Source: an uncultured bacterium (GTDB lineage Bacteria > JAGOEH01). From it: a stretch of 64,000 nt of DNA. The notes beneath the pieces are model-generated. The model did no database searches, was not told where the DNA came from, and saw only the letters and a list, made by a program, of their open reading frames with translations. Where the stretch lies: NCBI GenBank assembly GCA_964632485.1, contig CAZWDO010000002.1, positions 62,001 to 126,000 on the forward strand. Reading direction: 5' to 3'. The translations under genes were made by a program, and so were the position numbers. This document shows, one piece after another, positions 1 to 64,000 of this stretch (within the stretch, counting starts at the first letter, position 1; the number at the start of each line of letters is the position of its first letter).

Positions 1-666
1 CAGGAATACACGGAGAATTTAGAACGAATCGTGATGGAGCGGACAAAGGAATTGGTTGATAAGAATCGAACCCTTGAACGTCTGGCTACTATGGATATTC
101 TGACTGAATTAAATAATATGCAGAAGTTTTATGAGGAGCTTGATAAAGAGATTGAACGGTTGAGGCGCATTGTTGAGCATCGTGAAGCCAGTGGAAGTTT
201 GGTTTTGGTAATGATTGACATTGATAATCTGAAATATTATAATGAACTTTTTGGACATTGGAATGGCGATATGATCATCAAAACTATTGCGGAAATTCTT
301 AAAATGACGTTTCGTAAAAGCGATATTATTTGCCGGGTGGGCGGTGATGAATTTATGGTCATTATTCCCCAGACTAAATTACTTGAAGCTAAACGAACAT
401 GTGATCGACTGATTAGTCTGATTATTGGGAAATTTACTTTTAAAGATATGGTTTATCTGCTCGATCAATACCGGATTGAAGAGATTAAACAGATCAGCGG
501 GTATTCTGAGAATGATATCGTCCAGATTTCAATTACCGGTGGATTAGTTGAATTTGCCGGTGAACAGAGTCCTGAACGACTGGTGTCCAAGGCCAGCGAA
601 GCCCTTACTTCGGCTAAACGCAAAGGTAAAAACCATTTTGTCATTTTAGAAGCTTCGCAATCGTAG
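1..666 (+). CDS. Diguanylate cyclase (GGDEF domain), 5'-truncated by the window edge
   Basis: Frame is open from base 1. Motifs DILTEL, MIDIDNLKYYN..FGH..GD and RVGGDEF are present, with an RxxD I-site (RKSD) 5 residues before GGDEF. Confidence 0.92.
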   Translation, partial: QEYTENLERIVMERTKELVDKNRTLERLATMDILTELNNMQKFYEELDKEIERLRRIVEHREASGSLVLVMIDIDNLKYYNELFGHWNGDMIIKTIAEILKMTFRKSDIICRVGGDEFMVIIPQTKLLEAKRTCDRLISLIIGKFTFKDMVYLLDQYRIEEIKQISGYSENDIVQISITGGLVEFAGEQSPERLVSKASEALTSAKRKGKNHFVILEASQS

Positions 667-766
667 GGCTATTGGCATTTCAGTATAAACTATTGTCCCG
701 AATCGACTCGATTCCAACTATTTATATCTATGTTAATTTTCTGCCTGAAAGTGGTTGTATATTAAT

Positions 767-890
767 GGTGTCGGTATCGCGGGTCTGCTTGCTGAGAGAT
801 GGGTTTGAGATTTACCTTATGACATAATTCGGTTTTATGTCTGATCGGTAATCTACAAGAGAAACTCGGGTTCTGCTCAATGGCCAGTCA
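767..890 (+). ncRNA. Candidate structured RNA (long imperfect hairpin) between convergent genes
   Basis: GACATAA 821-827 pairs with TTATGTC 835-841. TTGAGATTTACC 805-816 pairs with GGTAATCTACAA 847-858. TATATT lies at 758-763. Family not recognised and strand uncertain. Confidence 0.3.
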
Positions 891-898
891 ATAAAAAT

Positions 899-1558
899 TT
901 ATTCGAATGTTTTAATATCCGCATCGATAGTGAGTGAGCACGCGGTTTTTTGAATAATTTCATCAACGCTATAATCCCGATGGTGTTCCATTAATATCAA
1001 GTTGTTTTCTGTCACTTTAATCACTGCCATTTCAGTAACGATTGTATCGACACAATGAACGCCGGTTAGAGGCAAGGTACATTTTTTTAATATTTTAGAA
1101 TTGCCGTTTTTATCGCAATGTTCCATACCGACGATGACGCGTTTGGAACCCGTGACTAAATCCATGGCGCCTCCCATCCCGGGCACGATTTTTCCGGGAA
1201 CCATCCAATTGGCCAGGTTCCCTTCCTCATCGACCTGTAATCCTCCCAACACCGTAACATCGAGATGTTTCCCGCGAATAATCCCGAAAGAATAGGCTGA
1301 GTCGAAGAAACTGGCAAAGGGCTGGACAGTAATGAAGCCGCCACCGGCATTGATCATATCAGGATCGATCTGATCTGGTGCGGGTAGAGGACCCATTCCC
1401 AGACAGCCATTTTCAGAATGGAAAATAATACTGATGTTGGACGGAATATAATTGGCGACAAGTGTTGGCAGGCCGATACCCAAATTCACAAGGTTTCCAT
1501 CTTGCAGTTCCCGGGCGATGCGTCGGGCAATCGTCTCCTTGATCTGATTTTTATCCAT
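899..1558 (-). CDS. atoA: 3-oxoacid (acetoacetate/butyrate) CoA-transferase subunit B
   Basis: VNLGIGLPT, SENG (catalytic Glu) and GMGGAMDLV motifs; adjacent to subunit A. Confidence 0.93.
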   Translation of the reverse strand: MDKNQIKETIARRIARELQDGNLVNLGIGLPTLVANYIPSNISIIFHSENGCLGMGPLPAPDQIDPDMINAGGGFITVQPFASFFDSAYSFGIIRGKHLDVTVLGGLQVDEEGNLANWMVPGKIVPGMGGAMDLVTGSKRVIVGMEHCDKNGNSKILKKCTLPLTGVHCVDTIVTEMAVIKVTENNLILMEHHRDYSVDEIIQKTACSLTIDADIKTFE

Positions 1559-1573
1559 AATGAACTCCTGAAA

Positions 1574-2230
1574 TCAAAGGGTTGATATGAGATAATGAAC
1601 AAAAACACCCGGAACGTGGACAAAATCGGGTTCGATTTCGCCAATTTCCACAATTTCATCGACTTCAGCGATGGTAAGTTCAGCAGCCATAGCCATAGCA
1701 GGGTTAGTATTTTGTGTTGTTCCATGGAATTGGAGGTTGCCAAATCGATCCGCCCGATGGGCTTTTACCAGGGCGACTCTTCCGCGGATTGGTTTTTGCA
1801 GCAGATAAGATTGGCCGTCGATTTCGATTACCGTACATTTTTCCTGGATCACCGTACCCAGTCCTGTGGGAGTCAATACTCCGCCCAGACCCATTCCGGC
1901 AACTCTGACGGCTTCGGAAAAAGTCCCCTGAGGCAAGAATGTGATTTCGAGTGTTTTTTCGATATATTGTTTTTGCGTTTCCGGATTGGTTCCAATATGC
2001 GAAGTAATCAGATGTTTCACCTGGCGATTGACAATCAGTTTGCCAATGCCACGATCCGGATAATCACTGGAAATTCCAATAACCGTCAGGTTTTGACAAT
2101 TCGCCTGGACTAATGCGTTAATGAGTGTTTCCGGCGCTCCAACTGCCAGGAATCCGCCAACCATTACCGAATCATTGTCCCTGATAAACTCGCATGCCTG
2201 CTTGGCCGTAATGATAGGTTTTTCGATCAT
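1574..2230 (-). CDS. atoD: 3-oxoacid CoA-transferase subunit A
   Basis: VMVGGFLAVGAP, SHIGTNP, PQGT, TPTGLGT and KAHRADRFGNL motifs. Confidence 0.93.
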   Translation of the reverse strand: MIEKPIITAKQACEFIRDNDSVMVGGFLAVGAPETLINALVQANCQNLTVIGISSDYPDRGIGKLIVNRQVKHLITSHIGTNPETQKQYIEKTLEITFLPQGTFSEAVRVAGMGLGGVLTPTGLGTVIQEKCTVIEIDGQSYLLQKPIRGRVALVKAHRADRFGNLQFHGTTQNTNPAMAMAAELTIAEVDEIVEIGEIEPDFVHVPGVFVHYLISTL

Positions 2231-2967
2231 AATTTCATTCCCTTTTTAATAATTAGACGATCGACGATAAATGATGCGACATCGGAGGGCAGAGTCCCTG
2301 CGCCGAAACCGCCATCATAGCCCAATTCCAGCGCATCCCGATGAGTGATGCGAGGTCCGCCACAGATTAAAATGACTTGCGATCTTAGATTTTCCGCTTC
2401 TATTATTTCTGTCAGGCGGGTCAAATTTTTTAAATGCAGATTGTTTTGAGTTACAATTTGTGAAATTAGCACAACTTCCGCCTGATATTGGCGGATTTTG
2501 ACCGCTATTTCCTCCGAAGGGACCTGAGCTCCGAGGTTATAGGTCTCAAAAAAGTGGTAACGTTCAAGTCCATAATCTCCATTGTAACCTTTCATATTCA
2601 AAATAGCATCAATACCAACGGTATGGGCATCGGTTTCAATGCATGCGCCGATAACCCGGATAGGCCGTCCCCAATGTTGGGCAATCAGTTCGTCGATTTC
2701 ATGTATTTCCCAATGATGAGTTTCTACGTCAATTACTTCCAGTTGGTCTGTATCGATGGATTGAGAAAGTATGGCATAAGCGACGACAAACGTAAACCTT
2801 TCATGCATGTTTTCAATACGACTGATTTGAATATTCAGAAATCCGGCCTTGTGTAGTAGTTCATTTGCCGCTTCTTTGGCCAGCGCGCCGGATTCAATGG
2901 GCAATGTGAATGAAATCTGAATTTTTCCATCGTTGAGTTGATCGCCATACGGCCGGATGAGCGCCAT
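2227..2967 (-). CDS. kamE: Lysine 5,6-aminomutase beta subunit (B12/PLP-binding)
   Basis: PYGD..NDGKIQISFTLP dimerisation domain; DAHTVGIDAILNMKGY containing the DxH cobalamin motif and PLP lysine; GGFGAGT. Confidence 0.93.
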   Translation of the reverse strand: MALIRPYGDQLNDGKIQISFTLPIESGALAKEAANELLHKAGFLNIQISRIENMHERFTFVVAYAILSQSIDTDQLEVIDVETHHWEIHEIDELIAQHWGRPIRVIGACIETDAHTVGIDAILNMKGYNGDYGLERYHFFETYNLGAQVPSEEIAVKIRQYQAEVVLISQIVTQNNLHLKNLTRLTEIIEAENLRSQVILICGGPRITHRDALELGYDGGFGAGTLPSDVASFIVDRLIIKKGMKL

Positions 2968-2981
2968 TAAAGACCTCTTTT

Positions 2982-4541
2982 CTATTTAAAAATCAGTTGC
3001 TGTGAAAAATATTCAAAAAACGGATTAATATACGTTTGCTTTTTGGCAAAAACTCCTTCAGCTCCTTTACCGCCGGTCATCGGCCGCTTGATTTCGGCAA
3101 ATACTCCTTTTGCCAACGCTTCAAATAATCCTTCTTGATTGACCTCTTCCAAAAGCGCAATCGTTTCTCCCAAAACCTGCTCGGCTCTTTGGACGAGGAA
3201 ACTGTCCGGTTTGATTTCAAATTGGTCAGCGAGATCGGAAATAGCATTCATAATATAACGGGAATTTTGGATTGCTAAGTACCGATCCTGAAGGAAAGGA
3301 GTATGAATGGCTTCCGTCAGCATTCCCAGAAGCTGAATCTTTTGGTGAGTCAATTTGCCAGCGAAATTGAACATACTATTGACGGCGTAGGTACGAAATA
3401 TATTGCCGTCCATGTGTTTTGTCGGAGGCATGTATTTCAGGGGAGCATTCGGGAAAACTGTTCGCGCCAGCAAGGCATGGGAGAGTTCGAAAAGAAAACT
3501 GTTTTTGATTTCAGGATTTATTTCAAATGCATGGCCTAAGCCCATTTGCTGGTCACTCAGACCCGATTGACAGGCAAATTGCTCATTGATCAACTGCGAA
3601 GCTAACACAGTATGCGCTTTTTCTATCGCATCGGAAGTTGTCAGGTAATTGTCTTCGCCGGTGTTGATGATAATTCCCGCGTACGCATTGATCATACGGC
3701 TGAAATACTGATCCAGCAAGGTACGTCGAGGATTAATATCGCGAAACAATATACCGTACAATGCATCATTCAGCAACATATCCAATCGTTCCAACGAGGC
3801 CATGGCGGCAATTTCCGGCATGCATAATCCCGAGGCATAATTGGTTAGATAGAGATATCGTTTCTCGCTATCCATCAATTCGTCAAGGGCTTCACGCATG
3901 ATGCGAAAATTCTCCTGGGTTGCATACGTTCCGCCAAACCCCTCGGTCGTAGCGCCGTAGGGCACGTAATCCAGTAACGATTGAGCTGTCGACCGGATAA
4001 CGGCAATGACATCGGCGCCGGCTTGTACTGCGGCTCGCGCCTGGGGAATATCTTCGTGTATGTTGCCTGTCGCCACTATTACGTATAATAACGGTTCATG
4101 GTTATTGGCATTCTGGATTTGTAATTCTGTTCTCTTCTCTCGCTGGCGGTCAATTCGATCTAGTCCCCACCGGCTTAAATTTTTTGCGATTTGATGGAGC
4201 TGATGATTGTCAGCGGCGCTGATATCCGGGATCTCTTTATGACTCTTAATGATCTGCTCAACGATCTGTTGTGGTGATTGTCCATTATCTCTGACCAGTG
4301 CAGCCATTATTAGCGCTGCTCCGTCTGTAATCCTTCCCTGTTGTTCAACGTAATCGACGAACCGATTGGCTAATGGAATCCCCATTTCATCGGTTCCATC
4401 TACGCCAAAAAGCCGAATGATCGTCCGTTCAATTGAGATTGTACTATATTGACGAAAAAATGGTGTTAGCTGTTCTGTTATTTGTTGGGCTAATTGTCGC
4501 GCCCGGTTTATTCGATGAGGGTCGAGCGGTAGATTCCACAT
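2982..4541 (-). CDS. kamD: Lysine 5,6-aminomutase alpha subunit
   Basis: YVIVATGNIHEDI, SLLDYVPYGATTEGFGGTYATQENFR, NYASGLCMPEIA and KYMPPTK motifs. Confidence 0.95.
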   Translation of the reverse strand: MWNLPLDPHRINRARQLAQQITEQLTPFFRQYSTISIERTIIRLFGVDGTDEMGIPLANRFVDYVEQQGRITDGAALIMAALVRDNGQSPQQIVEQIIKSHKEIPDISAADNHQLHQIAKNLSRWGLDRIDRQREKRTELQIQNANNHEPLLYVIVATGNIHEDIPQARAAVQAGADVIAVIRSTAQSLLDYVPYGATTEGFGGTYATQENFRIMREALDELMDSEKRYLYLTNYASGLCMPEIAAMASLERLDMLLNDALYGILFRDINPRRTLLDQYFSRMINAYAGIIINTGEDNYLTTSDAIEKAHTVLASQLINEQFACQSGLSDQQMGLGHAFEINPEIKNSFLFELSHALLARTVFPNAPLKYMPPTKHMDGNIFRTYAVNSMFNFAGKLTHQKIQLLGMLTEAIHTPFLQDRYLAIQNSRYIMNAISDLADQFEIKPDSFLVQRAEQVLGETIALLEEVNQEGLFEALAKGVFAEIKRPMTGGKGAEGVFAKKQTYINPFFEYFSQQLIFK

Positions 4542-4730
4542 GATTGACTCCTTTTTTACAACTTATGGATAATATAATCATAACCCAACAAAAAACCACG
4601 TCTTCTTATAAAAATTTAAATTTTAAAAAAAAAATCTTCATGATTGAGAGAGTCATAATTGACTTGACTTTTCAACAATTTTTCATTTAATTAAGAGTAA
4701 AGAATTTTAAACATGAGGGAGCTCTGAAAA

Positions 4731-6074
4731 ATGAACCAGGAACCCGTTATCCGTATCGGTGTTTTATTATGTGATTCCATGATTGAAATGGAATTGTTCG
4801 GCGCTTATCGCACGCCTCAAATCGATCAATTGATTACCAATCAGTTGATTAAAATTGAAATTAATAATAATACTCTCAAATTATGGGTAAATCGACAATT
4901 AGTAGCTGAAAACCTTGATAAAATTGAATTCACCGCCACCCAACTTGATAAAAATTACGGTGAGCTAAAGGATGTCATCATCGGGATCAATTTTCATTGG
5001 GAACGCAAGGAAAATCAAAGTTTTCAGGGTAATTTCGAATTTTTGCCCGTTGATAATCAAATCCAGGTAATCAATGTCATTCCAATTGAAAACTATCTCA
5101 TGAGTGTCATCTCTTCGGAAATGAATCCCAACGGCCATATAGAATTTTTAAAAGCTCACGCGATTATTTCCCGAAGTTGGCTTTTGGCTAATATTGAAAA
5201 GAGCAAAGCTCCCAAATCGGCTGAGGAAATGATAATCAGCAAAGATGAAATCAAACGCTGGTATGACCGAGAGGACCATCATTTATTCGATGTTTGCGCC
5301 GATGATCATTGTCAGCGGTATCAGGGAATCGGAAAAATTGAAAATCGGGCAGCCATTTTGGCGGTGGAAGAAACCCGGGGTAAAGTGTTGGTATTCAAGG
5401 ATGCCGTTTGTGATGCTCGTTTTTACAAATGTTGTGGGGGAGTTACTGAGAATTATGAATATGTCTGGGATCATCAGGAAATCCCGTACTTACGTACTAT
5501 CGTTGATTACCGTGAGCAACCTGCGGGCTTCGCTTTGAATTTGAGCGACGAAAAAGCCGCAGAAGCCTGGATTCTGGGAAATCCGCCAGCTTTTTGCAAT
5601 ACTCAGGACCAACGGATACTGGGAAAAGTTTTAAAGGATTTTGATCAGGAAACCAAAGATTTCTATCGATGGAAAATTATTTATACCCAGAGTGAATTGA
5701 TCGAGTTGTTGAATAAAAAAATGGGATTGGATTTGGGCCGTATCCGGAATTTGAAATCATTGGCCAGAGGTCTTTCTGCGCGAATTTGTCGGTTATTAAT
5801 TGAAGGTGAAAAGGCGAGTATTATTATTGGTAAGGAATTGGAGATTCGGAAGGCTCTTTCCTCCTCTCATTTATACAGTTCTGCTTTTGTCGTGATGTCC
5901 TTGAATCCCGATGAAGATGGTTTCCCTGAAAAATTTGAATTGATTGGCGCCGGATGGGGTCATGGTGTCGGGTTGTGCCAGATTGGAGCGGCTGTTATGG
6001 CTGAAGAGAGTTATTCCTGTGAGCAGATTCTGGCTCATTATTTTTTGGATTCACAGTTGAAAATCATTTATTAA
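4731..6074 (+). CDS. SpoIID/LytB domain peptidoglycan lytic transglycosylase-like protein
   Basis: IENYLMSVISSEM, LKAHAIISRS, DVCADDHCQRYQG and GAGWGHGVGLCQIGA motifs. Confidence 0.9.
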   Translation: MNQEPVIRIGVLLCDSMIEMELFGAYRTPQIDQLITNQLIKIEINNNTLKLWVNRQLVAENLDKIEFTATQLDKNYGELKDVIIGINFHWERKENQSFQGNFEFLPVDNQIQVINVIPIENYLMSVISSEMNPNGHIEFLKAHAIISRSWLLANIEKSKAPKSAEEMIISKDEIKRWYDREDHHLFDVCADDHCQRYQGIGKIENRAAILAVEETRGKVLVFKDAVCDARFYKCCGGVTENYEYVWDHQEIPYLRTIVDYREQPAGFALNLSDEKAAEAWILGNPPAFCNTQDQRILGKVLKDFDQETKDFYRWKIIYTQSELIELLNKKMGLDLGRIRNLKSLARGLSARICRLLIEGEKASIIIGKELEIRKALSSSHLYSSAFVVMSLNPDEDGFPEKFELIGAGWGHGVGLCQIGAAVMAEESYSCEQILAHYFLDSQLKIIY

Positions 6075-6090
6075 ACAGGCAGGCAAAATA

Positions 6091-6966
6091 ATGTTATCCA
6101 GTATGACCGGATTTGGCACCGCTTCGATTAATACGATTGACATTCATTGTCGATTTGATATTCGCAGCATTAATCAAAAACAATTGGAAATCAATGGGAA
6201 TCTTCCTTTTTTTCTTCAACCCTTTGAAAGCGATATCCGGCAATGGATCGCGCAGAGAATTCGACGGGGGCGGTTAAATTTTTTTCTAAAGGTAATTCAT
6301 TGGAAACGAACCAGCGAAATTTATCTGAATTCAGAACGATTGGAAAAAATACTTGATAAAATTAAACACGTCAATCAGAAGGAACAGATAAACATAGAAG
6401 TTGATTTAGCTTCAGTTCTCTCCATCCCTGAGATACTGGTAATCGATGAAGAGGAGCTGGCGCGTGAAGATGTGATACGCATCTTGAAACCGATGGTAGA
6501 AGAGGCGCTGGATCAATTAGTGCAAAGTCGATGCCGGGAAGGTGAGTTTTTGTTGGCTGAAATATGGCAGAGTCTTGGCAAGATTGAACGCAGCGTCGCG
6601 ATTATTAGCCGTTTTCAAGATGAATCCAAGCAAGAGATCCGTGGCGGGTTTGAAAATCGCATTCAGCAGTATCTGGAGGATAAAAATCTGGACCAGCAAC
6701 GCTTGTACCAGGAATTGGCTTATTTGCTCGATAAAGCGGATATCCAGGAAGAACTGGTTCGTTTGCAAAGTCATTTAGAGCAAGCCAAAAAACTGCTTAA
6801 CGACGAGCATTCTTCCGGGAAAATGTTTTTGTTTCTCACTCAGGAAATGCAGCGGGAAGCCAATACTTTGGGGAGCAAATGTCATTTTTTACCAATTATA
6901 CATGAAAATCTGATTGTAAAAGAAGAGATCGAGCGGATTCGGGAGCAAATTCAGAATGTTGAATAG
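6091..6966 (+). CDS. yicC: YicC/YloC family endoribonuclease
   Basis: SMTGFG N-terminus, DIQEELVRLQSH, QEMQREANTLGSK and IREQIQNVE C-terminus. Confidence 0.93.
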   Translation: MLSSMTGFGTASINTIDIHCRFDIRSINQKQLEINGNLPFFLQPFESDIRQWIAQRIRRGRLNFFLKVIHWKRTSEIYLNSERLEKILDKIKHVNQKEQINIEVDLASVLSIPEILVIDEEELAREDVIRILKPMVEEALDQLVQSRCREGEFLLAEIWQSLGKIERSVAIISRFQDESKQEIRGGFENRIQQYLEDKNLDQQRLYQELAYLLDKADIQEELVRLQSHLEQAKKLLNDEHSSGKMFLFLTQEMQREANTLGSKCHFLPIIHENLIVKEEIERIREQIQNVE

Positions 6967-7570
6967 CTTTCATACTGGTTTTGCCGTTATTGTATCAGCG
7001 CCGTCGGGCGCTGGTAAATCAACGATTTGTCACTTGCTTCAACAACGTTCTCCGGAAATTTTTGTAATTTCACGTTCATGCACGACCCGCCCGAAACGAT
7101 CCAGTGATGCGGATGACGCTTATTATTTTACCGATGAAAAATCATTTCGACAACGCATTGAACAACAAGAATTTATGGAATGGGCACTGGTGCATCAAAA
7201 CTATTACGGCACCTTGAAAAGTGAAGTGGATGAACCGTGCAGACGCAATCAGATTGTATTACTGGATATTGACGTGCAGGGGGCGGCTCAGATCATGAAA
7301 GGGAATCGGACGTTTCCCTCTATTTTTGTTTTGCCACCTTCATGGTCGGAACTCGAACGTCGGCTGAGGAACCGAGGAAGCGATGCTGATGATCAGATCG
7401 CTCTTCGTCTCAACCAAGCCCGACAGGAATGTCAGATGATGGATTTGTATGGTTATGTAGTTGTTAATTCTGACGTTGAATCTACATATCAAATTTTTTT
7501 ACAAATTATTCAAAGCGAAACATACCGGCATCATCACATTCAATCCTCATTTTTTACACAATTTCAATAG
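6956..7570 (+). CDS. gmk: Guanylate kinase
   Basis: SAPSGAGKST P-loop, TTRPKR, YYGT, LDIDVQGA and LERRLRNRG motifs. Confidence 0.96.
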   Translation: MLNSFHTGFAVIVSAPSGAGKSTICHLLQQRSPEIFVISRSCTTRPKRSSDADDAYYFTDEKSFRQRIEQQEFMEWALVHQNYYGTLKSEVDEPCRRNQIVLLDIDVQGAAQIMKGNRTFPSIFVLPPSWSELERRLRNRGSDADDQIALRLNQARQECQMMDLYGYVVVNSDVESTYQIFLQIIQSETYRHHHIQSSFFTQFQ

Positions 7571-7573
7571 GAG

Positions 7574-7801
7574 ATGATCGCTATGCATTTAGATTTCATT
7601 CCATTGGACATTTTAGCCCAGCGGGGATTAAACCCGTTTGAACTGGTAATTGTTGCCGCCAAGGAAGCTCGCAACATCAATAAGGTGCGCATTGTCGAAA
7701 AAGAAAAAAATCCCGATCTCCACCAGGATTTTGTAGCTGATAAAGTATATATCGAATCTTTATATAAAGTCCTGAATGATGAGGTGGAATACTATTACTG
7801 A
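7574..7801 (+). CDS. rpoZ: RNA polymerase omega subunit
   Basis: NPFELVIVAAKEARNIN motif, size, and position directly after gmk. Confidence 0.8.
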   Translation: MIAMHLDFIPLDILAQRGLNPFELVIVAAKEARNINKVRIVEKEKNPDLHQDFVADKVYIESLYKVLNDEVEYYY

Positions 7802-7803
7802 TC

Positions 7804-8481
7804 ATGCTCAAGCATGTCCTTAACTACTATCAGTATCTGGCCGACACGTTTGAGAAAGAAACCTGGTTTGATCCGCTTTGGCTAAGCAGCGGAGCTGAAA
7901 CGGAAGCGCCGCGTCAAAATTCTCGTCGCGATCAAATGGTCGAATTACATAATCGCTATAAAAATTGCCATTTATGTACGTTTGCCCGCGAGCGTAAGAA
8001 AATGATTGTCGGCGCGGGAAATTGCGATGCCCAGTTGTTGATTATCGGTTTAGCTCCTTTTCCTGAAGATATAAAATCAAATTACCCATTAGTGGGGAGA
8101 TATCCGGATTTAATCGATAAAATGATGAAACATATCGGTTTGGATCGTGATTGTATATTTACGACTACTTTTTTTAAATGCCCATTACCATTGGATACCC
8201 AGGTGGCGTTTGAACAAAGTCACCATTGCCGCCAAATGCTGGTGGAACAATTATCCATATTAAATCCCAAAGCCATTTTATTATTGGGAGAAAAAGTATA
8301 TCATTTATTTTATCAATCACGTTTAGCGCTGGCTTCGATCCGCGCCAAACAGGTGTATTATCAAAAAATTCCTGTGTTAGTAACATGGGATATCGATGAA
8401 ATTGCGACAGGGGACAAAACATTGAAATTAGAAGTAAAAACTGACCTTGAACGTATTAAAGGCTGGTTAAATGGCCACTAA
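7804..8481 (+). CDS. Family-4 uracil-DNA glycosylase-like Fe-S protein with degenerate catalytic motifs
   Basis: CxxC (CHLC), GAGN, LIIGLAP, KCP, a fourth Cys in HHCRQ, and ILLLGE match the UDG-F4 fold. GEAPG, PFVG, TN and HPA motifs are altered. Confidence 0.8.
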   Translation: MLKHVLNYYQYLADTFEKETWFDPLWLSSGAETEAPRQNSRRDQMVELHNRYKNCHLCTFARERKKMIVGAGNCDAQLLIIGLAPFPEDIKSNYPLVGRYPDLIDKMMKHIGLDRDCIFTTTFFKCPLPLDTQVAFEQSHHCRQMLVEQLSILNPKAILLLGEKVYHLFYQSRLALASIRAKQVYYQKIPVLVTWDIDEIATGDKTLKLEVKTDLERIKGWLNGH

Positions 8482-9892
8482 TCTTTTTGCGCCCCAGGAT
8501 TTACCGCAGGATATCAATGTTGAAAAGGCGATTTTAGCCAGTTTAATCCAAAATAATGATCTGATTGATTTGGCAATTGCCTATATCAAATCCCCTGAGT
8601 ATTTTTATCTAAAACAACACCAGTTTATTTATCGGTATATACTTGAGTTGGTCGAGCAGAACAAAGCCATTGATATTTATTCATTGCCGGATATTCTGAA
8701 AAAGAACAATTTGCTGACCGAGGCCGGGGGTTACTCCTATTTAATGGAAATTATTGATCAAGTTGTTGTCTATTCCAATTTTGAAACCTATTTGAGGATA
8801 TTATCCGATAAATATATTCTACGGCAGATGATTCATATATCGAATCGTATTTTACTTAAGGCAAAGGAAGGGTTTTCAGGTTCGAAGGAATTGATGCAGG
8901 AGCTGGAAGAGGATATTTTTGAATTAAATCAGTTTCAGTCCCACCGTGGTTTTAAGAGTATTGGCGAGTTAGTCTCCAGTACTGTCCAGATTATTGAAGA
9001 GGTGGCCGTTAATCGGGATTCAGGAGCTCATTTCGGTTTACCTTCGGGATTTCAGGATTTAGATGATCAGATTATTGGGTTTCAGAAATCTGATTTGATT
9101 ATACTTGCTGCCCGGCCTTCCATGGGGAAAACTGCTCTGGCCTTGAATTTTGCTTTGAATACCGTTTCCATCTACCAAACGCCCTGCGCTTTCTTTTCAT
9201 TGGAAATGGATTCAGTCCAATTGGTCCAACGTTTAATCTCATCTCATTCCCAAATTAATTTAAAAAGTATGCGGAGCGGGCATATTTCCAAGGATGATCG
9301 CCATAAAATTGCGCAAACTGCTGAAGTGATGCGAAAATTTTCCCTTTTTATTGATGATTCTCCCGGTCAGACTATTTTGGAAATCCGTTCCAAAGCCAGG
9401 CGAATTGTACGTGAGCATAAAGTTGGCTTGATTCTGATTGATTACTTGCAATTTATCAATTCTTCCGGCCGGTTTGAATCGCGCCATCTCGAAATATCCT
9501 ATTTTTCCCGTTCTCTGAAAGAGATGGCTAAAGAATTACAAGTGCCAGTGATTGCTTTGGCGCAGCTTTCACGGGGAGTGGAACAACGGGCAGGGAATAA
9601 GCGGCCCTTGTTATCTGATCTGAGGGAATCGGGTTCTATTGAGCAGGATGCCGATATCGTGCTCTTTATCCACCGCCCGGAAATGTATAAAATCATGGTT
9701 GATGAAAATAATATGTCCACACAAAATATGGCTGAAATTATCATTGCTAAAAACCGTAATGGCCCAATTGGCGATGTCAAGCTTTCTTTTAATAAAGAAT
9801 ATGGTCGTTTCAGAAATATTAAATATCTTTCAGAGGGAGAAGTTCCTCCCCCAATTGCGATTGATCAACCGATTGTTGCCCCCTTTGTCTAA
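8471..9892 (+). CDS. dnaB: Replicative DNA helicase
   Basis: AARPSMGKT, FSLEM, IDYLQ, LAQLSR, LSDLRESGSIEQDAD and KNRNGP motifs; normal length with no intein. Confidence 0.98.
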   Translation: MATNLFAPQDLPQDINVEKAILASLIQNNDLIDLAIAYIKSPEYFYLKQHQFIYRYILELVEQNKAIDIYSLPDILKKNNLLTEAGGYSYLMEIIDQVVVYSNFETYLRILSDKYILRQMIHISNRILLKAKEGFSGSKELMQELEEDIFELNQFQSHRGFKSIGELVSSTVQIIEEVAVNRDSGAHFGLPSGFQDLDDQIIGFQKSDLIILAARPSMGKTALALNFALNTVSIYQTPCAFFSLEMDSVQLVQRLISSHSQINLKSMRSGHISKDDRHKIAQTAEVMRKFSLFIDDSPGQTILEIRSKARRIVREHKVGLILIDYLQFINSSGRFESRHLEISYFSRSLKEMAKELQVPVIALAQLSRGVEQRAGNKRPLLSDLRESGSIEQDADIVLFIHRPEMYKIMVDENNMSTQNMAEIIIAKNRNGPIGDVKLSFNKEYGRFRNIKYLSEGEVPPPIAIDQPIVAPFV

Positions 9893-11678
9893 GATATTTT
9901 TTCGAATTGTCATCCTTCAATTAGTTCTTTCATTTCCTGCTTTCAGTAAAAATTATATTAAGTCAATTCATTGGTCAGGTCTGGAACAACGTGAAATTAA
10001 AGAACTTGAGGGTCTATTATATAATCAGCCTCCCACGCTGATCCGGAAATTGTTCAAAAAGTATCCGTTATATGTTGAATCTTTCATGCCGATTGATCGA
10101 CGTTTAATTAGCGATTACCTCAGAGATCGCGGATATTATTTTACGCAAGTTACCGATAGCGTGGAAAAAAATGGTAATCTGCTGAACATTTACTATTATA
10201 TTGATAAAGGCGTTTTAATATGGCTTGATTCCCTATCGATAGCCGGTAGTAATTTTTTTGATTCCTATGAATTGAAAAAAGGTATGAGTAGTCAGACTGG
10301 ACGCCCATTATCGATTGGCAAATTAAAAGCAGATAGTTTAAACGTACTAAAAAAATTAAACGATCAGGGATTTTTAGATGCCCGGGTTAGGATTGAATGG
10401 CATGAAACCGACACTCAGAAAGTGGCGCTGGAATTTCAATTAGAAGAAAATCGGCGTTATCGAATCAGCAATATCTCATTACTTGGATTTCAAAAAGTCG
10501 CTCCCTGGTTGTTGAAACGTGAGTTGCGATTCAAGAATGGCGAGTATTTCAATTATAAAAAGGTTGAGCAGAGCCGCGATTATCTTTTTGAATCAGGACT
10601 TTTTTCTTATGTCAGTATATTACCTTATAAAAATGGCGATAGTAGTATGGTCGATTTAGTGGTAAAAATTAATGAAAACAAAACTTATGGCATATCATTG
10701 CATTTAGGATTCGAACAATATGAGCAGCAATCATCCGTGATTAGTCTGGATGGCGAATACCAGATTCGCAACCTTTTTAATAATGGTTGGTTGGTAACAT
10801 TTAGCCCCAATGTGGGGATTAATATAAAAAATCCTCTTATATACCAAACCTATGCGTTTCGTATTGTTTTTGTTGAGCGCTGGTTATTAGGGTTTCGCAT
10901 TCCTTTTACGATATCTCCCTATTTTCAATATAAGAAAACCAATCTTTACCAGTTTAAAGAAACTGGATTGCAACTTGAAATTCGTCATCGTTTAAAACAA
11001 AATAACTGGCTTTTGAATCGTCTGTTAGTCGGCAAAAAAGAGTTTTATGGTGAAATAACGTCGGAAATCAAAGACCAGGTTGGCAACGGTTGGTACAACG
11101 GTGTGCAAACGCTTTTTGAAATTGATACCCGCGATAATATATTTTTGCCTGTCAAGGGATACTATTTCACGTTGCAACAGTTCGTATTTGGCGGTATCCT
11201 CGGAGGTGAAAACAACTACTATAAACTGGTGGGCAGTTGGAACCGGTATTATCGCCAATTGAACTATCGTCTGAAACTGGGATTTGCAACCTCTCTTGAT
11301 AACACTCGCCCTTTTCCGATTGAAGAGGGTTTCTGGGGTGGCGGTTCGAATTCCTGGCGTGGATTCGCTGAGCAAAGCATCGGGTACTATAATCCGGATG
11401 TCGGAAAAGTCATCGGAGGTCAAATACAGCTTCTATTCAATTTAAATATAGATATTTGGCAATGGAGCTTTATCAAACAGATAATATTTATCGATTGCGG
11501 CAATATCTGGCATAATTATAAATCAATTTATTTAAAATCTTTGGCTACCGGAATAGGAAGCGGCATCCACTTTATCACGCCGATTGGGCCGGTTCGGTTT
11601 GAGTTTGGGTATAATATCGACCGGCCATTTGCTTTTTCCGCATTTCGCTTTCATTTTGCCATCATGCCGATGTTTTAA
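9885..11678 (+). CDS. BamA/TamA (Omp85) family outer-membrane protein
   Basis: POTRA-like repeats (DYLRDRGYY, LNDQGFLDA, LFESGLFSYV), DTRDNIFLP..G, GGGSNSWRGF, FITPIGPVRFEFG and a terminal F. Start placed at TTG 9885 before a signal-peptide-like segment, not at 9639. Confidence 0.85.
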   Translation: MSKIFFRIVILQLVLSFPAFSKNYIKSIHWSGLEQREIKELEGLLYNQPPTLIRKLFKKYPLYVESFMPIDRRLISDYLRDRGYYFTQVTDSVEKNGNLLNIYYYIDKGVLIWLDSLSIAGSNFFDSYELKKGMSSQTGRPLSIGKLKADSLNVLKKLNDQGFLDARVRIEWHETDTQKVALEFQLEENRRYRISNISLLGFQKVAPWLLKRELRFKNGEYFNYKKVEQSRDYLFESGLFSYVSILPYKNGDSSMVDLVVKINENKTYGISLHLGFEQYEQQSSVISLDGEYQIRNLFNNGWLVTFSPNVGINIKNPLIYQTYAFRIVFVERWLLGFRIPFTISPYFQYKKTNLYQFKETGLQLEIRHRLKQNNWLLNRLLVGKKEFYGEITSEIKDQVGNGWYNGVQTLFEIDTRDNIFLPVKGYYFTLQQFVFGGILGGENNYYKLVGSWNRYYRQLNYRLKLGFATSLDNTRPFPIEEGFWGGGSNSWRGFAEQSIGYYNPDVGKVIGGQIQLLFNLNIDIWQWSFIKQIIFIDCGNIWHNYKSIYLKSLATGIGSGIHFITPIGPVRFEFGYNIDRPFAFSAFRFHFAIMPMF

Positions 11679-11696
11679 CTATTTCCATGCGGGAAG

Positions 11697-13415
11697 TTAT
11701 ACCGCTTGACACGATTTAAGTGCTTCGATGATCGATTCGATAGCAGTATCGATGGGAAGCAGGGTTATTTGATGATCCTGTCGTCTGACAAGTTCTACCT
11801 GGTTGTTTTTTAGGCAGCGATCGCCCAGATTGATTCGCCAGGGAATACCGATGAGATCGGCATCTTTGAATTTGACCCCGGGAGAAATATCCCGATCATC
11901 AACCAGCGCTTCAAACCCTGATTTTTCAACGGCTTGCTCGATTTGCCGCGCTAATTCGCGGGCCTGTTCATTTTTGCTGTTAAGGGGTAGAATAATTAGA
12001 TGAAAGGGAGCCATTGAAAAGGGCCAGATGATGCCATCTTTATCGCAATTTTGTTCGATGACAGCGGCCAAAGTGCGTGTAACGCCAATCCCGTAGCAAC
12101 CCATCAAGGGCGTGATTGCTTTTCCATTCGGGTCCATAACGGTTACATTCATCGCTTTTGTATATTTATCGCCCAGTTTAAAAATATGTCCCACTTCGAT
12201 ACCGCGATAAATTTGCAAGGGTTTTCCGCATTGAATGCAGTGATGGCTTCCGTTGACGCGATATAGGTTACCATAGGCCACTCCGGTCGGGAAATCCCGT
12301 TCAGGCGCGATATGAATGAAATGAGTATCTGTTTTGTTGGCGCCGGTGATAGCATCGGTCAGCGATTTAACGGAATCGTCGGCATAGATTTTTACGGCTT
12401 GTTTCAGGCCTAGGGCTCCGGCAAATCCGACATTGGCGCCGGTCACATCCTCGACCACCGCGGCGGGAGCGAGTTCCAGATTGGTAGCTCCGCAGAGATT
12501 TTTCAGTTTGACCTCATTGATTTCCAAATCGCCGCGGATCATGACCAGTATCGGTTCTTCGTCTGCCAGATAAATAATCGATTTAATAAAATTTGAGGGT
12601 TCGGTTTTGAAAAATCCCGTTAAATCTTCAATGGTTTTAAAATTCGGGGTATGTACCTCTTCGATTGGTAAATCGGCAGTCGATTGTTCGATGGGGGAAA
12701 TTCGGGCGTCGGCGGTTTCCACGTTGGCGACATAGCCACACGGGCAACTGATAATTTCTTCCTCGCCAACCTGGCTTTCCACCATGAATTCCTCGCTGAC
12801 ATCCCCACCGATATCGCCTGAATCGGCTTTAACTGAGACCGTTTTCAGACAACAACGATTGAAAATAGTGTAGTATGCCTGTTGCATCTTATGATACACA
12901 ACATCCAGTCCGGCTTCGTCGAGATCAAAGCTGTAAGCGTCTTTCATCAAAAATTCTTTTGAGCGCATCACACCGAAGCGGGGTCGGATTTCATCGCGGA
13001 ATTTTGTTCCAATTTGATAGAGGTTTATGGGAAGTTCCCGATAGGATTGAATTTCATTTCGAAAAATATCCGTAAAATTTTCTTCATTGGTGGGGCTGAG
13101 AATCATTTGATGTTTATGGCGATCCATTAAGCGCATCAGTTCGGCTTTATCCGGATTCCAGCGTCCGCTTTCCTGCCAGAGTTCGACCGGTACTAATAAA
13201 GGGATGCTGCATTCGAGCGCGCCGGCATTGTTCATTTCTTCGCGCACTATAGCGGCTACTTTCAACAATGCGCGGTATCCCAAAGGCAGGTATGTATAAA
13301 GTCCTGAAGAAACCTTGCGAATCAAACCCGCCCGTAACATCAGTTGATGCGATGTAATGACGGCTTCCGCTGGAATTTCTTTGAGGGTGGGTATAAAATA
13401 TTGGCTCAACAACAT
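11697..13415 (-). CDS. proS: Proline--tRNA ligase (bacterial type with editing domain)
   Basis: SHQLMLRAG, KFRDEIRPRFGVMRSKEFLMKDAYSF, GIEVGHIFKLG and MGCYGIGV motifs. Confidence 0.98.
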   Translation of the reverse strand: MLLSQYFIPTLKEIPAEAVITSHQLMLRAGLIRKVSSGLYTYLPLGYRALLKVAAIVREEMNNAGALECSIPLLVPVELWQESGRWNPDKAELMRLMDRHKHQMILSPTNEENFTDIFRNEIQSYRELPINLYQIGTKFRDEIRPRFGVMRSKEFLMKDAYSFDLDEAGLDVVYHKMQQAYYTIFNRCCLKTVSVKADSGDIGGDVSEEFMVESQVGEEEIISCPCGYVANVETADARISPIEQSTADLPIEEVHTPNFKTIEDLTGFFKTEPSNFIKSIIYLADEEPILVMIRGDLEINEVKLKNLCGATNLELAPAAVVEDVTGANVGFAGALGLKQAVKIYADDSVKSLTDAITGANKTDTHFIHIAPERDFPTGVAYGNLYRVNGSHHCIQCGKPLQIYRGIEVGHIFKLGDKYTKAMNVTVMDPNGKAITPLMGCYGIGVTRTLAAVIEQNCDKDGIIWPFSMAPFHLIILPLNSKNEQARELARQIEQAVEKSGFEALVDDRDISPGVKFKDADLIGIPWRINLGDRCLKNNQVELVRRQDHQITLLPIDTAIESIIEALKSCQAV

Positions 13416-13439
13416 GGAGAATGCTCCTTTATTAACCGT

Positions 13440-14495
13440 TTAATTATTGCGAATCCGCTGCCATATCTGATCGATTTGCAGGACGCCTTCACCAATATTG
13501 TTGATAAGGTGGCATTTGTTGAGATATACGCTGTCAGGATAAATAAACTTGTTGTTTTTAATATCATCGGGTAATAATTGGATGGCTTGAATATTGGGAG
13601 TAGCATATTGGACATAGAGAGCATTTTCTTTAGAGTTTTCGGGTTCGAGCATAAAGTTGATAAATTTATAGGCTAATTCTTTGTTTTCCGATTGTTCGGG
13701 AATGACCATGAAATCGATCCAGAGAGTGGAACCTTCCTTCGGCAGGGTAAAACCAATTTGAGGATTCTCCTGGATGATCTGCAATGCATCGCCATTGTAA
13801 GAATGAGCAATCCATACCGTGCCATCCTGGATTTCATTTTTATAAGAATCTGAATCATAATGGGATATATTGGTATCCCAGCGTAACAGTGCCGTTTCTG
13901 CCTGTAAAAGAGCCTGGGAATCAAGGGTATTGGGAGTAAACCCGGAATAAATCAAGGCAGCTCCCACGACTTCACGCGCATCGTCTAACATGGAAATCAC
14001 GTTTTTCCCATTAAACAGCGTATCACCGATAATATCCCAGGAAACATCAGCCATCTGCTCTTCACTCAGATATTTTTTATTATAGACAAACCCGCTGGTA
14101 CCCCAAAAATAGGGAATCCCGTATTCATTAGTAGGATCATATTGACGGGCTTTTTGCATAATAACAGGATCAAGGTTCTGCAAATTGGGGATTTTGGATT
14201 TATCAATTTGATTAAGCAGCCCCTTGGCTTTCATAATTTCAAGATGGTCTCCGCTGGGAACAATGATGTCGTACATTGCCTGGGAAGTCGTTACCTTGGT
14301 TAGCATATTCTCATTGGAATTATACATATCATAAATAATTTCGCAGTTGTTTTCCTGTTTGAATTTTTCTATAAGTTCAGGAGCAATATAATCGGTCCAG
14401 TTAAAAATGTAGAGTTTAGGTTTTGATTTTGACTGACAACTTAAAGATAAGAATAGAAATCCGATTAGAAGTGTCAATACACTTAGTTTTTTCAT
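13440..14495 (-). CDS. potD: Spermidine/putrescine ABC transporter substrate-binding lipoprotein
   Basis: Lipobox LSLSC; FNWTDYI, YDIIVPS, PYFWGT and PKEGSTLWID motifs. Confidence 0.9.
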   Translation of the reverse strand: MKKLSVLTLLIGFLFLSLSCQSKSKPKLYIFNWTDYIAPELIEKFKQENNCEIIYDMYNSNENMLTKVTTSQAMYDIIVPSGDHLEIMKAKGLLNQIDKSKIPNLQNLDPVIMQKARQYDPTNEYGIPYFWGTSGFVYNKKYLSEEQMADVSWDIIGDTLFNGKNVISMLDDAREVVGAALIYSGFTPNTLDSQALLQAETALLRWDTNISHYDSDSYKNEIQDGTVWIAHSYNGDALQIIQENPQIGFTLPKEGSTLWIDFMVIPEQSENKELAYKFINFMLEPENSKENALYVQYATPNIQAIQLLPDDIKNNKFIYPDSVYLNKCHLINNIGEGVLQIDQIWQRIRNN

Positions 14496-14531
14496 GGTTT
14501 TTCTCCTTGATTGAGATTAATGGTTTGAAAC

Positions 14532-15329
14532 TTATTCCGTATGGGTCAGCAATAGGCGGCGGAACTTAGAGGAAATCGCCACCAGAAACAGAGTAAATCC
14601 GATCATCAACGTCGAAAGCGCGTTGATAGTAGTGGTGGTTCCACGTCGTATAGCGCCTTCGATATAGATGGGCAGGGTATTAAATCCCCGTCCGGTCGTA
14701 AAGAATGTAATGATAAAATCGTCGATGGAGAGGGTGAAGGAAAGCAAAGCGGCGGCAATAATCCCCGGCATCAGCAAAGGAAGTTTTATCTTGAAAAAAA
14801 TTTGCCAGGGACTGGCTCCCAGGTCCATGGCCGCTTCTTCCAGGCTATAGTCAAAGTTTTCCAGCCGCGATTGGATAACGATTACGGTGTAGGAGAGACA
14901 AAAAGTTACATGCGCGATCATCACGGTTGTAAACCCGGTTTGCAGTTTTAAAAAACTGAAGAGTAGCGCCAGAGAAACACCCATCAGGATATCCGGCATG
15001 ACCAAAGGGATAAAAATCATGCCCGATAACATTTTGCGCCCGGAATATTTTTTGTTCTCCAATGACAGCGCCGTGATGATTCCTAATATTGTCGCGATAA
15101 CCGTGGCGACAATGCCTACCAGAATTGTATTTCTCAGAGCCAGGATAATTTCTTCGGATTGAAATAGCAAATAGTAGTACTTCAAAGTAAAACCGTGCCA
15201 TCCTGATACAATTCGGGAATTGTTGAAACTGAAGATAATCAAAATCAGAATGGGAATATAAAGGAAAACCATGACAATGGAAAAAATAGTCAGGGAGAAA
15301 AAATTAGGGACTACATTTCTAGTTTTCAT
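14532..15329 (-). CDS. potC: Polyamine ABC transporter permease
   Basis: FLYIPI, EEAAMDLGA (EAA loop) and SFTLSIDDF motifs. Confidence 0.92.
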   Translation of the reverse strand: MKTRNVVPNFFSLTIFSIVMVFLYIPILILIIFSFNNSRIVSGWHGFTLKYYYLLFQSEEIILALRNTILVGIVATVIATILGIITALSLENKKYSGRKMLSGMIFIPLVMPDILMGVSLALLFSFLKLQTGFTTVMIAHVTFCLSYTVIVIQSRLENFDYSLEEAAMDLGASPWQIFFKIKLPLLMPGIIAAALLSFTLSIDDFIITFFTTGRGFNTLPIYIEGAIRRGTTTTINALSTLMIGFTLFLVAISSKFRRLLLTHTE

Positions 15330-16210
15330 GGCATCTCTGTTTTTCTTTTTTGATCATAATAGTAGTAGATTAGAAGCATGACGGCAATAATAATTAAGAG
15401 CATCAGCGAAAGAGCGGAAGCCAGAGGCCAGTTACGCGGGATGTTTTTTATTTTGTAAGTGATAATCTGGCCAATATAGAGGGAGTTTTGATTCCCTACG
15501 ATTTGGGGAACGATATAGGCCCCCAGCGAAGGAATGAATACCAGTATCGCGCCGGCTATGATGCCGGGCCGAGAAAGGGGGAGCGTAATTTTGTAAAAAG
15601 CTTCCCAACTGTTGGCGCCCAGATCTTTGGCCGCTTCCAGCAAATTGAAATCGATTTTTTCAAGCACGGCATAAAGCGGCAGAATCATGTAGGGCAGATA
15701 GACATAAACCATTACTAAAATAACGGCCAGCTCAGTCCTTAAGAGACGGAGCGGTTCGGCAATCAAACCGGTTTGCTGCAGAACGATATTTAAAATCCCC
15801 TCGGGCGCCAAAAAAATCCTCCAGGAAAAGATGCGAATGATAAAATTGGTCCAAAAAGGAATAATAATCAGCACTAATAGAGTATTTTTTAATTTTTCAG
15901 AACTTCGGGCAATTAAATATGCGACAGGGTAGCCGGCCAGCAGACTAATCAGGGTTGTCACTAACGCCAGCCGCATTGAAATCATAAATGATCGAAAATA
16001 ATTCCAATTGAATATGCCCCGATAGGATTCGAGGCTGAAGCTGAAAATCACGTCATAGACCGATGGGCGTAAAATGCTGTAGAATAGAATAATTGCATAG
16101 GGGATAAAAAAGAAGATCAACAGCCAGATTAAACCGGGAAGGCTTAGTATCCAGCTAATATTATCTTTTTTATGCTGGATTTTTTTTTCTAAACTTATAG
16201 GTTGGTTCAT
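15326..16210 (-). CDS. potB: Polyamine ABC transporter permease
   Basis: IIPFWTNFIIR, YVYLPYMILPLY and EAAKDLGA motifs. Start placed at ATG 16210 (MNQPIS) because the longer ORF overlaps potA by about 245 nt. Confidence 0.9.
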   Translation of the reverse strand: MNQPISLEKKIQHKKDNISWILSLPGLIWLLIFFFIPYAIILFYSILRPSVYDVIFSFSLESYRGIFNWNYFRSFMISMRLALVTTLISLLAGYPVAYLIARSSEKLKNTLLVLIIIPFWTNFIIRIFSWRIFLAPEGILNIVLQQTGLIAEPLRLLRTELAVILVMVYVYLPYMILPLYAVLEKIDFNLLEAAKDLGANSWEAFYKITLPLSRPGIIAGAILVFIPSLGAYIVPQIVGNQNSLYIGQIITYKIKNIPRNWPLASALSLMLLIIIAVMLLIYYYYDQKRKTEMP

Positions 16211-17330
16211 GGTAAACTGTTTGTCCAGGAATTTCATTGATGACATACGAGTCCGTATCATGCCAGAATAAATAAACGTGCTCTTCCCAATCAAGCGCTT
16301 TATCGTCGAAATAGACCCGTTTGTGCTGGGCGAAGACTCTGAATTCAATCGAGCCGACCTTGACGATATATTGGGTATGAGTGCCGAGATAGAGGATATC
16401 CTCGATATAGCCATCGATAATGTTAAAATCGGATTGGGAACGGGGTTTTGTCCGGGAAATCGCCATTTTTTCCGGCCGCAATGAAATGGTAATTTGCTGT
16501 CCGGCTACCAGTGGAATATGAGAGGCCGTATCGATTTCAAACTCCTGGTCATCCAACACGCAGCGCATCGTTACATAGTCGTCTTCGACGGAAACAACTT
16601 CCCCGCTGAGCAGATTGGTGTCTCCAATAAAATAAGCGGAAAAAACTGTTGTTGGCCGCTCGTAGATATCGTCCGGTGTTCCGACCTGGATGATTTTCGC
16701 GCTGTTCATAATAGCGATGCGATCGGAAATACTCATGGCTTCGCCTTGGTCGTGAGTGACGTAGATAAAGGTAATTCCTACCTCATCATGAATATTCATC
16801 AGCTCGATTAACATGCGTTGGCGGAGTTTGAGGTCCAATGCGGCTAAGGGTTCATCCAGCAGAAGCACCTGGGGTTTGTTGATCAGCGCCCGCGCTATAG
16901 CAACCCGTTGTTTTTGCCCTCCGCTGATTTGGTGGGGGTATTTCCGGGCATGTTCGTTCATTTGCACCAGGTCCAGCATCTGCATCACTTCTCGTTGGAT
17001 ATCTTTTTGGGGCGTTTTTTTTATTTTCAACCCAAAAGCCACATTGTCGAAAACCGTCATGTGGGGAAATAATGAATAGTTTTGAAAAATTGTGTTGACC
17101 TGTCGCTTATTGGGGGCGATGTTTGTAATATCGTGATCGTCAACGTAAATATGCCCCTGGGTGGGTGTTTCAAAACCTGCTATCATACGAAGAATTGTGG
17201 TTTTTCCGCAACCGCTGGGTCCCAGGAATGAAAATAATTCACCCTCTTTGATTTCTAAATTAACCTGGTTGACAGCCATGAATTCATCAAAGATTTTCGT
17301 TAAACCCTCAAGACGGATGGTTCCCATCAC
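16170..17330 (-). CDS. potA: Polyamine ABC transporter ATP-binding protein
   Basis: GPSGCGKT, ISGGQKQR, LLLDEPL and VTHDQ motifs with a C-terminal TOBE-like region. Confidence 0.95.
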   Translation of the reverse strand: MMGTIRLEGLTKIFDEFMAVNQVNLEIKEGELFSFLGPSGCGKTTILRMIAGFETPTQGHIYVDDHDITNIAPNKRQVNTIFQNYSLFPHMTVFDNVAFGLKIKKTPQKDIQREVMQMLDLVQMNEHARKYPHQISGGQKQRVAIARALINKPQVLLLDEPLAALDLKLRQRMLIELMNIHDEVGITFIYVTHDQGEAMSISDRIAIMNSAKIIQVGTPDDIYERPTTVFSAYFIGDTNLLSGEVVSVEDDYVTMRCVLDDQEFEIDTASHIPLVAGQQITISLRPEKMAISRTKPRSQSDFNIIDGYIEDILYLGTHTQYIVKVGSIEFRVFAQHKRVYFDDKALDWEEHVYLFWHDTDSYVINEIPGQTVYHEPTYKFRKKNPA

Positions 17331-17400
17331 ATTCCTTTCTTAGAATTATACGTTGGCTACTAAATTAATCGTTTTTAAGAAAAAATACAACAGCTATTTT

Positions 17401-18725
17401 TCAATTTTCATTCTTTTTTTCAACTTTTAACCCTTTCTGATAATATTTCGAGCCATTTTTCGTATCCCCCTGAATATAGTAAATCATCGCTTTATTGAAA
17501 TAGTAATCGGCAATCCGTGGATTAAGCTTCAGAGCGCGGTTGATCGATTCCAGGGCATCTTTATACTCATTCCTACGATATTGGACAATCGTGAGATTAT
17601 TGTAAAAATCGGAATTGGAATCATCCATTTCAATCGCTTTTAAATAATTTTGTCGCGCCGCATTCAGGCTGTCCAGGTTTAAATATGTATTGCCCAGATT
17701 ATTATAATAATAGGGATGCAGTGGGTCTAACCGAATCGCTTCCTGGTAGCAGGCTAAGGCTTCTGTAAAGTATCCGAGAGCAGTCAGGCTGATTCCGTAA
17801 TTATTATGGATTCCCGGATAAACGCTAAAGAGCTCAATACCTTTTTGATAGTATTCAATTGATTTGAAAAAGTTTTCCTCTTCATAGAAAAAACGCCCGA
17901 TATTTTCATATTGACAAGCAATCAGTTGAGAACTGTCCAGTTCGATCATATAGATTTTATTTTCCACCAATGCAGGCGCCAATTTCATTTTATAATAAAA
18001 TTTGAATGAATAATATTATTGTAAATTATTTTAAAGTTACATTATCATACGGTGCTATTAGAGGTATTTTTTATAATCATAATAGAAATGATATTTGTGC
18101 AAATGATAAAATTTTTATGATATTAGCCACATCTTTAATAAACCCTGTATATTTTTATAGCAGTTTAATGCATGATACTAAAAATATTGATTTATTTTTA
18201 CAAGGTAAAAATATTGATAAAAAAGATTGGNNNNNNNNNNGGCGCCAATTTCATTTTATAATAAAAATCTGCTTTTTCTTCACCCAGCAGCGCTTCCCAA
18301 TTCATCTTTTCAGGCCATCGTAAAAACAGATGGTCGCGGGTTTGGACGGCAACTACGGGAAATCCTGCCATCTGAGCGATGCTCAGATAGAGAACGGCAA
18401 AATTGTCACAATCAAATGTTTTGGCTTTCAGGGCGGAACTAAGGAGCAGATTCGATTGATAGTGGATACCTTCCCCGATGAGCGCTTGATGGACTGTATA
18501 AAAAAAATACCAGGGATCGGGTTTAGCTAATATCCCTTTTTCCTGCAGAGAAAGCCAGGCATCATTCAGTAATTTGTTTAATATACTATCCGGTAAAGAA
18601 TCCTGATAGCAACCCGCTTCCCGTTCCAATTCCAGAAAACGGTGGGCCATAGTGGGCGTATTATCGCCTGAACTGTTAATTAACATACTAAGAATAATTA
18701 AAATCATTCGAACACTTTTTTTCAT
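17401..18725 (-). CDS. Transglutaminase-like (SirB1/Transglut_core2-type) plus TPR protein, interrupted in this assembly
   Basis: The 5' part has a signal-like N-terminus and DCDNFAVLY..DHLFLRW. The 3' part (17401-17988) has TPRs. Both parts contain MKLA inside a shared 26-bp repeat, and joining them there gives an in-frame 352-aa protein. Confidence 0.75.
17975..18266. repeat. 26-bp direct repeat flanking an AT-rich insert and an N-gap
   Basis: GGCGCCAATTTCATTTTATAATAAAA occurs at 17975-18000 and 18241-18266; N10 at 18231-18240. Confidence 0.95.
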
Positions 18726-18731
18726 ATCCTT

Positions 18732-18760
18732 ATTTTAATATGAAATTTGGGATTTGTCAA
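18732..18760 (-). promoter_or_regulatory. Sigma70-type promoter, apparently leaderless
   Basis: TTGACA (18760-18755), 17 nt, TAAAAT (18737-18732), 6 nt, ATG 18725. Confidence 0.65.
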
Positions 18761-18868
18761 GATTAATTTTTTTATTGCTCAACTTTTGGATTGTATTCAT
18801 GAAAAAGATGATTGGATCCAGTAGAATTGTATATGAAATGAAAAATTTAAAATCATGAAGAGTATTTC

Positions 18869-18922
18869 TTAATCAATTTTTAACAATTCATTAATTTTAA
18901 GTTCATAATTGAATTCTATATT
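18869..18922 (+). promoter_or_regulatory. Pho-box-like 11-bp-period repeat array plus -10 element
   Basis: TTAATC 18869, TTAACA 18880, TTAATT 18891, TTCATA 18902; 9 nt; TATATT 18917-18922. Confidence 0.7.
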
Positions 18923-18952
18923 GAGCATAACTATTAAAAGAAGGGAATTAAA

Positions 18953-21799
18953 ATGAAACGTTACCTTGCCTTGTTGGTGATTATGTTATTAAGTATCGGC
19001 CTGTTGATGGCCGATGAGGCTAAAATTGGTGTCATATTCGGTAAAATTGTAGACCAGGACACCGGAGAGCCATTAATTGGGGTCAATATACTGATTGACG
19101 GCACAATAATGGGCGCTGCCACTGATATCGAGGGCGCGTATCGGATTGAACGTGTTCCCGCTGGAATTTACAGTCTGAAGATTACGTGTATCGGTTATCA
19201 AACGATGAAGCTGCAGTCATTTGAACTGAAGAGTGGTGAAGTGAAGAAGTTTGATATTGCGATGCAGGAACAGTCGATTCAGGCCGATGAGGTAGTGGTG
19301 GAAGCCAAAGCGGTGACCAATACCGAGGCTAGCCTACTAAAAAACCGGCAGAAATCGACTTCTATCAGCGACGCCATCAGTTCCGAGGCAATTTCACGGC
19401 GCGGCAGCGGCAATGCGGCGGATGCCATGACCCAGGTCACCGGCGCGTCGGTCGTAGGCGGAAAATATATCGTCATCCGCGGTTTGGGCGAACGCTATAC
19501 CAGCACTCATCTCAACGGTATCGAACTTCCCAGCACCGATCCCGATAAAAAAACGGTTCACATGGACCTGTTTCCGGGCAATATGCTGGAAAACATTGTT
19601 ACTAAAAAGACCTTTACACCGGATCAACCGGGAAATTTCTCTGGCGGTATTGTCGATATCGGAACTAAAACCCAACCGGAAAAATTTTCCATGAAATTTT
19701 CCTCATCCATGTCCTATAATTCACAGGCGAATTTTAACAACCAGTTTCTCACCTATCAGGGTGGAAATTCCGATTGGCTGGGTGTTGATGACGGTATTCG
19801 CGATTTGCCGGAAATTATCAAAAATAATGACAATCCGTTTCCCACCCCAGTGGAATCCCGTTTCGATAAACAGAAAGCGTCAACCCTGGATCAATATTCA
19901 AAAGCTTTCAACAGCATTATGACGCCCAACCGGACAACATCACCCATCAATCAAAGTTATATGTTTTCGATCGGCAATCAGATTGCTCTTTTCAATCGGC
20001 CGCTTGGGTTTCTTTTCAGTCTGAGTTATAAACGGAATCTGAGTTTTTATGACAATGGTAAAATTCAACGTTGGCAATTGAACGGAACCACCGAGCAGGC
20101 AAATGCCCTGGATTACGAGATGAAGTTAAACGATCATAAAAGCAGTGATGAAGCGCTGGTAGGCAATCTGATGACCGCTTCCTACAAGCTGAGCTCGAAC
20201 CATATTTTCAGCGCTAATTGGTTTTATACTCATAGCGGTGAGAAAACTACTCGCTTTCAAAGCGGCGAATGGCCCGATCAATTGGATTTGAATTCGGTTT
20301 ATGAAACCCGTTCTCTGCTCTTTATTGAGCGTTCCATCCAATCCTTGCAAATGAATGGCCAGCATTTGTTTCTTGATCGGTTGCAGGCGCATTGGAATTT
20401 GACCCGTTCCACCACCGCCCAGGATGATCCCGATTTACGGTTTTTTAGTAATGATTATTCCCTTGATATGGAAAACGGGGATACCACCTGGTCGATCAGC
20501 AAGAACCTCTATAATTATCCCACCCGTTTTTACAGAAGCCTCGAAGAAAACAATACCCATGGCAATCTTAAGTTTTCTCTGCCGGTAAATAACTATGTTC
20601 TGCGCAATGGGAAGATCAGTTTGGGGATGTCGTATGGCTCCATTGACCGCGCGTTTACTGAAAAACGCTATGAAGTTCGTCAGCAGGAAATTCGTTATAT
20701 GGGGAACGACAGCCTGTTTTTCGATCCTTCAAGTTTTGGCATTATCGACAGCGCCAATAATCGCTATCGCTTCGGCAACTATATTTCGGACTGTAGTGAT
20801 TATCGCAATAATTATTCCGGCGACCAGGCAATCCATGCCGGCTTTTTTATGGTCGAATCATATATCAGCTCCCATTTGCGATTCATTACCGGCGTTCGCT
20901 ATGAAACTACCGATTTAACAGTAACCAGTCAGGACACGACAGCGCTTGAAGGCGCAATTTCAACCCGCGATTGGCTGCCGTCTCTAAATTTTGTTTATGA
21001 ACTACCCTGGCGAATGAATCTGCGCCTTTCCTACGGGCGCACTCTTGCCCGTCCAAATTTCCGGGAGATGGCTCCCTTCCGATCTTTCGAATTTATCGGC
21101 GATTATATATTCGAGGGCAATCCTCATCTGAAGCGCACTTTGATCGACAACTATGATTTCCGTTGGGAATGGTTCATAAACCCCGGTGAAATTTTGGCTG
21201 TCAGTACTTTTTACAAACAGTTCCGGAATCCGATTGAGCGCACGATTGAAATCGAAACCAACCAGATTACCTATCAGAACGTGCCCGAAGGCCGGGTCTG
21301 GGGCGCCGAATTTGAAGCGCGCCGTCAATTGGGTTCTTTATGGTCCGCTTTGAATTATTTCGCAGTAAGTTCCAATCTATCCTTGATTCATTCCCAAATT
21401 AATATTCCTGCGGATGAATACCAATTGATTCTTAAATCAGATGTTCATGCCAAAGACACGCGTCCCCTTTTCGGCCAGTCCCCGTACCTGTTCAATATCG
21501 AACTGGCATACGACAATCCCAATTTGGATCTGGTGGCCAATCTCTATTTGAATTTATTCGGTTCCCGCTTGTCGGAAGTTACTATGGGCGCTACCCCGGA
21601 TGTGTTTGAACAGCCGCAGGGCAAGTTGGATTTTTCGATATCGAAGACGTTGCTTAATAATATTCAGTTTAGATTTGGCGCCAATAATATTTTGGATGCT
21701 AAATCCGAAAAAACAATCAAATACAAGGGGAAGAGTTATCTTTTTGAACAGTATGCCAGGGGCCGCAGCTTTTCATTCGGAATTTCGTACGCTCTGTAA
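18953..21799 (+). CDS. TonB-dependent receptor with N-terminal carboxypeptidase-regulatory-like domain
   Basis: Signal peptide; GKIVDQDTGEPLIGVNI; plug region IRGLGERY and KKTFTPD; RPNFRE; GANNILD; C-terminal beta-strand ...FGISYAL. Confidence 0.93.
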   Translation: MKRYLALLVIMLLSIGLLMADEAKIGVIFGKIVDQDTGEPLIGVNILIDGTIMGAATDIEGAYRIERVPAGIYSLKITCIGYQTMKLQSFELKSGEVKKFDIAMQEQSIQADEVVVEAKAVTNTEASLLKNRQKSTSISDAISSEAISRRGSGNAADAMTQVTGASVVGGKYIVIRGLGERYTSTHLNGIELPSTDPDKKTVHMDLFPGNMLENIVTKKTFTPDQPGNFSGGIVDIGTKTQPEKFSMKFSSSMSYNSQANFNNQFLTYQGGNSDWLGVDDGIRDLPEIIKNNDNPFPTPVESRFDKQKASTLDQYSKAFNSIMTPNRTTSPINQSYMFSIGNQIALFNRPLGFLFSLSYKRNLSFYDNGKIQRWQLNGTTEQANALDYEMKLNDHKSSDEALVGNLMTASYKLSSNHIFSANWFYTHSGEKTTRFQSGEWPDQLDLNSVYETRSLLFIERSIQSLQMNGQHLFLDRLQAHWNLTRSTTAQDDPDLRFFSNDYSLDMENGDTTWSISKNLYNYPTRFYRSLEENNTHGNLKFSLPVNNYVLRNGKISLGMSYGSIDRAFTEKRYEVRQQEIRYMGNDSLFFDPSSFGIIDSANNRYRFGNYISDCSDYRNNYSGDQAIHAGFFMVESYISSHLRFITGVRYETTDLTVTSQDTTALEGAISTRDWLPSLNFVYELPWRMNLRLSYGRTLARPNFREMAPFRSFEFIGDYIFEGNPHLKRTLIDNYDFRWEWFINPGEILAVSTFYKQFRNPIERTIEIETNQITYQNVPEGRVWGAEFEARRQLGSLWSALNYFAVSSNLSLIHSQINIPADEYQLILKSDVHAKDTRPLFGQSPYLFNIELAYDNPNLDLVANLYLNLFGSRLSEVTMGATPDVFEQPQGKLDFSISKTLLNNIQFRFGANNILDAKSEKTIKYKGKSYLFEQYARGRSFSFGISYAL

Positions 21800-21883
21800 T
21801 AATACGCTGGGTAGGTCGCAAACCATTCCGCTCAGCGTTTATAGAGTCGAAATGCGCAATAATCAAAAACCAAGGAGAAACGT

Positions 21884-23554
21884 ATGAAACATTTCTGTAA
21901 GTTCTTGACGGCTTTGCTGTTGCTTTCCACGATCGCCATGGCGGCGACCACGGATCTGAACAAGCCGCGCAAAGTGGTAACGGACGCGAGTATCAACGCG
22001 GGCGAGAGCGTATTCTGGAGCAAGGATACGGTGTATGTGATGGATGGGTATGTCTATGTGGAAGAGGGCGCCGTATTGACGATCGAATCGGGCGCGGTGA
22101 TCAAGGGATTAGAGACACCGACGAACGGCAAGAGCGTGTTAGTGATATCGCGCGGCGCGAAGTTATACGCGCAGGGTACGGCGGTGGAGCCGATTATTTT
22201 TACGACAGAGCATGACAGCGTGGCGTTGATGGATACCCCGGAAGCGGGCGATCGCGTGGATTATCGCACGGATCGCAGCTTGTGGGGCGGTGTGGTGTTG
22301 TTGGGCCGCGCGCAGTTGAACGTTTCGACGGAGAAGGTGGTGGAAGGGTTGCCGGACGATCCGCGGGCCTATTACGGCGGCAACGACGATGCCGACAATT
22401 CGGGCGTTTTGCGTTACGTATCGATCCGCTATACGGGCATTACGGTGGAAGCGAATAAGGAATTGCAGGGATTGACCTGCGGTTGTGTGGGCTCTGGCAC
22501 GGTGATCGAGTATGTGGAATCGTTTATGAGCGGCGACGACGGTTTTGAATTTTTCGGGGGGACCTTCAATTCGAAGTATCTGGCGGCGGTATTCGCCGAT
22601 GACGATGCGTTTGACTATGACCAGGGCTATCGCGGCAAGGGCCAGTTCTGGTTCGCGCTTCAGGCTCCGGACAAAGGCGACAAGCTGGGCGAATACGACA
22701 GCGGTGATGAAGGAGCTTACACGGCGACGCCGCTGGCGCAGCCGATGCTTTATAATGTGACGTATATCGGCGGCGGCGCGAGTTCGACCGAGGGCGAAGG
22801 CATCAAATATAAAGAATACGGCGGCGGCGAGCACTACAATAGCATATTCACCGAGATGCGCAAGGAATGCGTGGTAGTGGATTCAGGAGCCGGGGAAACG
22901 AGTTACAATCGTTTGGGCACGGGCATTAAGCTGGAGAACAATTTGTGGTTCAAGAGCGCGGGCGTGGGATTTGACAATGCGACGTTCCTGCCGCAGGCCT
23001 TTATGAAAACCTATCTGGAATCGAACAGCAACTGGGCGGAAGACCCGATGCTGCGCGCGGTCGGCCGTTTGGAAGCGAACAGCCTGGACCCTCGTCCGGC
23101 AGTGAACAGTCCGGCGATGACGCGCGCGTTGAAAAGCTATCCCAGCGACGGCTTTTTCACGGCGGTGAACTATATGGGCGCCTTCGGCCAGGAAAACTGG
23201 CTCTCCGGCTGGACCGCCCTCTCCCATAACGGCGTGGCGACCACCAATGCCCAGCCCAGCGCCATCGACGACCTGCCGACGCGCTGGAATGGCAAGACCT
23301 CCCTCTCCGCCAATTATCCCAATCCGTTCAATCCTACGACCCGCATCCAGTTCAGTCTGAACCAGGCCGGCCGTGTGGAGCTGAATGTCTATAACATGAT
23401 GGGACAGAAAGTGAAAACTTTGGTGAACGCAACCAAGTCCGCCGGTACCTATACGGTGGAATTCGACGGCGCCGGTTTGCCTTCGGGTGTCTATTTCTAT
23501 CAGTTGACCACCCCGGAAACCAGCCTCAATAACAAGATGATGTTGCTCAAATAA
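21884..23554 (+). CDS. Secreted beta-helix-like protein with Por/T9SS type-A C-terminal sorting domain
   Basis: Signal peptide; LTIESG, GTAVEPIIFT, WGGVVLLG, DNSGVLRYVSIRY, DDGFEFFGG and DDAFDYDQGY motifs; C-terminal NYPNPFNP...LPSGVYFYQL...KMMLLK. Confidence 0.85.
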   Translation: MKHFCKFLTALLLLSTIAMAATTDLNKPRKVVTDASINAGESVFWSKDTVYVMDGYVYVEEGAVLTIESGAVIKGLETPTNGKSVLVISRGAKLYAQGTAVEPIIFTTEHDSVALMDTPEAGDRVDYRTDRSLWGGVVLLGRAQLNVSTEKVVEGLPDDPRAYYGGNDDADNSGVLRYVSIRYTGITVEANKELQGLTCGCVGSGTVIEYVESFMSGDDGFEFFGGTFNSKYLAAVFADDDAFDYDQGYRGKGQFWFALQAPDKGDKLGEYDSGDEGAYTATPLAQPMLYNVTYIGGGASSTEGEGIKYKEYGGGEHYNSIFTEMRKECVVVDSGAGETSYNRLGTGIKLENNLWFKSAGVGFDNATFLPQAFMKTYLESNSNWAEDPMLRAVGRLEANSLDPRPAVNSPAMTRALKSYPSDGFFTAVNYMGAFGQENWLSGWTALSHNGVATTNAQPSAIDDLPTRWNGKTSLSANYPNPFNPTTRIQFSLNQAGRVELNVYNMMGQKVKTLVNATKSAGTYTVEFDGAGLPSGVYFYQLTTPETSLNNKMMLLK

Positions 23555-23584
23555 GCAACGAATCGTTTCATTCCCTTCTTTCTC

Positions 23585-23618
23585 AGGGCGCGGCCATCGT
23601 GGTCGCGCCCTTTTTTTT
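23585..23618 (+). terminator. Rho-independent terminator
   Basis: AGGGCGCGGCCA-TCG-TGGTCGCGCCCT hairpin followed by a T run. Confidence 0.9.
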
Positions 23619-23875
23619 AATCACAGACGGCGCCGTTCTGTTCGGCAACAATATGAAAGATAATATCTTGATTCACTGTTAAAGCCCGAATGAATCAAAA
23701 AAAACTTGTTTTTTTAACAAAAAATGATTATATTTTTATATAATATAGTATTGCGCGAAGTATTAAATGGGTGGATAGTGAAGTGCAAAGTTTGCAGAGA
23801 ATATTTGAGAAGAATGGGATTTATAAATCCAGGCATATTATAATATCTTAAGGAACTCAAGATTGAACGATTTGA

Positions 23876-24025
23876 ATGAAATCAAGATCAAGGAGGAAGA
23901 ATGTCGATGGCAATATCATTCGTATTTGTACGATTGCCGATATTCTGGATGACGGGTTCTATCTGGAGTCAAATACAAAATGGGAGCGGTATTTCCCCGC
24001 CATGGAGCTGGAAGTCTGGCGCTGA
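23876..24025 (+). CDS. Possible small protein (49 aa)
   Basis: MKSRSRRKNVDGNIIRICTIADILDDGFYLESNTKWERYFPAMELEVWR, translated by hand. An upstream promoter-like TTGTTT-17-TATATT lies at 23706-23734. No family recognised. Confidence 0.3.
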   Translation: MKSRSRRKNVDGNIIRICTIADILDDGFYLESNTKWERYFPAMELEVWR

Positions 24026-24035
24026 GGCGTGCAAT

Positions 24036-25805
24036 TCAGGAAGATAATTGAATTTTTTCAACCATAAGTTCATGAGACTTCAGATAGCGTTTGATGCGGT
24101 TGGGCTTGAACTTGTAAGTATCCAGCAGAATCAAGCCGTCCACCGCGCCGGAAAAATCGGGATCAATGTTGAATCCCAAAAACGCGATTCCGTCGGGGGC
24201 GCATAGGTCGCAGTATTTACGGAAAAGTACCGGAATACTGTAGCCATAGATTTTAAGATGTTCTTTTAATTGACGAAGATCGCTATCCACGGTTTGGCTG
24301 GAAACGCTTTTTATTTCGTTGGAATTCGATGTTTTCCCTGGAATATAGGGATTTCGTGGAGATACGCATTGAATAGGGGAGGGATACCAATGCGTATAAT
24401 AATTGACAATTAGGTCCTTAATCGGATCAGGATAAGTATTGCTGATGGTAACGGCCCCGATCAGATAGCGAATACCTTCTTTGGCATTCAGATAGGCTCC
24501 GATGCCTTGCCAGAGATAATCCAACGCGTTGTGACGCCAATATTTTTCCTGAATGAAAGAGCGCCCCAGTTCGATTGATTGCTCCAGTATCGATTTGCTC
24601 GCGTTTTGGTATCCAAACAGTGAATGCGTATAAAGACCCTGGAAATCCCGAAGAGGAAGGATATCGCGAATCGTCAGTAAACGATAAGCGCCGACGACTT
24701 CCAATTCCTTATCATCCCAAAGGATGAGATGATCATAATATCGGTCATACTCATCGTGATCCAGTCGTTTCCCCGTGCCTTCGCCGACTTTACGAAATGT
24801 GATCTCACGCAGGCGCGCAATTTCCAATAATAGATTGGGCGCTTGATCGCCATTGAGCAAGTGAAGTCGAAAGCGCTCCCCGAAATCGAGCAGCAGGTTT
24901 TCTTCATGCAATTCGTGTTTGAGCGTTCGTCGGGAAACAGGAGCTATGATCGTTTTTTCCGTATGGAAAATAGTTCGATTTCGATTTTCCTGAAACGATC
25001 CCAACCGATAGACGTGTTTACGTAAAAGTTTAATTTCCTTTTCCGGTTTTAAGCTGGAATTTTTAAAATGGGCGCCGGCGATGGGATCGCCGATAAAAAG
25101 TTCTATTTTTTTATGACGTTTTAAAAATAGTTCATTGGGCAGCAGCAGCATGGAAAATGATTTGTTCAGCCAGGACAGGAAGTAGAATAAAGCGGAATTG
25201 CGACTTTTCACGCGAATCGGCAGAATTGGGGCGCTGTATTTCTTCGCGTAAGTCAGTGTACCCTTCATCCATTTTTTATCTTTAAGGCCGTTGAGGCCCA
25301 ATCGGGATACTTCGGCGGCGGGAAAGAAAATCACGACGCCTTCATTTTTCAATACGAACTCGATTTGCTGGTGGCTTTGCCGCCGCGAGGCGTGGGAAAA
25401 CACATCTACGGGAATGAATAGATTTCTCAGGGGTCCAAGATGCATTAGAACATCGTTGACGACAATTTTGACGTCGGAGCGAACGGAGCCGATCAACAAC
25501 AGGACGGACAAGGCATCCAGCGCCCCCAGCGGGTGATTGGCCACGCATATCAGCCGCCCTTCGGCTGGAATCCGCTGTCGTTCCTTTTCAGACGTGACAA
25601 AGGTAAAATCCAGATAATCGAAAACTTCTCGGATCAATTCGAAATCCTTGACGGATGGATGGCGCTGGAGAAATGTATCTATTTCGTTTATATGCAATAA
25701 ATGACGCAAAAATCCGTTGATTAAACTCTGCGCCCAGGAAGGGTATTTTTTCAGAAATTCCGGCGCGTATTGCTCTAAAATCAGGTTTAGATTAATTGAG
25801 TTCAT
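24036..25805 (-). CDS. olsF: Bifunctional acyltransferase (PlsC-like plus GNAT), OlsF-like aminolipid/ornithine lipid synthase
   Basis: N-terminal NHPLGALD (HX4D) and FPAAEVSR; C-terminal EIARLREITFRKVGEGTG, VGAYR, ELGRSFI and DPDFSGAVDGLI (OlsB-like GNAT). Confidence 0.8.
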   Translation of the reverse strand: MNSINLNLILEQYAPEFLKKYPSWAQSLINGFLRHLLHINEIDTFLQRHPSVKDFELIREVFDYLDFTFVTSEKERQRIPAEGRLICVANHPLGALDALSVLLLIGSVRSDVKIVVNDVLMHLGPLRNLFIPVDVFSHASRRQSHQQIEFVLKNEGVVIFFPAAEVSRLGLNGLKDKKWMKGTLTYAKKYSAPILPIRVKSRNSALFYFLSWLNKSFSMLLLPNELFLKRHKKIELFIGDPIAGAHFKNSSLKPEKEIKLLRKHVYRLGSFQENRNRTIFHTEKTIIAPVSRRTLKHELHEENLLLDFGERFRLHLLNGDQAPNLLLEIARLREITFRKVGEGTGKRLDHDEYDRYYDHLILWDDKELEVVGAYRLLTIRDILPLRDFQGLYTHSLFGYQNASKSILEQSIELGRSFIQEKYWRHNALDYLWQGIGAYLNAKEGIRYLIGAVTISNTYPDPIKDLIVNYYTHWYPSPIQCVSPRNPYIPGKTSNSNEIKSVSSQTVDSDLRQLKEHLKIYGYSIPVLFRKYCDLCAPDGIAFLGFNIDPDFSGAVDGLILLDTYKFKPNRIKRYLKSHELMVEKIQLSS

Positions 25806-26887
25806 ACTATCTCCCTTTCCAGAATTGATGTTGAAAATCCGTTAAGCAACGCAATCAGCGCCAAATCGAGCAATAATACCAAATAAAATGTGATGAACCG
25901 CCATCCAATCATCAACACTCCGATAATTTCCAGCGGAATCAGGGATTGATAGATAAAATAAAAAGCGGCTTCGGCGCCTCCGCTGCCGCCGGGTAGGGGG
26001 AATACGCACATGAACATATAGACGATCCATTGCAATACGAAAAATTCCAGAAATGAAATTTGCAATCCGAGGGACCAGGCAATCACGGCGATAATGGAAA
26101 ACCGACAAATCCATTGCATGATCGATAACGAAAACGCCAGGGCGAAACAGACTCCGCCCGTTTGCTGAATCTGCGCCAGAGCACGTTTTATTTCTCCGAT
26201 ATGTTCTTGGATTGCCGGTTTGATTTTAATAAAAAAATCCGCAAGTTTTCGATAGATAACGGTTTTTTTGATAATCGCAATTTTTGTTATCAGCCATCCA
26301 GTAAGCATAATGATTGATACGATCCATACCGTTTGCGATAAATGGATCGATTTAATAATGTGATTGATAAAGGGGTATTGATGTTGGGAAATGACAAAAA
26401 TTACCATGGGGATATTCAAAATTAGAAACAAAGCATCCTCAATCGATCCGAAGGAAGTGATACATACGGCTTTTCCCAGCGATATCCCCTCGCTCATCAA
26501 TAGGCTGATTTTGACTGGAGCGCCGCCCAAAGCGGTGGGTGTGACTACTGAACTCAGTTCCGAAGCGATCACCATACGAAAAATGCTTTTAAAACTGATG
26601 CGATATCCCAGAAATCGAGTCCATATTCTGCACCTGAAGGAATTGAGAAACCAGGGCAGGGTAGCCAGTATGATAATCGGTACTATCCAAATGGGTGAGA
26701 AGTTGCGGAGTGATGACCAAACCTCGCGATCCGTTGTGAAAAAAGTAATGATCAACATAGTAAATACGCTCAATGATATAATGACAATCAGTGAGCGAAT
26801 AATTTTTTTCATGACTAAACGGTCTATAGCCATTTGGCCCGATAATAACCGGCTGATTTGAACTGATATAACAGCGCTTTCCGGCAT
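25802..26887 (-). CDS. Lysylphosphatidylglycerol-synthase-TM / UPF0104 flippase-like membrane protein
   Basis: Multiple TM segments with VTPTALGGAP, PLPGGSGGAE and WRFITFY motifs. Alternative start at 26812. Confidence 0.85.
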   Translation of the reverse strand: MPESAVISVQISRLLSGQMAIDRLVMKKIIRSLIVIISLSVFTMLIITFFTTDREVWSSLRNFSPIWIVPIIILATLPWFLNSFRCRIWTRFLGYRISFKSIFRMVIASELSSVVTPTALGGAPVKISLLMSEGISLGKAVCITSFGSIEDALFLILNIPMVIFVISQHQYPFINHIIKSIHLSQTVWIVSIIMLTGWLITKIAIIKKTVIYRKLADFFIKIKPAIQEHIGEIKRALAQIQQTGGVCFALAFSLSIMQWICRFSIIAVIAWSLGLQISFLEFFVLQWIVYMFMCVFPLPGGSGGAEAAFYFIYQSLIPLEIIGVLMIGWRFITFYLVLLLDLALIALLNGFSTSILEREIV

Positions 26888-26936
26888 GGGGTTTGTTTCC
26901 TTTCGTTTGGTTTTTGGAAATCTTGAATTTTCTTTG

Positions 26937-26990
26937 AATATACATTTGTTTGATTAAGACAATATTAGGGTATAATTAAATTTCCATTAA
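26937..26990 (-). promoter_or_regulatory. Pho-box-like 11-bp-period repeat array plus -10 element
   Basis: Minus strand: TTAATG (26990), TTAATT (26979), CTAATA (26968), TTAATC (26957); 9 nt; TATATT (26942-26937). Confidence 0.7.
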
Positions 26991-27192
26991 TAATACAAGT
27001 TCGGCTACCCAAAATATTCCAATTTAAAAAGGAAGCTGCAAGGCAAATTTTAAAGGGGAATGCTCACAATTCAAGGCATTTGCCGCTAATTCCGTTAATT
27101 TTCAATTACTATTTTCAGCTCAAAGGGGAAGCTCCCGGTTTCCCGCTTGATATTATGGTTGAGAACAGGTGAGTTACAATCCTTTTGTTGGA

Positions 27193-27246
27193 ATAACTGA
27201 AAATTAACCATAAAGAAATTTAATCTTAACAATCACTTTGTATATT
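27193..27246 (+). promoter_or_regulatory. Pho-box-like 11-bp-period repeat array plus -10 element
   Basis: ATAACT 27193, TTAACC 27204, degenerate GAAATT 27215, TTAACA 27226; 9 nt; TATATT 27241-27246; 6 nt; ATG 27253. Confidence 0.65.
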
Positions 27247-27252
27247 GCAGTC

Positions 27253-27981
27253 ATGGAACTTGACAAATTATTAACAATCGTGCTTCCAGTTAAAAATGAA
27301 GCCCGCAATATTTTAACTTTTTTAAGGTCGGTACCCCCTGATATTCCATTAGTAGTAGTGGACGCAGGCGATGATGAGACATCCTCAATCATCAAAACCA
27401 TACGAACTCGGCGAACCGTTCTTTTGAGGGATCCCGGGAATATTCCCCGGGCGAGGCATTTGGGAGCTCAAATCGCATCAACACCCTGGTTGCTGTTTTG
27501 TGATGCGGATATTGAATTTGCCGATTTTTATTTCCATCGGATTTCCTCTTCATTACTCTATTCGGATATGATTTATGGATCCAAATTAAGCCGCAACCAG
27601 CATCAGTGGTATTATCGTAGTTTTTTGCTGGGTCAAACAATTTTTGACCGGATAGGTATCCCAGCGGCCAGTGGTTCGAATTTACTTGTTCGGCGTGATG
27701 TTTATTTTAAAATTGGTGGTTTTGATGCCGGATTACCAGTCAACGAAGATTCAGAAATTGCCTGGCGCGCGCAACGGATGGGATACCGCGTCCGTTTCGT
27801 TAAGCATTTAGCGGTTTTTTCATTTGATCACCGGCGCTTGAAAATGGGCGCCTGGAATAAACATCGGCATACCTTAGCGCGTTGTTTTTCTCTCTATTTC
27901 AACCGCTTCACGCCTGAAGAACGGTTGGATGACCGGGGATATTGGCCTATATATGAAATATTGGATAACAAATCTAACTGA
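27253..27981 (+). CDS. Glycosyltransferase family 2
   Basis: IVLPVKNE, VVVDAGDDET, LFCDAD (DxD) and GGFD...EDSE motifs. Start placed at ATG 27253. Confidence 0.88.
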   Translation: MELDKLLTIVLPVKNEARNILTFLRSVPPDIPLVVVDAGDDETSSIIKTIRTRRTVLLRDPGNIPRARHLGAQIASTPWLLFCDADIEFADFYFHRISSSLLYSDMIYGSKLSRNQHQWYYRSFLLGQTIFDRIGIPAASGSNLLVRRDVYFKIGGFDAGLPVNEDSEIAWRAQRMGYRVRFVKHLAVFSFDHRRLKMGAWNKHRHTLARCFSLYFNRFTPEERLDDRGYWPIYEILDNKSN

Positions 27982-27990
27982 AAGGATGTT

Positions 27991-30390
27991 ATGGACTTTG
28001 AACGTATAATGAAAGCCGATCTGCATGTCCACTCTAAATATTCAGAACACCCCAGCGAATGGCTTCTTAAAGCTATTGGCACTCGTGAATCCTATACGGA
28101 ACCGCTATATATTTATCAAATATGCAAAAAGCTGGGAATGGATCTGGTAACCATTACTGATCATAATGCCATTGATGGAGTTCTACTTCTGAAAGACCGT
28201 TATCCTGCCGATGTGATAACCGGGGTGGAAGCTACCAGTTATTTCCCTGAAGATCGTTGCAAAATCCATGTGCTTATTTATGGTTTTACTCCGGAACAGT
28301 TTGGAGAAATCAATATTCTGCGCAATGATATATACCAATTACGCGATTACCTGATCCGTGAAAATCTGGCCTATTCAATCGCTCACGCCACCTTTTCTGT
28401 AAATGATCGTTTGCTCTTCAAACATCTGGAACAATTAATACTTCTATTCAATACGTTCGAAACGATTAACGGCGGTAGAAATCAGAGCCATAACACTACC
28501 TGGCTTAAAGTATTAAAAAATCTGACACCCGATATTATGGCTGATTTATATGAAAAATATCGAATTGAACCCCACGGTGAAACTCCCTGGATAAAAGGGT
28601 TTACCGGAGGTTCGGACGATCATGCCGGTTTGTTTATGGCTCAAACGGGAACTTCAATATCCGCTCAAAACCCGGAAGATTTTTTACAAGGGCTGAGGGA
28701 TAGAAAAAGTGAAGCCTTTGGGCGACATAATGAATTTTATTCCCTGGCTTTTATTATATACAAAGTTGGCTATGATCATATGAAAAATAAAGGAATCCAG
28801 TTTTCGGATACCCTGGTAAATCAACTGAATGATCTTCTGTTTCAAAATCATGCTTTTTCGATAAAACAACATTATATGGTTTACCAGTTGAAAAAGAATT
28901 ATCGTAAACGCAATGACCGGATTCAGGGTTTGTTAGCCAATCTGATTCAGAAAAATTTGAAAAACAGTGAACTTAATTTGGATCAAAAATTGGAAAATAT
29001 TTATCAGGATATTGCTGATATCGCAGACTATATTTTTTCTGCGTCAATAGAATCAATACGAAAAGATTTTAGAAAGCTCGATTTGATTAATATTTTTCGA
29101 CAGTTCTCTTCCATGCTGCCGGGAGTTCTGCTTACTTTTCCCTTTTTGTCCACTGTCAAGCACTTTTTTCAGGATAAAAATTTACTGCATCAATTGGAAA
29201 CGACTTTCCTGCACACAAAACAGCAGAAATACAAGAAAATATTCTGGTTTACCGATACAATCAACGATTTGAACGGAGTTTCCGTTACACTGAAAAAAAT
29301 CGGTTGGTTGTCTTACAGCAAGAATTATCCGCTGACTTTGGTTTCTGCGATGAAGGATGATGAAATAAAGGATGATTTGCCTCCCAATTTGCTATCATTG
29401 CCAATTATCGCAGAAATCTCTCCCGATTTTTACAATTCCTATTTAATCAAATTTCCTTCTATTTTGAAATCATTGAAATTGATTTATGATGCCAATCCCG
29501 ATGAAATTATTATTTCCACTCCGGGTCCCATTGGTTTACTGGGGTTACTGGTAGGTAAACTTATGAAGATACCGATTAAAACTATCTTCCATTCCGATTT
29601 CACCAAAGAATTTGAAAAGATTTTAGGAGAAGGCGGTGAATTGGCAATTGTTGATGCCTTTATTCATTGGTTCTATCATCAAAGCGATCATATTATGGTA
29701 CCCACTGAGGAATATATTCGGATTTTAACTGAACGAAAATATGATACGGCTAAAATGAGCCGTTTCTTCCGCGGTATTGATGTGTCTGAATTTAATCAGA
29801 AACTGACGGGGAAGAATATCATTAATGATTTTATTAAACAGGATAATGGGTTTGTAATGCTTTATACTGGAAGAATTTCAATGGATAAAGAACTTGATTT
29901 TATAGTAAAAGTATTCAATAGTCTAACTCAAAAAATAGATAATCTGTATCTGGTTATCTGTGGAGAGGGTCCCTATCTGGAAGAACTTAAATTGAGTACC
30001 CAATCGATTTCGTCTATTTTTTACAGTGGACGGCTTGATCAGCGGATTCTGCCCTATTTTTATTCCGGAGCAGATCTTCTGGTATTTCCAAGCACGACTG
30101 ATACGTTTGGTATGTCTGTTCTGGAAGCGCAGGCCTGCGGATTGCCGGCAATTGTCAGTAATGTCGGCGGACCGAAAGATATTATCATCGAAAAAGAAAC
30201 TGGTTGGATTGCTCCCGCTGATCAATTATCGGATTGGGTGAACCAAATTCGGGAAATTATCGATTTGAATAATAATAACCCGAAGGAATATAATAAAATT
30301 CGTGAACAAGCGATACTCAATGTTCAGAATAATTATGATTGGAACAATATTTTAGCTGATTTTTTCAAGGAAGACGCCGCCAAGAGCTAA
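27991..30390 (+). CDS. PHP-domain / glycosyltransferase family 4 fusion protein
   Basis: PHP motifs DLHVHSKYS, ITDHN, GVE, HVL, AH and GGSDDHAG; GT4 motifs NGVSVT, TPGPIG, YTGRISMDK and FPSTTDTFGMSVLEAQACGLP. Confidence 0.9.
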   Translation: MDFERIMKADLHVHSKYSEHPSEWLLKAIGTRESYTEPLYIYQICKKLGMDLVTITDHNAIDGVLLLKDRYPADVITGVEATSYFPEDRCKIHVLIYGFTPEQFGEINILRNDIYQLRDYLIRENLAYSIAHATFSVNDRLLFKHLEQLILLFNTFETINGGRNQSHNTTWLKVLKNLTPDIMADLYEKYRIEPHGETPWIKGFTGGSDDHAGLFMAQTGTSISAQNPEDFLQGLRDRKSEAFGRHNEFYSLAFIIYKVGYDHMKNKGIQFSDTLVNQLNDLLFQNHAFSIKQHYMVYQLKKNYRKRNDRIQGLLANLIQKNLKNSELNLDQKLENIYQDIADIADYIFSASIESIRKDFRKLDLINIFRQFSSMLPGVLLTFPFLSTVKHFFQDKNLLHQLETTFLHTKQQKYKKIFWFTDTINDLNGVSVTLKKIGWLSYSKNYPLTLVSAMKDDEIKDDLPPNLLSLPIIAEISPDFYNSYLIKFPSILKSLKLIYDANPDEIIISTPGPIGLLGLLVGKLMKIPIKTIFHSDFTKEFEKILGEGGELAIVDAFIHWFYHQSDHIMVPTEEYIRILTERKYDTAKMSRFFRGIDVSEFNQKLTGKNIINDFIKQDNGFVMLYTGRISMDKELDFIVKVFNSLTQKIDNLYLVICGEGPYLEELKLSTQSISSIFYSGRLDQRILPYFYSGADLLVFPSTTDTFGMSVLEAQACGLPAIVSNVGGPKDIIIEKETGWIAPADQLSDWVNQIREIIDLNNNNPKEYNKIREQAILNVQNNYDWNNILADFFKEDAAKS

Positions 30391-30757
30391 GACAATTCCC
30401 CATTTTGGGGGCAAAAAAATCAATATGACGAAGTAAATGGATATGATTATATTAATGTTAAAGGTTGTATAAACGTAAGTCTCGATGTCAGATGAATATC
30501 ATAGCTTTCTCTATATTTTTATATAGTGTTGCTTCCGATATATCACTGCCTGAATCCTGTATAGGTTACACCGAATCATATTCCCAATTTCAATATATTG
30601 TTGGATTGACTTTCACTATGGGTTTTGCTAGTGTTTGGTTTTACTTGGCAATCACACTCAGAGCGGCGTTGGAATGTATCCACCATGATGCGTTAGCGGT
30701 TGTTTTCTAAAAGAGCAATTAATAGAGGGGTCTTCCAGTAGGGTGAGATGCCTATTC

Positions 30758-30962
30758 CCTTCGCTTCCTTTGGGGGAGAACTTCAACCATTCAACCCTCG
30801 TCCCCCTTTTGGTGGAGAAGGTTTCCCATTATTTCCTCGCCTCCTTTGGGGGAGAGGGCAGGGTGAAGGGGGTATTCCTGCAGAGTGGGGGGAGAGTGGA
30901 TTCCGGGCGCAAGCTTGCAGGACCGGCTCCGGATCGCGCGGCCAGTCAAACCCGGAATGACA
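30758..30962. repeat. Degenerate REP-like palindromic repeats
   Basis: Three related units CCTCG..CCTTTGGGGGAGA at about 30758, 30795 and 30835, the last followed by GGGCAGGGTGAAGGGG. Inverted repeat ATTCCGGG (30900) / CCCGGAAT (30951) ends in GGAATGACA. Confidence 0.55.
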
Positions 30963-31142
30963 AACAAGCTCAGACGTTAATCGCCACGACTGTGACTTCA
31001 TAGCCGAATGGATTGCTGTTTTCTGGATATGTCAGTTCCGCCTGCCCTTTCACCAGCGGGGCGTGAGTTCGGCCGCTGTCGAGGGAAATTTGACTGAATT
31101 TGTTATCTATACAATTGTAGAATATCCGGAGAGGATGAGCAT

Positions 31143-32846
31143 TCATCTTATAAGCGTCAATTTGCGGATAATCGGCCCCTTTGTGGTTTGCATTTTACAG
31201 AAATAGACACCGCTTGCCAAGTAATACAGTGGAATGGGAATCTGATGGATACCTTGTTGATACCAACCTTGAAATGAGATATTCATTTGACGGCCAGTCA
31301 TATCGTAGAAATCACCGCGGATTTGTCCGGCCTCTTTTAATCCTAAAGTGATATTAACCGAATAAGTTGCTGGATTGGGATGGATTTCGAGAAAAATGGG
31401 TTCCGGTTGGATTGCCGGCATAGTTTCCAAATTTGTACTCACTGGAAGTGGATATAATATGATAAATAGCGCTGACCATGGGATTAACTGGAGAGAAACG
31501 AGGCTGTCAGCGGCGTCAATCGTTGAGGAATCAATGATGGAAAGTTTCCCCTTGTCACTGATTTCTTTAACGATTAGTCTCTGAGAGCCGAGCGCAGACC
31601 TGCCACGGATTGTGAGTAAAGCGGAATTTAATGCGTCGCCATAATTGGAAATCAGCGCATAGAGAGTATCCCCCTGGAGTGTTTTAGATGCCGTGATGGT
31701 ATTGCCCAGTGTATCAGAACCATCGGCCAGCATCCGTTGAGTGTTTAAAGTCATCGTTTTCCAAGCTTTTAATATATAAGCGGCGGTTTTCAACTGACGG
31801 GCGCTATCATCAACTAATCCGAGAGGATGGTTGTCGGCGCGATATTGATAGCTTTCAGCAATGTTTAGTGCGGTGAAATAATTCAGGGTTGCCGCATAAA
31901 ACGCCGCGCCCTGGCCACGATTAGCGAAGTTGCGTACGTTCAATTCAGCATTCCATTCGGTCACCCATTGTTCGGTGTCTGAATAACCGAAACGGTTTAA
32001 CACGTCTTGATACTCGTGATACTTTTTAATGAACAGATATGGAGTAGCTTCCGGTGTATCGAACGAACTGCCATAGGAATGCCAGGAAAAAAAATCGATG
32101 GGTGTCTGCTGATTGCGGCAGTAGGAGAGGAGGGAATCGATGAAATCAGCGTTACTGTTTCCTTCTTGGCCGGGTCCGCCTATTATTAAGCTGGGATCCA
32201 GGGATTTGAGATTTTTGGCGACGATATTGAACATTTGGCGAAACTGCTGGTAGGTGCCCTGCCAGAATTGTTCTTCAAAAGAAGGTTCATTCCAAATTTC
32301 CCAACGCTTTATATTCCAGAATCGGCCATTGGCCCATCCCTGGTTGTAATGTATGACGATATGTCGGCAAATCCGGGCGAATTTGATAAAATCCAGTGAA
32401 TCTGCGTCTTTTATGATGTTCCCATTGTTGTCGCGGATGGTGCCGGGCGGATCCGCATTGAATGAACCGGGTTCACCCCAACTGACCCCCAGCCGGAAGA
32501 GAATTTCAAATCCATTTTCAATGAGCGGTTCGAGAAGGCTGTCGGTCGTGGCGAAGCAATAGCTGCTTTCCAGTTCGGTATCGGCGTTCCAGTCGGGAAA
32601 TATCGTGTTCCAGTCAGAGGGTCCGTACCAGTCCTGTGTGCGGATGATCGAAATACCCAGTTCATGGTAATAGGGCAGGGCGGATGTTGTATCGTTCATC
32701 AGAAATGGCCCTCCATGCGATCCGATTTTATGGTTGAATTCACCTATGACGCTGTCGGCGTCGATAGTGAAGGAGCGGTCAAGGGGAAAATCCGTTGAAT
32801 GAAAGCCAATGAGCAGAATCAGACAAAAATAAACATAATATTTCAT
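31143..32846 (-). CDS. Glycoside hydrolase family 39-like (clan GH-A) with Por/T9SS C-terminal domain
   Basis: WEIWNEP acid/base, DFFSWHSY, VTEWN nucleophile; C-terminal HPNP...LASGVYFC. Confidence 0.82.
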   Translation of the reverse strand: MKYYVYFCLILLIGFHSTDFPLDRSFTIDADSVIGEFNHKIGSHGGPFLMNDTTSALPYYHELGISIIRTQDWYGPSDWNTIFPDWNADTELESSYCFATTDSLLEPLIENGFEILFRLGVSWGEPGSFNADPPGTIRDNNGNIIKDADSLDFIKFARICRHIVIHYNQGWANGRFWNIKRWEIWNEPSFEEQFWQGTYQQFRQMFNIVAKNLKSLDPSLIIGGPGQEGNSNADFIDSLLSYCRNQQTPIDFFSWHSYGSSFDTPEATPYLFIKKYHEYQDVLNRFGYSDTEQWVTEWNAELNVRNFANRGQGAAFYAATLNYFTALNIAESYQYRADNHPLGLVDDSARQLKTAAYILKAWKTMTLNTQRMLADGSDTLGNTITASKTLQGDTLYALISNYGDALNSALLTIRGRSALGSQRLIVKEISDKGKLSIIDSSTIDAADSLVSLQLIPWSALFIILYPLPVSTNLETMPAIQPEPIFLEIHPNPATYSVNITLGLKEAGQIRGDFYDMTGRQMNISFQGWYQQGIHQIPIPLYYLASGVYFCKMQTTKGPIIRKLTLIR

Positions 32847-33142
32847 GAATACCTCACTTGGAATTGATTGTCAATAATCAGACTCTCACAATAAATCGGT
32901 ACCATTACTCCATTGCAATCTGTTGATATTGAGCATATCTGCCAGTCCTGTATGGCAAAACCATCGCATTTATAGCCGACATATATTAATATATAGAGGG
33001 ATAGTAATGATGTCAATAATAAAAAATTTTTGCTTAAAATTAACAAAGTTTCCGGTATCCCATGAAAGATATTGTTAATGCACACTAAATTAAATTGCTG
33101 GAAAATGTTAGTTTTTCTCAGCGATCTCAGAGCCGAGAGTGG

Positions 33143-34444
33143 TTAATTATTGTAAGAGCTGTTATAGCGTCCTGAAAGCAGTTTAAGGGTGTTTTCAGAG
33201 TTCCGCAATTGGAAACGGATTTCGATAAGTCTGTCAGCGGCTTGCGTATAGTAGTTTTGGGATTCCATCCATTCCAGAAGAGAAGCCGCGCCCAATTCGT
33301 AGCGTTGCCGCGCCAGTTTCAGCGCCGTGGCTGCGATTTCTAGATTTTCCTCTTCGTTTGAAACCAGTTCCCGATATAGCGAATAATCCTCCAGCGATTG
33401 ACGCCATAATGATTTGACTTCCCGTTCCTCTTTTATGTATTCAAGTTCGGCGATTTCGCGTTCTGAACGAGTATTGCGGTACTCGATGCAATCTTTGAAC
33501 CCATTGAATAAATTGAACTGGATGGAGGTATTCACTTGATAGGACTGGCTGCTTTTTTCTTCAAAACTACCCAGTCGGCGGTATGTATTCAGACGGCCAT
33601 ATAGGGCCGAAAGGACGATTTTGGGAAACCATTGGGCTGCTGAATATCGTATCTGGTACTGCGCTATTTGTTGTTTTAGAGCTGCGGATTGCAATGCCGG
33701 ATAGTTTTCCCATTCCCGGGATTCTATGTTCCATGCCGTTGTCTGCGTATCAGATACCGGGAATGGATCGATGACAGAGATCATGGAATCCACTGCAATG
33801 CCGATTAATAGATTGATTTTTCGGTAAGCGTCGCGTAATGACAATTCCTGTTGTTTCCGTTGGCTTTCCCGGCTATTATATTCAACGCGGGATTTGAGCA
33901 AATCCACTTGAGAAGCGGCGCCGGTTTTTAAATTGATCGTGACGGTTTCCAGGCGAAATTTGGATAATTGCGATACTTCCCGATAGAGTATTAATTGGGA
34001 TTGTTGACGGGCAAGTTCATTAAATGCGCTATGAAGATTGAATAAAAACGATGCCCATTGGCCATGCTCCTCAACGAGCATTAAATCTTTGCGGATTTTT
34101 AGAATCCTGTACTGAATAAACATCGCGCTACCATCGAAGAGCGTCCAATTCAGTTCGGCCCCATAATTAATGGATGTGCCGCTTGAACTGGCTGATTTGA
34201 AAAGATTGTCACGGATTTCTGCATGAGAAGCGTTCAAGTTTAATGCAGGGAGAAAACCGGCCGGGCCAGGATGAAAAGCGCGCTCTGCCTGGATCCGCCT
34301 TAAACGGGTGGCTTTCAAATCCAGATTATGTTCCAAACCAATTCTCACAGCCTGTTCGAAAGTCAGAGAATCCTGTCCCCAAGCGAGGCAAACCATCAAT
34401 ATCAGAATTATGGCGATTAATACCAGTCTCATTCGGAGTTTCAT
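33143..34444 (-). CDS. TolC-family outer-membrane efflux protein
   Basis: LTFEQAVRIGLEHNLDL, WTLFDG and RYELGAAS motifs; in an operon with the RND pump. Confidence 0.9.
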   Translation of the reverse strand: MKLRMRLVLIAIILILMVCLAWGQDSLTFEQAVRIGLEHNLDLKATRLRRIQAERAFHPGPAGFLPALNLNASHAEIRDNLFKSASSSGTSINYGAELNWTLFDGSAMFIQYRILKIRKDLMLVEEHGQWASFLFNLHSAFNELARQQSQLILYREVSQLSKFRLETVTINLKTGAASQVDLLKSRVEYNSRESQRKQQELSLRDAYRKINLLIGIAVDSMISVIDPFPVSDTQTTAWNIESREWENYPALQSAALKQQIAQYQIRYSAAQWFPKIVLSALYGRLNTYRRLGSFEEKSSQSYQVNTSIQFNLFNGFKDCIEYRNTRSEREIAELEYIKEEREVKSLWRQSLEDYSLYRELVSNEEENLEIAATALKLARQRYELGAASLLEWMESQNYYTQAADRLIEIRFQLRNSENTLKLLSGRYNSSYNN

Positions 34445-37400
34445 TGGACTTGGTCCCGGTTGAAGCGCAAGTAAAGAAAGGGGATCAGATACAGGCTTAA
34501 AAACGTTGAGAACAGCATGCCGCCGATGATAGCGATTCCCATGGGCGCGCGGCTGGCGGAACCGGAACCTAAGCTGATCGCAATGGGTAGCGCTCCCAGT
34601 ATGGTGGATATGCTGGTCATCAGGATCGGGCGAAACCGTTTCGCCGTGGCATCAATGATGGCTTCGCGCAGGCTGATGCCGGCCTGGCGACGTTGGTTGG
34701 CGAATTCGACAATCAGTATTCCGTTTTTAGTGGCAAGTCCAATTAGCATGATTTGTCCGATCTGGCTGAAAACATTAAGGGTCTGATTAAAGAAAAACAA
34801 AAACAGCAGCGAGCCGGCCAGCGCCAACGGCACTGTTCCCATGATGATCAGAGGATCGACAAAACTTTCAAATTGCGCGGCCAATACTAAATAGATCAGC
34901 GCTAAAGAGAGGATCAGTACAAAGTTTAAACTGCCGGAGCTTTCCCGGTAATCCTTGGAGAGACCGGTCAATGTCGTTGTGTAAGAAGAGTCCAGAGTTT
35001 CGGTAGCAATCCGTTCCATTTCCCGAATGCCGTCATCAATCGTAAATCCTTCGGACAGATTAGCCGAAAAGGTGGCGGAAGCCCATCGGTCATAGCGATA
35101 AAATTGGGGAGAGCGAATGCTTTCTGTGAAATGAACCAGGTTGTCCAGCCGGATTAGCTGTCCATTTTTACCCCGAACGAGGATTCCCAGCAGGTCGCCG
35201 GGATCGTTTCGCCTGGGGTATTGAGCTTCACCGATGATATCATATTGTTTTTCATTTTTAATGAAAAAGCCGTAACGCAACCCAGAGTACAGAAGTTGCA
35301 GGGTTTGCGAGATATCCCGGGCGCTAACTCCCAATGTCGCAGCCATGTCGCGGTCGATGCGTATAACCGCTTCCGGTTTATTGAACTTGAGGTTAACATC
35401 CACAGCGGAAAACGCTGAACTGCTTTTTGCCAGATTGAAGAACTCGGGTACGCTTTGGGCGAGGTGCTTTTGGGAAGGCGCTTTGACCACGAATTGTACC
35501 GGCAGGCTGGAACCCCGCTGAACTCCTGAAAAAGTGGCTTCCTGGCTGGGTATCACCCGGATATTGTTAAATTGCCGTAATTCACGGCTCAGCGTCAGAA
35601 ATATCTCTTTTTGGGAACGGTTTCTCCTGTCAGGCTGTAGTAGCATTAAGCGCATATTACCCTGGTTCACGGATGGCGCGCCACCATGACCGGGAGCCGT
35701 ATTGCTTAACAACACTTCCCGTTCCGGGACCCGTTCCATGACATAAGCCACCAGATTGCTGATTTGTTGATCCATGGCAGTGAATGTCGTTCCTTCAGGG
35801 GCGATCGCTGAAAAGCGGAGTGTACTGCGATCATCAAGCGGAGCCAGTTCCGAGGGCAGCAACCGCCAAAAGATGATTACCAGTAAACTGATCAGGGCTA
35901 AAATCGTCCAGTTCCATTTGCTGCGGTCGATCGACATTTCAAGGGACTGTCGGTAATAACCGGTCAACCGTTTGATGAATGGCGTTCGTCCGGTATTTGC
36001 CGTCTCTCCATTTCGATCGCCGTCTGAAATGGCGTTATTGGCTGGAGGATGAAGGATGCGCGAACAGAGCATAGGGGCCAGGGTCAGCGCAACAAATGAT
36101 GAAATGATGACGGACCCTGCCAGTACTATGCTGAATTCGCGGAATAACCGGCCGGTGATTCCTTCCATAAAAACAATTGGGAAAAATATCGCTACCAGAG
36201 TGACTGTGGTGGATATGACCGCAAAAAAAACTTCGCTGGCGCCCGCAGTGGCGGCTTCTATCGATGAAAAACCAGCTTCGGTTTTTTGATAAATATTTTC
36301 CATTACCACGATAGCATCGTCGACGACCAGGCCGATAGCCAGAACCAGGCTTAGGAGAGTCAGTATATTAATTGAAAAATCAAATAGGTACATAATAAAA
36401 AATGCGCCGATCAACGATATAGGGATCACTACAATGGGGATGAGACTGGTTCGCCAATTTTTCAGGAAGAAGAATATAATCAGGATGACGAGAATGAAGG
36501 CAATTAAAATGGTTTCCCGGACTTCCCGGATCGATTGTCGAACGAAACGGGTAAGATCGAAACCGATTTTAATCTCGACGCCGGGTGGGATTTCTTTCTT
36601 TAAAATTTCGAGACGGCGGTTCAATTCATCGACAATGGCAATGGTGTTGGCTCCCGGCAGGGGCACCAGAGCGACTCCTACCATTGGAATCCCATCGCTG
36701 CGAAACAGGGTCCGTTCGTTTTCAGGCGCCAGTTCCGCATATCCGATATCTTCCAGCCGGATTAACTGATTAGCAGTTTCACGGAGAATCAGCCGGTTAA
36801 ATTCTTGGGCCGTAGCGAGGCGGCTTAAAGTTCGAATGGTCAGCTCGGTGTTTTCTCCCTCTAACCGGCCGGATGGCAATTCGAGATTTTCCTGCTCCAA
36901 TGCCAGTCGGATATCCATCGGCGTCAATCCCAGTATGGCCATTTTTTGGGGATCAATGCGCAACCGCATGGCATACCGTTTTTCCCCCCATATTTGGACT
37001 TCGCTGACTCCAGGAATGGTTTGTAGCCGGTCTTTGATCATGCGGGACGCCAGATCGGATAAATCCAGCAGTGAAAGCTGCGCGCTTCTGACATTGACTA
37101 AAACAATCGCAGATGTATTGGCATCGGCTTTGACAATAATCGGCACATTGGCATCGGGAGGAAGATTGCGCATCGCCCGGGAAACCCGGTCCCGCACGTC
37201 GTTGGCTGCGGCTTCCAGGTTTTTTCCCAGTTTAAATTCAACGGTGATTGAACTGCGGCCTTCGGCGCTGATCGAGGTCAAAGATCGGATTCCGTCAATT
37301 CCGTTGATTGATTCCTCGAGCGGTTCCGTTATCTGCGTCTGGATCACTTCTGCATTTGCGCCGATATAGGTGGTTGTTACTGTGATCGTCGGCAAGTCAA

Positions 37401-37521
37401 TATCCGGATATTCCCGGATACTCAAGCGAGTCAGGCCGATAATGCCAAAAAGAATGATTATCAGCGATAAAACTGTGGCTAATACCGGCCGGTGGATACT
37501 TAACGACGATAGAGAGCTCAT
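34441..37521 (-). CDS. RND efflux permease (AcrB/MdtB-like)
   Basis: IREYPDID.P, GLVVDDAIVVMENI, GLATKNGILIVEFAN and RFRPILMT motifs. Confidence 0.96.
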   Translation of the reverse strand: MSSLSSLSIHRPVLATVLSLIIILFGIIGLTRLSIREYPDIDLPTITVTTTYIGANAEVIQTQITEPLEESINGIDGIRSLTSISAEGRSSITVEFKLGKNLEAAANDVRDRVSRAMRNLPPDANVPIIVKADANTSAIVLVNVRSAQLSLLDLSDLASRMIKDRLQTIPGVSEVQIWGEKRYAMRLRIDPQKMAILGLTPMDIRLALEQENLELPSGRLEGENTELTIRTLSRLATAQEFNRLILRETANQLIRLEDIGYAELAPENERTLFRSDGIPMVGVALVPLPGANTIAIVDELNRRLEILKKEIPPGVEIKIGFDLTRFVRQSIREVRETILIAFILVILIIFFFLKNWRTSLIPIVVIPISLIGAFFIMYLFDFSINILTLLSLVLAIGLVVDDAIVVMENIYQKTEAGFSSIEAATAGASEVFFAVISTTVTLVAIFFPIVFMEGITGRLFREFSIVLAGSVIISSFVALTLAPMLCSRILHPPANNAISDGDRNGETANTGRTPFIKRLTGYYRQSLEMSIDRSKWNWTILALISLLVIIFWRLLPSELAPLDDRSTLRFSAIAPEGTTFTAMDQQISNLVAYVMERVPEREVLLSNTAPGHGGAPSVNQGNMRLMLLQPDRRNRSQKEIFLTLSRELRQFNNIRVIPSQEATFSGVQRGSSLPVQFVVKAPSQKHLAQSVPEFFNLAKSSSAFSAVDVNLKFNKPEAVIRIDRDMAATLGVSARDISQTLQLLYSGLRYGFFIKNEKQYDIIGEAQYPRRNDPGDLLGILVRGKNGQLIRLDNLVHFTESIRSPQFYRYDRWASATFSANLSEGFTIDDGIREMERIATETLDSSYTTTLTGLSKDYRESSGSLNFVLILSLALIYLVLAAQFESFVDPLIIMGTVPLALAGSLLFLFFFNQTLNVFSQIGQIMLIGLATKNGILIVEFANQRRQAGISLREAIIDATAKRFRPILMTSISTILGALPIAISLGSGSASRAPMGIAIIGGMLFSTFLSLYLIPFLYLRFNRDQVQ

Positions 37522-38579
37522 GGAGTTGATTCCCCGGATGAAGCAGAGGAGCTGCGAAGCTGGACGCGTGAGCCTGGTTTTATCATCATCAATGCGCTGG
37601 TGATCAGTGAATCCCCGTCATTGAGTCCGCTAAGAATCTGCACTTGGACACTGTCCCGCCAGCCAGTGGATATCGGGCGATAGGCGGCTGTTCCCGTAGA
37701 GCAGATATAGACTCCAAAGCTATTGACTGTTGAAACAATCGTTTCGGAAGGGATTAATATCGCATGGGGAATTGTGTCTAGCTGGATTCTTGCTTCAACC
37801 ATCATTCCGGGAAGCAATCCCCGCGGGGGATTTTCCAATACGGCATGTAGCATGCGTGAACGGGTTGTTTCATCTAAAACATTTGAAAGCGCATAAATTC
37901 GTGCTGTCCATAATCGGTCAGAAAACGGCATATCCAATCGGTTGCCGGTTTTAATCCGGCTGGCAAATTGTTCCGGAACTGCAAAGCTGAGTTTGATGCG
38001 GCTGATATCCACCAGTTCTGTTATTTCCATTCCGGCCTGGACAAAGGCTCCCACGCTCAATTGCCGCAATCCGACTCTGCCGGCGAACGGCGCCCGGATT
38101 TCGGTTTTACGGATTTGAGCATCCAGGTTTGATAGATCAGTATTGACTATGCCAAGCTCGTATACTGTTTGATCCATTGATTCCCGACTGATAGAACCTT
38201 GGTCCAGCATGGGCTGCTGACGGGCGATGCGGGATTCCAGCCAGGATTTGTCCAACAGGAGCTTTTCTCGTTTCGCGGTCAATTCCCGCTTATCCAATTG
38301 AACCAGTAATTGCCGGCATTCGACCGATTGGCCCTCCTGGAACAAAATTTCCTCAATGCGGCCAGCAGTTTCAAAACGTAGCGCCACTCCTTCGTTCGGC
38401 AGCACATTGCCCAATAGACTCAACTCCTCGATCCAGGGATGGCTTTCGATAACCCGTATATCCACTGTTAACACGCTATTCGCGTTTTGTGTCTTTACTT
38501 CGCTCCGGCCGCAGGAGAAAAATCCGGCCAGAAAGATAATTCCCCAAGTTTCCCATTTCCTAAGTTTCGAATTTTCCAT
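37518..38579 (-). CDS. RND periplasmic adaptor (membrane fusion protein)
   Basis: Lipobox-like FFSC; IRAPFAGRVG, VPE and LLPGM motifs. Start placed at ATG 38579 (MENSK). Confidence 0.9.
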   Translation of the reverse strand: MENSKLRKWETWGIIFLAGFFSCGRSEVKTQNANSVLTVDIRVIESHPWIEELSLLGNVLPNEGVALRFETAGRIEEILFQEGQSVECRQLLVQLDKRELTAKREKLLLDKSWLESRIARQQPMLDQGSISRESMDQTVYELGIVNTDLSNLDAQIRKTEIRAPFAGRVGLRQLSVGAFVQAGMEITELVDISRIKLSFAVPEQFASRIKTGNRLDMPFSDRLWTARIYALSNVLDETTRSRMLHAVLENPPRGLLPGMMVEARIQLDTIPHAILIPSETIVSTVNSFGVYICSTGTAAYRPISTGWRDSVQVQILSGLNDGDSLITSALMMIKPGSRVQLRSSSASSGESTP

Positions 38580-38846
38580 GGTTCCCACTTTCCCGATGAA
38601 ATCTGGCGGGTGTAAGTTTGAATGTTGCAATTTAAAATTTAAGAATCTGCTAGTGTTTGGCCATAATACCGGCAAATTTTGATTCGATTTGCCGTTCTTC
38701 GTCCTGAATTCTGGCCGTCGGCGTGATTCTCCCTCTGAATAATAGGGATGCTGTAGTTGAACCGCTAAATAAAATTAGACGTCCGGTTTAGTATGATGTT
38801 TAAAAAAAATTAAAAATTCATGTCCGGAAGACAAAGAGTGAATGGT

Positions 38847-40673
38847 TCATTTGGCGCTGCGTTTTTGTCTCTGTTCTTTCGGAAGCGTGATGATGAAACG
38901 CGCGCCTTTCCCTTCCCCTTCACTGGAAGCCTTGATATGACCACCCATACTATTCACAGAATTGGCGCAGGAATGTAAGCCAAAGCCATGACCCGCCTTT
39001 TCTCCAGTCTTGGTTGTAAACCCCCAACTGAATAATTTTTCCAGGTTTTCCGAGGATATTCCGCATCCGCTATCCTGAATAACAATCTGAATATTATCCT
39101 GTTGGTTAAAGGTCTCAACCTTCATACTTTTATCGCTTTTATCATACATCTGGATCGCTTCGACCGCATTTTTAATAATATTAACCAGTATTTGGTGGAG
39201 CTTGATCCGTTCCACTTTCAGAGTGGGGATGGCGCTATCGAAATTTTCATCGAGGCGAATATTGACTCGTTCTATTTTTTCGTTAAAAATACTGATGGAA
39301 TCGCGTATCAGTTGGTGGATATCGACAACTTCGACAATATTCATTCCCGCATAGCGTTGTTGTGTGTTCAGGATATCAGTGATTAAGGAAATCCGGGTCA
39401 GCAGATATTCGAGATGCTCATTCAGATCATGGGTTTTATCATCGAGAAACGAAATATAACCTTGAAAAAACTGGATAAACTTTTCTCCCTTGGGGTCGGC
39501 GCTTAAAAAATGATCAAGTTCTCCCTTTTTATCCATGAGTAACTGAAAGATTTTTTTTAATTTGTCGCTTTTGACAATATTGCTATCTTGCGATAAAATA
39601 TTTAAACGCACATTGATGCTTGTAATGACATTCCCGATATTATGCAGAACCGAAGAAGCCAATTCGGCTTTTCCCGCCTGATGAGCCGATTCAACCAGTT
39701 TTTCCTGGGTGCGTTTCAATTCCTCGGTGGTTTGCATCAAGTGGATATTTTTATCGGCGAGCTCATAGGTTCGTTCATCCACCAGTTGCTTCAATTGCTT
39801 AGTGTTGTTTTCAAGCCAACGGCTGATAGAGAGGATTTCGTTGCCCGATCTGATCATCTTTTGGATTTCGATTGCCGATAATTTGTAATCTTTGGAGGAG
39901 ATGCTGCGGATTTTATCAACCAATTGCTTCAACGGATCAATGATATTCCAGTTGATCAAAAGAATTCCCATAAGCAGTAAAAAAAAGATTGCCACGATTG
40001 ATATCAGGATAATGCGTTGAAACATGGCGTTAATTTCTTTTTGCAGATTAGTGAATGTATAGTAGAATACAATATAGGCAATTCGTTTACCGAAAAAATC
40101 GTCATAGGGAACCACGACTTTTTGGGCTTCGCGATGACTGTTTTTGTCATTGACCTCATTGTTTTCACTATACGATTCGATGATGGGCGGCAACTGGTTG
40201 AGCAACGAATCCCTTATTGAACGGTTATAAAGTGTCGTCCGTTCCCGAACGGCTTGCGAGCTTATTATCCGCCTGGGACCGTGATATTTTTCAGTATTCA
40301 ATTCGTCCGAGTCGAACTGGATTATGCCGGTACTGTCAATAATTTGAATTTTAAGCAGATCCGGGTTGAGTTCCATGGTTTTAGCTTTAAATTCACTCTT
40401 GAGTTTATTGAAGGCATTGAAATAGTAATAAGAGTAAAGATTGGTCACCTGAAGGGCAGATTGGTATGAGAAGGCTTCGTTTGCCTGGATGAAGCGCAAG
40501 CGTCGTTCAGTTCGGTTTGAGAGATAGAAATAGGAAAAAGTTACAGCCATCAGAATAACATAAAGAAAACCGAATTTAATGGCCATCTGCAGGCGCAGCG
40601 ATTGACGTTCCCAGAAACCTTGTTCCTCTTCGTAAAATTTAACGGTACCAACCATTTTTTTTAACCTTTTCAT
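38847..40673 (-). CDS. Membrane sensor histidine kinase (2 TM, periplasmic domain, HAMP, HisKA, HATPase)
   Basis: H-box VLHNIGN, N-box NIIKNAVEA, DSGCG, GFTTK..GHGFGL and GEGKGARF. Confidence 0.92.
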   Translation of the reverse strand: MKRLKKMVGTVKFYEEEQGFWERQSLRLQMAIKFGFLYVILMAVTFSYFYLSNRTERRLRFIQANEAFSYQSALQVTNLYSYYYFNAFNKLKSEFKAKTMELNPDLLKIQIIDSTGIIQFDSDELNTEKYHGPRRIISSQAVRERTTLYNRSIRDSLLNQLPPIIESYSENNEVNDKNSHREAQKVVVPYDDFFGKRIAYIVFYYTFTNLQKEINAMFQRIILISIVAIFFLLLMGILLINWNIIDPLKQLVDKIRSISSKDYKLSAIEIQKMIRSGNEILSISRWLENNTKQLKQLVDERTYELADKNIHLMQTTEELKRTQEKLVESAHQAGKAELASSVLHNIGNVITSINVRLNILSQDSNIVKSDKLKKIFQLLMDKKGELDHFLSADPKGEKFIQFFQGYISFLDDKTHDLNEHLEYLLTRISLITDILNTQQRYAGMNIVEVVDIHQLIRDSISIFNEKIERVNIRLDENFDSAIPTLKVERIKLHQILVNIIKNAVEAIQMYDKSDKSMKVETFNQQDNIQIVIQDSGCGISSENLEKLFSWGFTTKTGEKAGHGFGLHSCANSVNSMGGHIKASSEGEGKGARFIITLPKEQRQKRSAK

Positions 40674-41910
40674 GGAATGAGTTAAGCATCGTATCTACTG
40701 CAGAAGATACGTATTGTTTAGTGACGCATTTTTGCAGGATATCCCAGGCCTGGTAACTATAATCGTTGCTGATTTCCTCTATCGACCAGGAGAAAGGAAT
40801 TGTGGGATTATTATTAAGTATCTGGTAGATTGACCAGGTTGTCGAATTGTAACCACTGCCGGTTGATTTTATGCCTGTCAGAGTCTTAACCATCTTGTTC
40901 CAAAGCTGGATCGTCTCTTGTTTCTGTAAATAATCCAAAAATTGTTTGCATTGGGCGGATTGCGTGGTATTCTGATTGATGCAAAGCGCGGTGGTAATAT
41001 CTAAAAATAGATAATCATTGCCGATAATATTGGATTCTTTTAAATTGAAAAAAGGCAGGACGCCCATCTCGGAGGGCTGATTGTCAGAAGAGAGGTATTC
41101 GGTGCTGGCCAGATACATGGCGGCTTTTTTGGATTTAAAGCGTTCTTGCGCTTCAAGATCGGAAATTGAGGCAAAATCCCGATTGAACGTATTGTAATTT
41201 TTACTGATGATTTGAACCATTTTTATAGCATTAATCAATCGCGTATCGTTCCATTCTAATTGCCCATTCAGAAAACGCGTGGTCTTTTCCGGCCCCAAAA
41301 AACGTAAAATCATGTACATCAGAAAAATAGTTCCTTTTCGAAAATCATCGCCTTTCATCCCCATCACTAAGGGACAGTAAAGATTGCGACTTCGTTTTGT
41401 AATATGGTCACACCATCTTAAAAAATCATCCAGGAGGAAATTGCCTTGAGCCGGAACATCGATATTCAATTCGCGAAAAATTTTTTTGTTGTAAAATATG
41501 ACAAAAGTGGATATCTCCAATGGAAACAGATTCAGTTTTTCTTGTTTAAGATAAACGACAACTGCCGGATGAAAAGTTTGTGAAATTTGATACCAATCGG
41601 TAATTTCTTTGGTAACATCCAGTCTATTAAAGCGAATGTTATTGGTTGGCATAAAGATATCCGGCGATGAATTTGGAGTATAAAGCAAAAATCTGAATTC
41701 CACTTCCCGTGAGAATTCAAAGGGGTCGCGGGTATGCAGGATGTAAAGACTATCGCCTGATTGAGCGGTAAAGCGCTTTTGCGCTTCATCGAAAAAAGCG
41801 ATCTTGTTGACATTAGTACCTACATTCGTTACCAATTCCAATGCGAAAAGCGGTAGGCTCCAAAGAGTCAGTATAAAAATTGTTCGGCGGCAGAATGAAA
41901 AAATATTCAT
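40639..41910 (-). CDS. Extracellular solute-binding protein (family 1-like), divergent
   Basis: Signal peptide; IFYNKKIFREL..P, FKSKKAAMY and CKQFLDYL motifs; overlaps the kinase start. Confidence 0.75.
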   Translation of the reverse strand: MNIFSFCRRTIFILTLWSLPLFALELVTNVGTNVNKIAFFDEAQKRFTAQSGDSLYILHTRDPFEFSREVEFRFLLYTPNSSPDIFMPTNNIRFNRLDVTKEITDWYQISQTFHPAVVVYLKQEKLNLFPLEISTFVIFYNKKIFRELNIDVPAQGNFLLDDFLRWCDHITKRSRNLYCPLVMGMKGDDFRKGTIFLMYMILRFLGPEKTTRFLNGQLEWNDTRLINAIKMVQIISKNYNTFNRDFASISDLEAQERFKSKKAAMYLASTEYLSSDNQPSEMGVLPFFNLKESNIIGNDYLFLDITTALCINQNTTQSAQCKQFLDYLQKQETIQLWNKMVKTLTGIKSTGSGYNSTTWSIYQILNNNPTIPFSWSIEEISNDYSYQAWDILQKCVTKQYVSSAVDTMLNSFHEKVKKNGWYR

Positions 41911-41916
41911 GCTTAC

Positions 41917-41993
41917 ATATTACATTCTTTTTTTCATCTTGTCAAGAGTTTTTAAGGGAAAAATATTGACTTTTGAGATAAATGTTATATATT
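41917..41993. promoter_or_regulatory. Divergent sigma70-type promoters (SBP-kinase operon and fprA)
   Basis: Minus strand: TTGACA (41945-41940), 17 nt, TAATAT (41922-41917), 6 nt, ATG. Plus strand: TTGACT 41966, 16 nt, TATATT 41988. Confidence 0.6.
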
Positions 41994-42045
41994 TATAAAG
42001 ACCAAAGCGAATATTAGACGAGTAAAATAAACGAAAGGAGTTATT

Positions 42046-43209
42046 ATGCGGCCCGTTGCCCTTAAGGAAGATGTGTATTGGGTGGGTGGTATTGATTGGG
42101 ATTTGCGGAATTTTCATGGGTACCTGACGCAACGGGGGTCAACCTATAACGCCTATCTTATTGTTGATGAAAAAATTACGTTAATTGATTCGGTGAAATA
42201 CTATATGGTGGATGAGATGTTGGCCCGCATCTCTAAAATTGTGGATCCTTCTAAAATTGATCTGTTAATCAGTAATCATGTCGAGATGGATCATTCGGGC
42301 GGATTGCCCGAACTGAAAAAACGGTTACCACAGGCGACGATTTATACATCGCCGAACGGTGAGCGAGGATTACGGGCCCATTACAAGCAAGAGTGGGATT
42401 TCCATGTTATCAAACCGGGAGAAACAGTTTCCTTAGGTAAGCGCAGTTTGCAGTTTTTTCCCACTCCCATGGTGCATTGGCCCGATAATATGGTAACCTA
42501 TTGTCCCGAAGAGAAAATTCTATTTTCCAATGACGCATTTGGACAACATATTGCGTCCACTGAGCGCTTTGACGATCAATTGGCATTGGATACTATCTTG
42601 TTTGAAGCGAAAAAATATTATGCGAATATTGTATTGCCTTACGGGGCGCAGGTCGCTAAAGCCATTGAAACGGTTGCGCCACTGGAAATTACGATGATTG
42701 CCCCCAGCCACGGTCTGATCTGGCGTTCACGTATCGGTGAAATTGTCGCTGAATATGGGAAATGGTGCGCCAACCAGGTCGAAGAGAAAGCGTTGATCAT
42801 CTTTGATACTATGTGGAATTCTACAGAAAAAATGGCGCGCGCTATCGCCGACGCTTTCGATAAAAAAGGAATTTCAGTCTCTTTGCTGAACCTTAAACAC
42901 AACCATATTTCAGATATTATGACCGATGTATTAACCGCCCGTTATATCTGCATGGGATCACCTACCCTGAATAATAATATGCTCCCCACCGTCGCTTCTT
43001 TTTTAACCTATTTTAAAGGTCTGGCCCCCAAAAAACGAAAAGCCCTGGCCTTTGGATCCTATGGCTGGGGAGGGCAGAGTATTGGGCAGGTTTATGAAAT
43101 CCTGAAAGAGTGTCAATTGGAGATGATGATGGATCCGATTAAAATTCAGTATATTCCGTCTTCACCCGATTTATTGGACCTTGAAGATAGTGTGTTTAAA
43201 ATTTTGTAA
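42046..43209 (+). CDS. fprA: Flavodiiron protein (FprA, class A)
   Basis: GSTYNAYLI, NHVEMDHSG, HWPDNM, FSNDAFGQH and PSHG motifs; flavodoxin motifs TMWNSTEKMA and FGSYGWGG. Confidence 0.95.
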   Translation: MRPVALKEDVYWVGGIDWDLRNFHGYLTQRGSTYNAYLIVDEKITLIDSVKYYMVDEMLARISKIVDPSKIDLLISNHVEMDHSGGLPELKKRLPQATIYTSPNGERGLRAHYKQEWDFHVIKPGETVSLGKRSLQFFPTPMVHWPDNMVTYCPEEKILFSNDAFGQHIASTERFDDQLALDTILFEAKKYYANIVLPYGAQVAKAIETVAPLEITMIAPSHGLIWRSRIGEIVAEYGKWCANQVEEKALIIFDTMWNSTEKMARAIADAFDKKGISVSLLNLKHNHISDIMTDVLTARYICMGSPTLNNNMLPTVASFLTYFKGLAPKKRKALAFGSYGWGGQSIGQVYEILKECQLEMMMDPIKIQYIPSSPDLLDLEDSVFKIL

Positions 43210-43226
43210 CCTTTTTTTGAAAGGAA

Positions 43227-43688
43227 ATGAAAATGGACGTAAAAAAATTCAACAGTATTATCGATTTTGCCGTGGAAAGAGAAAATGAAGCGGTACTTTT
43301 TTATCAAAATCTGCAGAAAATGGTTCGGTTCAATGGCAAAATTGAATTGCTGAAAAATTTGGAAAATATGGAGAAGGGCCATATTGAAATTTTGGAACAA
43401 ATTAGAAAGAGCGATTTCAGTAATCTGGAAGTACCAGTAGTCGATTCCCTTAAAATTTCGGATTATTTAGTCCCTCCCCAAAAAGAAGAAAGCGAATTAA
43501 CCTATCAGGACATTATCATTATTGTCATGAAGCGGGAAGAGGCTTCCTATAAATTGTATCATACGTTATCCCACAATTTTTCTGATGCCAATACGGCAAA
43601 ATTGTTTGAAAAATTGGCGTCGGAAGAAGCGATGCACAAATTGAGATTTGAAGAGATTTACGACCAGGAAATCTTAAAAGATAACTAA
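43227..43688 (+). CDS. Rubrerythrin-like ferritin-superfamily diiron protein
   Basis: AVERE..AVLFY..EKGH and REE..Y..LASEEAMH (two ExxH motifs). Confidence 0.88.
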   Translation: MKMDVKKFNSIIDFAVERENEAVLFYQNLQKMVRFNGKIELLKNLENMEKGHIEILEQIRKSDFSNLEVPVVDSLKISDYLVPPQKEESELTYQDIIIIVMKREEASYKLYHTLSHNFSDANTAKLFEKLASEEAMHKLRFEEIYDQEILKDN

Positions 43689-43939
43689 AATTTTTTGAAG
43701 ACTTAAACTCTGCCGAATTGTGATTCAATATAGCCCGCAGGCTGCCACCTGCGGGTTGATAGATCAGTCGGTTACCTGATTTGTTGAATTATATTAATAT
43801 TGATCGTTCCTGCATGATCCATGCAAACGGTTATGATGAATTTTAATGCTGATTACTGAGTTTTCAAGATTTATCATCTGTTACTTGTAATTTTAGGTAA
43901 TACACAAACTTTAGCGTTTTTTGATTGGATAAATGAGTA

Positions 43940-44764
43940 TTGGTATCCGTTATTATTCCTACGTATAATCGTTATCAGTTCATCGGTTTGGCAATCGATT
44001 CGGTTTTGAAGCAAAGTTATACGGATATTGAAATCATTATTGTAGATGATGGTTCGAGTGATGGTACGAATCGTTTGATTCGACATGCTTTTGGAGCAGG
44101 GGTCCGTTATATCCATCAATCGAATCGGGGAGTCAGCGCAGCGCGTAATACAGGGATTGCCGCGGCTCGGGGAGAATATATTGCATTTTTGGATTCCGAT
44201 GATTGGTGGCGTTTGGATAAAATTGCTCAGCAACTGAATGTTTTACAGCAATCTCCGCAATATCAGGTATGCTATACGAATGAAAAATGGTTTATGAACG
44301 GGCAGCCGATCAATCAACATAAACATCATCAAAAATTTAGCGGTTGGGTTTTTGAAAAGGCGCTTCCCCTTTGCCTGATAAGTCCATCTTCGGCGCTGAT
44401 GCATCGTTCGGTTCTGGAACGGATTGGCGGTTTTAACGAAATCTTGCCGGTTTGTGAGGATTATGATTTATGGCTGCGATTGACAGCACTCTATCCGGTT
44501 ATTTTTCTGGATCAGCCTCTGGTCTATAAACGGGGAGGGCATGCCGATCAGCTTTCCAGACAATTACCCGTGATGGATTATTATCGGATACTGGCATTGG
44601 CGGATTTTATCCGGGGTCCAATCTATCCCCGTGTATATATAGAAGCGGCCCGGCGAACCTTGGAACAAAAACTGAAAATTGTGATTAAAGGCGCGATCAA
44701 GCATCGTAACGAGGTGTTGTTACGCCAACTGGAGCCGCTGGTCCATGAATTCCTGTCAGAATAG
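43940..44764 (+). CDS. Glycosyltransferase family 2
   Basis: VSVIIPTYNR, VDDGSSD, NRGVSAARN, FLDSDD and CEDYDLWLR motifs. Confidence 0.93.
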   Translation: MVSVIIPTYNRYQFIGLAIDSVLKQSYTDIEIIIVDDGSSDGTNRLIRHAFGAGVRYIHQSNRGVSAARNTGIAAARGEYIAFLDSDDWWRLDKIAQQLNVLQQSPQYQVCYTNEKWFMNGQPINQHKHHQKFSGWVFEKALPLCLISPSSALMHRSVLERIGGFNEILPVCEDYDLWLRLTALYPVIFLDQPLVYKRGGHADQLSRQLPVMDYYRILALADFIRGPIYPRVYIEAARRTLEQKLKIVIKGAIKHRNEVLLRQLEPLVHEFLSE

Positions 44765-44936
44765 TTTTCATCTCTATTCCGGTTAACTTTAGCGATCGTT
44801 TTAAATCAATAATTTCCCTGTCGATAGACTTCCGGAAATATTATGGCCATTCCAGAGTCTGTATTACAGGCTTTACTGCGAATGGCCACGATGCTATCAT
44901 TGGAAAAATTCAGGGTGATTCAAGAATTGCTCCAAT

Positions 44937-46244
44937 CTATTTTTTTATTGTATAACCGGTACTATTTTCCAGAACCGTAAGCGCCACTTGATAACTGTAG
45001 AGATTTTGGATTAAAGTGGCTTGAGAGTTGATTAGATTGACCTGCGCATCGAGCAGATCCAGATAACCCCCGGCGCCCAGATTGTATTTTTCTTCGGCCA
45101 ATTGATATTCCTGGGTAGCGGTTGTATAGTTTAACTGGCCCACTTTGATTTTTTCCCGCGCTTCCTGTACGCTTAAAAAGGCATTCTGAATCGATTGAAT
45201 CAATGATAATTTCGTTTTAGTCAGGTTTTCTTTTGCGATGGTATATTGGATTTTCTGGTTTTTAAGACTTAATTCCCGGTTAAATCCGTCAAAAATATTC
45301 CAGGAAAACGTGATGCCGTAATAGCGATTATAATCCTCGTCAAAAAATTTATCAAAGTTATCGAAGCTGGAATTACCCCATGAATGTCCGTATCCCAGAT
45401 TCACCGATGGAAAATAATCGCTCCATTTACTGAGATAATTGAATTTCCTGGTTTGGCAACTGGCCTGAGAATATTTTAATAAGGGATGATTCAGTTTGGC
45501 ATATTCGGTTAACGTTTCATAATCAATCATGATGAAAGAGGAATCCAGGTTGTCTGTCAGTTCGATCGCTTGATTGGGATCGCGTCCCAGAATTTCATTA
45601 AGTTTGCCGATGGCTGTGCGGTATTCCTTATCGTTGGAAATTGAATCGAGCAACGCTTTACCCAGCAGGCCTTTTTGTTTAATAACGTCTATCTGGGAAA
45701 TAATCCCCAGGTCGAACATTTTCTGGATTTTATCCAGTTGTTTCTGAGTGCGGCCGATGTTCTCCGTCGCTGCTTCTAAAAGCTTGCGATAGGCCAGGGC
45801 GTTATAGTAACGGGTTTTAATATTGAGTACTAAATCCAGTTCAGCTTGTTGTTCACTGAATTTCAGCGCATTGTAGTAAGCTTTTTGCGAACGTACCTGG
45901 AAAAAAGTTGAGAGATCAAAAAGCGTCATGCCGCCGCCAATACGGCCGGAGTAGTAATCATAGGGATCCTGCTTATAAGGGTTTCCGAACTCATCGGTCA
46001 ATCGGCTGGAGGGTCCGTTCATTTGATGGGAAAAGGAAAAAGAAGAATTCAAAGAGGGAATGAATGGTGAGTAACTATTAAGATAGGAGTTTTTTGCTGA
46101 ACGCGTTTCCAGGTGGCTGATACGGTAATCGGGGTTGTTTTCTTTACCGATTCGTAAGCTTTGTTCCATGGAAAGAGGTTCGGCCAATAATGTTAGAGAA
46201 GTAAAAAAGAATATTAACATCATGGAGACGTTACGCACAGGCAC
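44937..46244 (-). CDS. TolC-family outer-membrane protein
   Basis: LSMEQSL..GKENNP, YFPSVNLGY, WNIFDGF and EKYNLG..YLDLLDAQ motifs. Confidence 0.88.
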   Translation of the reverse strand: MPVRNVSMMLIFFFTSLTLLAEPLSMEQSLRIGKENNPDYRISHLETRSAKNSYLNSYSPFIPSLNSSFSFSHQMNGPSSRLTDEFGNPYKQDPYDYYSGRIGGGMTLFDLSTFFQVRSQKAYYNALKFSEQQAELDLVLNIKTRYYNALAYRKLLEAATENIGRTQKQLDKIQKMFDLGIISQIDVIKQKGLLGKALLDSISNDKEYRTAIGKLNEILGRDPNQAIELTDNLDSSFIMIDYETLTEYAKLNHPLLKYSQASCQTRKFNYLSKWSDYFPSVNLGYGHSWGNSSFDNFDKFFDEDYNRYYGITFSWNIFDGFNRELSLKNQKIQYTIAKENLTKTKLSLIQSIQNAFLSVQEAREKIKVGQLNYTTATQEYQLAEEKYNLGAGGYLDLLDAQVNLINSQATLIQNLYSYQVALTVLENSTGYTIKK

Positions 46245-46353
46245 CTTCCTTTCAGTTTGGTATGTTTTTTTAACGTTGCTTTTCTTAATATACGAATTTT
46301 TTTTTTAAATGTTTAACCTTTTTTTATTTTTTTATTTTGAGTTAAAACATGGC

Positions 46354-46382
46354 TTGACTTTAAGTGAAAAAATTATTAATAT
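46354..46382 (+). promoter_or_regulatory. Sigma70-type promoter of pfp
   Basis: TTGACT, 17 nt, TAATAT. Confidence 0.55.
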
Positions 46383-46421
46383 AATATTTCATGGAAACTA
46401 AACCAAAAAGGAGTTGATGAC

Positions 46422-47699
46422 ATGAGTTCTTTAAAACAGAATACGTTAGCCATCCTGGTCGGAGGCGGCCCTGCTCCGGGGATTAATAGCGTGATTAGCG
46501 CCGTTACAATCGAAGCCAAAAAGAATGGTTGGGAAGTATATGGTATTTTCGATGGTTTTGCCCATCTGGCCGAAGGCGAAAAGAAAATTACGCCATTGAC
46601 GATTGATATGGTCAGTCGCATTCATCTGGACGGCGGTAGTATTTTACGGACTTCCCGCGTTAATCCGACCAAAAATGATCGTCACCTCCATAATGTCGTC
46701 AATACCCTGATCGATATGGGAGTAACCCATTTAGTAACGATAGGCGGCGATGATACGGCGTATTCATCATTGCGCGTGGCGGAATATGCCCGGGAAAAAC
46801 TGGGTATCCAAATCGATGTGGTTCATGTTCCCAAGACGATTGACAATGATTTACCACTGCCGGAAGGAATTCCCACTTTTGGATTTGAAACGGCCCGCTC
46901 ACTGGGGGCGAGTATCGTTACTAATCTGATGGAAGATGCCAAAACCACGGGTCGCTGGTTTTTTGTAGTGGCTATGGGTCGCCAGGCCGGTTATTTGGCA
47001 TTGGGTATCGGCAAAAGCGCCGGCGCTACGATTACAGTTATTCCCGAAGAATTTTGCGAAGAATCGGTTCCCTTAAAGAAAGTTATTGATATTCTGGTCG
47101 GATCGATTATCAAACGATTGTCCCACAACCGGAATTATGGAGTTGCCGTAATGGCTGAAGGCCTGATCGAGAAAATCTGTAAGGAAGATATTTATGCGCT
47201 GGATCATGTGGAACGCGATGCCCATGGTCATATCCGCTATGCGGAGATCAATTTTTCCGACATTATCAAACGGGAAGTAGCTAAAGAATTGAAGAATTTG
47301 GGTATTAAAATGACCATTGTCGATAAAGAGATCGGCTATGAAGTCCGTTGCGCGCCCCCTTGCGCGTTTGATGTGGAATATACCCGGAATTTGGGATTTG
47401 CTGCATTTGAATTCCTGAAAAATGGCGGCAGTAACGCCCTCATTTCCATCCAGAACGATCAGGTAGTGCCCTTAAAATTCGAAGATATTCAGGACCCGGT
47501 TACCCAGCGGACCGCCGTTCGACGGGTTAATATTAAATCCATCCAATATCGTATTGCCCGGCAGTATATGATACGGATAGAAAAAAATGACCTGGAATCA
47601 TCGATCCAACTGGATAAAATGGCCCTGATTGTCAATATGAGTCCTGAACTGTTTGCCGAGCGGTTTCATTATTTAATTGAAGATTGCAAATGTAGTTGA
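46422..47699 (+). CDS. pfp: Pyrophosphate-dependent 6-phosphofructokinase
   Basis: GGGPAPGIN, GGDDT (Asp at the PPi-determining position), PKTIDND, MGR and GYEVRC motifs. Confidence 0.9.
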   Translation: MSSLKQNTLAILVGGGPAPGINSVISAVTIEAKKNGWEVYGIFDGFAHLAEGEKKITPLTIDMVSRIHLDGGSILRTSRVNPTKNDRHLHNVVNTLIDMGVTHLVTIGGDDTAYSSLRVAEYAREKLGIQIDVVHVPKTIDNDLPLPEGIPTFGFETARSLGASIVTNLMEDAKTTGRWFFVVAMGRQAGYLALGIGKSAGATITVIPEEFCEESVPLKKVIDILVGSIIKRLSHNRNYGVAVMAEGLIEKICKEDIYALDHVERDAHGHIRYAEINFSDIIKREVAKELKNLGIKMTIVDKEIGYEVRCAPPCAFDVEYTRNLGFAAFEFLKNGGSNALISIQNDQVVPLKFEDIQDPVTQRTAVRRVNIKSIQYRIARQYMIRIEKNDLESSIQLDKMALIVNMSPELFAERFHYLIEDCKCS

Positions 47700-47724
47700 A
47701 TATTATCAATAATAATGTATGTTG

Positions 47725-47754
47725 AAAAAAGCGCGGTGAAAACCGCGCTTTTTT
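47725..47754. terminator. Bidirectional intrinsic terminator between pfp and mrp
   Basis: A6-GCGCGGT-GAAA-ACCGCGC-T6. Confidence 0.92.
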
Positions 47755-47758
47755 ATTT

Positions 47759-48592
47759 TTATTCGCCGGGTGTGGAATCGCTGAGTTGGAGGATAGGATC
47801 GACGATTTTTTGAAATTCCCGGGCCGTAGCGGTTTGGGAATAGAAATAGACGAAAATTTTACCTTCATCGGCGGCTTCGACCATCAGCGGGTCAATGGGC
47901 AGTTTGCCAAGAAAGGGGATATTCAGCTCCTGCGCCATTTTTTCGCCGCCTCCATTTTTAAAAATATCGATCGTTTTCTGACAATGGGGACAGACGAAAC
48001 CGCTCATGTTTTCCACGATTCCCAAAATTGGCAGGTTCAAGCGGTTACAAAATGTAATGCTTTTGCGCACATCGATCAGAGAAAGCGATTGTGGAGTTGT
48101 TACAATTATAGCTCCGTCAGCCTTGCCAAGAATTTGAATGATTGAGAGCGGTTCATCGCCGGTTCCGGGAGGAGAATCAATAATCAGATAATCCAGTTCG
48201 CCCCAGTTAACATCTTTTATGAACTGTTTAATCGCGGTGTATTTCATGGGTCCACGCCAGATAACCGCATCGTCGGCATGATTGAGCATAAAACCGATGG
48301 ATAGTACTTTTAGATTACCGATTTCCAACGGGATTAATAAATTATTCTCTGAGGTCAGCGTCTTGCCTTCTAAACCCAGAATTTTAGGAATTGAGGGTCC
48401 GTGAATATCAATATCCAGCAGACCGACTTTTTTGCCAGCTAAAGCCAGACTGGTGGCTAGATTGGCGGCCACGCTGCTTTTCCCTACACCCCCTTTGCCT
48501 GACATAACGACGATTTTGTGTTTGATTTTGAACAAGCGTTCCTGTATCTCCATCTCTTCCAGCAACGCATCCGAATGATTGGCTGTGTCCAT
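47759..48592 (-). CDS. mrp: Mrp/NBP35 (ApbC) Fe-S cluster carrier ATPase
   Basis: SGKGGVGKS, DIDIHGPS, WRGPMK, DSPPGTGD and ENMSGFVCPHC motifs. Confidence 0.95.
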   Translation of the reverse strand: MDTANHSDALLEEMEIQERLFKIKHKIVVMSGKGGVGKSSVAANLATSLALAGKKVGLLDIDIHGPSIPKILGLEGKTLTSENNLLIPLEIGNLKVLSIGFMLNHADDAVIWRGPMKYTAIKQFIKDVNWGELDYLIIDSPPGTGDEPLSIIQILGKADGAIIVTTPQSLSLIDVRKSITFCNRLNLPILGIVENMSGFVCPHCQKTIDIFKNGGGEKMAQELNIPFLGKLPIDPLMVEAADEGKIFVYFYSQTATAREFQKIVDPILQLSDSTPGE

Positions 48593-48632
48593 AGTTTCTC
48601 CCAGTATAAAGAGTTAAAGTGAATCCAATTGA

Positions 48633-48775
48633 AGGCAGGAATAACAGATATCCAAGACAGTGAAGCGCTTCTGCCTGCAAATTGAAAGGAGAGTCTGCCC
48701 TTAACTACATATTAAAAATCGTTATTAACGACCAATACGAACCCATGTTGTAGTTCTGGACAGGCTCCGATTTGA
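48633..48775 (-). other. Structured 5' leader of mrp (two hairpins)
   Basis: Plus-strand pairings: GAGTCTGCCC 48691 / GGACAGGCTC 48758; AACTACA 48703 / TGTAGTT 48749; TCGTT 48719 / AACGA 48727; AGGCAGGA 48633 / TTCTGCCT 48669. Confidence 0.4.
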
Positions 48776-48781
48776 GGTTTT

Positions 48782-48856
48782 ATATTAATCAAAAAAAAAG
48801 CGTCTGTCAAGCGTAAAAATATTTTTCTTGACAAGCCCCGAAAATATTCGTAATTT
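48782..48856. promoter_or_regulatory. Back-to-back sigma70-type promoters (mrp and FG-GAP operon)
   Basis: Minus strand: TTGACA (48810-48805), 17 nt, TAATAT (48787-48782). Plus strand: TTGACA 48828, 17 nt, TAATTT 48851. Confidence 0.7.
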
Positions 48857-48871
48857 TTAATGAACCTGAGA

Positions 48872-48900
48872 AGAAAAGTACGCGCCAGAAAAGTGCGCGC
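48872..48900 (+). repeat. 14-bp tandem direct repeat downstream of the promoter (operator candidate)
   Basis: AGAAAAGTACGCGC 48872-48885 and AGAAAAGTGCGCGC 48887-48900. Confidence 0.6.
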
Positions 48901-48965
48901 ACCGGAGAATAATTATAAAATGACCGCGCTAACCCCCTTGTACGGGGATAAAAGAAGGAGGCCCT

Positions 48966-51900
48966 ATGCGTCTTTTATATAAAATCGCACTCGGAGTGAT
49001 TCTGACAGGAAATATTGTATTCGCTCAGTTGTTTCAGTTTCAACTTCAATCCACTGTTCCGGGGTATATCCAACCAATCATGGCTCTGGGTGATATTGAC
49101 GAGGATGGCGCGTTTGAAATTTTTCTGAGTGGCCAGACTGAGGATTGTCAATGGAAGGCTGGGATATATAAGTATCAAAATGGATATTTGCAGACGTTAG
49201 ACGAAACGTTTGAGCCCCTGGTCCAGGGATCGGCATTGTTTTTTGATGATGACCATGATGGAGATTTAGACCTTTTATATAATGGGCTTGATGCTGTCGG
49301 CTCCATTCACGCTTTTTACTACCGGCGAGCTTCGGGAAGTTGGACGCAAACCACTCGCGATGAGTTTCCTGCGCTTTTTAATGGCGAGCTGACACTTTTT
49401 GATTATAACAAAGATGGGTGGAGCGACTTGATCGCTACGGGAATAAACATGTATGACGGTTATGAAAGCCGGTTACTGCTTCACCATGGAGCCGGGTTTG
49501 AAACCCGGGACCTTAAGCTTCCCAATCTGATAAATACCCACACAGTCGCTCTCGATTATAATCTCGATGGAGGAGAAGATATCCTGATTACCGGCGAGGC
49601 GTCCAATAGTACACGGGTCGCTCAATTGCTGCAAAATTATGAACGAGGGGAGTTGTTCAATAAAGATAACCGTTTTATTGATATAAGTACTCAATTTGTT
49701 GATTTAATTGCGGTGGACCTCGATCAGGATGGCGATGAGGATCTGATTTTTTCAGGCTGGGATGCCAATGAATTAGCAGTAACCGCTATTTTTTATAACC
49801 GCCCCACAGGTTATATCAATACGAATTATAGTGTTATTACCGGATTGGCAGGAACTCTGACCACAGGTGATTTTAACCTGGATGGCCGTATTGACTTTGT
49901 TGTATCGGGTTTTAACGATCAACGCCAATGGCTGACCGAGATATGGTTACAGGATAGCGATATTCATTTTATACGCCAAAACGAAAATTTCCCCGGGATA
50001 CAATTGACAACGTTGATGAGCGGTCAGTTAGATAGTGACGGTAAACCGGATTTGATGATTCTTGGGTTTGATTCGCTCAATGTCGCCCAGGTTTGGACGG
50101 GATTAAACCAAACTATTAAAAGCAATTCTCCGCCCGTGGCGATTGAAATCCCGGCTGATCCCCGGATATCCTATCGTTCCATTGAATTTTATAATCCACG
50201 CGCCAGCGACGACTGGAGCGATACCCTCACCATCCGCGTCCAGCATCGGTTGGGCACCTTTAGTAACCCCGATTCATTGATGACCCGGGCGCTGCCGGAA
50301 CCGCTCCCGATAGCGATTACATCTTATCCCGTTTTAATCCAGAATATATCCCTTAGACCCGGTCATTATATCCATCAATACCGGGTTTTTGATAATAGCG
50401 GGATTTTTTCAGACTGGAGCGCTGTCGATACCATCAGGGTTGAAGCGATGATTCCCGCCGGAACGGAATTTTCGGGCCAATATAAAGGGAATGTTGAGAG
50501 CGCTGATTTGAATGGCGACGGCAAACCGGATCTGATTGTTAATGGTTTTACTCAGTCGGGCCTTGCTCAGCTTAATATTTATTTAAACCAGCAAAATGAA
50601 TACGAGGAAATGCCGGATTGGAGCCTGCCCGGTACAGGATACAGCGGTCTGGCGGTTTTCGATTTCAACGGCGATGAACGGCTGGATATCCTCGTCACCG
50701 GCGCCGTAATTTCTCAACAAAACAGCGATACGGGTATGACCCGGATCTATCTGAATGAGGGTCAAAATTTTTCGTCATTGGTCCCGCTTATAGTTGCCGG
50801 TGATTCTACGTATGATAAATTTCCCTGTTTAATTGAAAGCGATGTAGCGATTGCTTATTTAGATGATGATATTTATCCGGAGATCATCCTCATGGGCAGG
50901 CAAAAACGTTTTACCCAGGAATTGTATATTCCGGTTATCTATATTTATTCGTATATGGGAAATAATCGTTTTGAGAGATGGAACATGGAATTGCCCGGTT
51001 TTTTTTACGGTTCGTTGGCGGTGGGGGATTTGAATGGCGATCGCCGAAATGATTTGATTTTTAATGGGTTTACTCCAAGCCAGTCAAGTAGTGCCGCTTA
51101 TCCCCGCACGAAAGTATATCTTCAGGAAGAGAACCGGCAATGGCAGGAAGTAGTTAATCAGAATTGGCTGGATCCGCTGAATTTCCAATTAAGCAGCATT
51201 AAGCTTTTCGATTTCGATCTGGATGATGATTTGGATATTTTTGTTACGGGAGCGGATGATCAATTTCAGGGGTATTCATATTTGTTGCGCAATGAATATC
51301 CCAGTTTTGTGTTGCAGCAAACCCTCCCGGGGGTTTTTGCCGGTGACGTTTCGGTGATCGATTATGACCTGAACGGGTATCCGGATTTGGCGCTGACCGG
51401 GTACGATGGGCAGTCGGCTAAAGGGTATGCAGCGGTTTTTCATCACACGGGTACGGAATGGGAGGAGATTACCAATCTGACTTTGCCCCCGGTATTCTGG
51501 TCCTCCATTAAATGGCTCGATTTTGACGGTGATTCATGCTCTGATCTGGTTGTAAGCGGTGTCGACATACAGGATCAAATCCATGAGCAACTTTTCAAAA
51601 ATGCGCTTTTCAGCGATGATCGGGAGCTAACGCCTCCCCAACCTCCTACTCAGCTAAATCTACAAATCAGCCGGGATTCCGTCCGGTTCAGTTGGACCCC
51701 GGGCTGGGACCAGACATCGGGTCAAACTTCCGGATTGAATTATAGACTAACGGTTTTTGATGCGGCCAATCATACCATTTATCAAACATTAACGCCACTG
51801 CAGGGCGCTGATAGTCTGATGGTTCAGGGTTGGCCGGGAGGTAGCTACCGGGTCGATATTACCGCGGTCAACAGCGCCGCTTTGCGTTCGCTTCCTCTAT

Positions 51901-53243
51901 CCCAATCATTTTATATCGATATAGAAGCGCCGGTTTACACCTCTGGGAATCTTCCTGTCTTATTGGGAATTGGCGAATTCAGCGCTGTTTTGAATTTTCA
52001 GGATGTATCGGATCTGGATTCTTCCAATGCGCCGTTTTTTTATCTGACTAATAGTACCGGAGATACAGTAGATTTGGAAGTTGCCGCGATTCAATCCTCC
52101 TATGTGGTAATTAATGGAACCGTGTCTGCGGATTTGCCGGATGGCGAATATACACTTTACCTTCAAGGCCTGGGAGATACCCGGCACAATTCTATCGTTG
52201 AGCCCCAGGCGTTGCAAACTGTTCAGATCGACACCCGCAGGGGGAAGATTTTAAGTTATTATCCGGTTCATCAACAATCGCAAGTCTCCACCTTGACGCA
52301 AATTCGGTTGACGATCGATCGCCTGATTGATGTTGAAACCGTTAATTCGCAAACCCTGGTTTTACTGGATGCCCAAAATCAGTCGGTGAATAGCGATTAT
52401 TATGTGACCTGGCAGGATACTTCTTCCATTATCACACTAATCCCCTCGAATCGCCTCGAGAACGATTGCGATTATCTATCGCAAATTAGCGAAAATATTC
52501 GTGATACTCTGGGCAATCCGTTAGCGCAAACTACGATTATTCAGTTTCATACCAATAGCCTGGTTCAACCCTCGATGGGTTTGACAATTTTTGCCGCTGA
52601 TTCTTCATATTCATTATATATCCCTCCTTTCGCCATCAACCAGGAAACCGAAATCAGCTTCAGCGAACTGAGTGATGCGCCAACCGATGCGCGTTTGAGC
52701 TGGCTGGTTGTGCCCTTTGAAATTAATCCCTCCCTGCAATTGGAAAATACGGGAGTTTTGACCTTTTTTCCGGAAAAAATCAACAATATCCAGGACCAAT
52801 CCTCGCTCTTCCACTATGACAGCGCCACAAGCGCCTGGCAACAGGTGGGTGGCAAGATGAATTCCAGTCGTTTCTCCGTACCACTGCAGGAAACCGGTAT
52901 CTATGGACTGGCTAATACTACTTCTGCTGATTTTGATGTTACCGACGGCGAAACTTTGGTTGTCAATCCCCGCGTCTTTAATGCGGCAATGGCGGGTCAA
53001 ATCCCGCTGACAATTTCTTTTAACCTGGAAGAGGATGCTGCAGTGACTATTAAACTCTATGAAGTATCGGGACGGCTGGCGCGCCGGGTGATCGACCAGG
53101 TTTCCTATCCCCGCGGTAATCATTCGGTCTCCTGGGATGGACGTACCAGTGAAGGCGATCGGGCGAAAGACGGCCTCTATATTGTTACTGTTCAAATCGG
53201 CAACCAATTGAAAAAAGAAACTTTGGTCATTGTGAACCCCTAA
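48966..53243 (+). CDS. Large secreted FG-GAP/VCBS repeat protein with FN3, Ig-like (Big_5-like) and FlgD-Ig-type C-terminal domains
   Basis: Two clusters of DxDxDGxxD repeats; PPQPPTQL FN3-like segment; IRDTLGNPL; C-terminal VNPRVFN...SWDGRT..G...DGLYIV. Confidence 0.85.
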   Translation: MRLLYKIALGVILTGNIVFAQLFQFQLQSTVPGYIQPIMALGDIDEDGAFEIFLSGQTEDCQWKAGIYKYQNGYLQTLDETFEPLVQGSALFFDDDHDGDLDLLYNGLDAVGSIHAFYYRRASGSWTQTTRDEFPALFNGELTLFDYNKDGWSDLIATGINMYDGYESRLLLHHGAGFETRDLKLPNLINTHTVALDYNLDGGEDILITGEASNSTRVAQLLQNYERGELFNKDNRFIDISTQFVDLIAVDLDQDGDEDLIFSGWDANELAVTAIFYNRPTGYINTNYSVITGLAGTLTTGDFNLDGRIDFVVSGFNDQRQWLTEIWLQDSDIHFIRQNENFPGIQLTTLMSGQLDSDGKPDLMILGFDSLNVAQVWTGLNQTIKSNSPPVAIEIPADPRISYRSIEFYNPRASDDWSDTLTIRVQHRLGTFSNPDSLMTRALPEPLPIAITSYPVLIQNISLRPGHYIHQYRVFDNSGIFSDWSAVDTIRVEAMIPAGTEFSGQYKGNVESADLNGDGKPDLIVNGFTQSGLAQLNIYLNQQNEYEEMPDWSLPGTGYSGLAVFDFNGDERLDILVTGAVISQQNSDTGMTRIYLNEGQNFSSLVPLIVAGDSTYDKFPCLIESDVAIAYLDDDIYPEIILMGRQKRFTQELYIPVIYIYSYMGNNRFERWNMELPGFFYGSLAVGDLNGDRRNDLIFNGFTPSQSSSAAYPRTKVYLQEENRQWQEVVNQNWLDPLNFQLSSIKLFDFDLDDDLDIFVTGADDQFQGYSYLLRNEYPSFVLQQTLPGVFAGDVSVIDYDLNGYPDLALTGYDGQSAKGYAAVFHHTGTEWEEITNLTLPPVFWSSIKWLDFDGDSCSDLVVSGVDIQDQIHEQLFKNALFSDDRELTPPQPPTQLNLQISRDSVRFSWTPGWDQTSGQTSGLNYRLTVFDAANHTIYQTLTPLQGADSLMVQGWPGGSYRVDITAVNSAALRSLPLSQSFYIDIEAPVYTSGNLPVLLGIGEFSAVLNFQDVSDLDSSNAPFFYLTNSTGDTVDLEVAAIQSSYVVINGTVSADLPDGEYTLYLQGLGDTRHNSIVEPQALQTVQIDTRRGKILSYYPVHQQSQVSTLTQIRLTIDRLIDVETVNSQTLVLLDAQNQSVNSDYYVTWQDTSSIITLIPSNRLENDCDYLSQISENIRDTLGNPLAQTTIIQFHTNSLVQPSMGLTIFAADSSYSLYIPPFAINQETEISFSELSDAPTDARLSWLVVPFEINPSLQLENTGVLTFFPEKINNIQDQSSLFHYDSATSAWQQVGGKMNSSRFSVPLQETGIYGLANTTSADFDVTDGETLVVNPRVFNAAMAGQIPLTISFNLEEDAAVTIKLYEVSGRLARRVIDQVSYPRGNHSVSWDGRTSEGDRAKDGLYIVTVQIGNQLKKETLVIVNP

Positions 53244-53257
53244 ACGAGGAGACGAAT

Positions 53258-54721
53258 ATGCAGCGCTACTTTTGGTTAATTTTCTTTTTTTATTATACAG
53301 TTTGCTATGCTCAATTTATTGATATCAGCCAGAGAACCCCTTTTTGTCAATATGATTATAATACGACCGGCGTCAGTTGGAATAAAATTGATTGCAGTGT
53401 AAGTTGTCAGGTTTATCGACCTGATGTGGTGATCGCTACTTCAGAGGGAACAAATCCGGATATCAAGGTTTATCTGAATCTTACAAATCTGCCCGGTAGC
53501 GGCGATTCTTTGAGATTTTATTATATCGGCGATAAAATGCGCCCTCAGGGCACAAATATCCAGATTCAGACCGGAACAATCTGGAACCCTGTATTGCTTA
53601 ATTTTGATAATAAAAGCTCACTGGATTTTTTTTACAACCATGCTTTGGGACGGGTATTCGGTTACTCCACATCTTTTACAGGTTCTATTTACCTTGTGTC
53701 AACTCAAACCTATTTCCCCGGCCAGTTCAATACCGTTGTTAATTGTTTTACAATTAATGATTTTGATAATGATAATCAGGCGGATATAATTGTTGGATTC
53801 CGTTATAATTTACATCAATATTATAAAAGCGCGAAACCGGGGAGCGCTCCTCTTAATATTTTTCAAGACCGCAAACTTTGCAATCAGATAATTATCCTGG
53901 ATGTCAATAATGATCAATGGCAGGATCTATATTTTGTTAATGAAGGACAACCCAATACCTGCTATATCAATCAGGGGGATTTACAATTTACCGAATCGGC
54001 TTGCGAACTGGGTATCGATGATCCCGGTATTTCTAAAAGCGCGGTAACCGCAGATTTCAACCGCGATGGCTGGGTGGATATCTTCGTGGCGAATTACGGG
54101 CGATCGCGCTTGTACATCAACCAGGGCGGCTTAGGATTCAACGATGAGACCGAGGACTGGGGCCTTACCGAGGAGGGCACAGCCAATGCTGCCACAGTCG
54201 GTGATTATGATCGCGATGGATTTATCGATCTCTTTATCGCGCGCGGCACGCATCAGCAACCTATGGCTAATCTTCTTTATCACAATCGCCAGGGAAGCGG
54301 CTTCGAGGCGGTCACCGCGTCGGTGGTTACTCAACCGGTCGCCTTCAGTACCTGCGCGGCGTTTGCCGATTATAACGAAGACGGTGGACTTGATCTCTAC
54401 GTAGGCAACTACGGACCCGATGAATTTTATCAGAACAGCGACAACCTGACACCCTCCATCAAAGTCGTATTTAAAGGTGATCAAATCGGTGGGAATAATG
54501 TTTACGCTTTCCAGGCGGTATTGCGCTTAGAGACGCTGAGCGGCGATATCGTAGGCTATCGCCAGATCACCGCCGGCGCCGAACCCACTAATCAGACCAT
54601 TTTCGGCGGCGTTGTTGCGGGGCAGGATTATCGTTTGAAACTGTTTCATCCCCGGCTTACTGCTCCCTACGAACAAACCGTTTCTTCGGGCGCTACCCAT
54701 ACAATTAGCAATATCTATTAG
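53258..54721 (+). CDS. Secreted FG-GAP / CRTAC1-like repeat protein
   Basis: Signal peptide; DFNRDGWVDIFVAN, DYDRDGFIDLF and DYNEDGGLDLYVGN repeats. Confidence 0.8.
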   Translation: MQRYFWLIFFFYYTVCYAQFIDISQRTPFCQYDYNTTGVSWNKIDCSVSCQVYRPDVVIATSEGTNPDIKVYLNLTNLPGSGDSLRFYYIGDKMRPQGTNIQIQTGTIWNPVLLNFDNKSSLDFFYNHALGRVFGYSTSFTGSIYLVSTQTYFPGQFNTVVNCFTINDFDNDNQADIIVGFRYNLHQYYKSAKPGSAPLNIFQDRKLCNQIIILDVNNDQWQDLYFVNEGQPNTCYINQGDLQFTESACELGIDDPGISKSAVTADFNRDGWVDIFVANYGRSRLYINQGGLGFNDETEDWGLTEEGTANAATVGDYDRDGFIDLFIARGTHQQPMANLLYHNRQGSGFEAVTASVVTQPVAFSTCAAFADYNEDGGLDLYVGNYGPDEFYQNSDNLTPSIKVVFKGDQIGGNNVYAFQAVLRLETLSGDIVGYRQITAGAEPTNQTIFGGVVAGQDYRLKLFHPRLTAPYEQTVSSGATHTISNIY

Positions 54722-54736
54722 AATTGACGGATAAAT

Positions 54737-56041
54737 ATGGATTATTTACTGCATCTTCCTGCTTTAGTTAAGATACTGGTAATATTTATTTTGATTGTGA
54801 TTACCAATCATTACCGTTTCCATCTGGGCTTAGCGGCTCTTGCCGGGGGCATTATGCTGGCGCTATGGCAAGGCCATTCGCCGGGATTGATTGGGTCTAT
54901 TGTCTTCCATACCCTGTTTGATTGGAGTACCATTGGCCTGGTTTTAGTTTTAGCGGCAATTTTAGCCTTGAGCGCGGTGATGAAGGATAACGGCATCATG
55001 GAACAGATTGTAACGAGCTATCGCGGTTTTTTTCAGTCGGTGAAAATGACGCTGGTGACCTTGCCTATGATCATTGGACTACTGCCGATGCCAGGTGGAG
55101 CGATTTTTTCCGCGCCTCTAGTTGATAGTTTCGATCCGCAGCATAAACTCGATAATCGTGAAAAAGCGATTGTCAACTATTGGTTTCGCCACACCATCGA
55201 ACTCTGGTGGCCCCTTTATCCGGCTTTTATTTTTACTATCGACCTCACCCGTCTTGAAATCTGGCAATTGGTAGTGGTCAATCTCTGGATGACTCCGGTT
55301 TTTATTATAATCGGTATGCTATATATCCTGAAAAAACATGATCTCAACCATCTCAATGAATTCAAACCCGCGCGCAAACAGTTCTTCCAGGCGGTCATGC
55401 CGATTTTTTTAATTGTGATTGTCTATTTTGTGGCTTTTATCGTTTGCCAGTTATTTCAGAGTATCGGTGAAACTATGATGGGTATAGCCATTTTCGCCGA
55501 GTTTAAACGTTATGTTCCCATCCTGCTTGGACTTTTGATCAGCTTGTTCTTGCTCTTTAAACGTTATTCCAAAGCGCATTGGTATCGTTATTTTTATTCA
55601 AAAAATATTGGAATGCTGATCGGCACTATAGCGGGAATTAAAATTTTTGCCGGTATTATCGACCAAACTCATCTGGCTGGTTTGATCACCGCTGAATTTC
55701 AAGCCCTCCATATTCCGTTACTCAGCATTATCATGCTGCTGCCCTTCATCACGGGTTTGGTAACCGGAGTCGGATTCGCCTACGTAGGGATCAGTTTTCC
55801 TATTATTCTGGCGTTGCTGCCGGCTGGGTTGCCGATACTTAAATTCATCAGCTACATCATGCTGGCCGGTGTTTTCGGCTATGCGGGAATGATGATATCG
55901 CCCATGCATATTTGCATGGTTGTCACCGCTGATTATTTCAAATCCTCATTATGGGGCATTTTGAAAACAATTATTCCCATGACGCTGATCGCCGTTATTG
56001 TGGGAATTTTATATTTTTTGCTTTTGGGAGTAATTGCCTGA
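54737..56041 (+). CDS. DUF401-like polytopic membrane protein (putative transporter)
   Basis: IGLLPMPGGAIFSAP, NYWFRH..E.WWPLYP and SPMHIC motifs. Confidence 0.8.
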   Translation: MDYLLHLPALVKILVIFILIVITNHYRFHLGLAALAGGIMLALWQGHSPGLIGSIVFHTLFDWSTIGLVLVLAAILALSAVMKDNGIMEQIVTSYRGFFQSVKMTLVTLPMIIGLLPMPGGAIFSAPLVDSFDPQHKLDNREKAIVNYWFRHTIELWWPLYPAFIFTIDLTRLEIWQLVVVNLWMTPVFIIIGMLYILKKHDLNHLNEFKPARKQFFQAVMPIFLIVIVYFVAFIVCQLFQSIGETMMGIAIFAEFKRYVPILLGLLISLFLLFKRYSKAHWYRYFYSKNIGMLIGTIAGIKIFAGIIDQTHLAGLITAEFQALHIPLLSIIMLLPFITGLVTGVGFAYVGISFPIILALLPAGLPILKFISYIMLAGVFGYAGMMISPMHICMVVTADYFKSSLWGILKTIIPMTLIAVIVGILYFLLLGVIA

Positions 56042-56143
56042 TAATAAATAAAGTTGCCATCTCATAAATGAGAGAAGGGTAACTGGTTGTCGGCGTGAAT
56101 AGTTAAATAATGATTGTCCCACTAAGAACTTTAAACCGGAATA

Positions 56144-58219
56144 TTGAATGTGAATGATCCCGCCCGGATTTTAATTGTTGAAGACAATATCATCATCGCA
56201 TTAGAGATGGAACTCCAATTAAATAAAAAAGGGTATCAGGTGGTAGCTATCGCTTCCAAAGGCGAAATTGCTTTGCAATTGGCGCATGAAAAACGACCTG
56301 ATATTGTGATTATGGATATTGCGCTTGATGGATACATGAACGGTGTAGAAACTGCTTCCCGTTTGAAACGTGAATTGAAACTGCCTGTCATATTCATTAC
56401 CGGGCATAATGATCACAGCCTGCTTAAAAATTTGCGCGAATTGGAACCCGCCGGGTATTTGCTGAAACCGGTTGACTATTTTGAGCTCTTCCAAATAATA
56501 GAAATTGCCTTGTACCGACATCAGATGGAGCTGCAGCGCAATATGAGCATTCAGTGGATGGAGGCTCAATTGGAACTCTATAAAATGGGCGATCAGCCGA
56601 CAACCACTATAATGAAATATACTTTAGATAAGATTATCCAATTGACGAATAGCCAATTGGGTTGGGTTGCCCTTGTAGATATGCAAAAAGAGCAGATGGA
56701 AATTATTTTATTTTCCAAAAAAGGGTTGGCTTCCAATTTAACTGAAGAAAAACTGCCGGAATGGGTGGTCAATTTATATTATTGGAAAGAAGCTGTTCGT
56801 TTTGAAAAACCATTCATTATTAATAAGCAACATCGTCCCTTTATTGATCAATCGGAAGGTACCGCAAGACCGTTCTCCAATATTATGATCTTACCTCTTA
56901 AAGAAAGTGAAGATGCTCAGCTTGTTGTAACTGTGGCTGATGAAAAACGAGAGTACACGGATTTGGATCTACAACAGGTCAGAGTTCTTCTCAATGCAAT
57001 GTGGGCAATTGTGCAGCAGTACCGCTCCAATAAAGCGTTGCGGAAAAGCGAAGAGCAGTTTCGGAAATATTTTGAGCTCCCTCTGGTGGGTATTGCTATG
57101 ATCTCCAATGATAGCCAATGGAGGGATTGCAATCAAAAACTATGTGATATGTTGGGGTATCAGCGAGAGAGCCTTTTGAGAAAAACATGGTTCGAAGTAA
57201 CTCCCAGTGAGGATAGGGAAGATGAGGAAAAATGGTTAAAAAAAGTCATGTCCTGTGAAAACGAGTCAGTTACCTGGGAAAAACGGTACCTTCGTTCCGA
57301 TGGTTCCTTTCTTTTTGCTGAGGTTTCGATGATTGCTTTCAAGCAGCCATCAGGAAATATCGATTACTGTTTAGCTGTAATTCAGGATATTACCGAACGA
57401 AACGAAGCGCAACAAAAAGATCGTCTTCATGAGCAGCAACTGATCCAAACGGATAAAATGAAATCCCTTGGGGTTCTGATTGCCGGAATCGCCCATGAAA
57501 TTAATAATCCCAATAACTATATTCTCATCAATGCCAAGCTATTGCTTCGTTTCTGGCAACACTATAAGGAAACAATCGTAAACAACCTGGCAGCAGTGGA
57601 AACTTCCATCATGAGCATTCCCAGCGATCAATTCCTGCATGAATTTGATAAACTTTTTCAGGGGATTGTCGATGGATCACAGCGTATTAAAAATATAGTC
57701 CAGGGATTGAGCGATTTTTCAAGACCCGATATGGGAAAATGGGATCAACTGCTGGATGTGAATACCGTCATCCAGTCGGCCTGTACGATTTTAGAGCCTT
57801 TGATTCATAAGAGTTGTAAAACGCTTCAAATGGAACTAAGTCCTGACTTGCCATCCCTTAAGGGAAACTTTCAGCAGTTGGAGCAGGTGATTATTAATTT
57901 GTTAACCAATGCCTGTCAATCGTTTACTGCCAACCCTGGAACCATTCGCATTCAAAGCCGCTTGAACGCAAAATACTCTCAAATTGAAATCGAAATCAGG
58001 GATAATGGCATGGGGATGAGTGAAGAACAACTTAAACATATTTTTGATCCTTTTTTTACAACCCGGTTAGAAATTGGTGGAACCGGATTGGGTATGGCTA
58101 TTTCCTTTAATATTATTAAAAAATTTAATGGACAAATCCGTTACCATAGCCAACCTGCTCAGGGTACACAGGCATTGCTGGTTTTACCTTTTAACATACC
58201 TACAACTGCTTTAAATTAA
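56144..58219 (+). CDS. Cytoplasmic hybrid kinase: REC-GAF-PAS-HisKA-HATPase
   Basis: ILIVED..MDIAL..KPV receiver; PAS/PAC ending QDITER; AGIAHEINNP, NLLTNA, DNGMGM and FFTT..GTGLG. Confidence 0.92.
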   Translation: MNVNDPARILIVEDNIIIALEMELQLNKKGYQVVAIASKGEIALQLAHEKRPDIVIMDIALDGYMNGVETASRLKRELKLPVIFITGHNDHSLLKNLRELEPAGYLLKPVDYFELFQIIEIALYRHQMELQRNMSIQWMEAQLELYKMGDQPTTTIMKYTLDKIIQLTNSQLGWVALVDMQKEQMEIILFSKKGLASNLTEEKLPEWVVNLYYWKEAVRFEKPFIINKQHRPFIDQSEGTARPFSNIMILPLKESEDAQLVVTVADEKREYTDLDLQQVRVLLNAMWAIVQQYRSNKALRKSEEQFRKYFELPLVGIAMISNDSQWRDCNQKLCDMLGYQRESLLRKTWFEVTPSEDREDEEKWLKKVMSCENESVTWEKRYLRSDGSFLFAEVSMIAFKQPSGNIDYCLAVIQDITERNEAQQKDRLHEQQLIQTDKMKSLGVLIAGIAHEINNPNNYILINAKLLLRFWQHYKETIVNNLAAVETSIMSIPSDQFLHEFDKLFQGIVDGSQRIKNIVQGLSDFSRPDMGKWDQLLDVNTVIQSACTILEPLIHKSCKTLQMELSPDLPSLKGNFQQLEQVIINLLTNACQSFTANPGTIRIQSRLNAKYSQIEIEIRDNGMGMSEEQLKHIFDPFFTTRLEIGGTGLGMAISFNIIKKFNGQIRYHSQPAQGTQALLVLPFNIPTTALN

Positions 58220-58222
58220 CAT

Positions 58223-58255
58223 GAAGGGAATCCTTGAATCGAAACCCTTCTTTTT
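58223..58255 (+). terminator. Possible intrinsic terminator
   Basis: GAAGGG...CCCTTC stem with a large loop, followed by TTTTT. Confidence 0.4.
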
Positions 58256-58349
58256 CAGCGAGAGATGGTGAGTTTTGTATTATTTAATAGATACTTTCCA
58301 AATTTGGTTATAAAATGCCATTTTCTGGTTAAAAATATTCTTAAGGAGA

Positions 58350-59594
58350 TTGATAATGGATCAAAAACGAATTTTAGTTGTAGAGGATGAGGCTAATCTC
58401 GCGAATAGCATTAAGCTCTTGCTGACGATGGAAAATTATCAGGTGGATTGGGCGCCGGACGGTAAAAAAGGACAGGAACTTATTCGTTTAAACTCTTATG
58501 ATTTAGTAATTAGTGATATGGTTATGCCGAAAGTTGGAGGAATGGAACTGATTCGCTGGTTTAAAGAGAATCGGATAGAAGTTCCAATTTTAGTTATAAC
58601 CGGTTATGGCGATAAAACCATGTTGTTGGAAATGATGGAAATGGGATACTCCAACTATTTAGATAAACCTTTTGATGATGAACTGTTAATTCAAAAAGTG
58701 AATGCGATATTTAAACGAGAAGAAAAGAAAAAACTGGATATGGAACTTATTAAAGAAAAATTTGAGCAGACACATACTCAGCTAAACCAGGAATTGGAAC
58801 GGTATCAGATCGATTATCAACATCTTTTTCAACAATTGCTGGAAGCGCAGTTTGAGTATGAAGAGCTGATGACGCCGAAGGATACAAAATGTCCGCTGGC
58901 ATATCATTATAAAAAGCGGATGGTAGCCCGCCTCGGCGGTGATTGTTTTTTCATCCATCCGACCCAAAATGGGTGCGATTTGTTGATTGCTGATGTCGCG
59001 GGTCATGATATGAGCGCATCCTTTCATACACTTATCGTTAAAACCCTGTTTGAGATCAATGTCCGTCTGGGAAATAAAGGGTTTCGTTTTTTTAATCATT
59101 TGAATCAACATTTAATCCAAAACGGCAAAAGCCCCCGGATGATCACGGCCCAAATGTTTCAATTCAATTTTAATACCCATCAGGTCCAGATTACAACTGC
59201 CGGCCACCCTTATGCTATTTTAATCAAACCCGGTTCAAAAATGCCTGAGTTTGTTGAATTGGTCGGAAGTGTTTTAGGGATTTTTGATGATGTATCATTC
59301 GATAGTCATTCATTAATTATTCAACCCGGGTATCGCTTTATCTTCTATTCGGATGGTATTATCGAAATGAGCCGCCAGGATCCAGATAGCTCTGCAAGTA
59401 TAAAACTGGGGCCGGAGGGATTGATATCGATTTTGAAGGACAAGATTCATTTACCTCTTGAAGAGATGATCGATCAATTATGGGTAGATTTGTATCAGTT
59501 TTCCAACGGACACTATGAGGACGATTGCCTGTTAGTAGGTGTTGAAGTCCCACTAATGGACACGTTGGGCGTTTTTAGAGGGAATCTTTCGTAA
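58350..59594 (+). CDS. Response regulator with PP2C/SpoIIE phosphatase domain (RsbU-like)
   Basis: Receiver VVEDE..SDMVMP..KPF; PP2C motifs GGDCF, ADVAGH, AGHP, YSDGIIE and DDCLLV. Confidence 0.92.
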   Translation: MIMDQKRILVVEDEANLANSIKLLLTMENYQVDWAPDGKKGQELIRLNSYDLVISDMVMPKVGGMELIRWFKENRIEVPILVITGYGDKTMLLEMMEMGYSNYLDKPFDDELLIQKVNAIFKREEKKKLDMELIKEKFEQTHTQLNQELERYQIDYQHLFQQLLEAQFEYEELMTPKDTKCPLAYHYKKRMVARLGGDCFFIHPTQNGCDLLIADVAGHDMSASFHTLIVKTLFEINVRLGNKGFRFFNHLNQHLIQNGKSPRMITAQMFQFNFNTHQVQITTAGHPYAILIKPGSKMPEFVELVGSVLGIFDDVSFDSHSLIIQPGYRFIFYSDGIIEMSRQDPDSSASIKLGPEGLISILKDKIHLPLEEMIDQLWVDLYQFSNGHYEDDCLLVGVEVPLMDTLGVFRGNLS

Positions 59595-59671
59595 AGTATA
59601 ACTAATTTAGTTCTATGTTTCAGGTATTAGAATGAATTATTAATCGAATTTTAAATAAAGATATAAAAAAC

Positions 59672-59700
59672 TTGACAAATAAAGAATTTCAATTTATTAT
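59672..59700 (+). promoter_or_regulatory. Sigma70-type promoter
   Basis: TTGACA, 17 nt, TATTAT. Confidence 0.65.
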
Positions 59701-59770
59701 AAAAATATGGAAGAAAATTTGAAAGCTGTCGATATCTATTTTTAAATGAAATTTTAAATTTGGGAAGCGT

Positions 59771-62700
59771 ATGAAAATATTGATCATTGACGACTCATTG
59801 TTGAACCGTGAACAAGCGGCGAATATTTTACGCAAACAGAATTATTCGGTTGTGATCGCAGCGGATGGAACTAAGGGATTGGAAGCGGCAATGAGTGAAC
59901 AACCCGATTTGATTCTACTGGACCTGATTATGCCGGGATTGGACGGATTCGAGGTGTGTCAACAATTAAAGCAGAATTCGATCACTCAGGGCATTCCGGT
60001 CATTTTTCTAACTTCTATCCATAATCCCCAGGAAATAGCCCGCGCTTTTCAAATCGGGGCGGTTGATTATATCGTCAAACCGTTTCATGAAACCGAACTA
60101 CTGGCGCGGGTGGGAACTCATTTGCAGCTTAGGAATTCTTTACGAACTCTGGAACTGAATGAAAAAAAATTCCGTGGATATATCCAGAATTCTTTTATCG
60201 CTATTTTTATTATGGATCATGCGGGGAACCTTTTCGATGTCAATCAACAAGCATGTCATCTAACCGGATTCAAACGTGATGAGCTTTTACAATTCAGCCT
60301 TTTTGAGTTGTTCCCTCAATCTGAATTTGCTAAAATTGAACTTCTTATACAGGATGTAGTTGCAATCCAAAGAGCGCAATCCATGCTGAATTTTATCCGT
60401 AATGATGGAAAATCCTTCTATCTTTCATTGAATATTTCCCAGATTGAGTTGGATGAGTATATTTGTTTTACAACTGATGTTACACTGCGTATCGAGGCAG
60501 AAATGGAGTTGGCTCAACAAAAACATCTTTTAGAGACCATTCTGGACGGTATTCCGGATATTGTTTCGTTGCAGAACCCTGATCAATCGATTATCCATTA
60601 TAATCGGGCCGGATATGAATTTTTAAAAAAATTGCCGGAGGAAGTGCTGGGGAAAAAATGTTATGAATTTTTGGGCCTTGTCCGACCCTGTTTGGAATGC
60701 GCTACACGTCAAGTAATGAAAGAGCGGTCGATCCAAGTGATTGAAAAAAAAATCGGGGAATTGGATGAATGGTATGAATGCCGATCGATTCCAGTATTCA
60801 ATGCTATGGGAGAAATTGTTTTAATTGTGGAACAATTGCATAATATCACATTGCGCAAGCAAACGGAATCGATTCTGCTTTCCTTGTCGGAACGCCTGGA
60901 ATTGGCGGCGGAAGTCGGAAATATCGGCATTTGGGAAATCGTGTATCCTCAGCAGAAGGTGATATGGAATGATCAGATGTTTAAAATATACGATACGACT
61001 CCCTTTGAATATTCTCCTCATTATGATTCCTGGTTCCAGCAATGCCATCCGGATGATTTGAAAATTTTACTCGGCGCCATTGATGAATCTATACGGCATC
61101 GTCAAAAAGTTGACGTAGAAGTCCGTATCATTACGTTTAAAGATAATCCGCGTTATGTGCGCGCCCAGGCTTCGATCTTTTTTGATGAAAGTGGTCAACC
61201 CATGCGGGTCATTGGCGTAAATTGGGACGTTACTAATCAGCATATTACTGAAGAAAAAATAATGTTGGCTAAAATTGCCGCTGAAAAGGCCAGTCAGGCT
61301 AAAAGTGAATTTCTAGCCAAAATGAGTCACGAAATTCGAACTCCCATGAATGGAATCATTGGACTTTCAGAGCTTTTGTCTGAAAATGAAACTGTCCCCT
61401 CCCGTCGTGAATATCTGGAGATGATTCTGGAATCCGCCTATCAGTTGCTGGATATTATCAATGATATTCTTGATTTTTCCAAATTGGAGGCAAATAAAGT
61501 TACCATTAAGCCAACATCGTTTAATCTGAGGGAAACCTTAGAGCATTCGTTGGGTTTATTAAAAAAACAGTGTCAGCATAAAGGATTGGAGCTTATACTA
61601 ACAATCGATTCACAGCTTCCACTATCAATGGTGGGAGATTCGTTGCGGGTGAGTCAGGTGCTGATTAACCTGGTTTCTAATGCGATAAAATTTACCGATA
61701 CGGGTTCAATTACAATTAATGTACGGGAAGTAACTCATTTGAATGAAGTTCAAAGCTCGATTATTTATGTCGAATTCAGTATCCAGGATACGGGCATTGG
61801 AATTCCTGCAGATAAACTTGAGGAGATTTTTGAGAGTTTTAATCAAGCGGATAATTCTTCTTCCCGCAAGTATGGCGGTACTGGCTTGGGTTTGACGATC
61901 GCTCAGGAATTAGTCACCATGATGGAAGGGAAAATTGAAGTAATAAGTGAATCGGGGAAGGGCAGCCTATTCCATTTTACCATTCCATTTAAAATAGATT
62001 TCTCTTTGATTTCCGAAGGTTCCCGGCCGGAGAGCAATTTTCAATCTCCGGAAAAGAATTTGAAAATTTTTGTAGCTGAAGACAATTATATCAACCTGCG
62101 GCTGATGACTGCGATGTTTAAGAAATTGGGATATTCGATTGAATTTGCGCAAAATGGTCATTTAGCCTTAGAATCCCTTGAAAAAAAAGCCTATGATATC
62201 GTTTTTTTAGACATTCACATGCCGGAACGAAGTGGTACCGAAATTACCGAAATTATCCGCCAGAGACCCGGACCTAATCAACAAACCCCCATTATTGCCG
62301 TTACTGCGGATGCTCTACAAGGCGATCGTGAGAAGTATCTTGCCGCCGGTATGGATGATTACATTGCCAAGCCTTATAATATCAACGATATCCAGAGGAT
62401 TATCACCCGTCATGTTCTGGATTTTTCTTCGGTGAACAGGGATATTCCTGTAAATAAACCCTCTATCGAAATTGCTGCTGACTCTAAATCGCTGGTGTTT
62501 AACAGTGATGGATTTCTGGCGCGTATTTATCATGATTATTCTCTTTTTTCAAATATCATTAATCTTTTTATTGGTCAGTTTCCCCTGGATTTGAAGATAC
62601 TCGAAGACGCCATAAAAAATAGGGAATTGCAAAGAGTAGTCAGAGAAACTCATCGATTGAAAGGCGGAGTTGCTATTCTCGGAGCCGAAGAAATCCTTAG

Positions 62701-62857
62701 CTTATTAGATGCCATTGAGAATCTATCTGAATCTCGATCTGATGAACTTGATGGATTATTAGTGAAAATCGAGATGGCGTATGCCCGTTTCGTTGTGATT
62801 GCAGAAGAAAAACTTCAGCAAATTTCGAATCAAATAGCGGATATTCGCGAACTTTGA
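59771..62857 (+). CDS. Unorthodox hybrid kinase: REC-PAS-PAS-PAS-HisKA-HATPase-REC-HPt
   Basis: LDLIMP receiver; MSHEIRTPMNG; NLVSNAIKFT; DTGIGI; GGTGLGL; LDIHMP receiver; HRLKG HPt. Confidence 0.94.
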   Translation: MKILIIDDSLLNREQAANILRKQNYSVVIAADGTKGLEAAMSEQPDLILLDLIMPGLDGFEVCQQLKQNSITQGIPVIFLTSIHNPQEIARAFQIGAVDYIVKPFHETELLARVGTHLQLRNSLRTLELNEKKFRGYIQNSFIAIFIMDHAGNLFDVNQQACHLTGFKRDELLQFSLFELFPQSEFAKIELLIQDVVAIQRAQSMLNFIRNDGKSFYLSLNISQIELDEYICFTTDVTLRIEAEMELAQQKHLLETILDGIPDIVSLQNPDQSIIHYNRAGYEFLKKLPEEVLGKKCYEFLGLVRPCLECATRQVMKERSIQVIEKKIGELDEWYECRSIPVFNAMGEIVLIVEQLHNITLRKQTESILLSLSERLELAAEVGNIGIWEIVYPQQKVIWNDQMFKIYDTTPFEYSPHYDSWFQQCHPDDLKILLGAIDESIRHRQKVDVEVRIITFKDNPRYVRAQASIFFDESGQPMRVIGVNWDVTNQHITEEKIMLAKIAAEKASQAKSEFLAKMSHEIRTPMNGIIGLSELLSENETVPSRREYLEMILESAYQLLDIINDILDFSKLEANKVTIKPTSFNLRETLEHSLGLLKKQCQHKGLELILTIDSQLPLSMVGDSLRVSQVLINLVSNAIKFTDTGSITINVREVTHLNEVQSSIIYVEFSIQDTGIGIPADKLEEIFESFNQADNSSSRKYGGTGLGLTIAQELVTMMEGKIEVISESGKGSLFHFTIPFKIDFSLISEGSRPESNFQSPEKNLKIFVAEDNYINLRLMTAMFKKLGYSIEFAQNGHLALESLEKKAYDIVFLDIHMPERSGTEITEIIRQRPGPNQQTPIIAVTADALQGDREKYLAAGMDDYIAKPYNINDIQRIITRHVLDFSSVNRDIPVNKPSIEIAADSKSLVFNSDGFLARIYHDYSLFSNIINLFIGQFPLDLKILEDAIKNRELQRVVRETHRLKGGVAILGAEEILSLLDAIENLSESRSDELDGLLVKIEMAYARFVVIAEEKLQQISNQIADIREL

Positions 62858-62935
62858 GTCCGGGCGCTATTTTTTTACGATTTTAAGATATGATATGTCG
62901 TTAGCGAATTTTTATTAACCTGAAAGGAGAATTAT

Positions 62936-64000
62936 ATGGGCAGTGGCGCGTTCAACCCATTTCAAATGGCTCAGACTCAATTTGATCGTATCGCGGAAGT
63001 GTTGCAATTGGATGAAGGAACCCGCGCATTATTACGCGACCCCATGCGTGAATACCATTTTAGTATTCCAGTCCGTATGGATGACGGCAAAGTGAAAATT
63101 TTCAGGGGGTATCGCATCCAGCATAATGATTCGCGCGGCCCTTGTAAGGGTGGTATTCGTTTTCATCCTTTGGAAACGGTTGATACGGTACGCGCATTGT
63201 CATTATGGATGACCTGGAAATGCGCGGTAGTAGATATCCCCCTGGGTGGAGGAAAAGGAGGCGTGATTTGCGATCCCCATCATTTAACTGCTCGTGAACA
63301 AGAGCTCATCTGCCGCGGGTATGTTCGGCAATTAGCCCAGGTAGTTGGGCCGCTTCGCGATGTTCCAGCGCCTGATGTCATGACGAATGCCCAGCACATG
63401 CTATGGATGCTGGATGAATATGAGACTATCCGCGGCGTAAAATACCCCGGTTTTATTACTGGTAAACCAGTGGGTATGGGTGGGTCGCTCGGACGTACTG
63501 AGGCGACAGGTTTCGGGGTTGTTTATACATTGCGCGAGGCGTTAAGAATGCTGAATATGTCGCCTGAAAAATGTGTCGCTGCGGTCCAGGGTTTTGGCAA
63601 TGTCGCTCAATATGCTATAAAACTTTTTACCCAAATGGGCGGTCGCGTGATTTGTGTTTCCTGCTGGGACCAGACCGATCGAACTGCTTATACTTATCGG
63701 AAAAAAAGTGGGGTTGATCTGGCTGAATTACTATCGATTACTGATCGATTCGGTGGCATTGAGAAGGATAAAGCCCGTGAATTGAACTATGAGCTGCTCC
63801 CTGCGGAGGACTGGCTGGAACAGGATGTGGATATTTTGATTCCGGCGGCGTTGGAAAATCAGATCACTGCTGAAAATGTCAATAAAATCAGCCAACGTGT
63901 GCGGATTATTGCCGAAGGCGCGAATGGTCCGACCACTCCGGATGCGGATCAGATCATCCAACAACGGAATATTTTTATGATTCCCGATTTTTTAGCGAAT
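62936..64000 (+). CDS. gdhA: Glutamate dehydrogenase (Glu/Leu/Phe/Val dehydrogenase family), 3'-truncated; absent from the ORF track
   Basis: SD AAAGGAG then ATG 62936. Hand translation gives GPCKGGIRFHP, MTWKCAVVDIPLGGGKGG, DVPAPD, GRTEATG, QGFGNV and AEGANGPTT. Confidence 0.93.
   Translation, partial: MGSGAFNPFQMAQTQFDRIAEVLQLDEGTRALLRDPMREYHFSIPVRMDDGKVKIFRGYRIQHNDSRGPCKGGIRFHPLETVDTVRALSLWMTWKCAVVDIPLGGGKGGVICDPHHLTAREQELICRGYVRQLAQVVGPLRDVPAPDVMTNAQHMLWMLDEYETIRGVKYPGFITGKPVGMGGSLGRTEATGFGVVYTLREALRMLNMSPEKCVAAVQGFGNVAQYAIKLFTQMGGRVICVSCWDQTDRTAYTYRKKSGVDLAELLSITDRFGGIEKDKARELNYELLPAEDWLEQDVDILIPAALENQITAENVNKISQRVRIIAEGANGPTTPDADQIIQQRNIFMIPDFLAN

Follow-up and report, generated by a model that had tools for sequence, protein, structure and literature searches.

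Pho boxes are defined as tandem 11-nt direct repeats (PMC4415409). In the E. coli pstS promoter, four repeats of the GTCATA type, the third of them weak, are spaced at 11 bp and followed by 9 nt and a -10 element. The cyanobacterial SphS-SphR (PhoB) system uses 8-bp tandem repeats with a 3-bp linker, CTTAACCT, according to two reports (PMC1906773, PMC11126600); the latter describes tests of TTAA as the core of the PhoB box in Synechocystis. In Desulfovibrio alaskensis G20, lipids are remodelled under phosphate limitation: mutants in olsF (Dde_3661) and in Dde_3613, which encodes an Agt-like glycolipid synthase, lose ornithine lipids and glycolipids and show poor growth when phosphate is low (PMC5193443). 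The terms 'pho box' and 'PHP' do not occur in the main text of that paper. A phosphate-starvation-linked TonB receptor lies beside a surface or secreted pectin-lyase-like protein in Flavobacterium johnsoniae PUSIV (Fjoh_0545/0546) and in Caulobacter (cc0171/elpS), and the role of such pairs is still open (bioRxiv 10.64898/2026.09.03.749221).

We analysed a 64,000-nt stretch of DNA (the window) from an uncultured bacterium. Upstream of three of its operons lie arrays (A, B and C) of tandem 11-nt repeats, as in the definition of a Pho box (Table 1). An earlier note on this DNA had described four hexamer positions at an 11-bp period, followed by 9 nt and TATATT, and this geometry was found at all three arrays. 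The consensus TTAA(C/T)N is exact in 8 of the 12 hexamers (three of four in A, three of four in B, two of four in C). Since A and B each carry one mismatch, degeneracy is not restricted to a single position of array C, as had been thought. The shared TATATT is present at each site but is not a regulon-specific mark, because it is the commonest -10 of the genome (105 of 392 TTGAC(A/T)-N17 promoter-like sites). A canonical -35 is indeed absent, as TTGACA is matched at no more than three of six positions at 16-18 nt spacing at any of the three sites. Other window promoters do use TTGAC(A/T)-N16-18-TANNNT (9 of 26 regions, none of them at arrays A-C). A generic sigma-70 scan showed no excess (42 matches against 40.0 in shuffles), and no Rfam family matched between positions 17000 and 33500.

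Table 1. Predicted regulatory elements and genes of the three operons (positions in the window; hexamers with the position of their first base)
Feature	Position	Strand	Basis
Array A, predicted Pho boxes	18869..18907	+	4 direct-repeat hexamers, 11-bp period: TTAATC 18869, TTAACA 18880, TTAATT 18891, TTCATA 18902; then 9 nt; 31.4 bits
Promoter A -10 TATATT	18917..18922	+	9 nt past final repeat; no -35
TonB-dependent receptor, 948 aa	18953..21799	+	PF13715, PF07715, PF14905/PF00593
Secreted pectate-lyase-like beta-helix protein, 556 aa	21884..23554	+	PF28492; T9SS-type C-terminal sorting domain
Intrinsic-terminator-like hairpin, 12 pairs and T run, end of operon A	23585..23611	+	pattern match alone
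OlsF, bifunctional ornithine lipid synthase, 589 aa	24036..25805	-	NF052615
UPF0104 / LPG_synthase_TM flippase-like membrane protein, 361 aa, operon B gene 1	25802..26887	-	PF03706, TIGR00374
Promoter B -10 TATATT	26937..26942	-	sequence
Array B, predicted Pho boxes	26952..26990	-	4 hexamers, 11-bp period: TTAATG 26990, TTAATT 26979, CTAATA 26968, TTAATC 26957; then 9 nt; 30.9 bits
Array C, predicted Pho boxes	27193..27231	+	4 positions, 11-bp period, 2 exact, 1 near, 1 degenerate: ATAACT 27193, TTAACC 27204, GAAATT 27215, TTAACA 27226; then 9 nt; 25.7 bits
Promoter C -10 TATATT	27241..27246	+	6 nt before ATG at 27253
GT2 glycosyltransferase, 242 aa	27253..27981	+	PF00535
PHP-GT4, fusion of a PHP phosphoesterase domain and a GT4 glycosyltransferase through a helical linker, 799 aa	27991..30390	+	Pfam, fold, homologues

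The rarity of the pattern was assessed with a matrix trained on the three window arrays alone and scored over 1686 promoter regions of the genome. Six regions reached at least 22 bits, including the three training sites. The array regions are very rich in AT, and such arrays might arise from helically phased DNA of this kind, as in UP-element-like sites or sites of nucleoid proteins, or by a chance alignment in front of a normal -10; the commonness of TATATT, the degenerate array C and one shuffle in 30 that attained 25 bits (25.2 bits) fit this explanation. Against it, the 30 local (25-nt) shuffles gave a mean of 0.07 regions at or above 22 bits, 60 column-permuted matrices a mean of 0.13 matches (maximum 2), and periods of 9, 10, 12 or 13 in place of 11 no match. 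When each array was left out in turn, A, B and C ranked 2, 3 and 8 of 1686; dropping the -10 term changed these leave-one-out ranks to 2, 5 and 23, which makes array C the weakest. A 9-nt spacer gave the most matches (six); the three at 7 nt and two at 11 nt probably reflect the self-overlap of TATATT when shifted by 2.

The best match outside the training set was the sole pstS promoter of the genome (rank 4 of 1686), just where the earlier note had looked for support; a coincidence of this kind has a chance of about 1 in 1700. This promoter ranked 2-4 in all six leave-one-out runs, and its repeats also end 9 nt from the -10. The genome has a single pstSCAB-phoU, with pstS, pstC, pstA, pstB and phoU all above their NCBIfam cut-offs. 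The pattern recurs at pst loci of other genomes: in G002, a member of the same order, four TTAACA-type repeats, 9 nt and TATATT precede pstS (31.1 bits). With the queries used, pstS was not found in the related genome G001, which is 92% complete in about 360 contigs. Taken together, these data largely refute phased AT-rich DNA or chance, which we regard as extremely improbable. The arrays are instead predicted, with a probability of roughly 0.92, to be the Pho boxes of a Pho regulon whose TTAA box is of the cyanobacterial type. The pstS match likewise supports the proposal that the 18.9-30.4 kb block belongs to a phosphate-starvation regulon, in which the operons would be co-activated.

Compared with E. 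coli, the layout is the same, and a PhoR-PhoB-like pair, PstSCAB and PhoU are also present; however, the core is TTAA(C/T)N here and GTCA(T/C)N there, and phoA and ppk are unboxed here. The TTAA core is shared with the cyanobacterial regulon, whose strong sites have three repeats whereas the arrays here have four, and whose hosts are cyanobacteria, unlike this one; the targets here include OlsF, PHP-GT4 and the TonB pair. Among described boxes, the cyanobacterial SphR/PhoB TTAA box is nearer than that of Bacillus PhoP, which had been named for comparison. We found no confirmed report of a TTAA(CA) box outside cyanobacteria in a search that covered subscription journals thinly. The TTAA-type box, tested in cyanobacteria, also marks pst loci of other bacteria. 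While this type of system is well known, the lineage is little studied, and the regulon was defined from sequence with two related genomes for comparison. The nearest named ProRS matches reached 58% or less and came from mixed phyla, which gave no placement of the lineage. As the regulatory mechanism is textbook, a specialist should find the result convincing rather than surprising.

The earlier note had placed the regulator outside the window, and its gene is indeed found elsewhere in the genome (G000:C8:106954-107637, G000 being the genome studied here). It is the sole Trans_reg_C (OmpR-family) gene in a genome that is 97.95% complete, and it shares 39% identity and a near-identical recognition helix with E. 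coli PhoB. Its best NCBIfam model is PhoB at 237 bits, below the cut-off of 296, and the neighbouring kinase (G000:C8:107679-109382) scores under the PnpS and PhoR cut-offs. The genome thus contains a PhoR-PhoB-type pair, recognised through its context and not through a curated cut-off. The same regulator might answer to envelope stress or another signal, in the manner of BaeR or WalR, with pstS as one target among envelope genes. Its closest solved structure is BaeR, WalK is the second-best kinase model, and the targets are envelope and lipid genes, with phoA and ppk unboxed. However, PhoB outscores BaeR (216 bits) among the NCBIfam models, phoU is in the genome, and the regulator/kinase pair adjoins a Na/Pi cotransporter in both this genome and G001. 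Moreover, pst or phoU genes occur at 13 of the 20 loci of the closest regulator homologues; arrays of at least 20 bits were found at 8 of these 20 loci with the window matrix unchanged. We therefore consider an envelope signal very unlikely. The operon containing the regulator itself has a three-repeat array upstream (rank 4 of 1686 in a three-repeat scan). The Na/Pi cotransporter has an array in antisense orientation, through which it might be repressed.

Homologues of the window genes in other genomes were surveyed as well. Upstream regions with p<=0.05 against local shuffles were found for 9 of 18 receptor homologues and 11 of 18 PHP-GT4 homologues, compared with 10 of 154 other neighbouring genes. 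In the period-10 and period-12 controls the numbers fell to 3/18 and 0/18 for the receptors and to 1/18 and 1/18 for PHP-GT4. A three-repeat matrix gave p<=0.05 upstream of PHP-GT4 at 11 of 25 loci, the sequence at a 26th being too short. The array is absent at about half of the homologue loci, and since the genomes are partly related, these counts overstate independence. pst genes were present at one of 18 beta-helix loci and one of 18 PHP-GT4 loci. At the receptor orthologue of G002 the array is weak, with 10.7 bits and p 0.045. Neither olsF nor a full-length PHP-GT4 was found in G001 or G002 with the queries used. In three olsF homologues (L035-L037) this geometry is weak (13.5-16.1 bits); given these scores and their close kinship, they carry little weight.

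The Pho boxes could also be genuine without all three operons being activated, if array C were weak or dead or some site repressed transcription. Array C, which has two of four exact repeats and ranks lowest when left out, would be the first suspect, and confirmed PHO boxes are known at genes without clear phosphate regulation (review PMC4415409). On the other hand, all three sites have the same activator geometry as pstS, without a -35, and the PHP-GT4 homologues keep their arrays at the 11 of 18 loci counted above; partial activation thus appears improbable. Very probably, the phosphate-starvation regulator switches on the three operons jointly, leading to phosphorus-free lipids and phosphorus scavenging. 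Under phosphate limitation, the kinase would phosphorylate the sole OmpR-family regulator, a predicted PhoB/PhoP orthologue, which would sit head-to-tail on the four 11-bp repeats covering the -35 region and recruit sigma-70 RNA polymerase to the -10 located 9 nt downstream. Operon A would then provide a TonB receptor and a secreted beta-helix protein that scavenge phosphorus at the cell surface, operon B a flippase-like protein and OlsF for ornithine lipids, and operon C GT2 and PHP-GT4 for glycolipids. Elsewhere, pstSCAB-phoU and probably a GT2/GT21 gene (C6:204730) would be turned on.

This second glycolipid-type gene, GT2/GT21, is probably under the same control, and a receptor on C5 is a further candidate, of uncertain membership; its site has a perfect TTGACA 16 nt ahead of the -10. 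Genome matches below about 18 bits (msrAB, lemA-like, C25, C9 and those in coding regions) were at shuffle level and were excluded as members. Genes for phosphatases and polyphosphate kinase often carry boxes in Pho regulons, though not always; here, neither phoA (rank 799) nor ppk (rank 504 of 1686) has one, and a search for PhoD gave no match.

In operon B, the olsF call was confirmed by NF052615 (665.1 bits against a cut-off of 620), the protein being a fusion of acyltransferase and GNAT domains. OlsF and PHP-GT4 are counterparts, by family and annotation, of Dde_3661 and Dde_3613; in contrast to D. alaskensis G20, their genes here belong to two divergently oriented operons, together with GT2 and a flippase-like gene, and a predicted box precedes each operon. 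The mRNA from promoter C is probably leaderless, given the 6 nt between -10 and start codon.

The GT4 domain of PHP-GT4 was found by both Pfam and fold. For the PHP domain, the window protein alone matches PF02811 at E 0.014, under the Pfam cut-off, and the call is upheld at the family level, with PF02811 in 17 of 20 aligned homologues at E<=0.1 and the metal ligands conserved (HxH, DH, E, H, H, DxH). The predicted fold rose from pLDDT 35.5 with a single sequence to 85.0 with 16 sequences. Foldseek with the latter returned GT-B matches alone among the matches listed, so the PHP assignment is based on sequence and Atlas data. The N-terminal 410 residues match 2674 database proteins. Like Dde_3613, which is annotated in the same way in the PMC5193443 supplement, the window protein combines an N-terminal PHP domain with GT4; on this likeness of annotation, it is a candidate phosphorus-free glycolipid synthase.

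Among the papers listed in a search that covered subscription journals thinly, none treated the PHP domain in glycosyltransferases of this kind, and its role in lipid remodelling is a lead to follow. One tentative, perhaps somewhat doubtful idea is that PHP-GT4 converts phospholipid to glycolipid in one polypeptide and, controlled by the Pho system, does the work of PlcP and Agt in many anaerobic lineages. The intact PHP metal site would strip a phosphate-bearing head group or dephosphorylate phosphatidic acid to diacylglycerol, which the GT4 domain would glycosylate; an organic phosphorus source might be imported to match by the boxed TonB receptor and beta-helix pair. Of the 10 calcineurin-like phosphoesterase genes found in the genome, none has a strong box (best rank 17, others 412 or worse). 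The single LpxH/PlcP-like gene, which may be needed for lipid A, is unboxed (rank 892).

Together with PHP-GT4, the pair in operon A is a second widespread and poorly understood unit that the boxes tie to phosphate control. According to PMC8115612, the phosphate-induced Fjoh_0545 has the same three Pfam families as the window receptor. The beta-helix protein resembles ElpS and Flavobacterium FI-FIII in its pectin-lyase-like fold and TonB neighbour, but differs from the PUSIV and cc0171/elpS partners in its T9SS-type sorting domain, in the lack of an evident lipoprotein anchor (no lipobox cysteine at the N-terminal cleavage site, read by eye) and in not lying beside phoBR. A sequence search returned no solved relative. 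By fold and neighbourhood, it is a candidate for a protein that works like ElpS or Flavobacterium FII. The beta-helix gene adjoins a receptor homologue in 17 of the 18 other genomes examined.

In front of three operons of the window, four hexamer positions recur exactly every 11 bp and are followed by 9 nt and TATATT, as the earlier note had described. Its consensus, TTAA(C/T)N, is exact in 8 of the 12 hexamers, but array C holds just two exact repeats rather than a single degenerate position. A -35 element is indeed absent at all three (at most 3/6 matches at 16-18 nt), and TTGAC(A/T)-N16-18-TANNNT was found in 9 of 26 window promoter regions. TATATT, identical in all three, is not special to them: it occurs in 105/392 of the genome's TTGAC(A/T)-N17 sites and is its commonest -10. 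The proposed Pho regulon, in which phosphate starvation would activate these operons and pst through a predicted PhoB-like regulator, is supported by a pstS box, a PhoBR-like pair and homologue loci (probability about 0.92).

Repeat arrays with their -10 elements in the window
Feature	Position	Strand	Basis
Array A + -10, before TonB operon	18869-18922	+	sequence reading
Array B + -10, before UPF0104/olsF operon	26990-26937	-	sequence reading
Array C + -10, before GT2/PHP-GT4 operon	27193-27246	+	sequence reading

A simple script predicted 3355 genes, and 1686 upstream regions were scanned with a matrix trained on the three sites of the window (cut-off 22 bits). Six regions reached the cut-off, three of them training sites. 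Local shuffles (30) gave a mean of 0.07 such regions, 60 column-permuted matrices a mean of 0.13, and periods of 9, 10, 12 and 13 none in the same scan. The arrays are thus beyond chance, and AT-rich noise, for which one shuffle reaching 25.2 bits might speak, is an extremely improbable explanation. In leave-one-out tests, A, B and C ranked 2, 3 and 8; dropping the -10 term changed these ranks to 2, 5 and 23. That the boxes are real and one window site inactive, a reading that overlaps the main one, is unlikely.

The top non-training match (C2:+175179, 24 bits) lies about 33 nt upstream of the genome's only pstS and heads pstS-pstC-pstA-pstB-phoU, all five above NCBIfam cut-offs. As there is one pstS promoter among about 1700, coincidence amounts to about 1 in 1700. 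Repeat period, repeat position, this box and the PhoBR-like pair are as in a Pho regulon, whereas the boxes that are common, though not universal, at ppk (rank 504) and phoA (rank 799) were not found in the genome scan; PhoD had no match in the genome. Arrays of at least 22 bits also precede a GT2/GT21 glycosyltransferase (C6:204730, PF13506) and a second TonB receptor (C5:71362). The latter site also contains a perfect TTGACA, and membership of this receptor is uncertain. C6:204651-207380 comprises a 22.5-bit array, a GT21/HpnI-like glycosyltransferase and a DUF6938 protein weakly matching diglucosyl-diacylglycerol synthase; these genes are likely further lipid-remodelling members. Directly 3' of phoU lies an EAL-GGDEF gene (G000:C2:179566-181398), a 48% identical homologue of which adjoins the receptor and beta-helix genes in genome G320; its placement hints at a c-di-GMP output under phosphate control.

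Two kin were compared: G001, of the same family, and G002, of the same order. The G002 pstS promoter (TTAACA, TTAACA, CTAATC, TTAACA, 9 nt, TATATT; 31.1 bits) is an independent copy of the architecture. The geometry is that of E. coli K-12 pstS (GTCATA, GTCATA, TACATA, GTCACC, same period, 9 nt, TATTTT); the Bacillus PhoP consensus is TT(A/T/C)ACA. The box sequence is as in the cyanobacterial SphR/PhoB box, in which a 3-bp linker separates CTTAACCT repeats (PMC1906773, excerpt) and the TTAA core is required for binding (PMC11126600, excerpt). The system is a further example of an already known Pho-regulon type.

For distant homologues the matrix was relaxed (A or C at position 3, broader -10), a choice made after two pstS promoters had been seen and before homologue loci were scored. 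The receptor set comprised 19 loci (G002 and 18 taken from the 33 other genomes that had a beta-helix match), one too short; the PHP-GT4 set comprised 18 of 26 matches. Against local shuffles, p ≤0.05 was obtained in 9/18 receptor loci (period 10, 3; period 12, 0), in 11/18 PHP-GT4 loci (one at each of these periods) and in 10/154 other genes of the same loci as control, counts that are not independent trials because the genomes are partly related. Against the Pho reading stand the weakness of the G002 receptor site (p 0.045), the failure of the queries used to find olsF or a full-length PHP-GT4 in either kin genome, and the occurrence of pst genes in just 1/18 loci of each set. That the same regulator answers a different signal is very unlikely. 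As in the window, no more than about 15 kb separates PHP-GT4 from the receptor pair in G167 and G320. Pho-like arrays also precede control-set neighbours (L124:+14216, L129:-13082, L149:+11146, L146:+13780, L144:+14795, L125:+5081; among them a TPR protein gene between PHP-GT4 and receptor in G167), possible further members.

The regulator lies outside the window, as predicted: the sole Trans_reg_C match in the genome (completeness 97.95%) is C8:106954-107637. Next come a kinase gene and, in convergent orientation, a Na/Pi cotransporter gene, an order kept in G001. Its best NCBIfam model is PhoB, under cut-off (237 vs 296 bits; BaeR 216), and those of the kinase are PnpS, followed by WalK and PhoR, none of which reaches its cut-off; genomic context decides for a PhoB-like regulator. 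The nearest solved structure by sequence is BaeR; identity to E. coli PhoB is 39%, with a nearly identical recognition helix. A search of 300 genomes gave 23 homologues (E up to 1e-66) besides those of the two kin. In the best 20, pst or phoU genes occur in 13 loci, and three of the other seven are contigs <10 kb; the unchanged window matrix gave arrays of at least 20 bits in 8/20, seven of them in pst-containing loci. The pair forms the tail of an operon (C8:105669-109382) headed, likewise in G001, by a DegT/PseC-type aminotransferase. Upstream, a three-repeat array overlapping a TTGACA (rank 4 in a three-repeat scan) is a possible autoregulatory site. Repression of low-affinity phosphate uptake has precedent in other bacteria, and a four-repeat array upstream of the cotransporter (C8:111222-111260, 18.5 bits without -10), antisense over a TTGACA-17-TAACTT promoter-like site, could act in this way.

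Operon B encodes a flippase-like UPF0104 protein and OlsF (665 bits vs cut-off 620). Operon C encodes a GT2 and a protein of 799 aa that combines a PHP domain at its N-terminus with a GT4 domain; with 6 nt between -10 and ATG, the GT2 mRNA is probably leaderless. Taken alone, the window PHP-GT4 does not reach Pfam's threshold for PHP (E 0.014), but aligned homologues match PF02811 in 17/20 and PF13263 in 15/20 (E up to 0.1). H12, H14, D57, H58, E80, H93, H132, D209 and H211, invariant in 16 full-length sequences, are presumably the PHP metal ligands. By annotation, the protein resembles D. alaskensis Dde_3613, listed with an N-terminal PHP domain in the supplement; in that species, ornithine lipids and glycolipids are lost in olsF and Dde_3613 mutants, whose growth is poor when phosphate is low (PMC5193443, excerpt). 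Tentatively, the fusion might free diacylglycerol from phospholipid and then glycosylate it, replacing PlcP and Agt. Our literature search, which covered few subscription journals, found no publication on the PHP domain's role in such glycosyltransferases.

The receptor of operon A has the three Pfam families given for phosphate-induced Fjoh_0545; the operon also encodes a beta-helix protein (PF28492), which adjoins a receptor homologue in 17/18 other genomes. By description the operon resembles F. johnsoniae PUSIV (PMC8115612, excerpt) and Caulobacter cc0171/elpS (PMC2996285, excerpt), but in place of a lipid anchor the beta-helix protein carries a T9SS-type sorting domain. An excerpt of a 2026 preprint (10.64898/2026.09.03.749221) calls Pus3 and Pus4 functions hard to predict.

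PhoB-type regulators contact sigma-70. Low phosphate would be relayed via Pst and PhoU to the kinase, and the phosphorylated regulator, we infer, would bind as two tandem dimers across the -35 region, recruit sigma-70 polymerase and induce transcription. High-affinity uptake would rise, ornithine lipids and glycolipids would replace phospholipids, and the surface scavenging pair would be deployed. Tandem head-to-tail binding on 11-nt repeats has been described (PMC4415409, excerpt).

At 17401-18707 (-), ORFs of 169 and 195 aa match successive parts of one 352-aa G002 protein; the stretch separating them contains the only N run of the window (18231-18240) and a direct repeat of 26 nt (17975-18000/18241-18266). 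An assembly join very probably splits one transglutaminase-like and TPR gene, which in G002 lies 3' of the receptor and beta-helix genes; in the window it is divergently oriented and has a TTGACA-type promoter of its own. The spacer 3' of PHP-GT4 (30795-30961) holds a small dispersed repeat, with eight partial matches elsewhere in the genome (78-89% identity).
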